Positions 1 through 64,000 of a DNA stretch of 64,000 nt are shown piece after piece. The stretch is from a virus. Positions within the stretch are counted from its first letter, which is position 1. The number at the start of each line of letters is the position of its first letter. The position numbers were made by a program, and so were the translations under genes. Location of the stretch: the IMG/VR virus record IMGVR_UViG_3300022843_000001, positions 32,001-96,000 of that record; one strand, written 5' to 3'. The notes beneath the pieces are model-generated. The model ran no database searches. It saw only the letters and a list, made by a program, of their open reading frames with translations, and had not been told where the DNA came from.

Positions 1-1707
1 CATAACAGAGAATCTTTAGAGTCCGTTAAAGAAGTAATTATGAAAAGCGCGGCCGCTACGTCTTTGGGCCCGTCCGCAAGTTCTCGCGCTATAAATGCAT
101 TTATTACGGGTATGAAGCAGGACAACCTTGCCAACATCGAAAGAGCAAATGAATCTGCCAGAAGAGCAGAAGCTGTAGAAGATGCAGTTAAGGAGAACAC
201 AAAAACATTATCTGAGGAAATTTCAAACATTGACACATCTTTTGATTTGGGGTTTGCCATTCCTACATTAATTGCAGGTATACTTGGTACACTAGTCGGC
301 GTGTTGTCTGGCGCTCTTATAGGTGGAATATTAGGTGCATTTAAGGAAGCAAAGCTTTGGGGCAAACTTATAGACAAATTAACGGGTGGTGTTATTTCAA
401 GAATGCTCGCTGCTTTTAAGATTCAAAACATTCGAATGGTGTTTATGGGTCAGATGGGCAAAATATCTACGGCACTTGGAAACGTTGGCGCTACTCTTAC
501 TTCCATTGTAGATAAATTTAAAACCTTTGGTGCTAGCATAAAAGCATCTATAGGTAATAGCAAAATTGCAAAGTTTATTATGGGTGTCGGTGATTTTATA
601 ACAAAACAAGCAACTGAAATTAAAAACACATTTGTAATAGCCAAGACTGCTATTACTGGATTATTTTCTGGCATTGGTGGCGGTGGTGGTGGCGGTATTT
701 TCTCCACGATAAGCAAAGGCTTTGGTGTAGTAACAAAATTTCTTGGTGGTTTTGCCTCTTTGTTCAGTGGCATAGGAACAGTTGCAGGAAAAGTTGCAGG
801 TTTTGTAGGCAAGATATTTTTACCTTTACGTGCTGTTATGGTATTATTTGATACAGTAATGGGTGCCTGGGATGGGTTTCAAAAAGAAGGTATACTTGGA
901 GGCATCAAAGGAGCAATAAAAGGTTTGTTTAAAGGTTTAATTGGAAGTGTATTAGACTTAGTAAAAGACGGCATTTCTTGGGTTGCTGAAAAGTTTGGAT
1001 TTGGTGAGATTTCCGCAAGCTTGGATAGTTTTAGTTTTAGCGAGGAATTCGATAAAATTATAGACGCGGTTTTTGCCGTTGTTGGAGATGCTTTTAAATG
1101 GATATCTGGTATATTTAGCGGAGTTAGTAAATCCTTTATGGGTGCCGTTGATTCCTTTGTTGCATTTGATACAACAAAATTTCTGGCAGATATGGGTGCC
1201 AGTATTATGTCTGTTGTTAATAAACTTGTGGATAATGTTATTGGATTATTTAAAGGGTCGGGTAGCGCAATAATGGATGCAGTTGGTAACATCGGTGATA
1301 TGTATAGAAATTTTTATGCATCTATACTTAGATTTATATTACCAACCCCTAACGCAAATGCAGAATGGTACGACATTGGCAATCTTATATCAAAGGTAAT
1401 ACCAGAAAGTGTTTATAAGTTTGCAGGTCTAGACAAAACTACGGGAGAAAGAGTACCGATGGAAAGTATTATGGATATGGTACTTCCTAATACAGACATG
1501 GTACCTTCTCAGATTGCTGGAGATACAGTATCAACATTGTCAAGAAGCATGGCAAGCCAACAAGCACCGATTGTTGTCATAGAAGGATCTAAGGGTGCTA
1601 AGGCAGGCGATAATAATAGTGATAACAGCATCAACTCTTTTTATGGTTCTAGTGCTGCTTCGACAGGTAAGAATTTTACAGGGCGATCTTTAAACAGAAA
1701 ATACTAA
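1..1707 (+). CDS. Tail tape-measure / baseplate hub (gp29-like) protein, 5' truncated by window edge
   Basis: Frame open from base 1; long Gly/Ala/Phe-rich amphipathic helical protein; only long plus-strand ORF, convergent with the replication block. Confidence 0.5.
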   Translation, partial: HNRESLESVKEVIMKSAAATSLGPSASSRAINAFITGMKQDNLANIERANESARRAEAVEDAVKENTKTLSEEISNIDTSFDLGFAIPTLIAGILGTLVGVLSGALIGGILGAFKEAKLWGKLIDKLTGGVISRMLAAFKIQNIRMVFMGQMGKISTALGNVGATLTSIVDKFKTFGASIKASIGNSKIAKFIMGVGDFITKQATEIKNTFVIAKTAITGLFSGIGGGGGGGIFSTISKGFGVVTKFLGGFASLFSGIGTVAGKVAGFVGKIFLPLRAVMVLFDTVMGAWDGFQKEGILGGIKGAIKGLFKGLIGSVLDLVKDGISWVAEKFGFGEISASLDSFSFSEEFDKIIDAVFAVVGDAFKWISGIFSGVSKSFMGAVDSFVAFDTTKFLADMGASIMSVVNKLVDNVIGLFKGSGSAIMDAVGNIGDMYRNFYASILRFILPTPNANAEWYDIGNLISKVIPESVYKFAGLDKTTGERVPMESIMDMVLPNTDMVPSQIAGDTVSTLSRSMASQQAPIVVIEGSKGAKAGDNNSDNSINSFYGSSAASTGKNFTGRSLNRKY

Positions 1708-2162
1708 GTAGATTTTGCTTTTTCAAAATGAGGGCCGTCTATAAATGGGCGGCGTCCTTGAGATACTCTTAATGAAATATACGCGAAGTGTTCATCTTCC
1801 ATCGAATTCGGAGATTTTGTGATATCGGGTAAATGCCAAGCACCGCCCCATCGTAATGGTTTCTTTGCCTTGATAGCCGCAGTTTTCATCGCTTCTGCTA
1901 TAGTCCAATAGGTGGACATCTCCCAAGAGACTTCTCCACCAATGTACCCGACAACATCAAATGCTTCGCCAACGATGTGTTTTGATTTCATGGTGGTTGA
2001 CGCACCACGCGCTACTAATTCCTTTTGACGTTGCTTCGTGCGAAGTCCTTCCGTGACCCCAAAATCTAATTCAGTAATCTTTATTGCATTCTTTACAACT
2101 TCTATTAGATCATCATCAACACCCTTAAGTTTGTCAAGTGATCGCTTCGATAGTTTAAACAT
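1704..2162 (-). CDS. Endolysin, peptidase M15 (L-Ala-D-Glu peptidase, T5-type)
   Basis: MFKLSKRSLDKLKGV..., EGLRT..RQ, SKH...AFD, WGG.W, DGPHFE motifs. Confidence 0.85.
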   Translation of the reverse strand: MFKLSKRSLDKLKGVDDDLIEVVKNAIKITELDFGVTEGLRTKQRQKELVARGASTTMKSKHIVGEAFDVVGYIGGEVSWEMSTYWTIAEAMKTAAIKAKKPLRWGGAWHLPDITKSPNSMEDEHFAYISLRVSQGRRPFIDGPHFEKAKST

Positions 2163-2175
2163 AATTGTCTCCTAT

Positions 2176-2201
2176 AAAAATGGGCCCCGTTTCCGAGGCC
2201 C
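2176..2201 (-). terminator. Intrinsic terminator after gp32
   Basis: GGGCC-TCGGAAACGG-GGCCC followed by ATTTTT on minus strand. Confidence 0.7.
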
Positions 2202-2207
2202 TAGCAT

Positions 2208-3116
2208 TTAACTATTTGCTAATTTTGCAAAATAGTCCATTGTATCGTCATCATCGGCAGGATCATTATTGCTTGCCTCTGGTTTCGATTTTTGCTCTGC
2301 AGCTTCCTTTGATTTAGGCTCTGGAGCATCCATTTGATCTTCCGTTGAAATCGCTTCTGCGGTAGACATTGGAGCTGTTGCACCAAGAACACGAGCCAGT
2401 TTTGCCTTCAACTCAGCATATGGCTTGAAATTCGATGGGTCGGTGTATTTTGCCAACGGTTCAAGTTTACCATAAAACTCTTCAAGTTTTGCATCATCAC
2501 CCTTTAGAAAAGGTGACGCAGCAGCAAATTCTGACTTATCATAATTTACCCAACCTTCGACCTTTCGGATTTTGACTTTAAAATCCGCACCACCCCAGAA
2601 ATCAAATGGGTTAACCGCTTCTTCGTCATCAAATTCTGGTTGCATAGAATCCATGATCTTATCAAAGATTTTCTTGCCGAACTTGTATTGCATAATTTTG
2701 CCTTCGTTGGCAGGATTAGCAGCATCAGCAACTACGAAGATGTTTGCAACATAATGCAACCTACGTTTTTGCTTACGAGCAAGTTCTTTGTCGTCGTCAG
2801 CACCAGTTGCCCACAATCTAGAGTTGTGTTCGGAGACAGGGTCGTCTTCACCTAGTGTTGTACGAGAGTTTTCGATATACCATTGACCTGTAGGTCCTTG
2901 AAATCCGTGGTCCCAAAAACGCACCCATGGCAATTCTTCGCCTTCGGCAGCAGGGAGGAAACGAATAACCGCGTAACCATTGCCCGACTTATCTCGAGTT
3001 GGTTTCCAAATGTTATCATCTCCATAAGACTTCTTTCCACCACCAACATTTTCAGCGGCGGCGGTCATGGCTTTAAGTGCATCAGCACGAGACTTTTTCA
3101 TATTACTAAACGACAT
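2208..3116 (-). CDS. gp32: Single-stranded DNA-binding protein
   Basis: GNGYAVIRFLP, W.HGFQG..G.WYIENS..T, FDFW.GA.FK.KIRKV.G..NYD.SEF; acidic tail ending FAKLA. Confidence 0.95.
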   Translation of the reverse strand: MSFSNMKKSRADALKAMTAAAENVGGGKKSYGDDNIWKPTRDKSGNGYAVIRFLPAAEGEELPWVRFWDHGFQGPTGQWYIENSRTTLGEDDPVSEHNSRLWATGADDDKELARKQKRRLHYVANIFVVADAANPANEGKIMQYKFGKKIFDKIMDSMQPEFDDEEAVNPFDFWGGADFKVKIRKVEGWVNYDKSEFAAASPFLKGDDAKLEEFYGKLEPLAKYTDPSNFKPYAELKAKLARVLGATAPMSTAEAISTEDQMDAPEPKSKEAAEQKSKPEASNNDPADDDDTMDYFAKLANS

Positions 3117-3254
3117 TTAATTTACCTTTATTTTATTATTGCAGTGTATTACAGTGTATTATTCAATGTATCATTATATAGTGTATTATATATACAAATT
3201 GAGTAACAGTACTATTATAACATAAACAGCACCGTTTGTCAACATATAGTTAAG

Positions 3255-3839
3255 TCAAAAAATTTGAATAATATCTTTTTTTATCTTTTCAGATAATGTT
3301 TTGCTCATAATGAATGGAGTATAGTTCTTTATCTTTGCAGACAATTCTGGCCAGAGTATAGTATCAACCACTTTTTTGTTTGCGTGATCGACAAAGCCAG
3401 TCAGACTGTTTAAAACAACTACCGTCTCTAACAGCACTTCTTTCGACAAATATTCATGTATAATAGAAGGATAAGTTTTACCTTCCATACTTAAAACCGT
3501 GTCGAAGTTGGTGTATTTAGATTCCATCTTATATAAGTCTTGCTTGATATTATAACTCAATGACTCATTAACTTTTAACCAATTTTGATATTCCTCCTCG
3601 TTATTTAACATATCACCAACCCACTTGCAATCATTTACAAAGTGGGCCACATAGTATTTGATTAACTCTTCCTTATCATCAAAGCGCTTCGCAACCTTTG
3701 CAAAGAAATATTTGTCTTTTCTTTTCCAAAAAGACTGTTGTGTTGCACTAGTTTTAAATCGATACTTGATAGCATCGTATTTAGATGTAAAATGCAACTT
3801 CAGCGCGTTATGATAAGAATAAGCATCAAATGATTCCAT
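3255..3839 (-). CDS. gp59: Helicase loader
   Basis: Y.ALKLHFT.KYD..KY, FWKRKDKYFF.K; T4 synteny 33-59-32. Confidence 0.85.
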   Translation of the reverse strand: MESFDAYSYHNALKLHFTSKYDAIKYRFKTSATQQSFWKRKDKYFFAKVAKRFDDKEELIKYYVAHFVNDCKWVGDMLNNEEEYQNWLKVNESLSYNIKQDLYKMESKYTNFDTVLSMEGKTYPSIIHEYLSKEVLLETVVVLNSLTGFVDHANKKVVDTILWPELSAKIKNYTPFIMSKTLSEKIKKDIIQIF

Positions 3840-4075
3840 TAGACAGGTAATGTGTTACCGCCCTTGATGTAATTTAAACGCACCGCCTCACCTTCAAGTT
3901 TATCTTTAACAATATCAGATAAGAACTTGTTAGCATCCTCGGGATACAGTTCATGCTTTTCACATAACATTAGGATAGCATCCATATATCCCATTTTGTT
4001 TTTTGTGACCTCGTGTTCGACCATAGAAGAAAATTTCTTCTTGGTGATCATTTTTTCCTCTACGGCGGCTATCAT
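3839..4075 (-). CDS. gp33: Late-transcription coactivator
   Basis: FS..VE..V.....YMDAIL..CEK, KLEGEA..LNYIKG..TLP. Confidence 0.85.
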   Translation of the reverse strand: MIAAVEEKMITKKKFSSMVEHEVTKNKMGYMDAILMLCEKHELYPEDANKFLSDIVKDKLEGEAVRLNYIKGGNTLPV

Positions 4076-4341
4076 TCAGGTAACATCGTAGAAAATTCAG
4101 TTACATTGTCAACCCTAAAGGATCTCCAATCTTCCGCTACAACGTCATAGACTGCAAGAACTTTATCGGTGCGCGCCGCCTTTTCCTTTTGTGGAGCTAT
4201 ATTGGGAGTTGGCGCAGGTGGAATTGAATCCGAGTTTAAGGTACATTCCATAACCCGAAGATCCCCATTAACTTTGGTGAATGTTACTTTGCAGTTTGAA
4301 CTTCTCAGTTCAGACACCATTTCTTCTCTTGTCATTATCAT
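4072..4341 (-). CDS. Conserved T4-like SH3/WYL-like beta-barrel protein
   Basis: VTFTKVNG..R.M.CTL...V.V.DV...WRSFR pattern. Confidence 0.6.
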   Translation of the reverse strand: MIMTREEMVSELRSSNCKVTFTKVNGDLRVMECTLNSDSIPPAPTPNIAPQKEKAARTDKVLAVYDVVAEDWRSFRVDNVTEFSTMLPE

Positions 4342-4532
4342 TATATTGCCTATTTGTTTGTAGTGTAACTATTATAACACAGATAGCATCAATTGTCAAT
4401 CTTTATTTGAAATGTCTATTCAGATACGGCACTTTGCCATCTATTGTTATTATTTTTGTCACTTCGTTTGTGTGATTGTTGGGATGTTCTCTCAATGCAG
4501 GTATTCGGTCTTTGGATAATCGAATCTTTACA

Positions 4533-4763
4533 TTACCCATTATGTTTAACTCCTGTATTGAATTCTTGAGGGCCTTCGGTGGTGAATTCCATACCAGCAA
4601 TATTGCCGACATAAGTTTTACCATTCCACCGCATATGAATTTTGTTATGTGCAATGAATGCATTTAATGATTCACCCACCTTTACATTATCCACCTCTGC
4701 CTCAACCGCTTTATCATTGCGAGTGTTTATGATTATTGCTGTCTTTGCAAAATATGTGCTCAT
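4533..4763 (-). CDS. Hypothetical protein (start at MSTYFAK)
   Basis: ORF with GAG-type RBS before Met18; phage-like composition. Confidence 0.55.
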   Translation of the reverse strand: MSTYFAKTAIIINTRNDKAVEAEVDNVKVGESLNAFIAHNKIHMRWNGKTYVGNIAGMEFTTEGPQEFNTGVKHNG

Positions 4764-4954
4764 AGAGAATTCATCGCTGTGTAACATAATGCAGTTGCAA
4801 ATGCACCTAACCAATGATAAATGTTAAGTTTATACCCACGGTCGTGAATAATCGATCTGATCAAAGTGGCGATAATTACAGGCACCAGTGAAAAGAAAAC
4901 CAACAGAACAACAATGTTGATAATATACGGAAGCAAAATTTCTAATAAACTCAT
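4760..4954 (-). CDS. Small membrane protein
   Basis: Two hydrophobic segments; stop/start overlaps with neighbours. Confidence 0.5.
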   Translation of the reverse strand: MSLLEILLPYIINIVVLLVFFSLVPVIIATLIRSIIHDRGYKLNIYHWLGAFATALCYTAMNSL

Positions 4955-5187
4955 AATTTAATCTCTTTAGTGGATATATCTTTTATTCGTCGAATTCTAA
5001 GATTGATATAATGATTATATTCAAGACCGATCATGTCTCCAATCTCAAGATGCGTCATAAATTTTCTAACACCTTCAGATGTTGTCATAACAAAATCGTC
5101 GGGATACATATCAAAGAACTCTTGGAGAGTTAGTATTTCATAATCTCCTTGATAATCAATGTCATATTTACGGACCTTGAATAACAT
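4951..5187 (-). CDS. Hypothetical protein
   Basis: ORF track; tight packing. Confidence 0.55.
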   Translation of the reverse strand: MLFKVRKYDIDYQGDYEILTLQEFFDMYPDDFVMTTSEGVRKFMTHLEIGDMIGLEYNHYINLRIRRIKDISTKEIKL

Positions 5188-5188
5188 A

Positions 5189-5500
5189 TTATACGACTAC
5201 GATAGCGTTTTTCTTTTCGCGATATTCAACACCGCGAGCACGAATACATTTAAAACCATCGGCACCGCCAAATTCGATTTCTTCATTCGGATCAAGATCT
5301 AGATCATTCATCATCTCGTTTGTTACAAGAGAGTAACGACCCTTAAGCAAGGTATGAACCTTTGCAAATTTATATTCAACAGTGATTTCTTTAGAGTGTG
5401 ATATCAATGAACCTAGTCCACCTGACTTCAGGTTGTCCATACAGAATTCAGAGTAACGGCCGCCGTTTGAGTCAGTAGTTTGGAAAGCAGGATTGTACAT
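5189..5500 (-). CDS. Early hypothetical protein (true start MYNPAF)
   Basis: Start follows the cassette leader GAAGAGACTAAAAAT. Confidence 0.6.
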   Translation of the reverse strand: MYNPAFQTTDSNGGRYSEFCMDNLKSGGLGSLISHSKEITVEYKFAKVHTLLKGRYSLVTNEMMNDLDLDPNEEIEFGGADGFKCIRARGVEYREKKNAIVVV

Positions 5501-5620
5501 ATTTTTAGTCTCTTCAATTAATTTATACATATATTATACCATGGTTGGGGTATAATGTCAACAACTAATTTCAGTTTAGTTATAATTAGTTGTTATATCG
5601 TTAGAATTAGTTGTTATACG
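5501..5620 (-). repeat. Early promoter cassette copy (leader + TTGACA-17-TATAAT + upstream GTTATA motifs)
   Basis: -35 at 5556-5561, -10 at 5533-5538; spacer is an inverted repeat ATTATACC..GGTATAAT. Confidence 0.85.
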
Positions 5621-5928
5621 ATTGCATAATCAGCAGGAGAATTGTCTACTAATTGTCTCGCGGCTTCTTTCATGATACAAACCAAACCAGACAATGTCGG
5701 GCCGTCACCAGCTAATCTTAACAAGGCTACAGTAGAAGAAGAAGGATAGGCTATCGCATCCCAATGTTTGACCGATGTTATATCATTAAAATATTGGTCA
5801 TCACTTTTAAGCAACAATTCGATGGAAAATCGTTGCAGCACACGATTTCGAGTTTCCTCTGTGACAAATTGAGCATAATATTCGCGGTGATTGCATTTTC
5901 TGTTTAGATAATCATTTCTTGATAACAT
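5614..5928 (-). CDS. Early hypothetical protein
   Basis: ORF directly behind cassette leader. Confidence 0.65.
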   Translation of the reverse strand: MLSRNDYLNRKCNHREYYAQFVTEETRNRVLQRFSIELLLKSDDQYFNDITSVKHWDAIAYPSSSTVALLRLAGDGPTLSGLVCIMKEAARQLVDNSPADYAIV

Positions 5929-6030
5929 AATTTAGTCTCTTCAATTAATTTATAGATGTATTATATCATAGACTTATTATAATGTCAACAACTTTGTTAT
6001 AATTAGTTGTTATATCGATATAAGAAGTTC
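5929..6030 (-). repeat. Early promoter cassette copy
   Basis: -35 5983-5988, -10 5960-5965, near-palindrome GTTATATCGATATAAG 6009-6024. Confidence 0.85.
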
Positions 6031-6075
6031 GTCAAGTGCAGTTATATAACTTTTTGCCTCGTTTCTTCGTTCTGC

Positions 6076-6633
6076 TTATGACACACCTTCTTTAAAGTCT
6101 ATGGCCATTTGTTTGGCATCTTCCATAGTTTTTGCTACCCATTCACCTCGCCCTAGATCTGATATACGATGCAAACAACCGCCAATAGTGTTATGAAGAC
6201 TTAAGTTTGGAGTAGTGTTCGTATACTCCCACTTGATATCGTAACATTTTTCGCCTTGCTCTTCAACGATGCCATCGCATCTGACGTTAATGTGGTATTC
6301 ATCCTTCCAAAAATCAATAGCGGCTTGTTTGTCGTCCTCTGGATTATTTGCTATATAATGACAATCACCTTTTACGCAAGTAGACCCAACTTTAAAGCCG
6401 TTCAGTGCACGATGACTCCAACCAAACCATTCTTTTTGTAGAGGACTATACCCAACACCATGTGTCAATTGTTCTGTGATTTCAAGCTTTGCAAGAATCT
6501 CAACCTGATCTTCCATACCAACGTGAGTAATATAAGACTCGTCAAAATTGCTAAAGTAGCAATCCATGTCTTCATCGCAAATATTATAGGGTTTGATATA
6601 CGCTACTTGTGCTAACCATTCTTTTGTATTCAT
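6076..6633 (-). CDS. Conserved phage hypothetical protein
   Basis: 185 aa ORF with AGGA RBS; W.GWSHRA..GF..G and A..MA..F...VS segments. Confidence 0.65.
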   Translation of the reverse strand: MNTKEWLAQVAYIKPYNICDEDMDCYFSNFDESYITHVGMEDQVEILAKLEITEQLTHGVGYSPLQKEWFGWSHRALNGFKVGSTCVKGDCHYIANNPEDDKQAAIDFWKDEYHINVRCDGIVEEQGEKCYDIKWEYTNTTPNLSLHNTIGGCLHRISDLGRGEWVAKTMEDAKQMAIDFKEGVS

Positions 6634-6649
6634 AATTTAATCCTGTGTA

Positions 6650-6817
6650 TTATCCACCAAGAACCAGAGTGTTTTCTTCTGAGTTGTCGGCAATTAATAT
6701 ATGTTTTGGTTCAAAGTCTACATAACAACAAGCATCGGCGTCGAATGTTGACGCCTTTAAATCTCCATATAAAAGCAAGTCGGTTTCTAATTTGGCAATA
6801 ATTTCTGAAATCATCAT
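6650..6817 (-). CDS. Small early protein, 55 aa (MMISEIIAKLETDLLLYGDL...)
   Basis: Translated by hand; sits directly behind a cassette leader. Confidence 0.55.
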   Translation of the reverse strand: MMISEIIAKLETDLLLYGDLKASTFDADACCYVDFEPKHILIADNSEENTLVLGG

Positions 6818-6925
6818 AATTTAGTCTCTTCAATTAATTTATAGATGTATTATACCACAACTATGATGTAATGTCAACAACATATTTAGAACTTGTAGTT
6901 ATATTGTTATAATTTTTAATTATAT
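6818..6925 (-). repeat. Early promoter cassette copy
   Basis: -35 6872-6877, -10 6849-6854, leader AATTAATTGAAGAGACTAAATT. Confidence 0.85.
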
Positions 6926-7183
6926 CGCAAAATGCGCGCCGACACCCTCAGACCACACAAGCAATTTGTTTAACGCTTCTTTTGGTGTACCGCACGAATC
7001 AGCCGTACCTAGATGAGATATAACTAACGCCTCGTCAACCACATATTTCCATTCTTCAAGCTCTGCAACCTTTGCCCGTAGAATGTAAATTTCAGGATCT
7101 GTCCAATCAACGTTGCAACAACACTCACTGCTACTATATGCAAAGCATTTACATCCTTTTCCTGCGTAATAATCTTCATTCAT
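6920..7183 (-). CDS. Hypothetical Cys-rich protein
   Basis: ORF track. Confidence 0.55.
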   Translation of the reverse strand: MNEDYYAGKGCKCFAYSSSECCCNVDWTDPEIYILRAKVAELEEWKYVVDEALVISHLGTADSCGTPKEALNKLLVWSEGVGAHFAI

Positions 7184-7343
7184 AATAAAATACCAAACTT
7201 GATTTAATAAAAACTTTTAAAAATTGGGTCTGCACCTCGACTAGGTAACTCAGAATCCACGGTTCTTTTTGTCTCGCCACAAAACGTTGTTGGATGTCGC
7301 ACCAGAGTGAATTTTCATCACATAGGATATTTCTATTAGTTCA

Positions 7344-7691
7344 TCATCCATTATTTTTCTCTATATGTTTGCATTTGCGCCGAAATTTAAATCCAGGGCA
7401 AGTGCATGATAATTTTCCTTCAACATCAGACACAACATAATTAGTGCCTTTGCTGCCTTGGACAACCCAAGTGATACCTTCTGGTACAGCAGGGGCAGAA
7501 GCATCATTTCGACTACACAAAGTTCTGAACTTACGGCGGGACTTGCTGAATCTCTTCATCGGATTGATGAACTCTTTATATTCACCATTTGGCGGCTGGT
7601 ACCCTACAAGAGCACCGCTATCATTGACATGATACATACCGCCTGGGTATTCCCAATCAGTGATTTCTTCTAATACCGTAATTGATGCCAT
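7344..7691 (-). CDS. SWIM zinc-finger protein
   Basis: V.GSKG..Y.V......SCTCPGFKFRRKCKHI. Confidence 0.75.
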   Translation of the reverse strand: MASITVLEEITDWEYPGGMYHVNDSGALVGYQPPNGEYKEFINPMKRFSKSRRKFRTLCSRNDASAPAVPEGITWVVQGSKGTNYVVSDVEGKLSCTCPGFKFRRKCKHIEKNNG

Positions 7692-7747
7692 AATATAGTC
7701 AACCTTAATTTCTTATATAACTATTGTATCATAATCTTTGTGTAATG

Positions 7748-8017
7748 TCAACCAATAACTTCAAATAAATGAAGTACTAGGCCGCTATCGATATATGCTG
7801 TGGTCATGTATTTGTGTTCAACACCCATAATGTAGGGTATTTCCTCTCCTGTAAATATCACATCAAAATGTCTTATCTCTGTATATGCACTGGTATCGAT
7901 CTTGGCCCATAACACAAAACGATCATTTTCTATAGAAGCTGTCAATATCTCAGCACCGATGGGCAATTTTAATTCAGTTTTGCGATTTGTTAACTCATAT
8001 TTAAAAATTTTAATCAT
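7748..8017 (-). CDS. Conserved phage hypothetical protein
   Basis: IFKYEL....LP.GA.IL.......LWA..D pattern. Confidence 0.6.
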   Translation of the reverse strand: MIKIFKYELTNRKTELKLPIGAEILTASIENDRFVLWAKIDTSAYTEIRHFDVIFTGEEIPYIMGVEHKYMTTAYIDSGLVLHLFEVIG

Positions 8018-8031
8018 CTAATTTGTCTCTT

Positions 8032-8220
8032 TTAATTGAAAACGTCTAATATAATATCTGTTATTACGATAGAACAAATGTCCTCGTAATCTTCTCCACA
8101 CAAGTCTTCTGCTAAATCCAACATATCCTCGATGGATGCATCCCCACTTGCTCTGGTTCCGTATTGTCGACCCGTTCCGTCTAATTTACGGGTTCTGAAT
8201 GTTATTTCATACGTTCCCAT
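8032..8220 (-). CDS. Hypothetical protein
   Basis: ORF track, follows rtcB. Confidence 0.5.
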   Translation of the reverse strand: MGTYEITFRTRKLDGTGRQYGTRASGDASIEDMLDLAEDLCGEDYEDICSIVITDIILDVFN

Positions 8221-8224
8221 AGTA

Positions 8225-9412
8225 TTAACCCTTTACACAAAGCACTTGTTTAATTTCATGTACAATCTCTACCAAATCGGCCTGAGCTGCCATTACATCA
8301 TCGATAGGTTTATACGCACTTGGAGTCTCGTCTATAATACCTTCGTCTATTCTACACTCCACACCACGAACTGCTTCTTCGTGTTGCTGCATAGTTACTA
8401 ATTTCTTCGCTTGGGTTCTGGACATAACCCGACCGGCGCCATGACTACAACTGTGGAAAGATTCCTTGTTTCCCAAGCCTTTAACTATGAATGATCTCTG
8501 TCCCATGCTACTTGGAATGATACCATATTGCCCTTTCTTAGCAGAAACCGCACCCTTTCGAGTAACCCACACATTTTCGTTGTAATGGTTTTCTTTCTGT
8601 ACATAGTTATGATGACAGTCAACAGTCAACTCATCTACCGTAAAAGGTTGTGTATGTTTTTCAAGCACTTCTAAAACATTTTTCATCATCAAAGCACGAT
8701 TCATCTTCGCGAATTCTTGTGCCCAGTCAACGGCTTCGATATATTGATCGAAGTAGGTCGAGTTTTCTGGTAAATATGCCAAGTCCTCGTCTGGCAAAGA
8801 AATAAAATACTTCTCCATTTCCAACTTTGCTTTCTCAATAAAGTATCTGCCAATAGCATTACCCACACCACGACTACCTGAATGTAGCATTACCCACACC
8901 GAATTGTCTGCTTTCTCGATACACACTTCGATGAAATGATTTCCACCACCCAAGGTGCCTAGATGAGCAATATTGTTTGTCTTCTCGACAGGGGCAAATT
9001 CACGCAAATTATCAAAGCCTGAACTTAAATGTTTATTCCAAGTATCGATAACTTCCTTGGGTAATTTCTGGACGTTATGTTTCCCTTGTCCTACAGGAAT
9101 CACCGCTTCAATGTCTAATCTCATCGATTTTAGGTTAAAAGGCAAGTCAGACGCAGTTAAAGACGTTTTAACGGCTTGCATGCCGCAGCCAAGGTCAACG
9201 CCAACTGCAGACGGGATAATCGCTTTTTTGGTGGCCAGAACTGTTCCTATAGCGCAACCTTTACCTAAGTGGGCATCAGGCATAGACGCAATCCATTTGT
9301 GTATGAATGGCATATCAGCAAGGTTCATTAATTGTTCTTTTGTGTTTTCCGCAAAATCAACACCATCACACCAAGCCTTTACTACATGGCCGCGGCCAGT
9401 TAAAACTTTCAT
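8225..9412 (-). CDS. rtcB: RNA 3'-phosphate/5'-OH ligase RtcB
   Basis: PDAH.GKGC.IG, GVD.GCG, GTLGGGNHFIE, HSGSRG.G, HHNY, RKGA, SCSHGAGR, DE.P.AYK. Confidence 0.95.
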   Translation of the reverse strand: MKVLTGRGHVVKAWCDGVDFAENTKEQLMNLADMPFIHKWIASMPDAHLGKGCAIGTVLATKKAIIPSAVGVDLGCGMQAVKTSLTASDLPFNLKSMRLDIEAVIPVGQGKHNVQKLPKEVIDTWNKHLSSGFDNLREFAPVEKTNNIAHLGTLGGGNHFIEVCIEKADNSVWVMLHSGSRGVGNAIGRYFIEKAKLEMEKYFISLPDEDLAYLPENSTYFDQYIEAVDWAQEFAKMNRALMMKNVLEVLEKHTQPFTVDELTVDCHHNYVQKENHYNENVWVTRKGAVSAKKGQYGIIPSSMGQRSFIVKGLGNKESFHSCSHGAGRVMSRTQAKKLVTMQQHEEAVRGVECRIDEGIIDETPSAYKPIDDVMAAQADLVEIVHEIKQVLCVKG

Positions 9413-9930
9413 TATTGTAACTCCTTTCCTATATTATTTTTGTTGAGACCTGCCGTATACCAAACAGGCACTGTATTAAATTTCCATGCAGCGAAGTAAC
9501 TTTTTTCTTCGACATAATACTTACGGTATGCATCGACAGCAGAAGTACCTTTGCAGTAATCTGGCATACACTGTGGCGGTTCGCGCCAACCTGCATCTGG
9601 AATACCTTTCGGTAATTTTCCAAGCAAGGTACCTAATTTTCTCCAAGACAAATGTACCTTGCCGTAACGTGCCGTGTATTGCTCCGAAAGGGATTGAAAC
9701 AAGTTATACATGTACATATATTGTTGCTTGTTTTCTCGCACCCATATAGTTGATGGGTGGTTTTTATGAGCGATTTTATATAGATCAGTTGATAATTCTG
9801 TACCTTCGTCGAGTATACGATGGGCAGTTGATAACATCTGTGCATATTCAAGAATCATTTTAACACAATGTTTGTCACAATGCATTGCTGCAGCAATCTC
9901 GTAATCATTGCTAAGATAAAATATATTCAT
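9412..9930 (-). CDS. Pyrimidine-dimer DNA glycosylase (endonuclease V-like) family protein
   Basis: MNIF.L.......A..HCDKH.VKMILE.AQMLSTAH, H.NHP.T.W, PQCMPD, AYR.YY. Confidence 0.8.
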   Translation of the reverse strand: MNIFYLSNDYEIAAAMHCDKHCVKMILEYAQMLSTAHRILDEGTELSTDLYKIAHKNHPSTIWVRENKQQYMYMYNLFQSLSEQYTARYGKVHLSWRKLGTLLGKLPKGIPDAGWREPPQCMPDYCKGTSAVDAYRKYYVEEKSYFAAWKFNTVPVWYTAGLNKNNIGKELQ

Positions 9931-10025
9931 AATTTAATTTGTTTCTCAATTTCAATACGTGTATTATATCATAAGGTGGGGGTTGTGTCAACAACTTAGT
10001 TGTTATATCGATATAACTGATAGTT
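9931..10025 (-). repeat. Early promoter cassette copy driving glycosylase-rtcB
   Basis: -35 9986-9991, -10 9963-9968, perfect palindrome GTTATATCGATATAAC 10002-10017. Confidence 0.85.
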
Positions 10026-10037
10026 ATATGGGGGAAT

Positions 10038-10112
10038 TGGTGGGCATGCTAGGGTTCGAACCTAGGATAGCAGATTCAAAATCTGCCGTGTTTCCTACTA
10101 CACTACACGCCT
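10038..10112 (-). tRNA. tRNA-Gln(TTG)
   Basis: GCAGA-TTTTGAA-TCTGC anticodon arm, TTCGAA T-loop, CCA. Confidence 0.9.
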
Positions 10113-10131
10113 ATAATTAGAATATACAATT

Positions 10132-10204
10132 TGGCGCTCCCGATAGGACTCGAACCTATAAATTCCCAGCTTCGTAGGCCGAGTTGCATCCAGTTGCCGA
10201 GAGC
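10132..10204 (-). tRNA. tRNA-Arg(ACG), shortened D-arm
   Basis: CTACGAA loop, GTTCGAGTC, acceptor GCTCTCG/CGGGAGC, CCA. Confidence 0.75.
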
Positions 10205-10209
10205 ATAAT

Positions 10210-10374
10210 TTAATAATTTTCGAATTTGCATTTATTGCAGTGGACGTGATGCCTATGGTCTTCTTTGTTTTTCTGGTCACAATTGGTTAGATTACCGGAC
10301 AAGCAATGAGGGCATATTTTACCTGCCTTCAATTTGTCTCGGAACTTTCTATGTTTACCGCTTCTATTAGACAT
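10210..10374 (-). CDS. Small zinc-ribbon protein, 54 aa
   Basis: Hand translation MSNRSGKHRKFRDKLKAGKICPHCLSGNLTNCDQKNKEDHRHHVHCNKCKFENY; GGA RBS; CxxC...CxxC. Confidence 0.6.
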   Translation of the reverse strand: MSNRSGKHRKFRDKLKAGKICPHCLSGNLTNCDQKNKEDHRHHVHCNKCKFENY

Positions 10375-10390
10375 TTCGTTTCCTATAAAT

Positions 10391-10480
10391 TGGCGGAAAG
10401 ATGAGGAGTCGAACCCCTAACGCTACTAACGTCACCACGGTATTCAACACCGTTTGCCGGCCTACCCAGCGGATCAATCC
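10391..10480 (-). tRNA. tRNA-Ser(TGA)
   Basis: ACGGT-GTTGAAT-ACCGT, long variable arm, G73, CCA. Confidence 0.85.
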
Positions 10481-10490
10481 ATAATTTAAA

Positions 10491-10588
10491 ACTGTCTCAG
10501 GATCGTGCCTGATTAACTGGGTTAAGGACCCATTGCATTATTGCTGTGTCATAGTGCACTAATCACAGAAATTATTATGCTAAACAGT
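10491..10588 (-). ncRNA. tRNA-like four-way RNA with enlarged D-position arm
   Basis: Closing stem ACTGTT/GACAGT, long arm with CTGTG/CACAG, TGGG-TCCTTAA-CCCA, TCAGG-CACGAT-CCTGA; no CCA. Confidence 0.4.
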
Positions 10589-10630
10589 GTGTTATAACAA
10601 GATTTTCTACTATATTCAGTAGATGTAATT

Positions 10631-10717
10631 TGGAAGAAGGTAGAGGTAACGATCCCCGAACGCTATAAACGATCCCTTGGGGTTCAAACCCAATTTGTGC
10701 CCAGCACGGTACCTTCC
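10631..10717 (-). tRNA. tRNA-Ser(TGA) second copy, ATCGTTA T-loop
   Basis: TTGGG-TTTGAAC-CCCAA, long variable arm, CCA. Confidence 0.8.
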
Positions 10718-10722
10718 ATTTT

Positions 10723-10796
10723 TGGTAGTCAATGTTGGAATTGAACCAACGTCTCAGGCATGTAAAACCTGTGCTAATCCCCTCAGCTAATCGACT
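10723..10796 (-). tRNA. tRNA-Val(TAC)
   Basis: CAGGT-TTTACAT-GCCTG, acceptor AGTCGAT/ATTGACT, CCA. Confidence 0.85.
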
Positions 10797-10801
10797 TTAA
10801 T

Positions 10802-10870
10802 TGGTGGGCCGAGAGGGTCACGATCCCTCTCTCTCCAAATTATGAGTTTGTTGCTTTCCCAGTTAAGCTG
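10802..10870 (-). pseudogene. tRNA(CAT) lacking a matching 5' acceptor strand, fused to upstream tRNA-like element
   Basis: D, anticodon (CTCATAA) and T arms and CCA present; the 5' strand expected to pair with TCGGCCC is replaced by the 3' end of the next element. Confidence 0.55.
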
Positions 10871-10950
10871 TACCAGCCGAGGGATTGAACCTCGTATTGG
10901 ATATCAAAGTGACGCCTTGACAATAATATCCTAGCAAACCATGCGCTGGC
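10871..10950 (-). ncRNA. tRNA-like element with extended anticodon-position hairpin
   Basis: GCCAGC/GCTGGT acceptor, GCA-TGGTT-TGC, GGATAT/ATATCC hairpin, CGAGG-TTCAATC-CCTCG. Confidence 0.45.
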
Positions 10951-10955
10951 ATTGA

Positions 10956-11026
10956 TGGTGGTGAGCCTAGGTATCGAACCTAACTGATCTGAGATATGAA
11001 CTCTGATTGGTCCCTGACCGCCCACC
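10956..11026 (-). tRNA. tRNA-Met or Ile2 (CAT), shortened D-arm
   Basis: TTCATAT loop, acceptor GGTGGGC/GCTCACC, CCA. Confidence 0.7.
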
Positions 11027-11033
11027 ATAAAAG

Positions 11034-11123
11034 TGGAGGAAGACGCTGAAATTGAATCAGACACACATTTCTGGTGCGATTTGTTTAGCAAACAATCCTA
11101 GTCACCAGACTAGATCATCTTCC
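11034..11123 (-). tRNA. tRNA-Ser(GCT)
   Basis: TTGCTAA loop, long variable arm, acceptor GGAAGAT/GTCTTCC, CCA. Confidence 0.8.
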
Positions 11124-11128
11124 GAAAA

Positions 11129-11199
11129 TGGCGACCCGATAAGGAATTGAACCTTACAAGACAACGTTTGGAGTGTCGTCACCGCCCAGCGGCCGAGCC
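11129..11199 (-). tRNA. tRNA-Trp(CCA), shortened D-arm
   Basis: CTCCAAA loop, G73, CCA; D-arm CCGC-TGG-GCGG. Confidence 0.75.
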
Positions 11200-11204
11200 A
11201 ATAT

Positions 11205-11280
11205 TGGAGGCAAATAAGAGAATCAAACTCTTCAATAACGAATTTGCAATTCGCACCCGTCATCAGCTGGGTCATCTGCC
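11205..11280 (-). tRNA. tRNA-Cys(GCA)
   Basis: GCGAA-TTGCAAA-TTCGT, U73, CCA. Confidence 0.85.
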
Positions 11281-11287
11281 GTAAAAT

Positions 11288-11359
11288 TGGTGGAGAATAT
11301 CGGTAACGATCCGATCCATCGACATTGCAAATGTCAAGTCTATCCCATACAGATTCCCC
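11288..11359 (-). tRNA. tRNA-Ala(TGC), ATCGTTA T-loop
   Basis: TTTGCAA loop and G3:U70 identity pair, CCA. Confidence 0.85.
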
Positions 11360-11457
11360 AAATTTGGTGGACCTTTTAAGAAGGTAGCCGAACCTTTATT
11401 CTATCGCGTGTTCCATATTACACCACATGCCGGACTCGAACCGGATCTCTAAGAATT

Positions 11458-11543
11458 TGGTGGTAGTGGAAGGATTCGAACCCTCAATGACTAGCATACC
11501 TGCGGGTTACAGCCGCGTACCCTTCCTAATGGGTGTCACTACC
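11458..11543 (-). tRNA. tRNA-Tyr(GTA)
   Basis: GCGG-CTGTAAC-CCGC, long variable arm, CCA. Confidence 0.9.
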
Positions 11544-12077
11544 TTTGTTTCTTTTCAATGTTCTAGTTGCATTGGTCACCGTTGCGGCACAACTAGAACT
11601 ACAATATTTGTTCTTTCGTTTTTTATAAGATATAGCATCATGACAATATTCACATATCTTAGGAGATTCTTTATATATAGCTTGAGTCTTATAATGTCGG
11701 GCATTAGCTTTTTCTGATGCCCCATTTTCATTAGCTATGCGCATTGCCTTTTGATTTTTAAGTTTTCTCAATTTCTCATTAGAGTTGATATAGTCCCATC
11801 CACCAGAACCACCTAATTTTAGGTTATAGGTATTAGATTCAGCAATGAAATCAAGATTAACAATTTCAGATTCCTTGTTAAACATTTCCTCTGGGTTGTC
11901 ATAAACGAATAAGATTTCTTTTGTGAATTTGTCTAATCCATGTTTGTCCTGAGCGTATTTTAAGTATTTTCCAGAACCCATATAATTGTCGTTCAAATTT
12001 TTGGTCTTATGTGTTCCAATATAGAACTTGCCATTGATTTGATTTGAAATCTTATAAACAGTGTATTTTATTTCCAT
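11526..12077 (-). mobile_element. GIY-YIG (Seg-like) homing endonuclease inside tRNA array
   Basis: [21 protein letters not shown]...YMGSG, YNLKLGG, C-terminal CEYC...YCSSSC; late promoter TATAAATA at 12083-12090; 3' end overlaps tRNA-Tyr. Confidence 0.85.
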
Positions 12078-12117
12078 ACATCTATTTATAATATTTCGAG
12101 TCTTGACTTCGACTCAA

Positions 12118-12191
12118 GGGAGCAGGTAGGGATAATCGAAATCCACTCAGCACGGCTTGGAAGGCCGGCGACTCACCTCGAGCTTACCTGC
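12118..12191 (-). tRNA. tRNA-Gly(TCC)
   Basis: CGGC-CTTCCAA-GCCG, acceptor GCAGGTA/TACCTGC, U73, ends CCC rather than CCA. Confidence 0.8.
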
Positions 12192-12203
12192 AAAAATAAA
12201 ACA

Positions 12204-12299
12204 CACGACAGACAGAGGGCGATAACAAATGGGCTTTAACGATATATCAGCATCATCCCTGCCGCACCTCGACGGCTTTTCTCTACTTCATCTGTCGTG
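12204..12299 (-). ncRNA. Structured non-tRNA element in tRNA array
   Basis: 9-bp closing stem CACGACAGA/TCTGTCGTG enclosing GCCG-TCGAGGTG-CGGC hairpin. Confidence 0.4.
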
Positions 12300-12305
12300 C
12301 ATATT

Positions 12306-12377
12306 TGGTAGCGGAAAGAGGACTTGAACCTCTGCTTCACAGGTTATGAGCCTGGAATGCAACCGTTGCGTTCCGCG
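12306..12377 (-). tRNA. tRNA-Met(CAT), initiator-like
   Basis: CTCATAA loop, unpaired C1:U72, CGCGG start, short D-arm, CCA. Confidence 0.75.
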
Positions 12378-12384
12378 TTAAAAA

Positions 12385-12449
12385 GGTCGAGAGCGCAGGA
12401 CTTGAACCTGACTATGATTCCCGTATAGGGACTTAACATTGTACTCTCT
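12385..12449 (-). pseudogene. Degenerate tRNA
   Basis: CAGG-TTCAAGT-CCTG T-arm and acceptor-like stem; D and anticodon arms collapsed. Confidence 0.45.
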
Positions 12450-12517
12450 ATAAATTGGCGGCAAACTTTCCATTCGCCTTGCTGATCACCTTGTACAAAG
12501 TGGTAGCATCTACATGT

Positions 12518-12593
12518 TGGCGACCCTTACGAGTTTTGATCTCGTTGCCTCCACCTTGACAGGGTGGCGCTCTCCCGATTGAGCTAAAGGGTC
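12518..12593 (-). tRNA. tRNA-Asp(GTC)
   Basis: CCACC-CTGTCAA-GGTGG, G73, CCA; T-loop ATCAAAA. Confidence 0.9.
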
Positions 12594-12602
12594 TTAATTT
12601 AA

Positions 12603-12781
12603 AATATTCTGTCAGGATGGTTGGACTCGAACCATCCATCTAAAGCATTTAGTCAGGACGGCTGGATTCGAACCAGCGTCTCCGCGTTCCAAACGCGGTA
12701 CTAAACCAAGCTCAGCTACGCCCGGACTAAATGCTCTATAAACGTGACTTACCAAGCTAACCTACACCCTGACACAATATT
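12603..12781 (-). ncRNA. Nested tRNA: tRNA-Pro(TGG) (12653-12725) inserted in the anticodon arm of an outer tRNA-Pro-like shell
   Basis: Inner cloverleaf CCGCG-TTTGGAA-CGCGG; 14-bp connector; outer acceptor TGTCAGGGTG/CATCCTGACA, own D-loop AGCTTGGT and T-loop TTCGAGT. Confidence 0.8.
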
Positions 12782-12788
12782 CTAAATT

Positions 12789-12864
12789 TGGTGCGTCCTC
12801 GAGGAATCGAACCTCGTTATCTGGTTCTTCAAACCAGCGCATTGACCACAACTGCCTAAGACGC
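12789..12864 (-). tRNA. tRNA-Phe(GAA)
   Basis: CTGGT-TTGAAGA-ACCAG, CCA. Confidence 0.9.
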
Positions 12865-12869
12865 GTAAT

Positions 12870-12944
12870 TGGAGCCCCTAGTCGGAATCGAACCAACTTA
12901 TCCGGATTACAAAACCGGTGCATCACCTTTTATGCTTTAGGGGC
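12870..12944 (-). tRNA. tRNA-Thr(TGT)
   Basis: CCGGT-TTTGTAA-TCCGG, CCA. Confidence 0.9.
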
Positions 12945-12948
12945 GTTT

Positions 12949-13103
12949 TGGCATTCCCGATAGGACTCGAACCCTGAACTTGACTTTAGAAGAATCGTGT
13001 GATTTCCAGTTTTACCATACACGCATTATTTGTTATCATGTAATATACACGTTACCTTATATCGACTTATTGCAACGTGCCTATCCAATTAGACTACGGG
13101 AAC
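12949..13103 (-). tRNA. tRNA-Arg(TCT) with ~80-nt insertion containing a second D-arm
   Basis: Acceptor GTTCCCG/CGGGAAT 155 nt apart; D-arm GTCT-AATTGGAT-AGGC; anticodon GATT-CTTCTAA-AGTC; T-loop TTCGAGT; CCA. Confidence 0.6.
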
Positions 13104-13147
13104 ATTAAATTGCACAGTAACATTGCTGTTGTTACTGTTTTAAAAAT

Positions 13148-13224
13148 TGGCTCCAAACCTAGGCTACGATCCTAGCACGCTTGCATTAACAGTGCAATGC
13201 CCCCACCTAGAGGGCCCGTTTGGA
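13148..13224 (-). tRNA. tRNA-Asn(GTT), ATCGTAG T-loop
   Basis: TTGCA-CTGTTAA-TGCAA, G73, CCA. Confidence 0.9.
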
Positions 13225-13300
13225 ATAAATTGGCTCAACCGTATTTTTTTATAAGGCAGCTGAGTTCCTCCTTAGATGATTTACAATTTTTTTTCTACGA

Positions 13301-13546
13301 TCAAGAGTTCGAACTCAAAGAAAGTTTATAAAAATTGTTGCTGCAGCACTGACATCTCAGTTGAATCGTAAGAATACTTTTTGATGGTGATCTGCAAACC
13401 ATATGCAGCGTTATTACCATTAAAAAGTAATCTTTGATTGTTTTCTTAAAATTTGACTTACCCTTTCGAGTATAATCTTTTTTCTTGTCACGCATTACAA
13501 CAGACTTGTTATAAGTACGAGCATGTTTTGCCACTGGATTTTTCAT
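13301..13546 (-). CDS. Small basic protein (MKNPVAKHARTYNK...)
   Basis: Strong GGAGGA RBS before Met24 of the ORF-track entry. Confidence 0.55.
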   Translation of the reverse strand: MKNPVAKHARTYNKSVVMRDKKKDYTRKGKSNFKKTIKDYFLMVITLHMVCRSPSKSILTIQLRCQCCSNNFYKLSLSSNS

Positions 13547-13737
13547 CCCGTTCCTCCTATGAAAGATTAATAAAGGCATCTGATTGGCTGCCCAGCAACT
13601 GAGCACTCGCACCAATCATATCCTCGCGGTGATTCTATCATCAAATAGTTAGCGAATCACCGCTTTGTATATTCTAATTTATTGAAGATCATTCATCAGA
13701 GGAACACCCCGATGTATTTCTTATTTCTTATACATGT

Positions 13738-13766
13738 ATTATAACATGGTTTTTCGAACTTGTCAA
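13738..13766 (-). promoter_or_regulatory. Sigma70-type early promoter (one of ~30 in window)
   Basis: TTGACA-17-TATAAT. Others at 3214-3242, 4371-4399, 7723-7751, 13958-13986, 14392-14420, 16396-16424, 18090-18118, 20747-20775, 28986-29014, 29857-29885, 39197-39225, 43906-43934, 56064-56092, 59893-59921, 61191-61219, 63757-63785. Confidence 0.85.
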
Positions 13767-14023
13767 TCTTTTTTCTTAATTTTCTTTATAATTAATTGTT
13801 ATATCGTTATAATTATAAAGAAAATTAAGGCCTGATTTGCAGGCCTTAACCATATCTTATGTCGTCTTCTTCTATATTTTTCTATTTTTCAACTAAAGGA
13901 ATTCTTAATTCTTGATTCTTGATCAGCATTTACAAATTCCCAATTTCCTATACATTCATTATAACAGGATTTAGTACCTGTGTCAACAACTAATTGCAAT
14001 ATTCTTATAATTAGATTCAGTAC

Positions 14024-14191
14024 TTATCGTAGTGAACTAATGATATCAGCGATGGAAGCGGGTTTAGCTTGACTGTACGTCTTTACAGCATATTCATAAT
14101 TATTATCAAGCATTTTTGCTACATCATTCTCATTGTTTCCCCATTTTAATAACAATTTAGTTACCTTGGATTTGAATTTATTCTGTATCAT
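14024..14191 (-). CDS. Small early protein, 55 aa (MIQNKFKSKVTKLLLKWGNNE...)
   Basis: Hand translation; directly behind cassette. Confidence 0.55.
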   Translation of the reverse strand: MIQNKFKSKVTKLLLKWGNNENDVAKMLDNNYEYAVKTYSQAKPASIADIISSLR

Positions 14192-14291
14192 AATATTTCT
14201 CAATTTCTATACATGTATTATACCATAGTCCCGGCAATATGTCAACAACTAATTTCAGTTTAGTTAGAACTTATGGTTATATCGATATAAT
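14192..14291 (-). repeat. Early promoter cassette copy
   Basis: -35 14240-14245, -10 14217-14222, near-palindrome 14276-14291. Confidence 0.85.
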
Positions 14292-14292
14292 T

Positions 14293-14366
14293 TGGTTCTC
14301 AATGATGGTAACGATCCACCGTCGTTCGGTTATCAGCCGAATGCTCTACCTTTGAGCTAATCGAGA
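14293..14366 (-). tRNA. tRNA-Ile(GAT), ATCGTTA T-loop
   Basis: TTCGG-CTGATAA-CCGAA, CCA. Confidence 0.9.
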
Positions 14367-14445
14367 ATAATTTCTCATTTCCTATACATTTATTATAACA
14401 GGATTTTGTGCCTATGTCAACCTTTATTTTTAATTTATTCAGTCC

Positions 14446-14479
14446 AAAAAAAACCCCAATCTGTGAAGAGTTGGGGTTT
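14446..14479 (-). terminator. Intrinsic terminator of putative attenuator 2
   Basis: AAACCCCAA-11 nt-TTGGGGTTT then TTTTT. Confidence 0.85.
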
Positions 14480-14509
14480 GGTATTCTTGAATATGGTTTT
14501 TATATCAAG

Positions 14510-14620
14510 TTATACTTTCCCCAAGCCAATATCGGCCATGCTCGCCCAATTGCCGCGATCATTGATCGTCGGATATTGAATCGATATAAACTGTTGTCTT
14601 AGGGAAGTCATTTTGCTCAT
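14510..14620 (-). CDS. Putative leader peptide 2, 36 aa
   Basis: MSKMTSLRQQFISIQYPTINDRGNWASMADIGLGKV; ends within the 5' strand of an antiterminator hairpin. Confidence 0.6.
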   Translation of the reverse strand: MSKMTSLRQQFISIQYPTINDRGNWASMADIGLGKV

Positions 14621-14668
14621 TAATTTTGGTTATGTATTATATATACAAGTTTTGTGCTTAATCTAAAT

Positions 14669-15112
14669 TTATTTTAAACTAAATGATTCACCACATCCAC
14701 ATGCCTGTCCTGCCAGTGGATTGTTAAATGTCAAGCCAGACTCGAATAGTTTCTTAACGTAGTCAACTTCCATTCCATCGATAAACAATATAGATTTCTT
14801 ATCAACAAATATAGACACGCCGTCATGAGCATCCGTGAACTTGTAATCATATTCATCAGGCGTCTCCACGAATTCAACCAGATATTGATAACCACCACAA
14901 CCAGCACCTTCTACACCAAATCGAACTCCTATAGTCTCGATTCCACGGTTATCAATCTCCCATTTGATAAATTGTGATGCATCTTTGGTTAATGTCAAAC
15001 CCACAACCTCAAGTTTTTGTGCAGGTATATTGAAATTTATGTCTGGCTCGATATTCACGATATCTCTGCTTGCTTTGCGGACTGCAGCATAGTAATGTGC
15101 TTTCTGATCCAC
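14669..15112 (-). CDS. iscA: Fe-S cluster assembly A-type carrier (IscA/HesB family)
   Basis: GVRFGVEGAGCGGYQY, VDKKS...IDGMEVDY, NNP....CGCGESFS. Confidence 0.9.
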   Translation of the reverse strand: MDQKAHYYAAVRKASRDIVNIEPDINFNIPAQKLEVVGLTLTKDASQFIKWEIDNRGIETIGVRFGVEGAGCGGYQYLVEFVETPDEYDYKFTDAHDGVSIFVDKKSILFIDGMEVDYVKKLFESGLTFNNPLAGQACGCGESFSLK

Positions 15113-15276
15113 CTCATAAACATAATGGCCCGATCTGAGGCCATTAATGAAGCGCCGCCCACATCAGCAATAGGTACTGGGAAATTAAAACCACAAGCAG
15201 TAGAGTACCACAATTCCCCTTCTCTGTAATATTGGAAGGTTACTTGCTTGTTCTTGACCATGTCTTTGATATTCAT
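15055..15276 (-). CDS. Conserved phage hypothetical protein (MNIKDMVKNKQVTFQYYREGELWY)
   Basis: AGGA RBS; the longer ORF-track start is just read-through of tRNA-Leu. Confidence 0.6.
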   Translation of the reverse strand: MNIKDMVKNKQVTFQYYREGELWYSTACGFNFPVPIADVGGASLMASDRAIMFMRWIRKHITMLQSAKQAEIS

Positions 15277-15301
15277 AATATTTCCTGTTTCCTGTTTAAA
15301 A

Positions 15302-15378
15302 TGGTACGTCGAGCGGGAGTCGAACCCGCAACATCTGGATTTTAAGTCCAGCGCCTCTGCCAATTGGACCACCGACGC
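15302..15378 (-). tRNA. tRNA-Leu(TAA)
   Basis: CTGGA-CTTAAAA-TCCAG, short variable arm, CCA. Confidence 0.9.
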
Positions 15379-15384
15379 ATAATT

Positions 15385-15462
15385 TGGTACCACCACTCGG
15401 ATTCGAACCGAGACATTAACTACTTTTGAAACAGTCCCCTCTGCCAATTGGGGTATGGTGGT
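15385..15462 (-). tRNA. tRNA-Leu(CAA)
   Basis: ACTGT-TTCAAAA-GTAGT, CCA. Confidence 0.85.
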
Positions 15463-15489
15463 ATTATTCTAACCTAAGTCAGATTAATT

Positions 15490-15564
15490 TGGTGTCTCTA
15501 GGGGGAATCGAACCCCCTACTCTTGGGTGAAAGCCAAGTGATCTAACCGGTAATCCATAGAGAC
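15490..15564 (-). tRNA. tRNA-Glu(TTC)
   Basis: CTTGG-CTTTCAC-CCAAG, CCA. Confidence 0.9.
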
Positions 15565-15570
15565 GTAAAA

Positions 15571-15646
15571 TGGTGGGTCCACAGAGATTCGAACTCTGAT
15601 AACCGGATTAAAAGTCCGGGATAATTGCCCTTTATATTATGGACCC
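15571..15646 (-). tRNA. tRNA-Lys(TTT)
   Basis: CCGGA-CTTTTAA-TCCGG, CCA. Confidence 0.9.
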
Positions 15647-15682
15647 AGGTCCGCTTTGTTATCGTGTAGCGTTCACGCATTT

Positions 15683-15765
15683 TGGTACGAGGAGAGGGAC
15701 TCGAACCCTCAAAGGCCTGGTTTCTAAAACCAGTAGATCTGCCAATTCTCATTAGCCACCCTCGC
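15683..15765 (-). tRNA. tRNA-Leu(TAG)
   Basis: CTGGT-TTTAGAA-ACCAG, enlarged D-loop, CCA. Confidence 0.85.
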
Positions 15766-15782
15766 ATTAAATCCTCAACTTA

Positions 15783-16010
15783 TTAAGTTGTTTTTCTTTT
15801 TCTATATCGTAGACGGTTGCGGCAAGCGTAAGCAGTCCCGCGGTTATTATCAACTCCCATCATCAAATTAGTGATCTCATTAAATACAGCAACTGGCACC
15901 TCGCCATTATCCATAATATGACTATTGGCAAGTTTACCTTTACCCATCTTACGAAGATGTTGCATTTTGACCTTAATCATAACGGGCATTGTTTTCCATA
16001 TAACCATCAT
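15783..16010 (-). CDS. Small hypothetical protein in tRNA block 1
   Basis: GAGA RBS, fills inter-tRNA gap. Confidence 0.45.
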   Translation of the reverse strand: MMVIWKTMPVMIKVKMQHLRKMGKGKLANSHIMDNGEVPVAVFNEITNLMMGVDNNRGTAYACRNRLRYRKRKTT

Positions 16011-16024
16011 ACTATTCTCTTATT

Positions 16025-16102
16025 TGGTACATCTGACGGGGATCGAACCCGCATTTCCCTGATTGAAAGTCAAGTTGCCTATTCCAGTTAGCAGACAGAT
16101 GT
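16025..16102 (-). tRNA. tRNA-Glu(TTC) second copy
   Basis: CTTGA-CTTTCAA-TCAGG, CCA. Confidence 0.85.
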
Positions 16103-16122
16103 ATAATTCTTTTAATATATTT

Positions 16123-16200
16123 TGGGGTGTAATCTGGGTTTCGAACCCAACCCTCATGAGTCACAGTCATGCATGCTTCCAATTACACCTATCACACCCC
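16123..16200 (-). tRNA. tRNA-His(GTG)
   Basis: CATGA-CTGTGAC-TCATG, G-1, CCA. Confidence 0.9.
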
Positions 16201-16218
16201 AAAATATATTCTACCCAT

Positions 16219-16249
16219 AAAAAAACCCGCGATATTTCTATGGCGGGTT
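16219..16249 (-). terminator. Intrinsic terminator of putative attenuator 1, immediately upstream of first tRNA
   Basis: AACCCGC-12 nt-GCGGGTT then TTTTT. Confidence 0.85.
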
Positions 16250-16283
16250 AACGTTGTCTCTTATTATAAGTTTGTTACTTTCT

Positions 16284-16358
16284 TTAAGACAATGCATCCC
16301 CGCTACACAATTTCTCGTGTTTTAAGAGTTGTTCTAGTTTTAAAATTAATGTTTTCAT
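16284..16358 (-). CDS. Putative leader peptide 1, 24 aa
   Basis: MKTLILKLEQLLKHEKLCSGDALS; preceded by late promoter TATAAATA (16364-16371) and sigma70 promoter (16396-16424). Confidence 0.6.
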   Translation of the reverse strand: MKTLILKLEQLLKHEKLCSGDALS

Positions 16359-16427
16359 ATGTTTATTTATACGTTTTATTATTTAATATATAGTTATTAT
16401 AACAGGTTTTTACACCTTTGTCAACCT

Positions 16428-16664
16428 TTATTTTGGTGCTTCGTGAGACCAACCCATATCTTTCATTTTTAGATGATCTGCTTTAACCTTTGCCATTTTG
16501 CTTTTTCCTGTCTTAGGGTCATACATCATGTGCGGCTCAAAATCATCTTCTTTGACACATTTATTAACCATCTTACCTTTGTTCTTTCCAGTACCGTCCT
16601 GCTTACCGTCTTTCTTATAGCCGTCCCAGCAATCTTGTTCTCTAAAAAATTTAAATGTTTTCAT
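16428..16664 (-). CDS. Putative head internal protein (CWDGY motif)
   Basis: N-terminus MKTFKFFRE resembles T4 capsid-targeting sequence. Confidence 0.6.
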   Translation of the reverse strand: MKTFKFFREQDCWDGYKKDGKQDGTGKNKGKMVNKCVKEDDFEPHMMYDPKTGKSKMAKVKADHLKMKDMGWSHEAPK

Positions 16665-16665
16665 A

Positions 16666-17046
16666 TCATACCTTAATTTTAGGGTCGTTAGACTTAAAGT
16701 CTTTCTTTCTCATGATAGTCTTTGTGACCATCTCTTTATCTTTTGGACGTGCGTTTATGACAAACGGTATGTTTACATCGTTTGCAACATCATTAATAAC
16801 TGCCTCGAAATTGTCTGGAAAGTCTGCCATAGATTTTCCCATTTTTTTCCAAGCTTTTCTGAACAGACTTATTAACTCTGCAGCAGTAATGGGTTTTCCA
16901 TTTCTCTCATCATTCATTCTGTCGGCGAAATGTCGTGTAAAAGATACATCGATGTTTGCCTTTTTAAACAACTTGTCGGCAAACTTCTCTACCTGATTAA
17001 GTTGATCTTGAGTTATTTCTTCGTTAAAGTTTTTAAAGGATTTCAT
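16666..17046 (-). CDS. Putative head internal protein
   Basis: MKSFKNFNEE N-terminus; late promoter TATAAATA 17052-17059. Confidence 0.65.
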   Translation of the reverse strand: MKSFKNFNEEITQDQLNQVEKFADKLFKKANIDVSFTRHFADRMNDERNGKPITAAELISLFRKAWKKMGKSMADFPDNFEAVINDVANDVNIPFVINARPKDKEMVTKTIMRKKDFKSNDPKIKV

Positions 17047-17063
17047 TTAGCTATTTATAACTT

Positions 17064-17333
17064 TTAAGATTCCCAATAACTAAAGAATTGTATCTTGTAG
17101 TATTCCAACCTTGTTGCCACGTAGTTTAAATGATTATTGAACCATCGTCTAACAATATAACCACGAGCAATACTGATTACAGTAAAAAATGTAACAATGG
17201 CCCAATGTTGATTAGATGTAAAGTTCATGCCTGTTATTGACGCAATCACAGGCCATGAGATAAACCCTATTACAAATCCAATGATCGTATTTAGACAAGT
17301 TTCCACCAACGATACAAATTTGCTCTGTATCAA
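17064..17333 (-). CDS. Membrane protein
   Basis: Two TM segments; S..E...N...GF pattern. Confidence 0.6.
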   Translation of the reverse strand: MIQSKFVSLVETCLNTIIGFVIGFISWPVIASITGMNFTSNQHWAIVTFFTVISIARGYIVRRWFNNHLNYVATRLEYYKIQFFSYWES

Positions 17334-17587
17334 GATTTATTTCTCATTTTTTGGTATTCATGGTGCAATACGGATATCCACACACCAGACAAAATGAATG
17401 CAGCCAGAAAAACATAGTCCCAACTGTGTTGAAATGGCGCACCCCATATTAGGATTTCGATCATTCCCTCTATTGCATTAAAGATCATAAACATCATAAA
17501 GATGCCATACCAAATAGAACAATAAGGATGCTTATGAAACTTGACTGTATCCACCACACAAAATGCATATCTGTTTAATATATTCAT
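17330..17587 (-). CDS. Membrane protein
   Basis: Two TM segments. Confidence 0.55.
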   Translation of the reverse strand: MNILNRYAFCVVDTVKFHKHPYCSIWYGIFMMFMIFNAIEGMIEILIWGAPFQHSWDYVFLAAFILSGVWISVLHHEYQKMRNKS

Positions 17588-17802
17588 CTATAATCCTCGC
17601 TGTCATAATGACCTCTAGACAGTATTTCATAAATGTCTTCGGGTTCAGGCTCGGGGTTGTTTACAAGATCCATCTTGGACATTTCCTCTTGGTGCCAGTA
17701 GTCCCATTCCATGGCGCTTTCGTACATATGTTCTGAATACCACGAATCATTTTCTTCTTCCATAATAAGATATTGTTCGTCTGTATAATTTTCTGTTGAC
17801 AT
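17584..17802 (-). CDS. Acidic hypothetical protein (MSTENY...)
   Basis: ORF track, internal start. Confidence 0.5.
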   Translation of the reverse strand: MSTENYTDEQYLIMEEENDSWYSEHMYESAMEWDYWHQEEMSKMDLVNNPEPEPEDIYEILSRGHYDSEDYR

Positions 17803-18055
17803 AAATTTTTTTCTCAATCTTCTTATAATTAGCACCAATAAACTCACGCAGGTTCGCACTTTCTATTTCTGATTCAGTTTTCCAGATATCGAAGTAACGT
17901 ATATATGAAATATCTACATGACAGCGCAAACATCTACTGTACCGTTCACTGTGGTAATTTGATTTTATGTCAAAGAAAGTGTAAGTGCCTCGTACCCGAC
18001 GATGAACGTTTTTTCGATCAACTTTATGGCCAAACCACGAACACATCATACCCAT
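17747..18055 (-). CDS. Hypothetical protein (C.WFGHK...C.RC)
   Basis: Behind early promoter 18090-18118. Confidence 0.55.
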   Translation of the reverse strand: MGMMCSWFGHKVDRKNVHRRVRGTYTFFDIKSNYHSERYSRCLRCHVDISYIRYFDIWKTESEIESANLREFIGANYKKIEKKIYVNRKLYRRTISYYGRRK

Positions 18056-18101
18056 TTAATGACTTCCTACTTAATTATTTAGTACGTGTATTATACCACA
18101 A

Positions 18102-18539
18102 CTATGGTGTAATGTCAACAACATCGCCAATATATCGTTCAACTACGCGTTCTCTCAAATTAGTAGTGCTAAAAGAGTGCTTTCGTTGGTTGTACACGAT
18201 TTCGATGTCTCTCTTACCACAAATCGACTTACCTGTGAAATTTGTCATTTTATACTCTTCGCCAATAAATCTCTTGTGTATATCATATGTGAGCATTATA
18301 TCTTCAAGATCGGTCTCACGTGTGTACGGCACGATCTCATCAACGTACCGACACCCTTTTAATTGCACATATCTTTCAAACAAAGACTGAATAGGTGCAT
18401 TCTTTTGAGGCCTGTCGATAGTCGGGTCTGACTGTAATCCTACAATTAGATAATCACATTTTTGTTTTGCTTCGTGTAACATGGAAACGTGACCTGCATG
18501 AAAAAGATCAAAGGTGCTAAAAGTTATGCCTATGATCAT
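18102..18539 (-). CDS. Glycerol-3-phosphate cytidylyltransferase (TagD)-like
   Basis: FSTFDLFHAGHV (HxGH), LIVGL.SDP, VDEIV, FSTT. Confidence 0.85.
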   Translation of the reverse strand: MIIGITFSTFDLFHAGHVSMLHEAKQKCDYLIVGLQSDPTIDRPQKNAPIQSLFERYVQLKGCRYVDEIVPYTRETDLEDIMLTYDIHKRFIGEEYKMTNFTGKSICGKRDIEIVYNQRKHSFSTTNLRERVVERYIGDVVDITP

Positions 18540-18808
18540 TGCGATACACCACCTTGTCTTTCTTCGCCATGTTTGATTTCCCACATATTCAAGTTTCTTG
18601 TCAGATAATCAAAAAACAAGTCGCTTTTAGTAACACTCCAAGCTACACATTCGTCTTTCATCACAAAGATAGTATCTTCCTTAGGACTATCATCATCATC
18701 ATCATCCTGGGCTACATATATAGCGTTGATACCCCTTGACATTTTTCCATGTACAACCTCGAACATATGTAGCATTTTTTCTTCAATTGTTAAATCTTGT
18801 TTATTCAT
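18536..18808 (-). CDS. Hypothetical protein
   Basis: ORF track, coupled to ligase stop. Confidence 0.55.
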   Translation of the reverse strand: MNKQDLTIEEKMLHMFEVVHGKMSRGINAIYVAQDDDDDDSPKEDTIFVMKDECVAWSVTKSDLFFDYLTRNLNMWEIKHGEERQGGVSQ

Positions 18809-20127
18809 TACATTTTCTCCTGTTCATCAAAGCCGCGGAATCGGACGAATCGCGGAAATCTTAAACTATAAGTGTCTTTATCTCTAGACTGAGTGATGGC
18901 GTCTGCTTTTATCTCTACGACACCAACAGGGTTATCGCTATTCCATATAAGATCGCGAGTCTCGTCAGTCAACCCTGACCCAACACTAACCAAGATCTCT
19001 TTACCATCTTCAACACCACTGCATACAAGTGCACCAAGGGTGCCTTTATATTTTCCTTCGCCTTCTTCTAGCTTTATCACCTTCAAGTCAAGCGTTATGA
19101 ATGGTTTTAATTTCAACCAACTTGAAGACCGTTTACATTCATAAAATGATTCTGGGTCTTTAAGCATGATTCCTTCATATCCACCCTCGATTGCTTGTTT
19201 ATTAATTTCTTTATATCTTGCCCGACCTGCGTCAGTATCAAGATCAACCACTTCACTAGATAAAAATCTAATGTGTTTGAATAGATATGATTTGTTATAT
19301 GATTCTACAACAACGGAGCGTTCGGCTTGTTTTAATAGACTTTTTCCAGCAAGAAATTCATCCAAGGGCAATATATCAAATACGTGAAGCACAGCATCAC
19401 CAGCATCCACATCACTTTGTCTATTGACTTGAGTCATCAGGTCTTGAAAGTTGCTCGACATAATTTCACCGTCAAGTACCATATCAACAGGAAAATCTAG
19501 TGCCGACAATTCCGTCTTCGTGTGGCCAAAATTAAGCAATTCACGGCCATTGCGAGTGGTTTGGATGATACCACCTTTGTTGGCCTTGATTACAGTCAGA
19601 ACTCTAACTCCATCGAGCTTGATTTCTATTTGCTTTTTACCTACAACTTTCTTTTCGTGTTTTGCACTATCATGAGCAAGCATACAAGCAAAAACAGGAA
19701 TACCATATTCTGTTAGCATACCCGCCTCTTTTACTGCCTTGTTGACTGTGGATTCAGTAAATCCTGATCTCATATCCTGAATAAGAATATGGCGATACCA
19801 GAAGTCCCATTGATCTTTGCCAGACTTTTGCATAACTTCGATTATCGCATCTCTTGCTGCATGTCCCGTCAACCTTCTAGATTCGAGGTCATCTGTTAAA
19901 TTAGTAAAGTCATCCCATGGTAACGTAGGTGAATCAAATGATTGTGTAGACCAAGGAATTTTTTTAACTCCAAACGTGATAAGAGGATTCATTGCTAAAT
20001 TAAACCCTGCAAACAATTCGTCATTTCCTGCTTCAGCTTCGACGCGGATGGCATTCTGTTTAAAAGTTTTACCATTGTCGCTCTGAAGATGTACTATGAA
20101 ATCCCAAGGATTTGTTTTAAATGTCAT
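18808..20127 (-). CDS. gp30: ATP-dependent DNA ligase
   Basis: KLDGVR (motif I), LDGE, FDIL, EGIMLK, WLKLK, OB domain with VGSG and SLRFPRF. Confidence 0.92.
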   Translation of the reverse strand: MTFKTNPWDFIVHLQSDNGKTFKQNAIRVEAEAGNDELFAGFNLAMNPLITFGVKKIPWSTQSFDSPTLPWDDFTNLTDDLESRRLTGHAARDAIIEVMQKSGKDQWDFWYRHILIQDMRSGFTESTVNKAVKEAGMLTEYGIPVFACMLAHDSAKHEKKVVGKKQIEIKLDGVRVLTVIKANKGGIIQTTRNGRELLNFGHTKTELSALDFPVDMVLDGEIMSSNFQDLMTQVNRQSDVDAGDAVLHVFDILPLDEFLAGKSLLKQAERSVVVESYNKSYLFKHIRFLSSEVVDLDTDAGRARYKEINKQAIEGGYEGIMLKDPESFYECKRSSSWLKLKPFITLDLKVIKLEEGEGKYKGTLGALVCSGVEDGKEILVSVGSGLTDETRDLIWNSDNPVGVVEIKADAITQSRDKDTYSLRFPRFVRFRGFDEQEKM

Positions 20128-20247
20128 TATTAATTTCTCATTTCAATTTTATACAGTAGTGCAAAATGCCGATTAACACCAAGAAGGTCACAACCAACAC
20201 CAGCTTAAACTTTAATACAGTTATCTTGTGTTTGTTCATATCATAAA

Positions 20248-20715
20248 TTACGCAAAAGTTAAAGTTGCCAAATAAGCAAAGGCATGATGATATTTTTCAA
20301 TCCGAGCAAAGTCTTTTCCACGCAAACCTTTCATACGAGTTGGGTCCATGTTATGTTTCAGATCAATTAATTTTACCATTACCGCGTCCTCATTTACGGC
20401 GATTCTATTAATGTATTGATCATAATCTTCGTCTGGTAAATGAGTCATCGACTCAATTCCAGCAATAACTCTGTCACTAAAACCCGTGCGCTGCAATCTA
20501 TCAAATGTCCATTCGGGTTTGTCTTCGATCAAGTCATGCATGATGGCGATTTGCATCATTTCAGGGTCGTTTTTTGTTTTCTTTCCAATGTTGTTCATTA
20601 CATGAATACAGTGAAGAATATATGGTCGACCGCCTTTATCTAGATCATAAGAGAAAGCAGCAGCAGTAATTTCGATTGCAATTGAAAGCATTCGGTTTTC
20701 GTGATCTGTTTTCAT
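20248..20715 (-). CDS. SpoT/Mesh1-type HD hydrolase, paralog 1
   Basis: DKGGRPYILH, AIMHDLIED, VKLIDL.HNMD..R. Confidence 0.8.
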   Translation of the reverse strand: MKTDHENRMLSIAIEITAAAFSYDLDKGGRPYILHCIHVMNNIGKKTKNDPEMMQIAIMHDLIEDKPEWTFDRLQRTGFSDRVIAGIESMTHLPDEDYDQYINRIAVNEDAVMVKLIDLKHNMDPTRMKGLRGKDFARIEKYHHAFAYLATLTFA

Positions 20716-20799
20716 AATATACACTCTTCAATTAATTTATACAACCATTATATCATTAATAATGGTACTTGTCAACACTTATTTTTAATTAATTAGGTG

Positions 20800-20857
20800 T
20801 TGACAAGTGAATAGAAGTGTGTTATAATAACTAAGTCGTGCCGGGGCAGGTTGGTAT
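20800..20857 (+). promoter_or_regulatory. Plus-strand sigma70 promoter followed by conserved 29-nt G-rich element, copy 1
   Basis: TTGACA 20800-20805, TATAAT 20823-20828, AACTAAGTCGTGCCGGGGCAGGTTGGTAT; no plus-strand ORF follows. Confidence 0.7.
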
Positions 20858-20860
20858 GTA

Positions 20861-21793
20861 CTAATCGAACTTCCTTGCCATAAGGGTATCAATTGGTATA
20901 TTTGCAGATATCCAACCCCACAATTGAGTTTTAATATCAATCATTTTGTTTACGGGTTTGGATGGCATTTTGAGGGTCAGGTATTTAAAATCTTTTATTG
21001 TACCAAATATATCACCTTTCTGCTTCTTGCCACCGAAAGGTTTATCTAATCCTGTACGACCACGCGCTTGGGTACCACGAATAGAGTCTGTAGGTTTATC
21101 ACCATTTGATCTATAATCTTTTCCATCAGAAGTCTTGAAGAATATAGTATTCTTTTGGTTGTTTAATACAACGTGAATGCCGCCATTCAGACCAACGGGT
21201 ATCTTATTTTTATCTACAATATCCCACATAGTCTTGGCCGCGCCTTCATGAGTTTCGAACATAATATCTGAAGGTACTACTCTTTCTCTGGATGCATTCT
21301 GTTTAATCGCTATCTTATAATCTGTTAATATCCAAACCAAATGTACATTGTTAGGATTATATCCCGCATCATACATTCTAGGTAAAGTTTTATCAATTTG
21401 CTTTAGATCTTTTAGAGTAACGTCAAACATGATGTTTGGCAATATTTCTTTATTCTGCATGGCGCCAATCATATTAGACAGAGTTTTATCTTTGATTCCT
21501 TTTTCGTCTACAAACTTGTGTAGTTTAAAAACGTCTTCAGGTTTCTTTAAATTGAGGCCACGTATCTCTGGATATTTCTTTTTTAACTTATCGATTTTAA
21601 GGAACGTCATTTTCCATTCATCAACATCACGAACTTTATAATCCTGAGAGTTAATAAAATTCTTTGCGGCAAACCCTTTACCAGAGTTATGAACTAACAT
21701 ATTTTGCTTTGTGACATGATAGTTGTGATTGCCCGATATGCTCAGATCGTGAACTACTTCCTTAGTTATTTCACTTCTTCTTATTAATTTCAT
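20861..21793 (-). CDS. Split intein C-fragment (36 aa) fused to C-extein of P-loop kinase/ATPase
   Basis: MKLIRRSEITKEVVHDLSISGNHNYHVTKQNMLVHN|SGKG: block F/G with HN/S junction. Confidence 0.9.
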   Translation of the reverse strand: MKLIRRSEITKEVVHDLSISGNHNYHVTKQNMLVHNSGKGFAAKNFINSQDYKVRDVDEWKMTFLKIDKLKKKYPEIRGLNLKKPEDVFKLHKFVDEKGIKDKTLSNMIGAMQNKEILPNIMFDVTLKDLKQIDKTLPRMYDAGYNPNNVHLVWILTDYKIAIKQNASRERVVPSDIMFETHEGAAKTMWDIVDKNKIPVGLNGGIHVVLNNQKNTIFFKTSDGKDYRSNGDKPTDSIRGTQARGRTGLDKPFGGKKQKGDIFGTIKDFKYLTLKMPSKPVNKMIDIKTQLWGWISANIPIDTLMARKFD

Positions 21794-22113
21794 CTGTTTT
21801 TTCCAATTTCTCGGTAAGTTCGGTAAGGGTCAATTCTGGAAAATGACCTCGGTCTTTTAAATATTCAGCCTTTTCTAAAAATCTTAACCATTTTTTGTGT
21901 CGTCATTCATACTCGATGGGCCTTGCCTGTGTCTATAACAACATTTCCCAATCGTATATCTTCCACCATCATTGCTTTATCTATATTTAGTTCCATTTCC
22001 GTCATATATTTATATTTATATTGCGGAAATTGTGATTCACATGCTAAACGTTTGTCTAAATTTATTCCAAAATCAACTAAACCTTTTGGCAGGTGGTGTT
22101 GGTATTGCGTTTA
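21794..22113 (-). pseudogene. Decayed ORF fragments between split-intein halves
   Basis: Start-less frame FGINLDKRL...KAMMVE (GIY-YIG-like) and frameshifted KWLRFLEKAEYLKDRGHF; late promoters at 22007-22020. Confidence 0.4.
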
Positions 22114-22494
22114 TTATGCTATTGGTATATCCTTTGCTTGTACCCATTCACCTTCAATAAAGAACTCGTGATTTGCAGTGCACTTAACTATTTCGCCATT
22201 ATCGAACTCTAATTCTAACATAGGCTCTGGATTAGCTTCGAAAGAGTGGGTGTCTTCAACTTCTTTAAGTTCTTCGTTTCCTGTATCTTCATTTGTAGTC
22301 CAAACCAAATCACCTTCTTTTATATCTGAAATTGGTGTATGGCCCGATTCAGTATGTACCAGAGTATCTGCCGAGAAACAACCGGCGCCACCGGCAAGTA
22401 TAACAATCTGACCGTATCGAGCGCCTTTGTTGATTAGCAGAAGTTTTTCTTGGAGTTCTTGTTGCTCCACTATATGATTTTTAAAGGATAACAT
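22114..22494 (-). CDS. N-extein of P-loop kinase/ATPase fused to split intein N-fragment (88 aa)
   Basis: IVILAGGAG|CFSADTLV (block A), VKCTANHEF (block B TxxH), ends W V.AKDI. Confidence 0.9.
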   Translation of the reverse strand: MLSFKNHIVEQQELQEKLLLINKGARYGQIVILAGGAGCFSADTLVHTESGHTPISDIKEGDLVWTTNEDTGNEELKEVEDTHSFEANPEPMLELEFDNGEIVKCTANHEFFIEGEWVQAKDIPIA

Positions 22495-22495
22495 A

Positions 22496-22978
22496 TTAAT
22501 TTACATACATGTTTAGTTCGAATGTTTTGCTTTTGCTTTCTCTGTTGTAGATTTGTATGTGTAGTTTTTTCTTTGATTCCTTGCCATTTTTATCAACAAG
22601 AGTTAAGGTGTATCTATTTGTCTTTCCACGGCCTGGCTTTGCAGGACCTGTTGCAACATCATTCCATCGAGATTCATCTTCGATAGCAAAGCCGGTTTTC
22701 TTTAATTCCTTTTCGACTTCTGTAAATGCATTGCTCATAGAGTCATGATATATCTCATAGGAAGTCTTGGCTTCTTTCAAAAGATCTTTTGCATCAACAC
22801 TCATAGAACCGTTTTTGACACTTACATTAATTGTGCCGTTAGGGTTAACCATATCTACAACACCTTTCAGTGTTTTTGGAGACAAAGAGTCGTATTTATT
22901 TGCATTTTTTACAGTTACAACATCACCCTTGCTAAATTTGGACTTTGTTGCTTCGTCAAACTCTTTAAATGATTTCAT
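22496..22978 (-). CDS. Putative head internal protein
   Basis: MKSFKEFDE N-terminus; late promoter 23013-23020. Confidence 0.65.
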   Translation of the reverse strand: MKSFKEFDEATKSKFSKGDVVTVKNANKYDSLSPKTLKGVVDMVNPNGTINVSVKNGSMSVDAKDLLKEAKTSYEIYHDSMSNAFTEVEKELKKTGFAIEDESRWNDVATGPAKPGRGKTNRYTLTLVDKNGKESKKKLHIQIYNRESKSKTFELNMYVN

Positions 22979-23047
22979 GATCTCTCTGATAATTTGTAAG
23001 TTAGGATAATATTATTTATAACAAAAAGGCGCCGCGCCCTTAATTTA

Positions 23048-23179
23048 TTATGTACCACAGCGACCAGCAGGCCACGACTTGAGACCTTTTTGGCCGTGGT
23101 TCCCGATATGATCAGGTCCTTTTTGACAATTTGACCGCCAGTGCGGTATAACTTTGCTTCTGCTTTTATAATTATTCAT
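23048..23179 (-). CDS. Small protein, 43 aa (MNNYKSRSKVIPHWRSNC...)
   Basis: Start coupled to upstream stop; followed by GGGCGCGGCGCC-TTTTT terminator. Confidence 0.4.
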   Translation of the reverse strand: MNNYKSRSKVIPHWRSNCQKGPDHIGNHGQKGLKSWPAGRCGT

Positions 23180-23800
23180 TTAATCCCAAAGTGATTGATA
23201 GTGTTTTCCAAACAAATCAAATCCTTCTTGCATCTGTTCATGATGTTTTTTCAGACCGACATGATCACAAACACTGGTATGATTCGGCCCTTTTACTAAT
23301 TCAGAAAGATCTTCATCTGATGTGTCCTCCCATCTATAATCAAATTCTCCTGTATAATATTGACTCTCCCAGCCATCATCAATGGTCTGTTCGAATGCCC
23401 AGATCATTTTGTCCAGGACTTTATCCCATTCCTTTGCGCCAGAATTTTCTTCTAGTTGAAATCCTTCCCCCACAAATGAGTGCTGTGGTGAGTACTCTTG
23501 TTCGTCGCAAAATTCGGAAGGATAACCATGCTGCTCTTTTTTAAGTTGCTTAAGTAATGGAACTATGATATAAGAGAGAGTTGAATAGACAGACCAAGTA
23601 TCGTATTGATCAAGCTTTACTATCACTTTTCGCTTTCGTTTATCATATACCCATTGACATACATCACTAACGCATTCAGGCAGCTTTCCACCAAGTTCAA
23701 AACACTTGTCCTCACTTACACCTATATGCTGAAGTAAATCTGTAAACTGATACGGTCCCCAATAGGTTAAGTATGGCCCTATCTCAACTTTCATCGTCAT
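23180..23800 (-). CDS. Conserved T4-like hypothetical protein
   Basis: VKLDQYDTWS...L..II.P.LKQLK...HG, W..VLDKMIWAF, GF.LFGK.Y..LWD. Confidence 0.7.
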   Translation of the reverse strand: MTMKVEIGPYLTYWGPYQFTDLLQHIGVSEDKCFELGGKLPECVSDVCQWVYDKRKRKVIVKLDQYDTWSVYSTLSYIIVPLLKQLKKEQHGYPSEFCDEQEYSPQHSFVGEGFQLEENSGAKEWDKVLDKMIWAFEQTIDDGWESQYYTGEFDYRWEDTSDEDLSELVKGPNHTSVCDHVGLKKHHEQMQEGFDLFGKHYQSLWD

Positions 23801-23901
23801 TATCCTTATTGTGTATTATATTGCTTAGTTCACACATTACAGAAAACATCAACAAACCAAGAATTATAATAGAAGCGGTGACTATGATCAACGAAAAAAG
23901 A

Positions 23902-24126
23902 TCATTCATCATAGTCACCGCTTATTAATTCCTGTGATAGATAATGTGGATTTAATGCCCAGATACCGCATAGATCGACGTATTCGTTTTCAGGTTGAAC
24001 AAGACCTATTATTTCTGCCCATTCTTCCAATTCGTCTTTGGTCAATTCAACTGTCTGTTGTCTTTTATTCATCACCAAAAAATCTTCCAGCTTTAGGATA
24101 ATTACTTTTCGTTTGTCCATAATCAT
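23902..24126 (-). CDS. Hypothetical protein
   Basis: ORF track. Confidence 0.45.
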   Translation of the reverse strand: MIMDKRKVIILKLEDFLVMNKRQQTVELTKDELEEWAEIIGLVQPENEYVDLCGIWALNPHYLSQELISGDYDE

Positions 24127-24247
24127 TAGAAAATGATATGTATATCACATCATGATTGATACCGACGTTTATAATATTTCCTAATATAACTATTACAACA
24201 ACAAGAATTAGTTTTGGCATGGGGTATTTATAATCATTCAGGATCAA
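24065..24247 (-). CDS. Small membrane protein
   Basis: Hydrophobic N-half. Confidence 0.4.
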   Translation of the reverse strand: MILNDYKYPMPKLILVVVIVILGNIINVGINHDVIYISFSNDYGQTKSNYPKAGRFFGDE

Positions 24248-24710
24248 TGGAACTTAACTCCTCTTTAAGCACTTCGATCCAAAATTCATATTTTGCTTGA
24301 CGCGTCAAGTCAGCATTTTCAATTCTTTTCATTCGCCTTAAATCCATATTATGAGTCATATCACAAATCTTGACTCGCATTGCGATAGGATTTAACATAA
24401 CTCGATCCATGTAGACATTATAATCTTCATAGATAGGTGATTTAATTTTGGTTAGTGCTACAACAGCATCAACAACTTTTCTGTTGAATCCTAACTGACC
24501 TAGTCGAACAGCCGTCATATCGGTATCTTCAACAATGTCGTGCAATAATGCAGCCATAATGTCATTGTCTGTGATTAGTAAAGGATAAGTTTTTTGAAGT
24601 ATCTTTGCAACTTCTCTTGGGTGATTGATGTATATCTCACCGCCTTTATCAAATTGGCCTTCGTGCATTATTGCTGCAATTTGATCTGCATATTCTATAG
24701 TATTAATCAT
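24234..24710 (-). CDS. SpoT/Mesh1-type HD hydrolase, paralog 2
   Basis: HEGQFDKGGEIYINHP, AALLHDIVEDT, VKICD..HNMD..R. Confidence 0.85.
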   Translation of the reverse strand: MINTIEYADQIAAIMHEGQFDKGGEIYINHPREVAKILQKTYPLLITDNDIMAALLHDIVEDTDMTAVRLGQLGFNRKVVDAVVALTKIKSPIYEDYNVYMDRVMLNPIAMRVKICDMTHNMDLRRMKRIENADLTRQAKYEFWIEVLKEELSSIDPE

Positions 24711-24820
24711 ATAATTTTTTTTTCTCAATTTCCATACATGTATTATACCATGGTTGGGGTATAATGTCAATAACTAATTTTAGTTTAGTTATAATTAGTT
24801 GTTATATCGATATAACTAAT
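24711..24820 (-). repeat. Early promoter cassette copy
   Basis: -35 24765-24770, -10 24742-24747, perfect palindrome 24801-24816. Confidence 0.85.
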
Positions 24821-24834
24821 AGATAGGTCAATAT

Positions 24835-25272
24835 TCATCGCAAATGTAATAGGTTGAAATCAGGGCCGCAGAATTTATAGTCTAATGCCATCTGATCATC
24901 ACTCGTTCTTTTGTAGCGTTCGGCATAGTATAATATTTGTATACCTGCCTGACTTAAATGTTTCAGGCATTGTCTGCAAGGAGATAGAGTTGTATACATA
25001 GTGCCGCCTTCAATTGATAAGCCAGCCCGTGCGGCAAATATGATAGCATTCATTTCTGCATGAATTTCGTGATCTGCACTCCATGCAGAATGTGCCTCCC
25101 CTGATTCAGTCCATACATCACAACAGTTGGTATACCCTTTTGGTGTGCCGTTATAACCGGTTGATATAATGCGATCATCTTTGACTATAATCGCACCAAC
25201 TTGAACAGAGACGCACTTAGAACTGCGTGCAACTTCCCTTGCTATATTCATGTATTGGTGATTGCCTATCAC
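24835..25272 (-). CDS. cd: dCMP deaminase
   Basis: VGA.IVKD.RIISTGYNG, HAEMNAI, LSPC..C. Confidence 0.92.
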   Translation of the reverse strand: MIGNHQYMNIAREVARSSKCVSVQVGAIIVKDDRIISTGYNGTPKGYTNCCDVWTESGEAHSAWSADHEIHAEMNAIIFAARAGLSIEGGTMYTTLSPCRQCLKHLSQAGIQILYYAERYKRTSDDQMALDYKFCGPDFNLLHLR

Positions 25273-25496
25273 CAGAAGCCTCCTTCAAAATTATCAATGT
25301 CATCATTATTGTCATCAAAATTGTCTGAGGATAGATAATTGATCTCTGACTCTTTAACTACAACAGTTCGTTTAGATAACGCCCTGACCTTTGCTTTTAT
25401 GGCAAGCCGTTTCATTGTCAATTTAAATTCATCGCTTTTTTGTGTCTTGGCGACTGCGTCTGCAATGAGATCAATTCTAGTCATCAAAAACTCCAT
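25269..25496 (-). CDS. Hypothetical protein
   Basis: ORF track. Confidence 0.5.
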   Translation of the reverse strand: MEFLMTRIDLIADAVAKTQKSDEFKLTMKRLAIKAKVRALSKRTVVVKESEINYLSSDNFDDNNDDIDNFEGGFW

Positions 25497-25633
25497 CTTT
25501 CTTTAACTTCAATGTTCCAAAAATTACAGACACAACACCGACAATGGCAAAAGCCAAGATATACGCCAAATTTAGTTCTGGGTTATCAAGCATGGCAGAC
25601 GCCAATAATAAGGTAATTATTCCAAACACGAAT

Positions 25634-25801
25634 CTAATCATTTTCTTCATACCCTGGTTCGATTGACAATAACCCTTGTTTAGATTTAGGCACCTTAAGT
25701 TCTTTGATAGCGAAGATTTTGGCGGCGTATAGATCGCCGACGGATAAAGGTATCTCTATTTTCTTAGAGTTATAATATGCAATGTATCCAGTTTGTTTCA
25801 T
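25634..25801 (-). CDS. Small early protein, 55 aa (MKQTGYIAYYNSKKIEI...)
   Basis: Hand translation; directly behind cassette leader. Confidence 0.55.
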   Translation of the reverse strand: MKQTGYIAYYNSKKIEIPLSVGDLYAAKIFAIKELKVPKSKQGLLSIEPGYEEND

Positions 25802-25890
25802 AATTTAGTCTCTTTAATTAATTTATACATGTATTATACCATGGTTCGGGTATAATGTCAACAACTTTCTTATAACTTGTAGTTATAACC
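25802..25890 (-). repeat. Early promoter cassette copy
   Basis: -35 25856-25861, -10 25833-25838, IR spacer. Confidence 0.85.
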
Positions 25891-26409
25891 TTATAACATT
25901 TCTCTAGCTTGAGCGAGCAAAACAGAATCTGCCTTGGTCAATACATCCAGAAGCAATGCTTTTTCTTTCAAATAAACCTTTGCAAACTTGGGATCGTGTT
26001 CGATAATAGAAACACTGTTGTCTATCAAATCTGCGACCTTGATGTTATGTACATCAGCACTTGCGGCACCTAATCTTTCTCGGTCCATCTTCTTTCTAGC
26101 CGCCCTGTTAGGACTCACACCTTCGATAAATGGGTCATCAGACAATGCTTTGATCATATCATGTACCCTAGTACCAAATTCTTCTTGAATCATATCCAAG
26201 GTGACCTCAGTATCTTCAACTGTGTCGTGCAAGAAAGCAGCAGCGATTACATGTTCATCCGTGATACCTACCGAACGTAATGTCAGCGCTACATTAACCG
26301 GATGAAAGATATAAGGCTCTCCTGTGTATTTTCTTTTATGATATATGTCGCCGTGATATTTCCACGCGAACCAATATGCTTTTTCTGTTAGTGCAGTAGT
26401 AGTTGTCAT
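25891..26409 (-). CDS. SpoT/Mesh1-type HD hydrolase, paralog 3
   Basis: HKRKYTGEPYIFHP..VA, AAAFLHDTVEDT, IKVADLIDN. Confidence 0.88.
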   Translation of the reverse strand: MTTTTALTEKAYWFAWKYHGDIYHKRKYTGEPYIFHPVNVALTLRSVGITDEHVIAAAFLHDTVEDTEVTLDMIQEEFGTRVHDMIKALSDDPFIEGVSPNRAARKKMDRERLGAASADVHNIKVADLIDNSVSIIEHDPKFAKVYLKEKALLLDVLTKADSVLLAQAREML

Positions 26410-26495
26410 AATTTAAACTCTTTAATTTATATATGTATTATATCATAACCACGGGCTATGTCAACAACTTATTAGTTATATCGATATAATTAATA
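26410..26495 (-). repeat. Early promoter cassette copy
   Basis: -35 26459-26464, -10 26437-26442 (16-nt spacer), near-palindrome 26475-26490. Confidence 0.8.
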
Positions 26496-26496
26496 G

Positions 26497-26685
26497 TTAT
26501 AAAAATATATAACCATTGTAGTAACCCCAACCTAACCACAAAATGGCGCCAGTTACAATATATATTAAGATGTTGGGCATCATATATAAAAGTCTGACTA
26601 TCAAGACACAAATAAATATAATAAAAGCAATTTCGATAAATGGCGCAGCAATCTCTGGCCAAGTTAGATAACCATGTCTATTCAT
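26497..26685 (-). CDS. Small membrane protein
   Basis: Two TM segments. Confidence 0.5.
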   Translation of the reverse strand: MNRHGYLTWPEIAAPFIEIAFIIFICVLIVRLLYMMPNILIYIVTGAILWLGWGYYNGYIFL

Positions 26686-27046
26686 TGTTCATTCTCTGCC
26701 AACGGTTGGCTCTTTCAAAAAATTCTTTAGCGAACTTTTGTGGGTTTTTCAAATGTTCATCCGTGCCCATTTCGTCATCATATATTGTAGCAGTGCCGCT
26801 GTCGTTATAATATTCAACGTCAACTTTGAATGCAAAATGCATTTTGCCTTCTTCATCGGTAATTCTGGTAACAGGATGAATTCCAAGATATCCCACCTTC
26901 AAACTGCTTCGAGCATCGACAAGTGCCTCCACGATTGGTTGCAAGACAATCTCACCGACAGTATCTATCTCGAATGTTGTGTCTTCATATTTGCCTTCAT
27001 ATTTGCCTTCGTATTCGACAAGCAACGTTTTTGGATCTTTAATCAT
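26678..27046 (-). CDS. Hypothetical protein
   Basis: ORF track. Confidence 0.55.
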   Translation of the reverse strand: MIKDPKTLLVEYEGKYEGKYEDTTFEIDTVGEIVLQPIVEALVDARSSLKVGYLGIHPVTRITDEEGKMHFAFKVDVEYYNDSGTATIYDDEMGTDEHLKNPQKFAKEFFERANRWQRMNNE

Positions 27047-27363
27047 AAGTATCTAGCTCCATATACGTCCCAAGCAGTAACACAACCTTCATTTTCGTCA
27101 AAGACGTTTCCACGAACACCTTTAGCAGGGGCTTTCCAAGACGCGGCTTTAAGTATATCTCCATTCTCCAAATTCACAAAAGAGTGCACAGATTCGGGAT
27201 TAAATGTGTTGGGTTTACATTTGATAATCTTCGCGTATTTTTTGCCGTAAGATACATCAATATTAAAAACACCTATATCATATTTCATATTCACATAATG
27301 TTCAGCGGTGTGTTTTTCTAAAGTAATTCGCATTTTCTCGATCTGTTCTTTGACTGTATTCAT
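27043..27363 (-). CDS. Conserved phage early protein
   Basis: GKKY.KI....SVH.FV....GDI.KAASWKAPAKGVRGN. Confidence 0.7.
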   Translation of the reverse strand: MNTVKEQIEKMRITLEKHTAEHYVNMKYDIGVFNIDVSYGKKYAKIIKCKPNTFNPESVHSFVNLENGDILKAASWKAPAKGVRGNVFDENEGCVTAWDVYGARYL

Positions 27364-27450
27364 AATTTAGTCTCTTCAATTAATTTATACAACTATTATA
27401 CCATAGGTGTAATACAATGTCAACAACTTATTAGTTATAACGATATAATT
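27364..27450 (-). repeat. Early promoter cassette copy
   Basis: -35 27418-27423, -10 27395-27400, full leader. Confidence 0.85.
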
Positions 27451-27733
27451 AGTAGTAATAACGGCGAGAATCATCGGTGTTTTCGAAATTCCACCGACTT
27501 GTCTCAGGTTGCCACTCGCGAACGCCAACACTCTTCTCGGTGCCAGCAGTAGAATCTTTCATTGATTGTTTGTCAAGATAATTATATCCTGCGTAGTTTC
27601 CTGTAGCGTGTAATATTGTTTCTAGCAAAGCATATTGCCCTATGCGAAAGTCTTTATAGTCGTCACAGCTATTAAGCAACGCATCATTAACTATGTTTTT
27701 AATTTCATCAACACTAAAAGTTTTTCTGGACAT
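27449..27733 (-). CDS. Early hypothetical protein (true start MSRKTF)
   Basis: Behind cassette leader. Confidence 0.6.
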   Translation of the reverse strand: MSRKTFSVDEIKNIVNDALLNSCDDYKDFRIGQYALLETILHATGNYAGYNYLDKQSMKDSTAGTEKSVGVREWQPETSRWNFENTDDSRRYYY

Positions 27734-27850
27734 AATATGGGACTCTTCAATTAATTTATACATGTATTATACCATGGTTGGGGTATAATGTCAACAACTA
27801 ACTTGGAAATTTTTAGAACTTGGAAATATATCGATATAACTTAGAGTTAT
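27734..27850 (-). repeat. Early promoter cassette copy
   Basis: -35 27789-27794, -10 27766-27771; core identical to 24742-24770. Confidence 0.85.
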
Positions 27851-27919
27851 ATGGTGGAACTTGAAAAAACTTGTATAGAGTAGGGTTATCCTACACAAGT
27901 TATATTACATGCAGCGTAC

Positions 27920-28228
27920 TCAGTTGTCAACTTTCGCGCCAGCACGCCATTGATAACAGCTCCAATACTTTGCTTTCCACTTTGGTCCTGGGTCCTTATC
28001 ACAGCCGTGTCTTGCTCGGAAAGATTTACGTCTAGCAGGGTCGTCTCTTTTGATTTCCATGTTTGGGTCACCAAAAGTAACCTTAACTACGTTATCTTTA
28101 TCATTTTTAACGTAAACGCCAAATTTTTTGGTAGACCCTGAAGGCAACCTAAAAGGGTCATTTAACTTTACTTTCTTTCCTTGATACTCATTATCTTCGA
28201 GCATTGTGTAATCAAGAAACGATTTCAT
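27920..28228 (-). CDS. Putative head internal protein (RRKSFRARH.C...A.YWSC family)
   Basis: MKSFLDYTMLE start; basic conserved motif. Confidence 0.65.
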   Translation of the reverse strand: MKSFLDYTMLEDNEYQGKKVKLNDPFRLPSGSTKKFGVYVKNDKDNVVKVTFGDPNMEIKRDDPARRKSFRARHGCDKDPGPKWKAKYWSCYQWRAGAKVDN

Positions 28229-28331
28229 CAACCTACCCAGACACAGTATTGAGAAGCAGTAGCAACTGCTTGGCATGCCTGCAAAGTTGCGTATTCCGCG
28301 ATTGCTATTCCTTCGTGCATTAAATTATACA

Positions 28332-28577
28332 TTATATTTTATCCTTTGCGTCACAAGATGCGCCAGACAACATATTGGCGACTTGTACTTTTAGTACGAT
28401 TATTTCATTCATCTTAGTTTGTTCTGCTCGAAGACCACCTATTTCGAGGTTCATAGTCTGTAGTTCTTGATTCTGTTCGTAGTATCCATACCCAAACAAG
28501 GCAGAGAGTATAATAAATACAGATAGTGGTTTTTTAACCAGTAATTCTATTATAGCATTGTAATTCATAGAGAACAT
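28332..28577 (-). CDS. Membrane-anchored coiled-coil protein
   Basis: N-terminal TM, AGGA RBS, late promoter upstream. Confidence 0.55.
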   Translation of the reverse strand: MFSMNYNAIIELLVKKPLSVFIILSALFGYGYYEQNQELQTMNLEIGGLRAEQTKMNEIIVLKVQVANMLSGASCDAKDKI

Positions 28578-28599
28578 CCTTCGTTTTCTATATTTATAG

Positions 28600-28626
28600 A
28601 AAAAGGACCTTTAGTAGGTCCTTTTT
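28600..28626. terminator. Bidirectional intrinsic terminator
   Basis: AAAAAGGACCT-TTAGT-AGGTCCTTTTT. Confidence 0.8.
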
Positions 28627-28631
28627 CGATA

Positions 28632-28705
28632 TGGCGAAGAGCTAAGGAATCGAACCCCAAATTTCAGCGTTGGAAACTGATGTGTTACCATTACACCAAC
28701 TCAAC
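28632..28705 (-). tRNA. Solo tRNA-Trp(CCA), two acceptor mismatches
   Basis: TCAGT-TTCCAAC-GCTGA, G73, CCA. Confidence 0.7.
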
Positions 28706-28709
28706 TTAA

Positions 28710-28955
28710 TTATGCAGAGACTATATAATTATCCGGAGAGAACACCTTATCGGCATCGGCTGCATTAACTTGAAATTTATGCGTTCGATTTGATTCACTA
28801 AAACCATGAGCGGCACTTACACGTCCACGAATTTTTGTATAACCATTGAATGAATGAACTCGAGCTACTCGATAGCCGGCGTTAGTTTTAGGTGCAACGT
28901 CTGCGCGACGAAGTTCGCCGTTAGGCATACGGACTGTTATTAATGTTGTAATCAT
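28710..28955 (-). CDS. Hypothetical protein
   Basis: Behind promoter 28986-29014. Confidence 0.55.
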   Translation of the reverse strand: MITTLITVRMPNGELRRADVAPKTNAGYRVARVHSFNGYTKIRGRVSAAHGFSESNRTHKFQVNAADADKVFSPDNYIVSA

Positions 28956-29015
28956 ACTATTTTTTCCTTTCATTATTAAGATACCATTATATCACAAACG
29001 AATGTGTTTGTCAAT

Positions 29016-29819
29016 CTATTTGTCACGAATCTTGTTATTCTTTTCTACCGCGGAAGTAAGTACACCGAGCTCGGAACCCATGAGCTTTGCATAAGATAAC
29101 AAAGCGGAGGTGTCCTTGGGGAAGCAATGTCCACCAAATCCACGATCACCATCAGGTCCAGGGACTTTCATATGAGAAGCACCGACTCTAGAGTCTCGTG
29201 TCAGCATATCGGTAAACTGGGGCCAAGTGGTTTTAGTGTTAGTCTTTTTATGAAGTTCGTGAAGTTCATTCATGAAGGTCACCTTGGTAGACAACCAACT
29301 ATTAATTGTATACTTCAGAAGACTTGCGGAAGCAATATCTACCTTAAATGTAGGAACGACCTTTACCCTACTATGGTTAAGATATGCTCTTTCGACAACT
29401 TCGCAGAGCTCGAAATATCCACCTAGTACTTGCATTGGTGGATTACAGAAGTCCCAATGGGCATTGGCTTCGGTGAGAAATTCTGGATTGTATACAATTT
29501 TTAAATTGTAGTTTGAGACCATCAGTCGAAGATGGTCTGGAGTGATCGTACTCTTGATAACAACGATGCCTCGATATTCCAATTGTTCGAGCTGGAATAA
29601 TGTCTCATAAGTTATAGATGCATCCACTTCGCCGTCTTCTCTTTGTGGTGTTGGAAGGCATAAAAATATGATTTGGGGTTGTGCAAGAGCACAGTCTTCT
29701 AAGCTGAGAGTGGTGTGTCTAGGGTCAACTATTAGTTGATCGACATTGACATTAAATCCATGGGACACACTACCACCGACAAATCCTTTGCCGACAATAC
29801 CTAAAGTTAGTTGTTTCAT
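29016..29819 (-). CDS. UDP-glucose 6-dehydrogenase-like (short form, no C-terminal domain)
   Basis: GIVGKGFVG, CLPTP, VIKSTI.P, YNPEFL.E, FGGHCFPKD. Confidence 0.85.
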   Translation of the reverse strand: MKQLTLGIVGKGFVGGSVSHGFNVNVDQLIVDPRHTTLSLEDCALAQPQIIFLCLPTPQREDGEVDASITYETLFQLEQLEYRGIVVIKSTITPDHLRLMVSNYNLKIVYNPEFLTEANAHWDFCNPPMQVLGGYFELCEVVERAYLNHSRVKVVPTFKVDIASASLLKYTINSWLSTKVTFMNELHELHKKTNTKTTWPQFTDMLTRDSRVGASHMKVPGPDGDRGFGGHCFPKDTSALLSYAKLMGSELGVLTSAVEKNNKIRDK

Positions 29820-30019
29820 AATCTAATCACCTTTGATCTATTAATAATATAAGTTCATTATAACACGGATGGTTCTATTTGTCAATCTTTATTTAATAAT
29901 TTTTCTATGTACATTTGTCTTGTTGTGTGATATAATAGTTATATCACCTAATTTTAATATTGCGTATGAAGCTTTTAGAAATACAACGACAATTACAATT
30001 ATCACTAATTCTATCATTA

Positions 30020-30310
30020 TTATACACCTTTGATGCCGAAAAGATAAGATATCGACAAAATAATTGCCGTACCCGCGATTGATACCCCTAACCATTTTAT
30101 AGCAGAGCCAATTAAAACTTGACTTACCATTTCTAACTCAAGCTTTCTAATTCTATCTAGCACATCTTCTTCTTTAAAGTGTGCTAGATGTATAGATAGT
30201 TTGTCTACTGCTCTTTCTAATTTACTAGCTATGTCAGATGCTCGTTCCTCTTGAATTTCTAGCTGACGAAGTCTATGCAATACATCATTATTATTATTAT
30301 CATCCGACAT
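30020..30310 (-). CDS. Coiled-coil protein with C-terminal TM
   Basis: GGAG RBS; ORF track. Confidence 0.55.
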   Translation of the reverse strand: MSDDNNNNDVLHRLRQLEIQEERASDIASKLERAVDKLSIHLAHFKEEDVLDRIRKLELEMVSQVLIGSAIKWLGVSIAGTAIILSISYLFGIKGV

Positions 30311-30359
30311 AAAGTGCTCCTTGTCTTATGTAAATGATTATATTTATAAGACTTAAATT

Positions 30360-31676
30360 CTATTTAAAATTTAAGTCCCAAAGGAATTCATCTTTGGTCG
30401 TGGTGGATTTCCAATATTCACCTTCAGCTTTTATGTTTTCTATCTGGGTTTTCAATTCATCTACCATCTCTTTGGTTAAAGTCATGATATTAAGACGCAG
30501 CAATTTGTCGCAGTCGTCGTCGGATGCCTTCATGAATGATTGAATTTGTTTGACAACCTTTGCTTTAGTGCTACCTTTAAACTTAACCTCGTCGGCAAGC
30601 ACAGCATTTATAAAAGCGCGTTTAATAAGCAACCATCGCATTTGTTCCTGCAATTTTTCAATCTTAGTTTTGATACGCAGATCAAGCACACCCATCTTGA
30701 ATTCAATAAAATCCTTTATTAAATCCCGCTCGTCAGTATATTCTTTAAGATTCCCTTCTGCATCAATCACAGTAATATTCTCTGCATATGATTTTTCAAG
30801 TTTAAACATCTTCTGAATCTTTGCATCAGTGTCTAAAGTTTTGGCAACCTTGTTGCTTAGGTGAATTTCAAACTGAAAACCATGTGTAGAACACTGATCT
30901 GAATATCTAACTATATTGCCATCATCTTCGATCTTATCAAGTATTTTGATATATGTCTCACGATCATAGCCGTATGGAATTTCAGTGATAATAAGTTTGG
31001 TAGAAGATGGGCGTTTGAATATCCCGTAAGATAAGAACCGGTCAGAAATAGGGTCGTATGATGTAGCACCTTCAAAGTCTGGAAATGTAATAGGCAAACG
31101 ATTAGTTATCTTTCCTTTGGAGATATATTCTTTACATGCTTTTATTATGTCTTTCTCGCTGCGCGGTAGTATATTGGTCGCAAATCCTGTCGCAATACCC
31201 TTTATGCCATTGGTCAAGACCAGTGGTATAACTGGAAGGTAATATTGAGGAGGAAGATGCTCTGGGTCTTCATGCTCTGGAGACAAGTCAATATCCTTGA
31301 TGTATTTGTTGAAGTTTGCGTGTAGTCGTGTGTAGACATAGCGAGCTGCGCCTGCCGCCTGTATCTGACGAGTACCAAACGAACCTCTACCTTCGATCAA
31401 ACAAATATTGTTGTTCCAATTGGCAGCCATCAACTGCCCTGCGCCTGCAGCAGAAGTTTCGCCGTGATTATAACCATAATCAGATATGATGCCCGATATA
31501 GCAGAGACCTTTTTGAACTCTTTGGATGAGTTCACAATCGACGAATAGAGATAGAAGCGCTGCACTGGTTTTAAACCATCCACAGCACTTGGAATTGCTC
31601 GATTCTCGATTGTGTACTTTGCAAAGTCTTTCATTTCATTATTTGCAATGTCTGTCAGAGAGTATATATTAATCAT
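30360..31676 (-). CDS. gp52: Type II topoisomerase medium (GyrA-like) subunit
   Basis: RAIP..VDGLKPVQR, Y.HGE.S, G.FG....AAARY. Confidence 0.95.
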   Translation of the reverse strand: MINIYSLTDIANNEMKDFAKYTIENRAIPSAVDGLKPVQRFYLYSSIVNSSKEFKKVSAISGIISDYGYNHGETSAAGAGQLMAANWNNNICLIEGRGSFGTRQIQAAGAARYVYTRLHANFNKYIKDIDLSPEHEDPEHLPPQYYLPVIPLVLTNGIKGIATGFATNILPRSEKDIIKACKEYISKGKITNRLPITFPDFEGATSYDPISDRFLSYGIFKRPSSTKLIITEIPYGYDRETYIKILDKIEDDGNIVRYSDQCSTHGFQFEIHLSNKVAKTLDTDAKIQKMFKLEKSYAENITVIDAEGNLKEYTDERDLIKDFIEFKMGVLDLRIKTKIEKLQEQMRWLLIKRAFINAVLADEVKFKGSTKAKVVKQIQSFMKASDDDCDKLLRLNIMTLTKEMVDELKTQIENIKAEGEYWKSTTTKDEFLWDLNFK

Positions 31677-32477
31677 TTATAGTTCCACCGTAAAAGATGC
31701 ATCAAAATCTGGATTTAAATCAGTAGGATAATATCCTCGAGGATTACATATCACCCGAGTATTTCCAATTTGATAGTCGCTTGTGTTGTGTAAATGCCCA
31801 TGAACCCAGAGCTCTGGTTGTGCTTCTCCCAAATCTATTACATGTTCGAATAGCTCAGTGCAATAGGCACCATTCAAAGAACTATTTTTGTAGTTATCAG
31901 ATACAGATTGAAACGATGGCGCCATATGTGTTACTACCACCACCTTGTTTCCTTTTTCTTTTTCAATCTTTATTAGTTCCATAATATAGATTTTAGAAGA
32001 CATATGATCTTGTATTGTATCTATTGGTGTCAACTTACGCTTCCAAGGTTCGTCCAAGGTGCCTGTCCTTATAGTGCTATAATCATTCATACCGCACTGT
32101 GCATCATGCATAGTCATTACATTGTGGCCATCCATATCAGACCACAAAGTTGCACCAATAAATGCAACATCTTCTAGCCGCGTGACGCCCTTTTCTAAAA
32201 CACTCACATTATCAAATTCTATTAGTTCGTTTGATATGCGATTATGTGTAGTTGGAAAGTTTGTCCCGTAATGCTCATGATTTCCAAGCACAAATATAAC
32301 TTCTTTGAAGCGATAAGACATTTCTTCGATGAAATATCTATAGGACGATTTACGTTTAGCAAGGCCAATATCTCCTGCAAGAACAAGAACCGTATCTTTG
32401 TCTTGAGGTAGATCGGGGATTTCCATATCGCCTTGACTAAACTCAAGATGTAAATCTGACATTATTCTAATTTTCAT
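31677..32477 (-). CDS. Calcineurin-like metallophosphoesterase
   Basis: SDLHLEF, LAGDI, GNHEHY, THMAP, HGHLH. Confidence 0.85.
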   Translation of the reverse strand: MKIRIMSDLHLEFSQGDMEIPDLPQDKDTVLVLAGDIGLAKRKSSYRYFIEEMSYRFKEVIFVLGNHEHYGTNFPTTHNRISNELIEFDNVSVLEKGVTRLEDVAFIGATLWSDMDGHNVMTMHDAQCGMNDYSTIRTGTLDEPWKRKLTPIDTIQDHMSSKIYIMELIKIEKEKGNKVVVVTHMAPSFQSVSDNYKNSSLNGAYCTELFEHVIDLGEAQPELWVHGHLHNTSDYQIGNTRVICNPRGYYPTDLNPDFDASFTVEL

Positions 32478-32781
32478 TTTTTACAGTCCCATCATCTTGT
32501 AACAAAACTAAGAAAGGAGCAAGGTCACCTGTCCATTTGCTTTCATGACCGCATTGGCCGCACGAACAAACATAATAAGATAATTCATTCATGTTTACAG
32601 GATCATAAAATCTTTTTTTGTGTTTATATTTAACTCCTGAAACACTGAACCACTCGTTACAGCTAGGACATTTAATGTCTGTCCCTGTTCTTTTTAAATG
32701 CCGTTTGGTTACTTGATCATAGAAATAGGAATATAAGCGCGTATGCAGCTTGTCTATTATATTTTGAGGCTTCACATTCAT
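32467..32781 (-). CDS. Early zinc-binding hypothetical protein
   Basis: CPSC...CGQCGH; behind cassette. Confidence 0.55.
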   Translation of the reverse strand: MNVKPQNIIDKLHTRLYSYFYDQVTKRHLKRTGTDIKCPSCNEWFSVSGVKYKHKKRFYDPVNMNELSYYVCSCGQCGHESKWTGDLAPFLVLLQDDGTVKNEN

Positions 32782-32890
32782 ATCGTCACAATCCTTAATT
32801 TCTATACATGTATTATACCATAGTCGCGGCACAATGTCAATAACTAATTTCAGTTTAGTTAGAATTAGTTGTTATATCGATATAACTATT
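32782..32890 (-). repeat. Early promoter cassette copy
   Basis: -35 32835-32840, -10 32812-32817, perfect palindrome 32871-32886. Confidence 0.85.
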
Positions 32891-34718
32891 GTGTTAACCA
32901 AACCTTTCTTAATGCAGGGTCAGCGCCAAACATTATTTCAAATTGATTTTCGTCATCAATAGATATAGTTGAAAATTCTGGTTTGTTGATTATATCGTAA
33001 TATTCCTCCTCGGTTAATGAAGCAAGACCTTTTATATATCTGTGATGATACCCAGCACTAGACTTGTTTGATTTGAATTCTTTGGCATCCTTATAAGAAT
33101 AGAACCAAGAAGCGGTCTTCTTATTAGAAGAAATCATAATAGGTGTTCGAGTAAGATGCACTCGCTTTTCGTCGTATAACCGCGGCCAGAATTTGTAGAA
33201 GAATGCAATTAGCAATCCACCGATATGGTTGCCGTCATGGTCTGCGTCTGCAAGTATGGCAATATTCCGGTAGGTCATATCATCAATGCTGTCTGGGTCG
33301 TTGATATTTAAACCAAGAACCGCGACCAATTCGCCTAACTCTTTATTCTTTAGAACATCGGCAGGTTTCATGTTCCAAGTATTCATTACAACACCGCGCA
33401 ATGGAAAACCACCTACAGTCTTGGGATTACGAACCTTTAACAAATAACCAATCGCGGAGTCACCTTCACATAGAAATAAGGTACCTGTAGTACCTGAAGC
33501 TGCAATGTGTTTCGGCACCTTAATCTTTCTAAGTTTCTTTTGTGCAAGTGTTGCCGCTCTATTATCAGCCGCCAGCTTCTTGGCCAACTGCGCTTCAACG
33601 ATAGGTCCAATAATATCATCTGAACCCATTATTTTCTTAGCAATCTTTTCGAAATCAATAACACCTGTTTTGTTGTAGTGTTCCTTAACTCCGGTTATAT
33701 TCGACGTTAGACGTTCCTTTGTCTGTGAATCGTAGTTAGGGTCGGTAAAATTGCGGGCAAACATGACAAAGGTAAGACCATTCTTGATCGTAGATTTGGT
33801 CACATCAATTTTAAATTTGCGTTTCACCAACTTGGCCAATATCTCCACAATCTCATTTATGATGTAATCAACATAAGTACCACCCATGCGAGTATTAACA
33901 CCATTGATATATGACGTAGTCTTGAACCCGTCTTCAGACGAAGTGATGAAATAGGTCAAATCGGTTGTCACGTTGAAAACTGTGCTTGCATCAGGGTCAG
34001 TCTGAAACAACTGAGCATATTTCTTTATATTAGATTCTTTAATACGAGTCTTGTTGAATTTGAATTTGATTTCAGGGAATGCAATCTGTAGGCTCGTTAA
34101 TCGATCTTGAATCAACTCCTCAGTATTAACGTCTGATATGTTATCAATACCGAACAATGCAAAGTCAGGGGTAAATGTAACTCTAGTACCGCTACCTTCC
34201 TTAGTTGAGTTAGAAACATCAATACTATTTGCACCATCCTTGCATTGCACTTTAACAAGATTTTTCTTCTGCCATGTTTCACCAATGAATTTCGAAGACA
34301 TAAAATTGGTACATGCAGAACCTACACCGTTGGCGCCAATCGTGGTACGTTCATCATCAAACGATGTACCCGCGTTAGTTTTTGTCCATGCAGCAACAGG
34401 CCTGACTACTTTATCACCAGTATGGTCTGTTACCATCTCTTGAGGTATACCGCGACCATTATCTTCGATAGTGATTGCATTACCTTTAACTGACACTGAA
34501 ATTTGGTTGGCGTGTTTGAATTTGGTCCGGATGGATTCATCAATTGCATTATCAATGATCTCGTCTACCATCTTGTTTAAGGCAGGAACATAATTAATAG
34601 ACTTCCATTTGCCCACGACAAAGCGCTCAAGACTTTCAGATGCAGTAGAACCAAGATACATCCCAGGCCTAGTGCGTACATGTTCGCGAGGGGATAATAT
34701 TTTAAACTCTTCTTTCAT
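32886..34718 (-). CDS. gp39: Type II topoisomerase large subunit (gp39+gp60 fused)
   Basis: EHV..RP.MY.GS, DEIIDNAID, DNGRGIP, G.NGVG, EGDSA, PLRG, DADHDG, YIKGL. Confidence 0.95.
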   Translation of the reverse strand: MKEEFKILSPREHVRTRPGMYLGSTASESLERFVVGKWKSINYVPALNKMVDEIIDNAIDESIRTKFKHANQISVSVKGNAITIEDNGRGIPQEMVTDHTGDKVVRPVAAWTKTNAGTSFDDERTTIGANGVGSACTNFMSSKFIGETWQKKNLVKVQCKDGANSIDVSNSTKEGSGTRVTFTPDFALFGIDNISDVNTEELIQDRLTSLQIAFPEIKFKFNKTRIKESNIKKYAQLFQTDPDASTVFNVTTDLTYFITSSEDGFKTTSYINGVNTRMGGTYVDYIINEIVEILAKLVKRKFKIDVTKSTIKNGLTFVMFARNFTDPNYDSQTKERLTSNITGVKEHYNKTGVIDFEKIAKKIMGSDDIIGPIVEAQLAKKLAADNRAATLAQKKLRKIKVPKHIAASGTTGTLFLCEGDSAIGYLLKVRNPKTVGGFPLRGVVMNTWNMKPADVLKNKELGELVAVLGLNINDPDSIDDMTYRNIAILADADHDGNHIGGLLIAFFYKFWPRLYDEKRVHLTRTPIMISSNKKTASWFYSYKDAKEFKSNKSSAGYHHRYIKGLASLTEEEYYDIINKPEFSTISIDDENQFEIMFGADPALRKVWLTQ

Positions 34719-35011
34719 AGAGAAACAACCGGCAGTTTTGAAAACATAACAAAAGCAGTATCGTTTATAGTAGGGGTTGTGGAATTATACATTTCAGCAT
34801 CCCATAGTGATTGGGGTCGATCAATCGAACCTTCTGCGATACGGGTCATGTTGAGGGTGTCTTGTTCGTATCGCAATGCTGCGCGTTCTGCGGTTATACG
34901 AGAAGGATAAACACCAACTATTGAATCTTCTGTTGTTTTAACTGTAAACATAGTTTCAAAATCTAGCATTGTGTCTTTCATTTCTTGTTTTGTCATATTA
35001 AATCGGTTCAT
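34715..35011 (-). CDS. Early hypothetical protein
   Basis: Behind cassette-like promoter 35045-35072. Confidence 0.55.
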   Translation of the reverse strand: MNRFNMTKQEMKDTMLDFETMFTVKTTEDSIVGVYPSRITAERAALRYEQDTLNMTRIAEGSIDRPQSLWDAEMYNSTTPTINDTAFVMFSKLPVVSL

Positions 35012-35137
35012 TATATTTCACCTTGTTTATTAATTTATATATGTATTATATCATAACCCATGAGTATGTCAACAACTAATTGAACTAATTGTCACAAATA
35101 TTTTTATATGGGTATAAACTTAGTTAATAACGTTTTA

Positions 35138-35413
35138 TTATGCAGTTTTCGTATACGAATTCATCATATTAATAATAATGGCGTCACATTGTATCGTACT
35201 ATCGATAATGTCTGCCAATATACAGTCGACTGGGTAGTATGCATTTTCTATCTGTTTAGAAATGGCATAGTCTATATATTCATTCAAGTGGGTCACCGGC
35301 TTGTCTGATGAAAAATTCCAATGGCCTGCATGATCGCGAAAAAGTGGGTCACCGTCGACCCAGTGATTAGGTTTGTATCTTGCAGGAAATTTGTCTATTT
35401 TTGGGTTTTTCAT
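35138..35413 (-). CDS. Hypothetical protein
   Basis: ORF track. Confidence 0.55.
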   Translation of the reverse strand: MKNPKIDKFPARYKPNHWVDGDPLFRDHAGHWNFSSDKPVTHLNEYIDYAISKQIENAYYPVDCILADIIDSTIQCDAIIINMMNSYTKTA

Positions 35414-36024
35414 GTCAATTCTTCATTCTCGATATCTGCTTCTGAATCACCATCCCATTCGTCTTCCACCACATCTTCAACCTCTTTTTCTTTAAGCATA
35501 TTTTGTAATCTTTCGATCACTTCTTCGCTAGTCATCCAAAGATCTTTGTTGTCTAACATTGACTGAATCTCTCTTTCCGTCAAAAAACTTCTATAAATAT
35601 CATACAAAAAGTTTTCAGACCATCGCCGCTCATATATGATATTATCATACATTTCACCACCTTTACCCGAAGTGCCGCCACTGTAATTATGAAACATAAA
35701 CATAGAGTGCTCTGCAACTTCATAAGAGTCAGCACATAACATTATAATGGTAGCGGCCGACATACAAGAACCTTCAATAGAAACCATAACATATGCCTTG
35801 GTCTCTTTAAGTGATCGAGCAAATTGAATAGCAGTATATAAATTGCCTCCATCGGAATTTATATAGATCTTTATAACGTCTTGTTCTGATGCTTTTCGTA
35901 TCACATCAAACCAATTTATATATTGTTCTGGTGCTTCTATGTTACCGGACAAATAAAACTCATATAGATGTCCTATCGGAGTTTTTACAAAGGTGTCAGT
36001 TTCTATTAAATCGCTTATATTCAT
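35410..36024 (-). CDS. ClpP-like serine protease
   Basis: YINS.GG, G.CMSAAT, MFH. Confidence 0.8.
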   Translation of the reverse strand: MNISDLIETDTFVKTPIGHLYEFYLSGNIEAPEQYINWFDVIRKASEQDVIKIYINSDGGNLYTAIQFARSLKETKAYVMVSIEGSCMSAATIIMLCADSYEVAEHSMFMFHNYSGGTSGKGGEMYDNIIYERRWSENFLYDIYRSFLTEREIQSMLDNKDLWMTSEEVIERLQNMLKEKEVEDVVEDEWDGDSEADIENEELT

Positions 36025-36670
36025 TTCGTACCTTAATTAATTTAGGGATCCATTTATAAATCGGCTCTATAAAAATCTGGGGTTTTTGGTAATCAACCCC
36101 GATTGCTATAACAGACTGTTCGGGTACTAATCCAGTTTGTTCATATAAAGCCGCACCGTAAAATGCACATTGCATAAAATAACTTTCTATCCATTCTATT
36201 TTCTTAGGTTTTGCCGACGTTTTAAAATCAATAATCGATAACTTACCATTCCAGTTTGCTATACAATCAACGCGTCCTGCTATTTGTAACTTGTCGGAAT
36301 ATAACGCAACTTCCTGAGCATATATATCACCCACAGCAAGATCAAGCACAGGTTTTAGTGATGAAAATAAACTCGTCACAATTGGCATATAACCAGCAGA
36401 ATAATGCTCCTTGTTTGCCAAATAGTCTTCTGCTATTTGATGAAGTGCAGTTCCTCTAGTTGCCGCATGTCTTGATGTTCTATCTGCTTCGTCTTGACCA
36501 ACGTTTTTCTTCCATTGGTCAATAGCATCTTTGGACAACATAGACAAAATTGTGGTGATAGAAGGATATCTATCACCAGCGGGGGTAGTATACAAACGCT
36601 CGCCATCCACCATCTCTGCGAGCAGATCTTTATAGATTAATGGCAAGCCGACGTGGTTAAACATTACCAA
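35996..36670 (-). CDS. PD-(D/E)xK exonuclease
   Basis: YPS.TT.L, RGT..H, AGRVDC, IIDFKTS.K.K, Y..Q...Y. Confidence 0.85.
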   Translation of the reverse strand: MVMFNHVGLPLIYKDLLAEMVDGERLYTTPAGDRYPSITTILSMLSKDAIDQWKKNVGQDEADRTSRHAATRGTALHQIAEDYLANKEHYSAGYMPIVTSLFSSLKPVLDLAVGDIYAQEVALYSDKLQIAGRVDCIANWNGKLSIIDFKTSAKPKKIEWIESYFMQCAFYGAALYEQTGLVPEQSVIAIGVDYQKPQIFIEPIYKWIPKLIKVRNEYKRFNRN

Positions 36671-37356
36671 TCAACACCTAGTTTCATGTGTTCCTTGGTC
36701 ATGATGTACTCACGAACTAGATCACTTCTCACAATGTCTTCCCAACCAAATTCCACGCTTTTAAACATCTTCATATTCGAAAGTATTTCGAGAAATGTAT
36801 TAATGTCTTCTTTGTCTTTTCTGGTTGTAAAATCAGATTGATGATAGTCACCACAAGCAATAAACTTGCAGTTATTACCTAATCGGGTGATAGTTGTATT
36901 CAGTTCTCTACCAGAAAGATTTTGCATTTCGTCAACAACTACAATTGCATTGTCTATAGTGATGCCTCGAAGGTATGAAGTTGAAACAAATTGTACATCA
37001 CCTGCCGCTTTTAAACTCTCCCATGCATTGCTCTTATTGAACAGATCGTTGCAGATACAAACATACGGTGCTTCATAAACTAATTTCTTTTCGTCTTCGT
37101 CGCCTGGGAGAAAACCTATATCTCTCGATGGAACAATTGATCTTACAATAATAAGTTGCTTATATTTAGTCTCCTTGTCTAATACATCAACCAACGCATT
37201 AGCTATGGCTATATAAGTTTTTCCTGTACCGGCAGAACCAGAAAGGATTAAATGATAATTATCATTGTATGCCTTAAAAACCTTTTCTTGATTTTTAGTT
37301 ATAGGCCCGAAATTTTTAAGGTCTTCTAAACGTAACTTTGTTGCTCTTGGCTTCAT
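36664..37356 (-). CDS. phoH: PhoH-like protein
   Basis: GSAGTGKT, IGFLPG...EK, LRG.T, DEMQN, GD..QSD, RS.LV. Confidence 0.92.
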   Translation of the reverse strand: MKPRATKLRLEDLKNFGPITKNQEKVFKAYNDNYHLILSGSAGTGKTYIAIANALVDVLDKETKYKQLIIVRSIVPSRDIGFLPGDEDEKKLVYEAPYVCICNDLFNKSNAWESLKAAGDVQFVSTSYLRGITIDNAIVVVDEMQNLSGRELNTTITRLGNNCKFIACGDYHQSDFTTRKDKEDINTFLEILSNMKMFKSVEFGWEDIVRSDLVREYIMTKEHMKLGVDW

Positions 37357-37358
37357 AT

Positions 37359-37589
37359 TTAATAGTCTGGTATGTTGTTAACTTTACACGTTTCCTTGAC
37401 TTTAGATATCATTTCTCGGAATCCGTCATCTACTTTTATATTGGTGCCAACACCACTAACGATTTTGGGTGAACCGACGATCTGCTTTATATGTGGGTTG
37501 TCTGTTAAGAAGACTCCCATAGAGGCATAACTCATTAGTTGCTCAAATCGTTCTTCAGTTTTAGTGTTTTCAAAATCGTATAATGGCAT
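37359..37589 (-). CDS. FmdB-like small protein (MPLYDF...)
   Basis: MP.Y.F.N..T.E..E..M pattern next to phoH. Confidence 0.6.
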   Translation of the reverse strand: MPLYDFENTKTEERFEQLMSYASMGVFLTDNPHIKQIVGSPKIVSGVGTNIKVDDGFREMISKVKETCKVNNIPDY

Positions 37590-37602
37590 TTGCTTCTCTT
37601 GG

Positions 37603-37764
37603 TTAGTATTTCGATTCTTGTATGTCAACGATCTTCGAGTTAAGAAACTCTAACTTCGTCTGTATTTTGTGCGCCTGTTTGTGGTTGCCCTCCTTTTCTA
37701 ATCGATAAAGATAATGCTTCAATTCCTTTGAATCCTTTTTAAGACGTTCTATTTGTGGAGACAT
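37603..37764 (-). CDS. Small protein, 53 aa (MSPQIERLKKDSKELKHYL...)
   Basis: Hand translation; GAGG RBS. Confidence 0.55.
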   Translation of the reverse strand: MSPQIERLKKDSKELKHYLYRLEKEGNHKQAHKIQTKLEFLNSKIVDIQESKY

Positions 37765-37850
37765 ACTTACCTCTTTTATAAAAAAAGGCTGGTGTCGACT
37801 TTACTTCAACACCAGCCGCTAGTGTACGTGATCAACAATCACAAAACTAT

Positions 37851-38297
37851 TTATAAAAGGTCTTTGCTCGCAATAAGATGCGGAAACTCTGCAGTGATAA
37901 CCTTTACGGTCAGCCCTTTAACCACACCAGCCATCTTTTTGTCTTTCATCAATACTAAATATTCGGCATCAAGTGGGTGTATTTTTTCCAACATACTGAT
38001 AAATGCCGCCTCTTTCATAATGGGAGTCATTGAAGTTCTTTCTCCTACAACAAAATTGGCAAGTTGTGAAGATAATTTATCTAGGTTGATAGGCACCATC
38101 TTTTCTTCATTTTCAAGATAAAACGGAGTATAAGGAACTTCGCCCTTAGGTATAGACCACTGAATGGTGTCATCAAATGACCCTTTGAGAAAATCTCGCA
38201 GACCTAATGAGTTATGTAGTCTTAGTAGTTTAGATTTGTTAGCTGCACCTGTTGTTTCATGTACTTCTGCAAGCACTTCATGTAAATATTTCTTCAT
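37851..38297 (-). CDS. Conserved T4-like protein downstream of RNase H
   Basis: FD..I.W..P.GEVPY, E..FI.MLE..HP.DA..L...KDK. Confidence 0.7.
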   Translation of the reverse strand: MKKYLHEVLAEVHETTGAANKSKLLRLHNSLGLRDFLKGSFDDTIQWSIPKGEVPYTPFYLENEEKMVPINLDKLSSQLANFVVGERTSMTPIMKEAAFISMLEKIHPLDAEYLVLMKDKKMAGVVKGLTVKVITAEFPHLIASKDLL

Positions 38298-39166
38298 AAA
38301 AATTCTCCCACACACTCAATTAAGAGGCGCATTCTGTTAGTTATTAAATAATTGAGCACTTTGTTGTTGCCCTTCGCAATCTTCGCCATCTCGTCATCGT
38401 GAGTTTTATATATATTTTCCATAATGTCTTCTGGTGTATAAGATAAGTCTACAAGAGTTCGGTTTCTGATATAGTTGCGCCATTGGTCTTTGGTTAAATG
38501 CTTCTCTAATTCATCCTCGGTCATATTGGTAAGAGGTTCAATAAAAGATTTAAGAATTGGTTTCTGTCTACCACCTTCAACAAAGATCTTATCGTGACTG
38601 TGCATACTAGGAACACCATCCCCTTTGTCTCCACGTATAATATGTTCCCGCAGATATTTTACAGGGTCTGCATCCTTAACCTGCTTCTTTTGTACAGGGG
38701 CAAATTGTTTAACATTTGAATGGCGGTGCAACTGAATAAAGTCGTGATCACCAGAAACAATCATTACCTTTTCGCCTTGGCCAAATTCCTGAGTACGTTC
38801 GACAAGACCGCCAATTATATCGTCTGCCTCAGCACCTTCCACATAAACAACACTATATGGAAAATTGTTCTGTAGATCTTCGCGAACACCATTAATGATT
38901 TCGAATAGTTGTTCCCAATCAATTCCTTTTGCTACTGCCTTATCTCTGTCTTCTTTTCGTTTAAATTTGTATTCAGGAAAATAAGATCTGCGCCACGAGG
39001 TTGCGTCACAGCAGATTACCATGGTACCATATTCTTTGCGAAATTTAAGATTATACATTCTAATCGAATTTAAAATCTGGTGCTTGATGATATCGGCGCG
39101 GGTGTGATCGAGATTGTTTACCATAATATTTGCAATGGCGATTGCATTATAATCTATAAGTATCAC
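38294..39166 (-). CDS. rnh: RNase H / 5'-3' exonuclease
   Basis: IDYN.I, WRR..FP.YK..R, EADDII, S.D.DF.QL, I.GD..DG.P. Confidence 0.92.
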   Translation of the reverse strand: MILIDYNAIAIANIMVNNLDHTRADIIKHQILNSIRMYNLKFRKEYGTMVICCDATSWRRSYFPEYKFKRKEDRDKAVAKGIDWEQLFEIINGVREDLQNNFPYSVVYVEGAEADDIIGGLVERTQEFGQGEKVMIVSGDHDFIQLHRHSNVKQFAPVQKKQVKDADPVKYLREHIIRGDKGDGVPSMHSHDKIFVEGGRQKPILKSFIEPLTNMTEDELEKHLTKDQWRNYIRNRTLVDLSYTPEDIMENIYKTHDDEMAKIAKGNNKVLNYLITNRMRLLIECVGEFL

Positions 39167-39226
39167 TTGTTTTCCTATTTGTTAATCATTTCATGTATTA
39201 TATCATGGCTAGATGCTGTTGTCAAC

Positions 39227-39643
39227 CTATTTAAAAAGAGTTTTAACATGTTTTCGGTGAATTCGGCACCCAATGAAGGCATTATAATAATCTTCTGGCC
39301 TAAGCAACACCTCAAGATCAAATTGCAGCTTTGCCTCCATATAGTTCATTTCGCCTTTAGTCATGCAGAGCTCGAGTATCTCTCGTTGGAATCTGTCTTG
39401 TCCAAATTCCTCAACAAGAGACTTTACTAACTCACTGCTTCCATAATACTTTTGCCAGTCAGTTTCGACAATCTTTTTTCGTTTGCGGGTTTTGCCTTTG
39501 AGGGGTGGCAATTTACGGATAGACATAAGAGTCTTCTTGCCGACATATTTCATACCATTTGTGGTATCTGTTATGCAGTATATAAAACCTTTCCATTCAC
39601 CAATATCAGCAGAGGTAAACTCTTTACCTTTATAAATCCACAT
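39227..39643 (-). CDS. GIY-YIG (Seg-like) endonuclease
   Basis: GFIYCIT...GMKYVGKK, W..YYGSS, F.REIL, Y.E.K.QF. Confidence 0.75.
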   Translation of the reverse strand: MWIYKGKEFTSADIGEWKGFIYCITDTTNGMKYVGKKTLMSIRKLPPLKGKTRKRKKIVETDWQKYYGSSELVKSLVEEFGQDRFQREILELCMTKGEMNYMEAKLQFDLEVLLRPEDYYNAFIGCRIHRKHVKTLFK

Positions 39644-39806
39644 TTTGAGGAATCCCTTTTTTGTGGTTATCCAGAATGCTGCAAGTCTGCATCTCACATT
39701 CCATGCCATCAATATGGGTACATCCATTTTCAAGATAGTAATCACAGGCCCATACTGGGTCGTTCGGGTGCAAAATTCTGCCTATGAACCCTTCATAATC
39801 AAACAT
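39630..39806 (-). CDS. Small Cys-containing protein, 58 aa
   Basis: Hand translation MFDYEGFIGRILHPNDPVWACDYY...; GGA RBS. Confidence 0.45.
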   Translation of the reverse strand: MFDYEGFIGRILHPNDPVWACDYYLENGCTHIDGMECEMQTCSILDNHKKGIPQNVDL

Positions 39807-39873
39807 AAAAATATTTCCTAATCAAACAATTATTTATATGTGTGGCCAAGGAAGACCACACATATAAATTATA

Positions 39874-40899
39874 TCAGCCCTCGCATGCTTCACAAGAGCC
39901 ACTTGATGCTTTTACCCCCGATTCAGATCGTATATAATACAAAGATTTTATGAAAGGATCTTTGAATGCCATTTCATGTATTTTTGAAATTACTTCTTCT
40001 TTCTCGTCAGCACTAAAAAATAAGTTAATAGATTGTGCCTGATCGATATGTCTTTGACGCGCCGATGCCAATCGAATAATCGATTCTTGGTTGATTTCAA
40101 ACGCCGTCTTGAAAACTTCTTTCTGGTGATCATCAAGCCATTCAACATCCTGAACTGAACCGTTATCATCTATAATAGCATTTATAGTCTTCGGATTAAA
40201 AACACCTTTCTCTTTCATAACTGCTATGAGTACCGGATTGATTCTGTCAACTTCGCCAGCACTAGTTCTTTGCACGTATGCATTTTTGTATATAGGTTCA
40301 ATTCCTTGAGATACAGAGCCACATAAAATTGCCGAGGACAAATTAGGGGCAATTGCCATGCGGTGAGTGTTACGCAAACCGTAACCAACGCACCATTCCG
40401 GTTCACCTAGGGTTTCTGCTAACCAACGGCTAGCACGCTCTGAAGCTGTTGCCAGTTGTTTAAAAATTGAGTTGTTGATCATATGCGCTTCCATACTTTC
40501 AAAAGCAATGTTTTTCTGTTGTAAATAAGTATGAAAACCTAATGTACCTAAACCTAACGCTCTACTCTTTTCTGTGAAGCGAACTGCCTTTTCTAATCCA
40601 CGAATCTTTTTGCCTTCTTGGATAAATTCTTCGGCCACGCAGTCAAGAAAAACGGTTGCGTCAAATATAACTTCGTCTGGGTCTTTCATATTATCATATT
40701 GAGATAGGTTGATTGACGAAAGAACACAAGTAAAAGTAACATCATCAAAGCCTTCTCCTGTATCACTAGAAGTTGCATTCAATGTAATTTCAGTACAATT
40801 GTGTACTAATATATCATTTGCAAAGAAGTTATGATTATTCTCTACTGTAAGATCAAACACCGCTTCTTTATTATCTAAATATTCTATTGTTAAACTCAT
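39874..40899 (-). CDS. nrdA: Split intein C-fragment (34 aa) + ribonucleotide reductase alpha C-terminal part
   Basis: ...FDLTVENNHNFFANDILVHN|CTEI restores NLCxEI; AIAPN.SS, SLYY.R, C-terminal CEACEG. Confidence 0.93.
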   Translation of the reverse strand: MSLTIEYLDNKEAVFDLTVENNHNFFANDILVHNCTEITLNATSSDTGEGFDDVTFTCVLSSINLSQYDNMKDPDEVIFDATVFLDCVAEEFIQEGKKIRGLEKAVRFTEKSRALGLGTLGFHTYLQQKNIAFESMEAHMINNSIFKQLATASERASRWLAETLGEPEWCVGYGLRNTHRMAIAPNLSSAILCGSVSQGIEPIYKNAYVQRTSAGEVDRINPVLIAVMKEKGVFNPKTINAIIDDNGSVQDVEWLDDHQKEVFKTAFEINQESIIRLASARQRHIDQAQSINLFFSADEKEEVISKIHEMAFKDPFIKSLYYIRSESGVKASSGSCEACEG

Positions 40900-41654
40900 A
40901 TTTTCTTATTCCTATGATTATTGCCGTCAAGCAAGGTTAAATCTGTTATTTTAAATGTTTCTATTAGCAACGTTTGTATATTTTCGTTCCATACCGGTTC
41001 TCTATATTTTCCTTTCAAACTCTTAGGTAGCGGTTGACCATAGACTTCGACAAAGTATCTTTTAGTCATGGCCATACTCCATCTTCCATATTTTTTAAAT
41101 ATTATTTTACAGGCCTCGAGTATATCTTCATTTGATATACCAGTAAATCTTGGGTTTTTTTCACCAGTGACAGAAGCACCAGTTTTTAATTTCCATTCAT
41201 CCGATCTTTTCATTCCTACATGAAAAAACACCCATTTACCAGATAGTACATGTGGATGATCTTTTTTAACTCGACCAATTCGAACTCCAGTAATAGAATC
41301 TTTTACAATTAAAGTTCCGGTGTGTCGTTTCGAAACTTCTGCTGCAATGATCTTGCGAGCTGCAGAATACGCTCTAGATGATAATCTTTTTCCCTTTGAC
41401 ACAACTCTACCCATATTGATCAAAGCCTGGTTTGCTTTATATCTGCCCTGCCCTGTTGCTAATTTAGCGAGCAATACATGAGCAATCCAATGTTCTTTTT
41501 GTGTCAGAAGTATCATATTAAAACTTTCATCTGTACCGCCAAATGATCTTGGTAGTATGTGATGATTTTCGTATTTAAAATCGCGATCTTTTTTAGATCG
41601 ACCTAGGTTTCGTCTGCTTTCTATTAAATTATTGTACAAGTTCAGATAGTTCAT
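40896..41654 (-). mobile_element. HNH homing endonuclease between nrdA halves
   Basis: YENHHILPRSFGGTD...N...LT..EH..AH. Confidence 0.85.
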
Positions 41655-41658
41655 TTTT

Positions 41659-41693
41659 AATCCTGTTTAGTACTATTTATACTAAACAGGATT
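41659..41693 (-). promoter_or_regulatory. RBS-sequestering hairpin containing a late promoter
   Basis: 14-bp perfect IR AATCCTGTTTAGTA/TACTAAACAGGATT; TATAAATA at 41674-41681; AGGA RBS in 3' strand. Confidence 0.8.
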
Positions 41694-41723
41694 TCCAAAC
41701 ATAAAGATGTTAATGAATAGAGA

Positions 41724-42878
41724 TTACCCTATTACAAGTTCGTCATCTTCAAGCAATTCTTTCGCCATAACATATCCACGATTTTTTGTAAATATTTTAT
41801 GATCTGGAGTACATTTAATAGATTTTCCAGTTTCATCATCCGTGATTTTCATAATAGTAGCGTTAGGGTTTGTTTCCGCACCATCAGTAATTGTTTCCCA
41901 ATTGCCCAATTTATTCTCAACATCATACGACCAGATTTTCCAATCATCGAGATTATTGTTATAATGATTTTCAATGAAATGTTGCAAGGTACAAGATTTA
42001 ACACCAGAAACATCTCCTTTAACTGTTATAATAGTATCTCCAGTCATACATAAATTTGATGCATATACTTGCAGACCGCGATCCTTGTACATTGCTGGGC
42101 TTTGTCTGTTTACTTTATCAACAAAGAAGAAATATCCCTTACCTGTCAACATTTTAATCTTCAATGCTTTCTGATATCGGGCAACTGCATCTTCCTCACC
42201 TTTGTCTAAACGTTCGATAAAATCGTCACTTATATTCCAACCAACATTCACATCGTCAGGCATTGTTTCTACGTGCTGACACATCTCCCAAAAATCACCG
42301 CTTTCGATAGGAATATATCCTGCCCATGAACCCCGTCTAGTACTTCCTTGAGAAACGTCTCGAGACATCTGCACAAAGTCCTTGAATACAGGTACAACAC
42401 CACTTGCGGCGCCACCACCTTTGATATGCGTACCTCGTTCACGAATAGCGCCAAGATACGAACTTGTACCAAAACCGTTCTTTGAAAGGAGAGCACCTTC
42501 TTTCTGGGCTTCATAGAAATTATACACCGAATCACCAACGTAACTTCCAGAACACGATACAGGCATACCACGAGTCGTTCCCATATTTGCCATTACTGGT
42601 GTACTTGGAGCAAGAAAACCATTCCACATCAAATCGAAGAATTTAGTATTCCATTCTTCGCTCGATTCGCCCATGTGCTTCGAGGCGGTTTTTGCGATAC
42701 GTTCAAACGTCGACCGAACATCCGGTTCAGATTCCGTTTGATATTTTTCCTTAAACATTTGCCACCCAGGAGTGGTGTAGTAATCGGGAATTCTGCCAGA
42801 CGCCTGTAACTTCTTACGTTCCCTGCCCAGCTCTTTATAAATTGATACGTGTTCTTCTACCATTATACTTGTCCCCAT
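41724..42878 (-). CDS. nrdA: Ribonucleotide reductase alpha N-terminal part + split intein N-fragment
   Basis: PSTPVMANMG, VSCS, Q.STRRGS.A.Y, ...YASNL|CMTGDT, CTPDHKIFTKNRGYV.AK.L. Confidence 0.93.
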   Translation of the reverse strand: MGTSIMVEEHVSIYKELGRERKKLQASGRIPDYYTTPGWQMFKEKYQTESEPDVRSTFERIAKTASKHMGESSEEWNTKFFDLMWNGFLAPSTPVMANMGTTRGMPVSCSGSYVGDSVYNFYEAQKEGALLSKNGFGTSSYLGAIRERGTHIKGGGAASGVVPVFKDFVQMSRDVSQGSTRRGSWAGYIPIESGDFWEMCQHVETMPDDVNVGWNISDDFIERLDKGEEDAVARYQKALKIKMLTGKGYFFFVDKVNRQSPAMYKDRGLQVYASNLCMTGDTIITVKGDVSGVKSCTLQHFIENHYNNNLDDWKIWSYDVENKLGNWETITDGAETNPNATIMKITDDETGKSIKCTPDHKIFTKNRGYVMAKELLEDDELVIG

Positions 42879-43864
42879 ATGAAGTTAGTTTCTTTCCAGT
42901 CTCTGTTATATTCTGATCCAGTTGATATAAAGAAGTCATGAAGCTTTGATGAATTGATATTACGATAAAACCATTTCTCTATAGGATTGTATGTAGGTTT
43001 ATATAGCTTTTGATAACCAAGTTGTTCAAGACACAAATCAATTCTTGACTGTACGAACATGTCTAGCTGATGTTCTGTAATGCCACGAATGTTTCCTTTC
43101 TCAAAAATCATCTTGATAATTTCTTTTTCATGCTCGTAAGTTTTTGTAGCTACCTTAATAATATCCTTCTCTAAAGTTTCAAGTTCTTTCTTGGTTAAAT
43201 TGGCTTCTCTCATTAAGGTCTTGAACAACCAAGCATCTGCCATTGCGTGTAGATTTTCATCCTTAACTGAGAAGTTAATACCAGCAATTAGGTTTGTCAG
43301 TTTGTTTTTGCCTTCGGCTTGAAAGTGTTTTAGAAAGGCGAAGTTTGCATATAACACAGCACCTTCAACAAAGGAAAACGCGCCAAGACTTCTTAACAAA
43401 TCCATGTTGTTGTCACTTGGTGACAACAACACATCTCCAATCCACGATATACGATCACTCAATACTTTGTTTTCTTTGTAAGAGTTGTAAAATTCGTTGG
43501 TTGCAAGACCAAGAATTTCGTTTATCTTTGAATAGAAAGGTGCATGAACATTTATTTCCACATAGGCGAACATATTTGCCATTCGCTGAATGTCTGGCCG
43601 AGGAAATGATTTTGCAACACGAGCTGACCAATATTCATTGCCAACATTTAGTTCATATTCTGTGAACAGTTGTAGTACAGTTGTAACGCCGTGTAGTTCT
43701 GCTTCGTCGAGGTTGTTCTTGAGATCATGAAGATCTTTCTCCATCGATATCTCGCGTTCTGTCCATAATATATCTTGTTGTTCTTCCGAAAATGCTATTG
43801 CTTCAGGATAGTCAAACGTATATTCGGATTTTTTGGTTCTTATTCTTGGTAATTCCTCGCTCAT
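42863..43864 (-). CDS. nrdB: Ribonucleotide reductase beta subunit
   Basis: W...EI.ME.D, E..VH...Y, EG..LY..F, DE..H. Confidence 0.93.
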   Translation of the reverse strand: MSEELPRIRTKKSEYTFDYPEAIAFSEEQQDILWTEREISMEKDLHDLKNNLDEAELHGVTTVLQLFTEYELNVGNEYWSARVAKSFPRPDIQRMANMFAYVEINVHAPFYSKINEILGLATNEFYNSYKENKVLSDRISWIGDVLLSPSDNNMDLLRSLGAFSFVEGAVLYANFAFLKHFQAEGKNKLTNLIAGINFSVKDENLHAMADAWLFKTLMREANLTKKELETLEKDIIKVATKTYEHEKEIIKMIFEKGNIRGITEHQLDMFVQSRIDLCLEQLGYQKLYKPTYNPIEKWFYRNINSSKLHDFFISTGSEYNRDWKETNFIWGQV

Positions 43865-43957
43865 TCGTTGTATTCCTATAGTTCAATGTTTAATTTCGTA
43901 AGACTATTATACATCATTCAGGTGCACTTGTCAACCCAAAGCTAGAATTATTTGGTA

Positions 43958-44015
43958 TTGACAAATAGTTGGTTATGTGTTATAATAACTAAGTTGTGCC
44001 GGGGCAGGTTGGTAT
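43958..44015 (+). promoter_or_regulatory. Plus-strand sigma70 promoter followed by conserved 29-nt G-rich element, copy 2
   Basis: TTGACA 43958-43963, TATAAT 43981-43986, AACTAAGTTGTGCCGGGGCAGGTTGGTAT. Confidence 0.7.
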
Positions 44016-44055
44016 ACACAATATACTAATTTATGCTGGCAGAGTTATTTATAAG

Positions 44056-44096
44056 ACTGGATTACCGAGATAGGGGGGAATCAACGGTAATCCAGT
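44056..44096. terminator. Strong hairpin (terminator or RNA structure)
   Basis: ACTGGATTACCG-17 nt-CGGTAATCCAGT. Confidence 0.55.
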
Positions 44097-44102
44097 ATTT
44101 AT

Positions 44103-44627
44103 TTAACGATTCTTTGCTTCTGGCATAGCCATGGCTCTTTCACCAAACCACCACATAGTAGCTGTTGATGCGGCAAACACAGTTGAATATAAAACGTATC
44201 TTACCAATTCCACAACTTCTGTTGCATTAAAAATAACTTGTTTGTCCATTGCAATGGATGCATAATCTGTTAATGTTCCATCTAATATCATTTTCAGTTG
44301 CACGATAACAAGTCCCCATAAAGTTAAAGTCAATATAGGACGGAATAATGTCTTCGCGGCAACAACCCATTTGTAATTTGGTTGACCGTTAAGTGCCACC
44401 TCACTCTGGTGGGTAACATTCATTGCTTCCCATGATGCTAAATTTGAGTCGCTGTTCATCTTAAGTACAAGAAGATCTTTCTGAAATTCTCGTTCAGCGG
44501 CTTGTTCTATTGCCTTTGCGGCCCGTTCTTTGTTTTTTACAAAAGCGCCTAATGCAGAACCAAGTATTCCCACAATACCGCCAGAACCTACCGACAGTGC
44601 TCCTCCTATTAATGTCATCCAATCCAT
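44103..44627 (-). CDS. Holin-like multi-TM membrane protein
   Basis: Three hydrophobic segments; RP..T and WWFGER motifs typical of 3TM holin-like proteins. Confidence 0.5.
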   Translation of the reverse strand: MDWMTLIGGALSVGSGGIVGILGSALGAFVKNKERAAKAIEQAAEREFQKDLLVLKMNSDSNLASWEAMNVTHQSEVALNGQPNYKWVVAAKTLFRPILTLTLWGLVIVQLKMILDGTLTDYASIAMDKQVIFNATEVVELVRYVLYSTVFAASTATMWWFGERAMAMPEAKNR

Positions 44628-44785
44628 TACACAGACCACCTTTTTATAAATTCTTTAAAAGACTTCATGCGCTTTCGACGCATTATGTTCTTAGGGTTGT
44701 CAGAATACAGTCTCTGCTTCTTGGTAGGAGGCATTGATACATTGCCATCCCCTGCGTTATTAGTCGGAGCGTCTTCGGTTAACAT
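44627..44785 (-). CDS. Small protein, 52 aa (MLTEDAPTNNAGDG...)
   Basis: Hand translation; AGGA RBS; stop/start coupling. Confidence 0.5.
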   Translation of the reverse strand: MLTEDAPTNNAGDGNVSMPPTKKQRLYSDNPKNIMRRKRMKSFKEFIKRWSV

Positions 44786-45363
44786 TTCTTTATATCCTTT
44801 CGTGTTATATAGAGCGCTTGTTTTGACATAAGATGCTTAATTTTATACACATCCATACCAAATATATTACCTACAGAATTACAATTAGATTCTATGATAA
44901 TTTTATTTCCTGTATGGCCTGTAACTATGCCTGTAATTGGAGATACAATGTCTCTATTGAGTTGATAGGTGCCTTCCATTAGACAACCGTCCTTTAAAAC
45001 AAACCATTCAAGATCTTCATTTATAGAAGAACCCTCGAATTGTAATTTTTCAACAATTTGATCGTGTTCGAAGTCGACTTCATGCTCTTTTAGCAAATAT
45101 AGTGCTGCAGCATAAGAAACTAATGCTGAACGGCCGAATGGTACTTTATTCATTATACGCTTAACATTAAACACAAGACGATTAAACACTGAATACGCTG
45201 CCTTTTCTTCTGTTGTATTCAGATCAGCAACTTTCTTTAGTGCTTTGCCTTCAGTGTCCACTATGCCCAACTTGAATGCATCAGTTGTGTTCCATTTTTG
45301 CGTTAGAAGACGCAAAAACTTAAAGGTATAGTATGTATTAATTGCTCCTGATATTAAACCCAT
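44779..45363 (-). CDS. Conserved T4-like virion-region protein
   Basis: Y.F.FLRLL...W...DA.KLGI.D..G, F.RLVFN.KR. Confidence 0.7.
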   Translation of the reverse strand: MGLISGAINTYYTFKFLRLLTQKWNTTDAFKLGIVDTEGKALKKVADLNTTEEKAAYSVFNRLVFNVKRIMNKVPFGRSALVSYAAALYLLKEHEVDFEHDQIVEKLQFEGSSINEDLEWFVLKDGCLMEGTYQLNRDIVSPITGIVTGHTGNKIIIESNCNSVGNIFGMDVYKIKHLMSKQALYITRKDIKKC

Positions 45364-45370
45364 GGTGCCT

Positions 45371-45742
45371 CTATATTGATCTAAGTTTTTTTACGATAGT
45401 GGCATCAATCTTATATGTCACCAGCGCATCCTCTGTCAAATAATTCAAGTATATAAGAAACGTTTTTAATGTGTTCCAATACTCTCGTTTTATTTTAAAG
45501 AATGTAAGTTTATGTCCACCTTCGATACCAAACACATTATAGATTATAATCAAGTGATTAAGTATCAAGCGTTCCTGCAGATCTTCATTGTCGTCTGAAT
45601 ATCTTTTTAATAATCTGTTCAAATATTTAAATCTGTTCAAATCGTCACAAAACTCCTCAACATTGGAACATTGAGGGTTGTTGTATACATGAGACGCATA
45701 CATCACAAAATTGTCGCCATTCACGGTATCAAATATATGCAT
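45371..45742 (-). CDS. Conserved T4-like hypothetical protein
   Basis: Y.NPQC...EEF..DL.RFKY, ERLILNH.I...NVF. Confidence 0.7.
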   Translation of the reverse strand: MHIFDTVNGDNFVMYASHVYNNPQCSNVEEFCDDLNRFKYLNRLLKRYSDDNEDLQERLILNHLIIIYNVFGIEGGHKLTFFKIKREYWNTLKTFLIYLNYLTEDALVTYKIDATIVKKLRSI

Positions 45743-45756
45743 AATATTTTTTGATC

Positions 45757-46101
45757 TTATCTTAAATTAAATGGGGTTTTAACACCACCAATCGCTGATT
45801 TGCCTTTTTTAGACCCTTTGCTTTTCTTAGTTGTAGTAGGTGATTCTTTTTCTACTTCAATACTAACAACATCGTCAACTATCACATCGTCAACTATCAC
45901 ATCGTCAACTATCACATCGTCAACTATCACATCGTCAACTATCACACAGGTTTCTTCATGGCCGCCTATCTTGGCAACACCATTCCATGCTGCACACTGT
46001 TCTTCAGTTAACTTTGCGCCTTTTAACTTCTCGCCACGTTTGGTGTAATAACCACTGACCTTGGCAATAGCGTTTTTGAATTGTCCTCTTTTTCTTTCCA
46101 T
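45757..46101 (-). CDS. Hypothetical protein with (VIVDD)5 repeat
   Basis: ORF track. Confidence 0.55.
   Translation of the reverse strand: MERKRGQFKNAIAKVSGYYTKRGEKLKGAKLTEEQCAAWNGVAKIGGHEETCVIVDDVIVDDVIVDDVIVDDVIVDDVVSIEVEKESPTTTKKSKGSKKGKSAIGGVKTPFNLR
45871..45945. repeat. 15-bp tandem repeat x5
   Basis: ATCGTCAACTATCAC five perfect copies. Confidence 0.95.
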
Positions 46102-46126
46102 TACATTTCTCGTTTTGTTTATATGT

Positions 46127-46573
46127 TTATTTATCAGACTTAGAAAGAAGTCCTAAAAATTTAGATTCTTTCATTTCTGATTTTTCGTCGTCCCCTTTCC
46201 AGTTAGCATCAACGTAGTCGTAAAATTTCTTTTCGTCGTCTCCAGATAATTCACCTTGGCTTTTGACACCAAACTTCTTTAATGCAGCAGCGAAGAATTT
46301 TTTATATGCAGGGCCATCGTTTTTTGTGTCTTTATCTGCCCCTTCATTTTTTGTGTCGTCTTCGTCTTCGTCTTCTTCGTCGTCCTTTTTGGTAGCAGGA
46401 CCATTTGCGGCAGGGTCAGCTGTAACCTTTTCTTTGGGTTTTGGCTCGTCTCCATCAGTGTCAACGGGTGTGTCTTCTTCGTCTTCGACTTCAACTTTAA
46501 CTTCTGTCTTTGCTTTCGATGCTTCAATCATTGCACGATATACATTGACTAGATCTGATAGTTCTTCTTTCAT
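46127..46573 (-). CDS. Acidic/basic low-complexity protein (core/scaffold-like)
   Basis: Y.KFF..ALKKFGV...F..YVD.NW domain. Confidence 0.6.
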   Translation of the reverse strand: MKEELSDLVNVYRAMIEASKAKTEVKVEVEDEEDTPVDTDGDEPKPKEKVTADPAANGPATKKDDEEDEDEDDTKNEGADKDTKNDGPAYKKFFAAALKKFGVKSQGELSGDDEKKFYDYVDANWKGDDEKSEMKESKFLGLLSKSDK

Positions 46574-46578
46574 TGTTA

Positions 46579-46857
46579 TTATCCTAATAATGGTAATGCT
46601 ATGTGAATTGCCGTACCGATGTATATAAAGCCGAGAGCGATGTATATAACGACAAGAGATTTTGTATGTTTTTGATTTGAATTAGACACAATGTTATTTT
46701 CTATGGACTTAATTCTATTATCATGATCATGCACTATATCATTTATAGATGCAATGGTGGTGTTCTGGGATATAATAATATCCAAGGATTTTAATAATAT
46801 TGTCGTATTATTCTCGATTCGATCCAATCGGCCGTCTAAAGACGTTTCTTCTTCCAT
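46579..46857 (-). CDS. Coiled-coil protein with C-terminal TM
   Basis: ORF track. Confidence 0.55.
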   Translation of the reverse strand: MEEETSLDGRLDRIENNTTILLKSLDIIISQNTTIASINDIVHDHDNRIKSIENNIVSNSNQKHTKSLVVIYIALGFIYIGTAIHIALPLLG

Positions 46858-46859
46858 TA

Positions 46860-47075
46860 TTATCCAACCTTTACGATTTCTTTTGCTTGTTTTTCAGCGT
46901 TTCTTTTAGATTCGCCATACTTCACCAACAAAGCTGTCATTGTTTTAATGTCTTTCTTATCAGCAGCATCGTTAAATGCATCGGCATCCTTTCCGCTATA
47001 TATCTTAACTAGTGCGTCTTCTTCCAATGTGCCTTCTGTGTGCAAGTCTTCTTTGAATTGAAAATATGATTTCAT
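46860..47075 (-). CDS. Putative head internal protein
   Basis: MKSYFQFKE N-terminus. Confidence 0.55.
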   Translation of the reverse strand: MKSYFQFKEDLHTEGTLEEDALVKIYSGKDADAFNDAADKKDIKTMTALLVKYGESKRNAEKQAKEIVKVG

Positions 47076-47104
47076 GATAGTCCTTAATGTATATTAGTCT
47101 AAAG

Positions 47105-47923
47105 TTATTTGTTTATAATTGCAACGTCTGTTAACCATTTTCGGATTTTCTTGCCATTACTTTCTACGATCACGTAGTTAGAACCGGTCACGATTATCAG
47201 GCCGACTTGATCCGTATTATCAAGAAGCACGTAGTCTCCTTTCTCAAACAAGTTGCCTTCTATGTAGCTTTCTCTTGTTTCAGAAACTGATCTTAATTGA
47301 ATATGCTTTCGGAAAGTATAGGATTCTTTAAGTCCCATGCCTGAACGAACAGCATTGAATAATAATTTACCGTCTTTGAACGCCTTTGGCAGTCCTTTTT
47401 GAAACATTTCAAAATCGTTTGCTTCAGCGGCAGCACGCATCTTAGAGGCGGACATTCCACTTACTTCGTCGCTGTCAGGATCTCTATCACCAGCAGAAAC
47501 AACATTCAGTGTCTCGAAGTTATAAAATCCGTGCCGACCTTTTACGCCATTGTACTTATTTATGATTTTATCGAACTCTGCTACTCTGTCAGAACCAACA
47601 ACCATGGTTGCCTTAATGTATCCTTTATCAAACAAGAACACCATAACATCGAAGACATTTCGTATTTTCTTATCTAAAATGATGTTTCGTGCATGTTTTG
47701 GAAACATCTTCCTCATGAACTTTACTTTGGACACGTAGTCCAAAGGATTCTTCTTGGGATCATTAGAAGAAGACGCAAATACGAAATAATCCGCTTTACT
47801 ATTTACAGTTGACAACTTTTTAATAAGTTTTTCGTGCCCAGTTGTAGGTGGGTTAAACCTGCCAAAAGTAAAGACTGCTTCGTTCGTCTCTTCTGTGATG
47901 TATTGACTAAATGATTTAATCAT
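47105..47923 (-). CDS. Cytidylyltransferase-like (HIGH superfamily) protein, putatively packaged
   Basis: FTFGRFNPPT.GH, VVGSDR..EF, SAG.RDPD, GMSASKMR. Confidence 0.8.
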   Translation of the reverse strand: MIKSFSQYITEETNEAVFTFGRFNPPTTGHEKLIKKLSTVNSKADYFVFASSSNDPKKNPLDYVSKVKFMRKMFPKHARNIILDKKIRNVFDVMVFLFDKGYIKATMVVGSDRVAEFDKIINKYNGVKGRHGFYNFETLNVVSAGDRDPDSDEVSGMSASKMRAAAEANDFEMFQKGLPKAFKDGKLLFNAVRSGMGLKESYTFRKHIQLRSVSETRESYIEGNLFEKGDYVLLDNTDQVGLIIVTGSNYVIVESNGKKIRKWLTDVAIINK

Positions 47924-48320
47924 CTGACAAATCTTCCTTTTTTGTACTACGTTTGCCGCGTTCGGCTTGTTTTATTTTCGGCAATAGTTTTTTAGACAAT
48001 CTACTTATAGCAGCGCTCTTCTTGGCAACCTTCTTTTCTAAGGCACCTCGTGCAGCAAAGGAAAGATCACCCTTCGACTTATCTTTTAAAATCTTTTTCT
48101 CTATTTCTTTTCGAGCATGTTTATTAGCTCGACTTTTCAGTTTTTCAGGAGACGCTATACGATTTGCGGCACGTTTCTTACCCGCTTTAATTTTGGACTT
48201 ATTCTTTCTCATTGCGGCCCGCATCTTCATCCGCCCTCGAGCATCTAATGCTTCGTCGAAGTCATCTTCATCTTCGTCGAAGTCATCTTCATTGTTTACA
48301 TATTCCTTGAAGGATAACAT
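47916..48320 (-). CDS. Basic protein, putatively packaged
   Basis: MLSFKEYV start, Lys/Arg rich. Confidence 0.6.
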   Translation of the reverse strand: MLSFKEYVNNEDDFDEDEDDFDEALDARGRMKMRAAMRKNKSKIKAGKKRAANRIASPEKLKSRANKHARKEIEKKILKDKSKGDLSFAARGALEKKVAKKSAAISRLSKKLLPKIKQAERGKRSTKKEDLSDD

Positions 48321-48406
48321 ATTTGTACCTGTTAGTTATTTGCGCGCTGCAGCGCTTTGTGCCATTGTTGGCATATCCATGTTCTTTCTCCGAGCACGCC
48401 AGCCTT

Positions 48407-48802
48407 TTATTTATTTGATTCTTCTACAGTGCCTATTTTATCTTGCACCCAAGCAGAGGTGCCGAATTCAGCACCTCTCTTTTTTGCCAACGCGATTGCC
48501 GCTACTTTAGTCATGTTAGGTTGTATAACTTTATTGTCTTTGTATACAGTGTATTTGTCACCCACTTTGCGAGCTTCGTCAAGATCAAAAGCAGCATCAA
48601 CCGCTTTATTACCATGTCTATCACGAAGAATTTGTGAAATTGCACCTCCCTTATCAAAGCCTTGTACGTTTATAACTTTATTAGTAGATTGTATAATACC
48701 CCGAAGCTCCTTGACAGATTTCTTTTTCAGATCGGCATATTCTTTTTTTACTTTCTCAATACGCCCTTTGTTTTCAAGAATAAATTCTTTATATGTTTTC
48801 AT
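48407..48802 (-). CDS. Putative head internal protein
   Basis: MKTYKEFILE, near-identical to T4 IPII/IPIII MKTYQEFIAE. Confidence 0.7.
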   Translation of the reverse strand: MKTYKEFILENKGRIEKVKKEYADLKKKSVKELRGIIQSTNKVINVQGFDKGGAISQILRDRHGNKAVDAAFDLDEARKVGDKYTVYKDNKVIQPNMTKVAAIALAKKRGAEFGTSAWVQDKIGTVEESNK

Positions 48803-48813
48803 TTCTGTACCTA

Positions 48814-50064
48814 TTATCTTGTGGGAGAATCCCATCCTTTGAGTATTTCGTCGCTAAAATTTGCGTAGGAGAAACTTAACTGATCGACCAACTTAAAAGC
48901 ATTACCTTTTGCGTGATCAATCGCTACAAAACCTTCATGACCAGTAACTTCAAATCCATTCTTCGTTCTTAGGAACGTGGACATATTGTCAATCTTATTC
49001 AACTTTCCAACTATGATCAATTTTACATCACCTAATAGATTTTGCAATTCAAAAAGATCGATAAGTTGTTTTTTGTTACTATCAGAGAAAAACTTCATAA
49101 AGTCGTCACGGGCAATGATCTTTCGTTCTTTACCTGCATCCGATTTTAATTTATCTATCTCTTTCTGATATTTATTATTTATATATGCAATTAGACCAGT
49201 AACATGCTTTTTAGGGTCGGAAGACATTGTTCCGCCGCGGATAAAACTGTTTGCATATGTCTCAATGGTCTGTGCAAGATTAGGGGTAGTTTCTATTTGT
49301 TTTAAAGTTTTGGATGATACTTTCTGAAACAACTTGCCGGCCTGACTCAACTTCTTGTCAATCGAATTAGTTTCTTTCTTGGTTAACGATACACTGCCAC
49401 TCAGATTCTTAACGTTAGCATCATCGAACCAAACGTTTTTCGTTTGAGTGAATTGTTTTGCATCAAGTTTAAAGGATGCATTAAGGTCAGCAAATGTACT
49501 ACCTTTGTATTCCGTATGAAGCACGATGCCCATCTTGGACCCTTGAATTTTCTTTGCAAGTTTAGAATCTGTTGGTACTGCATATAAAATTGTGTTTGGG
49601 TGAAATGTCAGATAATTCTCGCCATCTATCTTTTGTGTTTTCAAGTCGCTAGCGCTATACATCATATCGCCCTGAAAGATTCCTTTTGGATTTAACTTTG
49701 GAAGTTCTTTGAGCGCAATTTTCATTTTTACATTTAAGTCAGCACTTGATATGTCGGCATCAATGTCAGCGTCAGTCATATAAAACTTAGGAGTTTTTGC
49801 AAATATACCTTTCTTTGCCACGAAGAATTTTCCAGCATCAGGTTCGCCGCTTGGTACTTGACCAAAGAATATGGCAGGGGCGCCGTCCCATTTCATCGTC
49901 ACATCTATTTTAGATGTAGATGTTCCAGCCAAGGTGTTTCTTAAATCTCGCAGAGATTCTATTGCTTGTCTTGTACCTTTAACACCTTTATACAGAACTA
50001 GATTCTGTATGTGCTGCATGTGAGCATTAACTTCTTCGGTTACATAAGATTTGAAGGATATCAT
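48814..50064 (-). CDS. Conserved T4-like protein (DUF6267-like) with ligase-type nucleotidyltransferase motifs
   Basis: TMKWDG, IFQGD, HEGFV, AFKLV; CTS-like N-terminus. Confidence 0.6.
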   Translation of the reverse strand: MISFKSYVTEEVNAHMQHIQNLVLYKGVKGTRQAIESLRDLRNTLAGTSTSKIDVTMKWDGAPAIFFGQVPSGEPDAGKFFVAKKGIFAKTPKFYMTDADIDADISSADLNVKMKIALKELPKLNPKGIFQGDMMYSASDLKTQKIDGENYLTFHPNTILYAVPTDSKLAKKIQGSKMGIVLHTEYKGSTFADLNASFKLDAKQFTQTKNVWFDDANVKNLSGSVSLTKKETNSIDKKLSQAGKLFQKVSSKTLKQIETTPNLAQTIETYANSFIRGGTMSSDPKKHVTGLIAYINNKYQKEIDKLKSDAGKERKIIARDDFMKFFSDSNKKQLIDLFELQNLLGDVKLIIVGKLNKIDNMSTFLRTKNGFEVTGHEGFVAIDHAKGNAFKLVDQLSFSYANFSDEILKGWDSPTR

Positions 50065-51341
50065 GAGGCCTTCACATAAGCAGCAGACATTTCGGATTCA
50101 GAGGCAGCGTAACCAATCATAGCCGTTATAACTTTTGTTTTCATTGTTTTTGATAATTTATTAAATTGAAAAAGAAGTTGAGCTCCCATTATCTTGGACA
50201 TAAAAAATGTTGCGTCCTTTTCGTCTACCTTCTTTTTAAAGTCGGAATACTTGATAGAAGGTTCCCCCAATGTTGTGTAATAATCGTAAAACTTGCGAAG
50301 ATTATCTTCTGTTTTTATGCCCAAGGTTTTTTGTGGCATAAATAATGATCGGCCGATATTTTTCATCAAAACGGCAACAGGTCCGCCTGAAATCTTTCCT
50401 TGATTGGCAAACTTACCTTTTATCTCACCTTGCCATGTTGACCCAAATGTTCGGAATTGAATTTCACCACCGTCATATTGAATGTATACATCGTTAGATT
50501 GAAAAAATGATCTCTTTCCTGTCGTGAACTTGGTAAATTGGTATTCTTTTCGTTTCTCCGTAAAGTTCTTCTTTTCTAAAGAAACCTTACCTTGTGCCTG
50601 CTTCAAAGAAACACCAACAAGAATGCCTTCATTTCCTGCATTCAAAATTAAGTTGTTTAATTCTAATATACTTTGAGTACCTTCAATATCGAGCGCTTCT
50701 GCTTTACTTGTTGCCATCCAAATATCAGCAGGGGTCCATTTGTTTAAGTTAGTAAAGAGTTTTTCAATTTTGTTCAGCTTTTTGAATTGATTGTCTATTC
50801 GTGCAATAAAAGCAGAACCTCTATGAAATATATATTTCTTACCTTTATATAAACTTTCTTTGTGAAGTTTCTCCGCGGTAAGTATACATGAATCTCTCCA
50901 AACATCGTCAAGATTATCTACGATATTATTAATTGGCTCGTCAACGTTGACACTATTAGCTGCACCATGTAGGGATTCGGCACTATATTTGCCGCCTTTA
51001 TACCATCTGTCTGCTAAATACAGACATTGCGCGGATTCTGTTAATTTTGTAACAGCTGCACCTGCGCCACTACCACCGCCTGCTGTTTTTGCGACAATAG
51101 TTATCTTGTCGGATAGTTGAGTTTCGCCTACTGAAGATTTGTTCGATATGGGTTGAAAATTGCCGCCAAGTTGTGTTGCAATGTCTTTCAGTGCTTTAAC
51201 TCGTTCGGAGTTACTGTCTACCATTATTGCAATAATTCGGCCCTGTACTTTCTTAATTTTAGAATAACCTATATCGTTTAATAGTGTTATTACTGAGTCG
51301 GTTACAGCATACTCAATTAAGAAGCTTTTAAAACTTTGCAT
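50061..51341 (-). CDS. Restriction endonuclease-like (PD-(D/E)xK) protein, putatively packaged
   Basis: TESAQC, KWTPADIW, GVSLKQ; MQSFKSFLIE N-terminus. Confidence 0.55.
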   Translation of the reverse strand: MQSFKSFLIEYAVTDSVITLLNDIGYSKIKKVQGRIIAIMVDSNSERVKALKDIATQLGGNFQPISNKSSVGETQLSDKITIVAKTAGGGSGAGAAVTKLTESAQCLYLADRWYKGGKYSAESLHGAANSVNVDEPINNIVDNLDDVWRDSCILTAEKLHKESLYKGKKYIFHRGSAFIARIDNQFKKLNKIEKLFTNLNKWTPADIWMATSKAEALDIEGTQSILELNNLILNAGNEGILVGVSLKQAQGKVSLEKKNFTEKRKEYQFTKFTTGKRSFFQSNDVYIQYDGGEIQFRTFGSTWQGEIKGKFANQGKISGGPVAVLMKNIGRSLFMPQKTLGIKTEDNLRKFYDYYTTLGEPSIKYSDFKKKVDEKDATFFMSKIMGAQLLFQFNKLSKTMKTKVITAMIGYAASESEMSAAYVKAS

Positions 51342-51366
51342 TATTCGACATTCCCATACAATATAG

Positions 51367-51879
51367 TTAGTTATTAATGTTATTTATAACATCTTTTACC
51401 TCGCGACCCGTAGAAACTATAAACTTATTATACAATATTTCTTCCCATTCGTCAGCTTCTATCTCCCAAGGAAAATTCCAAGGACAGTCGATATAGTCTT
51501 GATCGTCGTATACATTAACTTCTTTCCATATACGATAATGTTTATCATTATATCTTTCCTTCAACTCTCCAGAGGCCATTTGTTTAACATGGACCATTTC
51601 ATGAAAAAGAGTTAACATCATTGTCTTTTTATCTATATTAGTAACAAGAAGTTGAAATTCTCGAGGCCTGATATTAGAATCCATCCATTCAGCACTCCCA
51701 AAGTCACCATTTTTGAGCCGACCGATCTCTACATTTATAAAAAGACTACGGTATCTTGGCATCAATACGCGTTTGGCAAATGAGATACATTCCTGTATTA
51801 GCAATCTTTGTTCTTTGTTGCCGCCTTTCACATAAATATGTGTGTTATCTACTCTGGTTAATATATCGTTCTGACTCAT
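51367..51879 (-). CDS. HExxH zinc metallopeptidase-like protein
   Basis: TLFHEMVHVKQ, Y...PW..PWEIEA. Confidence 0.75.
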   Translation of the reverse strand: MSQNDILTRVDNTHIYVKGGNKEQRLLIQECISFAKRVLMPRYRSLFINVEIGRLKNGDFGSAEWMDSNIRPREFQLLVTNIDKKTMMLTLFHEMVHVKQMASGELKERYNDKHYRIWKEVNVYDDQDYIDCPWNFPWEIEADEWEEILYNKFIVSTGREVKDVINNINN

Positions 51880-52085
51880 AGATCTTTTTTAGAGTGCTTA
51901 ACAAGATCACCAGATTTCGATATTTTGAGATAACCTTCTGCTTCAAGATATTCCATTGTAGTTGAAATGATAGTATTAGTATGTTTTTCCTGCTGCTTAG
52001 CGCTAATGTTTGCGTTTTGCATCAAAAGTGAGAATGCCCAACATCCTAATAGTACTAATATTTCCCAAGATTCAAATGTATACAT
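51876..52085 (-). CDS. Small membrane-anchored protein
   Basis: ORF track. Confidence 0.5.
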   Translation of the reverse strand: MYTFESWEILVLLGCWAFSLLMQNANISAKQQEKHTNTIISTTMEYLEAEGYLKISKSGDLVKHSKKDL

Positions 52086-52873
52086 TATACATCCATGTCA
52101 ATATATTTGCTCATTGGGAATAATCTGCTAATCGCAAGAGCAATAGCTTTAGCAAGTTCCATATGTTCTTTTTGAGTACCGTTGCTCATTCTCAATTCGC
52201 AATAATGAATCCAACTTCGTATAGTACCATTTACATATAAACGAGATTTAGTTAAACCTTCAGGCAAAACAACTCTTGCTTGTTCCTTTGCAATTCCATG
52301 TTCAATCGCCCATTCATAAACATTTTTAGTGTAAGTCATTAGTTCGGCCTGAGCTTTATACCAATATGCGGCAACTTCCATGGCGTCAGAGTCTTCAGGA
52401 TCAAGATTTACAGAGTTCTGCCTATTTTTATTGTCTTGAAAACGACACTCTCGCGGTTCTACAAACATACCTTCCATGTCAGTAGGATCGGCATATCGTT
52501 GACTAAATTCCTGAAAGGAGAATGATCGGTGGCGCAGCAGTTGTCGAGCAATGTCTCTCGTTGTATCGACCTCAATTGTTGCAGACACCATCTCGAAAGG
52601 CGAGAAGTGTTTATGCTTTATAAGATAACGAAGCAATTTATCATTAGTTTCTACGTTCATTTGTCCAGCAGGGTTTGATACCCGGGCACAATAAGCAATC
52701 AATTCTTCAAGGCCTGTTCTTACTTCTTCATCACCGTGGAAGTTAACTTGAGGGGTTACACCTAGGTTTGATACCCGGGCACAATAAGCAATCAATTCTT
52801 CAAGGCCTGTTCTTACTTCTTCATCACCGTGGAAGTTAACTTGAGTGGTTACACCTACTAATCTTGCGTTCAT
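52085..52873 (-). CDS. thyX: Flavin-dependent thymidylate synthase with 31-aa tandem duplication
   Basis: CARVS, H.SPFEM, RHRSFSFQEFSQRY, KEQAR..LP, TQKEH. Confidence 0.93.
   Translation of the reverse strand: MNARLVGVTTQVNFHGDEEVRTGLEELIAYCARVSNLGVTPQVNFHGDEEVRTGLEELIAYCARVSNPAGQMNVETNDKLLRYLIKHKHFSPFEMVSATIEVDTTRDIARQLLRHRSFSFQEFSQRYADPTDMEGMFVEPRECRFQDNKNRQNSVNLDPEDSDAMEVAAYWYKAQAELMTYTKNVYEWAIEHGIAKEQARVVLPEGLTKSRLYVNGTIRSWIHYCELRMSNGTQKEHMELAKAIALAISRLFPMSKYIDMDV
52672..52857. repeat. 93-bp tandem duplication in thyX
   Basis: 52672-52764 and 52765-52857 identical except one base. Confidence 0.95.
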
Positions 52874-52878
52874 ATTTT

Positions 52879-53112
52879 TCACCATTTTAAAGAGTTAATG
52901 AGATCGTGAGTTAATGCACGAGCTGTTTGAAAACCTACTTTTCCAAAGAGCAGCCGATCTTTGTGTGTAGAATTATTGAATCCAAATTCCATAATTGATA
53001 TAAAAATCTCTCCAATACAAAGCAAAATTGCTAGGACTAATACTACGGGAACTAACACAATCATTATCAAGACTCGAATCAACCATTTTACAGTTCTAAT
53101 TATTTGTTTCAT
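52879..53112 (-). CDS. Membrane protein
   Basis: Long TM segment. Confidence 0.5.
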   Translation of the reverse strand: MKQIIRTVKWLIRVLIMIVLVPVVLVLAILLCIGEIFISIMEFGFNNSTHKDRLLFGKVGFQTARALTHDLINSLKW

Positions 53113-53197
53113 TATTTAATCTTTCCTTATTTTCTTCGTTTAGTAAATCTTGACCATTCTTCGTTAATCCAACAAAGGTCTTGATTCATAATATATT

Positions 53198-54586
53198 CTA
53201 CATCTTAAAGTTTGTAAATTCAGGTTTGTCTCTATTACCAAAACTATTTATGGGTGCGTCAGTTGTCCCTGGACTAGTTTCTATCAGACTTTGAGCACCT
53301 TCTTCAACATCATACAACTTCATTTTAGGTCTGTCAACACCTATAACAAATCGTTTATAAGTACTCAAATCTGCATAACGATTCTTAAGTTGTTTAACCA
53401 TAATCTGATTAAGTTTTTCTAGTTCGTCATTAGTTATTAGTGCGAACATAAAATCAGCCGTGGCGGGTAAACCCCATGATTCACTTGTGTTTGTAAGATC
53501 AACATCTGAATTGTTAGCGCCATCACGATTTGACTGTGTTGCCGTAACGACAGGTAGATTATTTTCCACCGCAAGTCCTCGCAATTCTTCAGCAATAGAT
53601 TTTACCAAGGTATAGCTATTAATACTTCCGCCAATTCCTTTCATTCTTGAGGATGAACATATGTTTAGATAATCAATAAAGATAATCGTCGGCACGAAGT
53701 TCTTCTTCAACTTAAGTTCATCCAACAATGCTCGGAAATGGCCGGCGTGTGCTGCCCCTGTTGGATATTCCTTGATGATTAACTTACCATTAGTTTTTGC
53801 CTGTATTTTGTCAACCTTCGACATATACATATCTGAACTTAGATTAGTAATTTGATCTAGTGGCACATTAAAAAGATTTGCGTCTATACGCTCCGCAATT
53901 CTTTCTTCTGCCATTTCCATAGTAATATATAGTACATTTTTCTGTTGAGCAAGAGATGCCGCGGCCATGTGACACATAAACAAACTCTTACCAACACCTG
54001 TGCTTGCAAGTATTACATTCAGAGTTTTGTTTGGAAGACCTCCTTTAGTAATTCTGTTGAAGTAATCTAGATCAAAAGGAGTTCGAACCTCTTTTTGGTG
54101 ATAAAAATCATAGCGATCTGAAGCATTTTCGAAATAGTCATGACCTACACTGGCATCAAATGTAACCGCAAGTGCTCGTTGTAACAAGTCAGGTAATGAG
54201 TTTTTGCTAAGATTGTCATGAGTGCCATCAATGATAGTAATTGATTCCATGATTGCAAGATAAATAGCTCGATCTTGGCACCACTTTTCTGTATTTTCAT
54301 ATAACCACTCAGGGTTAACATCTTCAACCTTGTCCAACTCATTCAACACAATAAGTGCATCTGAATATTGGTGTTCAGTTATATCACTATTCTGTAATTC
54401 AATAGATATCGCTTCAATATTTGGCAGATTATTATATTTACTAACAAAGGAAACTATTGTTTCGAACACCGACCGATGGATTCCTTCAAAGTAATCTTTT
54501 TTAAGAAAAGGTATTACTTTTCGAGTAAACGAGTCATTTGCTAATAGATTTCGCAAAATAGTAGTTTGTATAGACGCTGTACCCAT
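53198..54586 (-). CDS. gp41: Replicative DNA helicase
   Basis: ILASTGVGKSLFMCH, EMAEERIAERID, IFIDYLNI, ATQ.NR, SES.GLP.TAD, QLKNRY. Confidence 0.95.
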   Translation of the reverse strand: MGTASIQTTILRNLLANDSFTRKVIPFLKKDYFEGIHRSVFETIVSFVSKYNNLPNIEAISIELQNSDITEHQYSDALIVLNELDKVEDVNPEWLYENTEKWCQDRAIYLAIMESITIIDGTHDNLSKNSLPDLLQRALAVTFDASVGHDYFENASDRYDFYHQKEVRTPFDLDYFNRITKGGLPNKTLNVILASTGVGKSLFMCHMAAASLAQQKNVLYITMEMAEERIAERIDANLFNVPLDQITNLSSDMYMSKVDKIQAKTNGKLIIKEYPTGAAHAGHFRALLDELKLKKNFVPTIIFIDYLNICSSSRMKGIGGSINSYTLVKSIAEELRGLAVENNLPVVTATQSNRDGANNSDVDLTNTSESWGLPATADFMFALITNDELEKLNQIMVKQLKNRYADLSTYKRFVIGVDRPKMKLYDVEEGAQSLIETSPGTTDAPINSFGNRDKPEFTNFKM

Positions 54587-54912
54587 TATTCAGAAGGCTC
54601 GTCTTTGGTTTTCTCGGCTGGCATTTCACCTATCTTTGCTTCTAATGAATCTGTTATAACATGAGTCAACAAATCGCCGATGTAATTCTGAAAATAAGAA
54701 TCATGTTCTAATGAGGGGTCACCTTCGATCAACTTCCAGTCAAAAGAAACTTTAAGTCCCTCAACATCATTCGAATCTTCTTCATGAACCTGAACTTGGC
54801 CAAACTGAAATTTTGTATCTGTCCACTGGCCGGTAGTCAAATGAATTGTATAATGGTCGTCTTCAGGTCTTTCGACAAATTTGAAATCGTCGTTTGATAT
54901 AATATGAGGCAT
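54586..54912 (-). CDS. Conserved protein between uvsX and gp41 (gp40 position)
   Basis: Synteny; F..YIGDLL motif. Confidence 0.55.
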   Translation of the reverse strand: MPHIISNDDFKFVERPEDDHYTIHLTTGQWTDTKFQFGQVQVHEEDSNDVEGLKVSFDWKLIEGDPSLEHDSYFQNYIGDLLTHVITDSLEAKIGEMPAEKTKDEPSE

Positions 54913-54980
54913 ATAGTTTCCATAATTAAGTTTATAATACATTGTATCATAAAAGGGGTTGTTTGTCAACCCCCATCAGA

Positions 54981-56030
54981 TTATTCTTCCATTTCAGCAA
55001 TGAACTCGTCGGACCACACCGCAGCTGCGCCGATGGTATATTGTCCTTCCACAAATTTCTGAAACTTCACGTCTTCGAGAATAGGGTTCCAGAATTCAGA
55101 ATTCATGATTTCTTTCAGACGTTTGTTGCCACCAATTTCACCTGTCTCCTGATTTACAGGAGCATACCAACCATTCTTAGGTTTGACAACATGACCAGAT
55201 TCCATAGCGACTTCAAGTAAACCACTGTACTTTTCGATGCCACCTTCCCAAGAGACACTAACAGGTATTTTAGACTTCTCTTTAACGAATCGAGATTTTT
55301 CCACATTAATCACAAAATCATAACCAGTAACTTCTGTTCCAGTTTTTGTTTGACGACGGCCGATAATCCAAATGGTGTTCGCACTATAATAGATACCCGT
55401 ACCACCAGATACAATCGCTCTACTAAACATTTCCATAGATTGGTAGGTATGATTAATCGCTAGCATAGGAATGGCTTTCATAGCAAGATAAGGTGTACAC
55501 ATTCGAAATAAACCTTTTAATGCTTTTGCTCGAGTCATATCAGCAACCGACTTTTCGTTAATCGCATCATCCACTTCTTTCTTGCTAGCAAGGTTGCCGA
55601 TAGAGTCAATTACTATAATAACTTTATCCTGTACTTCGATTTCTTCGAGTTGACTAACGATATCAAACTTTAGTTCTTCTACGTTGGTGATCGGTGTATG
55701 TAATACCCTACTAGTATCAATTCCGAAAGTTTCAAAATATGCCTGAGGCGAGCCAAATTCACTATCATAAAATAGTATAACTGCATCGGCATGCTTTTTT
55801 AAATACGCGGCCGCCATTAGCAATGCGAAAGATGTTTTGAAGTGCTTCGAAGGTCCGGCCAACACCGTAAGTCCAGCGGTAAGACCGCCTTCTAATTTTC
55901 CTGATAATGCCACATTGATCATCGGCACATCAGTCTTTATTGTCTCGATGTTGCTAAACAACTTTGACTCAGAAAGAACCGCGGCCTGTTTCACCTTGGA
56001 GTTCTTCTTTAATTTATCCATCACGCTCAT
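54981..56030 (-). CDS. uvsX: RecA-like recombinase
   Basis: AGPSKHFKT, FYDSEFG, DS.GNLAS.KE, ADM.RAK, SGG.G..YSA. Confidence 0.95.
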   Translation of the reverse strand: MSVMDKLKKNSKVKQAAVLSESKLFSNIETIKTDVPMINVALSGKLEGGLTAGLTVLAGPSKHFKTSFALLMAAAYLKKHADAVILFYDSEFGSPQAYFETFGIDTSRVLHTPITNVEELKFDIVSQLEEIEVQDKVIIVIDSIGNLASKKEVDDAINEKSVADMTRAKALKGLFRMCTPYLAMKAIPMLAINHTYQSMEMFSRAIVSGGTGIYYSANTIWIIGRRQTKTGTEVTGYDFVINVEKSRFVKEKSKIPVSVSWEGGIEKYSGLLEVAMESGHVVKPKNGWYAPVNQETGEIGGNKRLKEIMNSEFWNPILEDVKFQKFVEGQYTIGAAAVWSDEFIAEMEE

Positions 56031-56096
56031 ATATTTTTACCTGTAAATTGTTTGTTAAATGATATTATAACACAAACTGACAGGGTTGTCAACCTA

Positions 56097-57572
56097 TTAA
56101 TATCCATTAATTTCTTTATAAAGCGCAAAAGACATACTACCCATAGCGATGTTGTGTTTAGCCGAGATCATTACAAGATTCGAAAATTCTGTCTTTCCAC
56201 CCCTAGAGTGAGCAACAAGGTGACCGCCGTGAGCATCTTCCATTTTTAATGGTTTTCCATCTACTGCACATTTATAACCTTGTTCCGCCAGTTTGGATTC
56301 TCGCATTGTCTTCGAAAAGAATCGTCTTGTGTCTTTGATTGTAATCAATTGGGTAAAATCAAGATATTGTGTAAACCAACCCAAACATGTTTTCATTCTT
56401 TCGGCATCATCATATTCACCCAATGTATCTTTGAACTGAAGACCTATTGTCTTGTTTTGATTGTAAGGAGATACCTGATTCTCAGGCTCTTCCATATCAG
56501 CAACAGGTTTGAAGAATTTTTCATCCATTACTTTTTTCAATGCATCAAAATACGCCGCATCATCGATTATTTTGAATGAGCCGAACTCCTTTTCCATGTA
56601 CATCCAAACCCTCTTAAACAACTCAAATTCTCTTTTACCAAGACCGCTATTCAATTTCATCTTTTTGACTTCAGCCATTCTTTTGACATGATCCAAGGTC
56701 TTATGTACCTTTTTCTTTAAATTATCAACCTTTTTAAAGTCCAAATCTTCATCAGAATACATCTCTAAAAGTTGTTTCTCAGCGGCTAAACCAATACCTC
56801 CTTTATCATCACTGTGATATCTATAGTATATTCTAGCAACAATTTCATCTATTTTGAGTCGGCTTGGGTCGAATGTCAACCAAGCCAGATTCTTAACACT
56901 ATAATCGAAAAGTGGGTGACACGTTGAGTTAATGCCCGCAACCAATCGCGCAGTTTCTCTAACCGCGTTGGCGATTGCAATGTCTCCATAAGAGTTAAGA
57001 GTTTCTTGTCTGTTAACTGGAGTCGTCTTATTCAATGTTCTGAATATATCACCAATTTCACTTGGGGTTAAGTTAACATATACGGCAAAAAGCAAAGGAT
57101 ACTTCAAGAAATCATCTCTTTCTTCGTCTGAATAATCCACCCAAAGTTTTCCATCAACATGAAACTGGTTATTCACAAAAGCATAAATATATCTTTTTCT
57201 GTTGCCGCCATCAATACTTGCGAATGTGTAAGAATCAGCCGGAACTAGACCAGTACCCTTCTGAGAGATTCTCTTTCCATCGAACTGATAAGGTTTAAGC
57301 GCGGATTTTTTTGGAATTTTGTGAATAGTGATCTGACCGATATCATAACCTTTCATCATCGTAGAGATAATACCTTGCGCCTTCGAAGGTGTTTTTTCGG
57401 TACCTTCCAATTTCGGAGCAACGTCTAAACGCTGACCAACAGGTTGAGTATCGATAATGTTATACAGTAATAAGTATTCTTTAACCGTGATGGTTTCACG
57501 AAAGAACTTAAGTCCTCTTTTTACATAAGGTTTGTTTTTACCCATTCCTAATAATTTATTCACATCAGACAT
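56097..57572 (-). CDS. DUF262 (ParB/Srx-like) + HNH protein, GmrSD-like nuclease
   Basis: IDGGNRKR, IF..LN, C-terminal C..DG...H.VAHSRGG.T...NL...H.N. Confidence 0.7.
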   Translation of the reverse strand: MSDVNKLLGMGKNKPYVKRGLKFFRETITVKEYLLLYNIIDTQPVGQRLDVAPKLEGTEKTPSKAQGIISTMMKGYDIGQITIHKIPKKSALKPYQFDGKRISQKGTGLVPADSYTFASIDGGNRKRYIYAFVNNQFHVDGKLWVDYSDEERDDFLKYPLLFAVYVNLTPSEIGDIFRTLNKTTPVNRQETLNSYGDIAIANAVRETARLVAGINSTCHPLFDYSVKNLAWLTFDPSRLKIDEIVARIYYRYHSDDKGGIGLAAEKQLLEMYSDEDLDFKKVDNLKKKVHKTLDHVKRMAEVKKMKLNSGLGKREFELFKRVWMYMEKEFGSFKIIDDAAYFDALKKVMDEKFFKPVADMEEPENQVSPYNQNKTIGLQFKDTLGEYDDAERMKTCLGWFTQYLDFTQLITIKDTRRFFSKTMRESKLAEQGYKCAVDGKPLKMEDAHGGHLVAHSRGGKTEFSNLVMISAKHNIAMGSMSFALYKEINGY

Positions 57573-57680
57573 AATATAGACTCTTCAATTAATTTATACA
57601 TGTATTATACCATAGGTGTGGTATAATGTCAACAACTGATTTCAGTTTTCTTATAACTTGTGGTTGTATCGATATAACTA
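57573..57680 (-). repeat. Early promoter cassette copy driving DUF262-HNH gene
   Basis: -35 57627-57632, -10 57604-57609, full leader, near-palindrome 57663-57678. Confidence 0.85.
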
Positions 57681-58619
57681 ATAGTTATTACGGTAAATGT
57701 ATTCTATTGCTCTTTCTGCTTCCAATTCAAAAGGTCTTTGGCCGTACCAGTTTCCAGTCTCTAGATCGATTTGACGGCATAATTGTGCAATTTCATGTGA
57801 TGTTATAGGGTACTCCATTCGTACAGCATTCGCGGCTATCTGAACCATTAAGGAATACATTTTGTGATACCAGCCAGTCCCTGATATTTCCTTGTATTGA
57901 TCAATCATGTACTTCTTGACGAACTTGCAGTCATGAAAAGACGTCCAAGACACTTTAGTTTGTTCCTGATTGTCCTTTCGTTGTTGTATAATCATTTCCT
58001 GCATAGCAGCAGGTAAGCGCTCGAAGAAGTTGCCACCGACTTTTCGTTCTGTAGGCGGCATAGGGTGTTTCTTTATAAGTTCGTCAACATCGAGTACAGC
58101 GCCAGTGTTTGTAAAGATAAAATTATTAGCACCATCATAACACGCAGGAATATAGTACATACGACTAAAATCTTTAACTTGTTGATCTCCCATTGAACCG
58201 AAAGTGGTGTTGAGAGCATACCAAAAGTCTCTAATGTTTTCCGTCTTGATGATATTTTTAACAGGAAACACCAACCTGAATTTAGGTTTGTCTTTAGTAC
58301 TTGAAGCTGTGCTATAACAAATATAGTAATAAGCACCAAATCTATTATGAAGTTCATCTTTTAAGTCTCCTTTACATTCATGATCATCTATGTCGAGCGC
58401 GGCCCATGCGCCCCATCCGGTAACATTTTTGTTCGCTCTTGTTGTTCCTTCAATATAAGTAGCAGGAGATATCAAACAAGCATTTTTCTTTCCAGCACAC
58501 GGTACCTTACTTAAACCATACAACAGCGACTCAAATTCAGCAAAGGTTTTAAACTCTGCCAATTTGTGAGTCTTGTTGTCATATAAATCATTAAATATGG
58601 TGAATGCAGTATCAGACAT
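57678..58619 (-). CDS. Primase-polymerase (AEP/VirE-N)-like protein
   Basis: ALDIDD, Y.T.S.....PKFRLVFP, D...D.SR.YY.P. Confidence 0.55.
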
Positions 58620-59568
58620 ATAGCTTGAAATATTCTATAGTTTTCTCAAGGCCCTGATGTAAACTTACTTTTGGTTCCCAATCTAATTCTTTCTTAGCTT
58701 TAGTTATATCTGGGCAGCGTTGCTTAGGATCATCGAGAGGAAGGGGTTTATTTACGATTTTAGATTTAGTGTCAGTCATCGCAATTACCACCTCGGCCAG
58801 TTCACGTATTGTAAATTCTACAGGATTGCCAAGATTAAAACAAGGGTTGTTTAAATTTACATTTGTATTCATTAAACTAACAAGACCGTCAACCAAATCA
58901 TCAACATATTGGAATGATCTTGTTTGAGTACCATCTCCATATATTGTAATGTCTTCACCACGAAGTGCCTGCATTATAAAGTTTGACACCACTCGCCCAT
59001 CAAGTGGGTCCATTTGTGGCCCGTAGGTGTTGAATATTCTAGCAATCTTCACCTCAGTCCCGTATGATCTGTTATAATCCAAACATAAAGATTCTGCGGC
59101 ACGTTTACCTTCGTCATAACAACTACGAATACCATTTGGATTTACATTACCAAAATATGATTCTGGTTGCGGAGTGATGCTTGGGTCTCCATAAACTTCA
59201 CTGGTAGATGCCTGAATTATAGGACATTTATTTGACCGAGCTATTTCTAGGACATTTATCATGCCGTAGACATTCGTTTTCATTGTGTGTACAGGATCGT
59301 TTTGATATGCTGGAGGTGAAGCAGCACAGGCTAAGTTGAATATCATATCAACAGACATCATAGAATAAGGGTTTATAATATCGTGTTCAACCACAGTGAA
59401 GGGCATACCTTTCGCTGTATCCGAGTTTGGATTCAAATGCTTGATATTAACCATTCTGCCGGTTTGAAAATTGTCTAGACAAATGACCTCATGACCGGCG
59501 CCCAACAATCTTTTACAAAGATGGCCGCCTATAAATCCTGCGCCGCCTGTTACCAGTATTTTACTCAT
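58612..59568 (-). CDS. UDP-glucuronate decarboxylase (UDP-xylose synthase)
   Basis: [74 protein letters not shown]. Confidence 0.9.
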
Positions 59569-59857
59569 CTTCTACATCCACGTAGCGTAGCAGAGTATCT
59601 TCAAATCGATCAAGTTGTGGAAACCAAATAGACTTAGTTTTATGTGTCATAGGTTGTTCCATTCTTTCTGCAAATAATTGATAGTCTTCTTCACATCTAA
59701 AACGTACCCTTACTATACGATGCACTCCGGCCTCGTCTCGTTTACCACTAGAATCATGAACATACTCAGGCATGCCATCCCAATCTAATGGCATGGATTC
59801 TTCTTCTTGTCCAGTATTGACAAATAAACTGTTTACTACAGGTCTTTTAACGGCCAT
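59561..59857 (-). CDS. Conserved partner of GREB1-like glycosyltransferases
   Basis: W.GMPE, V.F..EED...F, TKSIWFP. Confidence 0.55.
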
Positions 59858-59923
59858 GGCCTGATATTCCTCATTTAATTAGATTATAATCTATTATAAC
59901 ACAAAGAGATGGTGTTGTCAACC

Positions 59924-60775
59924 TTAATCAACCTTCGGTTCTTCTAGTCTGGTTAATTCCATTCCGTAGTTATCAACACCTTTTTTAATGTTAAGGCCTT
60001 CTTTCTTGATTAATCGGTTATTCTCGAAAGATCGATAGTCCACATGATGATGCCACCGGCCGTATTTTTCCACAATCTCTACAACATCTGGGTGTTGATC
60101 ATACAAAGACTTGGCAAACTTGAATCGATTGTCTTTGTCAGCGCCATAGACTTCATCGGTATTACCACCTTTCATGCTCAGAGTACCTGTTTTACCGCAA
60201 AGAAAAGCATTGAACAATATAGTACAATCCCCGTCTTTCAACACTCTAAGACTTAGATCAGTGTCCTCATTATATTTGCCGCGCCACCGGTGAACAGTAT
60301 CGTTGGCAATTAACAAACAACTGTAGACGCGAGTGTTTGCCAGATATGCTGGACGAGTAGTAGATCGCTTTGGTATAAAATAGAAATATTGCATTCCCGC
60401 AATCTTGACATTTTCATATCGATCTGTAAAATCCTCTGCGGCACGAAAAGTTGTGCCAGAAGTTACACGGACTCGTTTGTTCTTGTTGAATCGATAAAAA
60501 CATTTAATGTTGTCGTCAAGAATCCAGTGGCGTTCATGGCCTTCAGATATACTGTGATCCCAAACCCAATTTCTAGCAGGTATACTTCCTTGCCCTAGAT
60601 TGCTGAACGGCAACACCAATATTTTAGCAGGGTCAATAACCGCAGCATATTCATCATACTCCTGAGGCTCGATTACAATCCTGTAGGGAACCTTCATCAG
60701 TTCCAAAGCATCTGAAGTCTGGCGAGATTCCCACCGACCCTTCGATATAATATAGACAGGATATTTCGGGTTCAT
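59924..60775 (-). CDS. GT-A fold glycosyltransferase (GREB1/TET-associated-like)
   Basis: YP.YI.SKGR, EPQE...Y, G..PARN..W, W.LDDNI, YSCLL, RG.YNED.D, GGN. Confidence 0.75.
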   Translation of the reverse strand: MNPKYPVYIISKGRWESRQTSDALELMKVPYRIVIEPQEYDEYAAVIDPAKILVLPFSNLGQGSIPARNWVWDHSISEGHERHWILDDNIKCFYRFNKNKRVRVTSGTTFRAAEDFTDRYENVKIAGMQYFYFIPKRSTTRPAYLANTRVYSCLLIANDTVHRWRGKYNEDTDLSLRVLKDGDCTILFNAFLCGKTGTLSMKGGNTDEVYGADKDNRFKFAKSLYDQHPDVVEIVEKYGRWHHHVDYRSFENNRLIKKEGLNIKKGVDNYGMELTRLEEPKVD

Positions 60776-61164
60776 TTATAATCGCCCAATAAAGGTAACA
60801 GATTTGGTTCAGAATAATCCTCTCCTTTCAAAATCTTACCATCACTTCGATATATAGGATTGCCGAATTGATCCAATTTTGACATATTAGAACGTTGAAC
60901 TTCATTAAAGGTTAAGTCTAGAGGTATACCGTAGGTATGGCCTGCACCGTATGTCACATACAGAATATCAGTTAAGGCATCCGCTATCTCAACCATATCG
61001 TCATCGAGCACCGCCGCCTCTAATTCTAAGAGTTCTTCCCGTATCAATTCGATGCGAAGCAAGGCCTCGGCTTTAGTTGGAAAAGCCGGAAATGTTCGTA
61101 CAGGTTGCCCAAAGGTTTCCATGAAACGCCCTACTTTTGCAAAGTTACTTTCAGAATTACTCAT
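60772..61164 (-). CDS. MazG-like / all-alpha dNTP pyrophosphohydrolase
   Basis: LI.EEL.EL..A, E.ADAL.DILYV.YG, V..SNMSK. Confidence 0.85.
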   Translation of the reverse strand: MSNSESNFAKVGRFMETFGQPVRTFPAFPTKAEALLRIELIREELLELEAAVLDDDMVEIADALTDILYVTYGAGHTYGIPLDLTFNEVQRSNMSKLDQFGNPIYRSDGKILKGEDYSEPNLLPLLGDYK

Positions 61165-61226
61165 AATTATCTTTTCCTGTTTATACATGTATTATACACT
61201 AATTATTAGTGTTTGTCAACAACTAT

Positions 61227-63728
61227 TTACATAAAGTCAAGAAGACTCGTGGTTGGTTCGATTTCCCAACCTATGGCTGTCAATATAGGCAATATGGCGT
61301 TTGTAAATGATTTTTCAAACTGCGTATTATAATCTATGTGTCTATTCAACTGAAGTTCTGGTGGCAAATAATCAGGATATGATATCACATTTTCTCTGAT
61401 AGGATTAGGCACCTTTAGATAACAGAACTTTATCTTTTCACCATTCTTGGCCAGATCGTATTCTTTTAATCCGCGGTCATTAATATGGTGATTATAAAGC
61501 AAAGCACCTCTGACATGGATAGGAGTTCTTTTTCCGTATATCGTAAGATTGTTCTGAAACTTGCCGATATCACTTAATCCACGAGGAAAAGAAATGTCTT
61601 CAATAGGCAGGGTGAAGAATTTCGTCTTGAACTCCGCAATTGATTTTTGTGTTTTTTCTTCTGATCCAGATATAATGACCTTGAACATAGATTTTAGCGC
61701 TTCACGACAAACCGCAGGAGTGCTTGATTTAATTGCCTCGATACCCATAATTTTCATCTTAGGTTCTGCATATTGAACACCTTCGCTGTTGTGTACATTC
61801 AGTATATAGCGTTTCTTCGCAGTCCATATACCAATATCGGCAATAACTTCTCTTTCCATAACCATACGATTTTCATAAGCATCAGCATTGGTTGCCATTC
61901 TAGCATATGATTGTGCTATCATAGGTTCAAATTGATCTTTGCACATTTTATCAATCAACTCAACAGTCTTTGCTTTATCTTCACCTAAACCAAGTTTCTT
62001 AACTAAAGGCCCGAAGTTTAAATAATTAGAATCTGTATCAGCGGCCACAACATAGTCAACATCAACAGAATCTACAATCCGATTCATAAACTTATTGAAT
62101 GCTTTATCGGCCCAACGAACTGCAAGTTGACCAGACAAAGTAATTGCTTCTGCTATACGAACATCGTAATGTCTGAAATGTCGATTACCCATAGCACCAT
62201 ACAAACTGTTCATAAGTATCTTGATTGACATTTGCTGATTGTCTAAAATAGAGATAGCTTTTTCTAATCTAAACACTTCCTGTTTATCCGCTTTATCTAC
62301 ATTCTGCAATAATTGCTGATTGGCCAACATCGCCTTCTTGATTTCTTTTCGCTGTGCATAATAATCTACGATGATCTCTGGGATTATACCTCTTGAATCC
62401 TTGGTAAAATGAGCACCGTTAACTGCCATAGAAGTGTTTGGGTGTACATTAATAGGTTGTTGTTCGTCCAAAAATAGATCAACATCACAACCTCTGGTCG
62501 TTGGGTCAAGAATAGTCTCGGGAGACATATTAAACTGTGTGATAATAAGAGGATAAAGTGAAGCCAAATCGAATGAAACAATCCAATTGTGAAGTCCAAC
62601 TTGCACAGGTTTGACATAACCACCAACAAAGGGAATCTTCGCTTTGCTTGTCTTGGGTTGCAGTACAATGTTTCTATCATGGAGCTTTCTGTATATAATA
62701 GCATCCCAAATTGCTGTTGTACCCATTGTGTCCTGATAATTCACACCGCCTCGATAGGCCATGGTCATTGCAAGCGAGATCAATCCTAATTTATCTTCAA
62801 TGCGGTTAACAAGTTCAACGTCTTTGATGTTGTAGTCAATAAACAACTGAAAGTTTTCCGTATAAAGACCATGCAAACCTTTGTATTCCTCATAAGAGAT
62901 CTTTCGTTCACCAAGAACAACCGACGCAATATGATCTAACTTATAAGATTCCTGAGCGCCAAGAGTATTCAATGTGAACTTTTTAAATAGCTCTAGATAA
63001 TCTAAGGATGCTACACCTGTAATCTCCCAAGTTTGTTGCTTCTTGCCAAATATATTTACATCTCTTGGAGATATAAGACCCCAAGGAGATAATTTCTTGG
63101 CAAATTCTTCACCAAGTACTCGCGTTATCCTGTTAACCAAATATGGTATATCATAAAACCGAGTGTTCCAACCAGTAATAACATCCGGTGTATTAATTGG
63201 AGACGACCAATGTGAAACGAATCTCATTAGCATATTTGCTTCGTCTGAGCATTGGTGATACTCTACGTCTTTACGTCTATTATCATATGCTTTCATGCCC
63301 CAGACATAATATCTATCTTTTTGCCATAATGCAATAGATATAATTCGATTCGCCGCTGTGTCTGGCGCTGACCACCCATCATCATATTCAGTTTCAATGT
63401 CGATATTAGCAACATTTATCTCGTCCCGATTGAATGATGTTTTGCCTGGGTATTGTTCCTGAATGTGTTGAACAATATAGTTTTGATTGCCGTATACTTC
63501 GAAGTTAGGGACGTCCTTGTATTGATCAACAAAATCCTTTGCTTCTCGCATGGAGTCGAATTTAATAGGGGAAACGTCGATCCCATGAAGTGATTTGTGA
63601 GAACCGTCACTGTCAGGGATATACAGTGTAGGTTTAAACTTTACTCGTTTCTGATCGCGGTGACCGTCTTTATAACCACGATAAAGCAGAGAATTGCCGT
63701 ATCTGGCTACGTTGGTGTAATATCTCAT
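61227..63728 (-). CDS. gp43: Family B DNA polymerase
   Basis: DIET, GWN...YD.PY, YKLD, YN..D, SFDLASLYP, K..MNS.YG, DTDS, KKRY, G.E..KSSTP. Confidence 0.97.
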   Translation of the reverse strand: MRYYTNVARYGNSLLYRGYKDGHRDQKRVKFKPTLYIPDSDGSHKSLHGIDVSPIKFDSMREAKDFVDQYKDVPNFEVYGNQNYIVQHIQEQYPGKTSFNRDEINVANIDIETEYDDGWSAPDTAANRIISIALWQKDRYYVWGMKAYDNRRKDVEYHQCSDEANMLMRFVSHWSSPINTPDVITGWNTRFYDIPYLVNRITRVLGEEFAKKLSPWGLISPRDVNIFGKKQQTWEITGVASLDYLELFKKFTLNTLGAQESYKLDHIASVVLGERKISYEEYKGLHGLYTENFQLFIDYNIKDVELVNRIEDKLGLISLAMTMAYRGGVNYQDTMGTTAIWDAIIYRKLHDRNIVLQPKTSKAKIPFVGGYVKPVQVGLHNWIVSFDLASLYPLIITQFNMSPETILDPTTRGCDVDLFLDEQQPINVHPNTSMAVNGAHFTKDSRGIIPEIIVDYYAQRKEIKKAMLANQQLLQNVDKADKQEVFRLEKAISILDNQQMSIKILMNSLYGAMGNRHFRHYDVRIAEAITLSGQLAVRWADKAFNKFMNRIVDSVDVDYVVAADTDSNYLNFGPLVKKLGLGEDKAKTVELIDKMCKDQFEPMIAQSYARMATNADAYENRMVMEREVIADIGIWTAKKRYILNVHNSEGVQYAEPKMKIMGIEAIKSSTPAVCREALKSMFKVIISGSEEKTQKSIAEFKTKFFTLPIEDISFPRGLSDIGKFQNNLTIYGKRTPIHVRGALLYNHHINDRGLKEYDLAKNGEKIKFCYLKVPNPIRENVISYPDYLPPELQLNRHIDYNTQFEKSFTNAILPILTAIGWEIEPTTSLLDFM

Positions 63729-63788
63729 ATGAATCCATAATTAAGTGGGTAAACCCATTATATCATAATAATGGGTACTTGTCAATGT

Positions 63789-64000
63789 TTAATAAACTAT
63801 TTTGGATTCTGGCGTAATGATTTGTTGAGTTTCGGGAAAAATGCTTCTATAATGGGCCAACAATTCCGCATTAGGTTCAGTCATGAACAATATTGCCTCT
63901 ACGTTCAGATCTAGACCTTCGTCCAAATCTGCGTAAGGCATAAATCTGCCGACAGCAAGACCTTCATCAGTCGGTATGATTATGGAAATGTCGTTTATAG
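63789..64000 (-). CDS. Hypothetical protein upstream of gp43, partial (start outside window)
   Basis: Open frame ...FMPYA...P..EL..HY..IF....IITP..KIVY*. Confidence 0.6.
   Translation of the reverse strand, partial: INDISIIIPTDEGLAVGRFMPYADLDEGLDLNVEAILFMTEPNAELLAHYRSIFPETQQIITPESKIVY

Follow-up and report, generated by a model that had tools for sequence, protein, structure and literature searches.

A putative TAGT–p98 DNA glycosylation module joined to a UDP-xylose synthase in a T4-like salt-lake phage

Why would a T4-like phage encode a UDP-xylose synthase only a few genes away from its DNA polymerase? The question is raised by a 64,000-nucleotide stretch of viral DNA (the window), which belongs to a complete, terminally redundant phage genome of 198,785 bp from a salt lake. 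An earlier note, made from the letters of the window alone, had placed five genes here, and all five are present on the minus strand: the gp43 family B DNA polymerase flanking the island (61227–63728; PHROG 262, E = 0; PF00136 and PF03104), a MazG-type NTP pyrophosphohydrolase, a glycosyltransferase of the TAGT family, its small partner p98 and a UDP-xylose synthase (UXS). Beyond UXS lies a gp61-like DNA primase (57678–58619, minus strand; PHROG 9765, E 7e-50); its start overlaps the end of the UXS gene (58612–58619), so that the two may be translationally coupled. The suggestion that the genes beside gp43 form a DNA-modification locus is borne out by the position of the TAGT module. It lies between uvsX and gp43, where T-even phages have their DNA-modification locus, in synteny with ggt and gene 42 (gp42), which occupy the equivalent site in T6.

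The promoters predict when these genes are expressed. Three early sigma-70-type promoters on the minus strand, each matching the consensus at 12 of 12 positions, precede gp43 (63757–63785; TTGACA-17-TATAAT), the MazG-TAGT unit (61191–61219) and the p98-UXS-primase unit (59893–59921; with a TG extension). No late TATAAATA box was found within 52–64 kb. Judged by these promoter sequences, the island genes are early rather than late. The UXS gene overlaps p98, and both are in one predicted early transcription unit, which includes the primase.

The transferase gene itself (59924–60775, minus strand) encodes a GT-A glycosyltransferase, presumed to be a DNA xylosyltransferase. It had been described as GREB1-like, and indeed proves to be a core TAGT/GREB1-like GT-A enzyme, scoring 148.9 bits against PF20691 (curated cut-off, 27.5 bits) with a match that spans the whole profile, positions 1–205 of 205. 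A DxD-type motif (D87-D88-N89) and an ED motif (E170-D171) are invariant across 41 sequences, and a natural TAGT fusion of 66% identity, modelled with pLDDT 92.7, matches the GT-A enzymes ColGalT1, TarP, SpsA and ppGalNAcT. TAGT matches 25 phage records, none from a Shewanella or Escherichia phage. The function of solitary TAGTs has been termed undefined (PMC13216743). Members of this clade (50–71% identical) are repeatedly fused to family A or family B DNA polymerases and to UDG domains. TAGT-PolA fusions account for about 30 of the 120 longer homologues, among which are also fusions with a 3′-5′ exonuclease and UDG, with UDG alone and with Bet/RecT, as well as a PolB-p98-TAGT fusion. All these partners are DNA enzymes, with no structural or membrane protein among them, and in unrelated phages the neighbours of TAGT are replication, recombination and packaging genes. 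With fusions to PolA, PolB, UDG and ParB_N domains in the clade, the link of the transferase to DNA is stronger than the earlier note could see. From these fusions and the synteny with T6 ggt we infer that TAGT probably moves a sugar onto a DNA-linked acceptor.

The partner, p98 (59561–59857, minus strand), is a 98-residue protein without a family match in Pfam, PHROG or NCBIfam, predicted to dock onto TAGT as a mini-domain (W-x-G-M-P-E-F ... KTKSIWFP); its N-terminal tail carries the motif NSLFV. That the transferase has a conserved partner was a sound observation: p98 has 381 relatives and adjoins TAGT in 64 (tblastn) or 75 (HMM) of 80 IMG/VR loci; among loci from bacterial genomes it does so in 69 of 80. 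This genome and eight small TAGT phages have just two gene families in common, TAGT and p98. The two occur as fusions with p98 at either end of TAGT; in other loci the gene directly upstream of TAGT encodes a ParB_N-p98 fusion, and all three parts also occur joined in one protein, ParB_N-p98-TAGT. Modelled alone, p98 has nearly no secondary structure (pLDDT 77); a natural p98/TAGT fusion is predicted as a single compact body (pLDDT 92.7, pTM 0.91). Standalone p98 tails bear clamp-binding-like QxxLF/NLF motifs, the pattern Q.{1,2}[LMI]F being present in 15 of 105 tails vs 1.2 ± 1.1 in shuffles, and this short motif suggests that the tail may bind the clamp. Phage or prophage DNA carrying the module has been binned with Mycoplasmataceae, CPR bacteria, Firmicutes, Bacteroidota, Proteobacteria and one archaeal MAG. 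Among cultured phages, it is carried by Aeromonas phages Aeh1 and 65, Vibrio phage henriette 12B8 and Tenacibaculum phage PTm1. As far as sequence comparison can tell, TAGT and p98 are a self-contained unit, a mobile two-gene module.

The case that the short-chain dehydrogenase/reductase (SDR) of the island makes UDP-xylose from UDP-glucuronate is a convincing one by homology. The 318-residue protein (58612–59568, minus strand) was rightly recognized as a UDP-xylose synthase: it matches human UXS1 (4gll, 2b69) with E 1e-99 and 337 bits over residues 3–315, the next SDR type reaching 154 bits. It has the GxxGxxG NAD site, the Ser/Thr-Tyr-Lys triad and the Glu and Arg characteristic of UXS. In the alignment with 4gll and 2b69 these segments, TSEVYGD, YDEGKR and QTR-FQYV among them, are identical or almost so, and a 14-residue segment and QTRSFQYV are likewise kept. 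No other SDR epimerase-family gene is present in the genome.

Where the UDP-glucuronate would come from is less clear-cut. The gene proposed as its supplier (29016–29819, minus strand) is real and encodes a UGDH-like protein of 267 residues (PF03721 and PF00984), but it is not a full UDP-glucose dehydrogenase. The N-domain is shortened (PF03721 profile positions 73–175), the central domain retains the catalytic Cys (GFGGHCFPKD), and the UDP-binding C-domain, PF03720, is found neither in the protein nor anywhere else in the genome. Rather than the three-domain architecture of UGDH, the protein is truncated and aligns only to residues 75–298 of the 450-residue 3gg2. Lacking the UDP-binding domain, it is a candidate supplier of uncertain activity. 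In nine related loci, UGDH-like homologues do adjoin a TAGT-linked UXS or other SDR.

The MazG-like gene had been counted as part of the modification module, a role that comparison does not support. Its product (60772–61188, minus strand) is an all-alpha NTP pyrophosphohydrolase of MazG/PRA-PH type (PF01503, E 3e-19, 69.7 bits), and its stop codon overlaps the TAGT start. The gene neighbours TAGT in T4-like relatives only, and the best solved relative of the protein is the dUTPase-type DR2231 (E 1e-9). The genome encodes a dCMP deaminase and ThyX and has no trimeric dUTPase. The MazG-like protein is probably a dUTPase/dCTPase-like house-cleaning enzyme, one that alongside dCMP deaminase and ThyX would suit an ordinary supply of dTMP.

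DNA sugar modifications in the literature cited here all use a hydroxymethyl or hydroxyl handle made by a dedicated enzyme. The window had been seen to contain no base hydroxylase or hydroxymethylase, and this now holds for the whole genome. The search outside the window for TET/JBP or thymidylate-synthase-like genes, which had been proposed, yielded no thymidylate-synthase-like hydroxymethylase or hydroxylase (PF00303) and no TET/JBP enzyme (PF12851), either in the complete 198,785 bp or in 24 related viral contigs, nine of them at least 90% complete. T6 gp42, the positive control for PF00303, was recovered at 56 bits. Neither α-GT nor β-GT (PF11440, PF09198) was detected in the genome or its relatives, in searches run without a positive control. 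Both the T-even set for hmC glucosylation (dCMP hydroxymethylase with an α- or β-glucosyltransferase) and a genomic association of TAGT with an enzyme making 5-hydroxymethyl- or 5-hydroxypyrimidines are therefore missing here, and a route ending on a modified base, as first envisaged, has no basis.

Taken together, these observations suggest to us that TAGT and p98 would form the core of a two-gene module for glycosylating DNA at the replication fork or behind it. TAGT would be the GT-A catalyst, p98 would pack onto TAGT by its C-terminal mini-domain, and the QxxLF/NLF-type motif of the p98 N-terminal tail would probably hook the sliding clamp. In other phages the same role might be played by fusion of p98 to a ParB-type DNA clamp domain, or of TAGT to a DNA polymerase. 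In this phage the module, located at the T-even locus and presumably transcribed early together with the primase, appears to have been joined to a phage UXS, with the truncated UGDH-like gene elsewhere in the genome, so TAGT would draw on UDP-xylose and put a pentose on phage DNA, where it would presumably blunt restriction and CRISPR nucleases. Since a transferase at the T-even locus, a docking partner and the phage's own UXS come together, the phage DNA is probably decorated with xylose. To the whole reading, replication-fork glycosylation of DNA with a pentose derived from UXS, we assign a probability of about one half. Palindromes are mildly avoided in the genome (e.g. GATATC, O/E 0.58), which counts against DNA glycosylation; such avoidance is not necessarily expected in a fully shielded genome.

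On the sugar, one could argue that TAGT-p98 glycosylates DNA from a sugar nucleotide common in the host, for example UDP-glucose or UDP-GlcNAc, as it would have to in the many phages whose module comes without any sugar-nucleotide gene, while UXS serves another end, be it a second, unrecognised transfer step or the draining of host UDP-glucuronate. Of 80 loci, 18 have UXS or another SDR adjacent to TAGT; the remaining 62 have no nearby sugar-nucleotide gene. TAGT is 60–70% identical across loci with or without such a gene, and none of its alignment columns sets the UXS-linked enzymes apart, so nothing in the sequence points to a pocket specific for xylose. Furthermore, some relatives (L073 and L069) have a second transferase, a GT-B, beside UXS or another SDR, whose product could feed the GT-B instead. 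In the genome studied here, however, TAGT is present in a single copy and no second glycosyltransferase, including any GT1 or GT2 family member, was detected genome-wide. UXS overlaps p98 within the same early transcription unit, and in L013 and L014 it directly follows TAGT on contigs with no other GT. Moreover, UXS proper sits at four separate places on the TAGT tree, having joined TAGT at least four separate times. We regard a host sugar as the unlikely choice.

On the acceptor, the target might be not DNA but some protein or RNA that belongs to the replication or information machinery (sliding clamp, polymerase subunit, host factor or tRNA), glycosylated as a take-over or anti-defence device, with the p98 tail and the ParB and polymerase fusions only delivering the enzyme to it. 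GREB1, a eukaryotic relative within the family, attaches O-GlcNAc to a protein (PMC7968844). The phage has no base handle to offer, and a universal host range needs only a universal target, for which a clamp or tRNA also qualifies. On the other hand, the acceptors of characterised phage GT-A enzymes are DNA-linked (T6 ggt; 10.1101/2023.12.21.572611), fusion partners such as the phage polymerase, UDG and ParB_N are typical of DNA-acting enzymes, and the gene holds the position of the T-even DNA glucosyltransferase, all of which makes a protein or RNA target distinctly improbable. Xylose on a virion or host-surface glycan, whether for seroconversion or for capsid or fibre glycosylation, is very improbable, even though other phages carry UXS-like genes without TAGT and TarP, a wall-teichoic-acid transferase, is among the closest solved folds, as are protein glycosyltransferases: the genes have early consensus sigma-70 promoters, share a unit with the primase and lack a late promoter, the module occurs in DNA binned with wall-less Mycoplasmataceae, CPR bacteria and both Gram-positive and Gram-negative hosts, and the fusion partners are DNA enzymes, so the cell-surface alternative raised by the earlier note loses its appeal.

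How, then, does the proposed DNA glycosylation by TAGT-p98 compare with known systems? The ggt of T2/T6 shares with TAGT the PF20691 family, the GT-A fold, the position between uvsX and gp43 and early expression alongside replication genes. T6 ggt has been reported to act on glucosylated hmC DNA (PMC13216743). However, it is a marginal PF20691 member (35.8 bits vs 149 here) without pairwise similarity to TAGT, and no p98-sized gene is annotated alongside it, as far as annotation goes. It adds a second glucose to the glucosyl-hmC produced by gp42 and α-GT, both absent from our phage, and T6 uses host UDP-glucose, making no sugar nucleotide, whereas this phage carries UXS. Phage GT-A enzymes mined as TET-associated DNA glycosyltransferases add sugars to 5hmC in DNA (10.1101/2023.12.21.572611). 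By description, these enzymes are similar (R...DDD...ED active-site motifs, and mined as the group after which PF20691 is named), sometimes paired with a sugar epimerase and neighboured by polymerase, ParB, terminase and methyltransferase genes (PMC8256090; 10.1101/2023.12.21.572611). Yet they need a C5-methyltransferase and a TET-like dioxygenase, or a thymidylate-synthase homologue, neither of which accompanies the TAGT-p98 clade in complete genomes, and the sugars known to be transferred by them are hexose, HexNAc and heptose, with no pentose. About 65% of GT contigs, lacking such partners, were set aside in that work as less likely DNA modifiers (10.1101/2023.12.21.572611).

A pentose on phage DNA is already known from T4-like phages: arabinosyl-5-hydroxy-dC in RB69/Mosigvirus and a deoxypentose (putatively xylose) on cytosine in Shewanella phage Thanatos, where the modification shields from restriction and Cas nucleases (PMC6024577, PMC13390438, PMC12838424). 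A Uxs route to the sugar donor was expressly considered in the RB69 paper. Like our phage, RB69 and Thanatos are T4-like; their DNA carries a pentose, and they encode activated-sugar synthesis. They differ in having a thymidylate-synthase-superfamily 5-hydroxy-dCMP synthase or hydroxymethylase, which this phage lacks, other transferases (Aat-type, TH1_060) and a donor made via a kinase and a nucleotidyltransferase (TH1_063, UDP-xylose pyrophosphorylase) instead of a UXS decarboxylase. The pairing of a base-modifying enzyme with a DNA-clamp-type partner also has parallels, since ParB-like proteins activate phage DNA base dioxygenases, including those acting on thymidine (PMC13229309), and T4 α-GT binds the gp45 clamp (PMC13216743). 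Here the corresponding partner would be the ParB_N-p98 fusion or the p98 tail with its clamp-binding-like motif; unlike in the dioxygenase systems, the enzyme is a glycosyltransferase and the adaptor, p98, has no Pfam entry.

A bolder proposal, which we advance tentatively and consider somewhat doubtful, is that a replisome-tethered TAGT-p98 may put a sugar, here xylose, directly on a canonical base or another universal DNA position, with no handle at all. If true, such handle-free sugar transfer would be a new DNA-modification chemistry, carried by a two-gene cassette moving among phages of nearly all bacterial phyla.

The TAGT under study, a PF20691-family GT-A glycosyltransferase and presumed DNA xylosyltransferase (59924-60775, minus strand), belongs to a T4-like phage with a G+C content of ~36% and a 198,785-bp record bearing direct terminal repeats. 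The window spans bases 32001-96000 of that record. The phage has no close deposited relative: searched by megablast, the region shared only a 57-bp polymerase match with known phages. The minus-strand gene order is gp41 helicase, a 127-aa gene, uvsX, a 491-aa gene, a gp61-like primase, a 318-aa SDR (58612-59568), p98 (the 98-aa TAGT partner, 59561-59857), the 283-aa TAGT, a 138-aa MazG/PRA-PH pyrophosphatase (60772-61188) and gp43. T6 shows the matching order gp41, gp40, uvsX, ggt, gene 42, imm, gp43, and therefore the TAGT block occupies the classical T-even DNA-modification locus, in agreement with the earlier note, which stated that T4-like phages keep DNA-modification genes beside gp43. 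Five perfect early promoters (TTGACA-17-TATAAT, 12/12 matches, all on the minus strand) precede gp43 (63757-63785), MazG (61191-61219), p98 (59893-59921), the 491-aa gene (57604-57632) and uvsX (56064-56092). Five such promoters in 8 kb are far above the background of consensus-like matches, and the late TATAAATA box is absent from 52-64 kb. Since MazG overlaps TAGT, p98 overlaps the SDR gene and the latter overlaps the primase gene, the promoters and overlaps together define two early transcription units, and a replication gene, the primase, belongs to one of them.

Several other genes in the window deserve brief mention. The 491-aa early gene between uvsX and the primase (56097-57572, minus strand) has a DGGNR/IFRTLN-like N-terminal part and a weak HNH-like C-terminus, and is missing even from the closest relative (L006). 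We considered a GmrSD-like nuclease and rejected it, as there was no Pfam DUF262, PADLOC or PDB match; Pfam gives only a weak Endonuclea_NS_2 match (E 0.009). The nrdA gene is split in two (39874-42878, minus strand); the junction ends match intein-splicing domains, and a 252-aa ORF separates the two parts. Also on the minus strand are an RtcB RNA ligase (8225-9412), a 272-aa protein that weakly resembles a cytidylyltransferase (47105-47923) and a DUF6267 protein (48814-50064).

Judged by its sequence, the 318-aa SDR is a UDP-xylose synthase (UXS), as had been proposed: it matches human UXS1 over the whole length with 337 bits (E 1e-99) compared to 154 bits for the next SDR type, and it keeps the UXS signature segments, including QTRSFQYV. 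It is also the sole epimerase-family SDR in the genome, which means that the phage has no UDP-xylose 4-epimerase of its own to convert the product to arabinose. The proposal that a UDP-glucose-dehydrogenase-like gene (29016-29819, minus strand) supplies UDP-glucuronate fared less well. The gene retains the catalytic Cys motif, but it lacks the UDP-binding C-domain, which is absent elsewhere in the whole genome too. The MazG-like enzyme, previously counted as part of the DNA-modification set, probably does not belong there. It adjoins TAGT only in T4-like relatives, and we therefore rejected it as a conserved module member; its nearest match is Deinococcus DR2231, a dUTPase-type all-alpha enzyme. 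No trimeric dUTPase was found in the genome, which encodes dCMP deaminase and ThyX. T4 gp56 is a dCTPase-dUTPase giving dUMP for dTMP synthesis (Petrov et al., PMC2993671), and by analogy ordinary dUMP/dTMP supply would explain the role of MazG.

TAGT itself, the only glycosyltransferase detected in the genome, is a core PF20691 member (149 bits, against just 36 bits for T6 ggt), and D87-D88-N89 and E170-D171 are invariant among 41 of its relatives. Its sequence matched no solved structure, and the fold of a TAGT-p98 fusion model gave only generic GT-A matches (TM 0.3-0.4). Its partner p98 belongs to no known family, and ESM Atlas gives only unnamed viral clusters for it. An exhaustive search identified 381 relatives, including fusions missed by a word-index search of longer proteins. 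They come in four forms: small stand-alone proteins, fusions at the TAGT N- or C-terminus, ParB_N-p98 proteins of ~210-225 aa encoded directly upstream of TAGT, and a ParB_N-p98-TAGT triple fusion. p98 adjoins TAGT at 64 of the 80 IMG/VR loci by tblastn and at 75 by HMM, as well as at 69 of 80 bacterial-genome loci. When the gene content of this genome was compared with that of eight TAGT phages, all small (29-44 kb) and most of them complete, TAGT and p98 were the only families common to all nine, indicating that the pair is a self-contained mobile cassette. Cultured phages with TAGT-p98 include Aeromonas Aeh1, 65 and phiAS5, Vibrio henriette 12B8 and Tenacibaculum PTm1. In cultured bacteria, ParB_N-p98 and TAGT sit together in prophage-like regions of the Pantoea stewartii ATCC 8199 chromosome (L148), Chryseobacterium (L172/L173) and Acidobacteriaceae KBS 96 (L182), while a Marivivens region (L159) has a p98-TAGT fusion in place of ParB_N-p98. 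At the Pantoea locus, the one at which Pfam assignments were checked, the genes for the small and large terminase subunits directly follow the pair, and a GT9-like gene and a methyltransferase immediately precede it.

Modeled alone, p98 is predicted to be almost without secondary structure (pLDDT 77), whereas in a natural fusion whose TAGT is 66% identical the p98 part reaches pLDDT 94-97 and the whole protein pTM 0.91. These models point to p98 as a docking piece of the TAGT enzyme. Its tail may have a further role. Among the N-terminal tails of 105 stand-alone p98 proteins, 15 contain Q.{1,2}[LMI]F (1.2 +/- 1.1 in shuffles) and 30 contain [QNSDKE][LMI]F (7.9 +/- 2.7 in shuffles), an enrichment in both cases; N-(N/S)-L-F-V-x-T-G-Q-E-E is common to a subfamily including p98 of this phage. 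The bacterial beta-clamp motif is QL[SD]LF, and T4-type polymerases have clamp-binding tails. The p98 tail motif resembles such motifs and might represent a putative clamp tether, in which case fusion to ParB_N or a polymerase would be an alternative way to hold TAGT on DNA.

What argues for DNA as the target is the company TAGT keeps. Longer homologues of this clade are 50-71% identical, and about 30 of the 120 listed are fused to a family A DNA polymerase. Others among those listed include 3'-5' exonuclease plus UDG, PolB-p98-TAGT, UDG alone, ParB_N and Bet/RecT, and further partners are a radical-SAM domain, an FkbM methyltransferase and a GT1 domain. Individual natural fusions (L126:665-3463, P0158, P0160, P0179, P0165) comprise p98-TAGT-PolA, TAGT-UDG-exonuclease-PolA, PolB-p98-TAGT and TAGT-radical SAM; a Cys cluster, CEDCGLYKNC, is present in the UDG-like domain of P0158. 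Fusion to radical SAM hints that the sugar or base undergoes additional chemistry. In unrelated phages, TAGT neighbours ERF, SSB, YqaJ, a PD-(D/E)XK nuclease, primase-polymerase, primase-helicase, clamp loader and terminase. There are also precedents in the literature: T6 ggt works on DNA containing glucosyl-hmC and T4 alpha-GT binds to the gp45 clamp (PMC13216743), GT-A enzymes mined from phages as TET-associated add sugars to 5hmC in DNA (10.1101/2023.12.21.572611), and ParB-like proteins serve as activators of DNA dioxygenases in phages (PMC13229309).

The acceptor is more puzzling. To our knowledge, every known phage DNA sugar pathway first installs a handle, that is, a hydroxymethyl or hydroxyl group receiving the sugar. 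The earlier note saw no hydroxylase or hydroxymethylase in the window, and the same holds well beyond it: neither a thymidylate-synthase-superfamily enzyme nor TET/JBP was found in the genome or across 24 related viral contigs by a search that recovered T6 gp42. In Aeh1 and Kuja all matches were high-scoring and resemble ordinary thymidylate synthase. Aeh1 and 65 are listed without genes 42 and 56 (Petrov et al., PMC2993671), and we found no literature report on DNA modification of either. The marks of a DNA enzyme without a handle-making gene imply either a hidden handle source or direct DNA glycosylation. That TAGT-p98 acts without a pre-installed handle, for example directly on a canonical base, seems to us less likely than not. 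A 69-kb phage contig (L028/L030) has a distant ThyX-like ORF (4469-5047), 25% identical to ThyX of this phage, ~0.8 kb upstream of p98-TAGT; a flavin-dependent ThyX paralogue of this kind is a conceivable handle source. Palindrome avoidance in the genome is mild yet present, which does not fit the DNA-glycosylation reading well, although as a proxy for shielded DNA palindrome or restriction-site avoidance this mild was uninformative. The alternative of cell-surface glycosylation is unlikely on host range: DNA carrying the module has been assigned to Acidobacteriota, CPR bacteria, Mycoplasmataceae, Firmicutes, Bacteroidota, Proteobacteria and one archaeal MAG, which demands a universal target and rules out a cell-wall polymer. 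On balance, TAGT-p98 quite probably acts on DNA.

The case for xylose comes from the genes around this core. An SDR lies beside TAGT at 18 of 80 loci, and UXS proper, 54-67% identical, turns up on four separate TAGT tree branches (this phage with L005 and L006; L036 and L037; L013 and L014; L073). At L073, UXS is directly followed by the same truncated UGDH-like gene, and at eight other loci a UGDH-like gene lies beside a different SDR (in two, with one small gene between). In other T4-like relatives the same island holds a phosphomannomutase-like gene, a cupin, a small nucleotidyltransferase, a GT4 transferase and an SDR. The island genes thus form a variable sugar-donor workshop around a constant TAGT-p98 core. 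No TAGT alignment column separates UXS-linked from other TAGTs as a xylose-specificity residue would. We put the probability that this phage xylosylates its own DNA at about one half. FkbM-family methyltransferases (PF05050) adjoin TAGT or are fused to it (L019:670-1320, L087:6865-7581, P0201, P0249), and their recurrence suggests that in some phages the transferred sugar is methylated.

Sugar-coated DNA is among the main phage escapes from restriction enzymes and CRISPR nucleases, and it has yielded epigenetic-sequencing tools such as T4 beta-GT. TAGT-type enzymes that glycosylate phage DNA are already known, and a pentose on the DNA of T4-like phages has likewise been described (PMC6024577, PMC12838424, PMC13390438). 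In the literature searched we found no description of a phage UXS at a modification locus, of the p98 adaptor, of polymerase, UDG or ParB fusions of this TAGT clade, or of the clade being independent of handle-making enzymes. A phage UXS at a modification locus would represent the Uxs-type route whose existence the RB69 authors postulated without finding it. Solitary TAGTs of undefined function occur in 288 of 753 phage genomes (May 2026, PMC13216743). The clade described here is very widespread and highly conserved, and in its genomic context TAGT looks in every respect like a DNA enzyme. Its p98 adaptor, ParB and polymerase fusions and recurrent UXS link provide concrete, testable parts for the question of what solitary TAGTs do.
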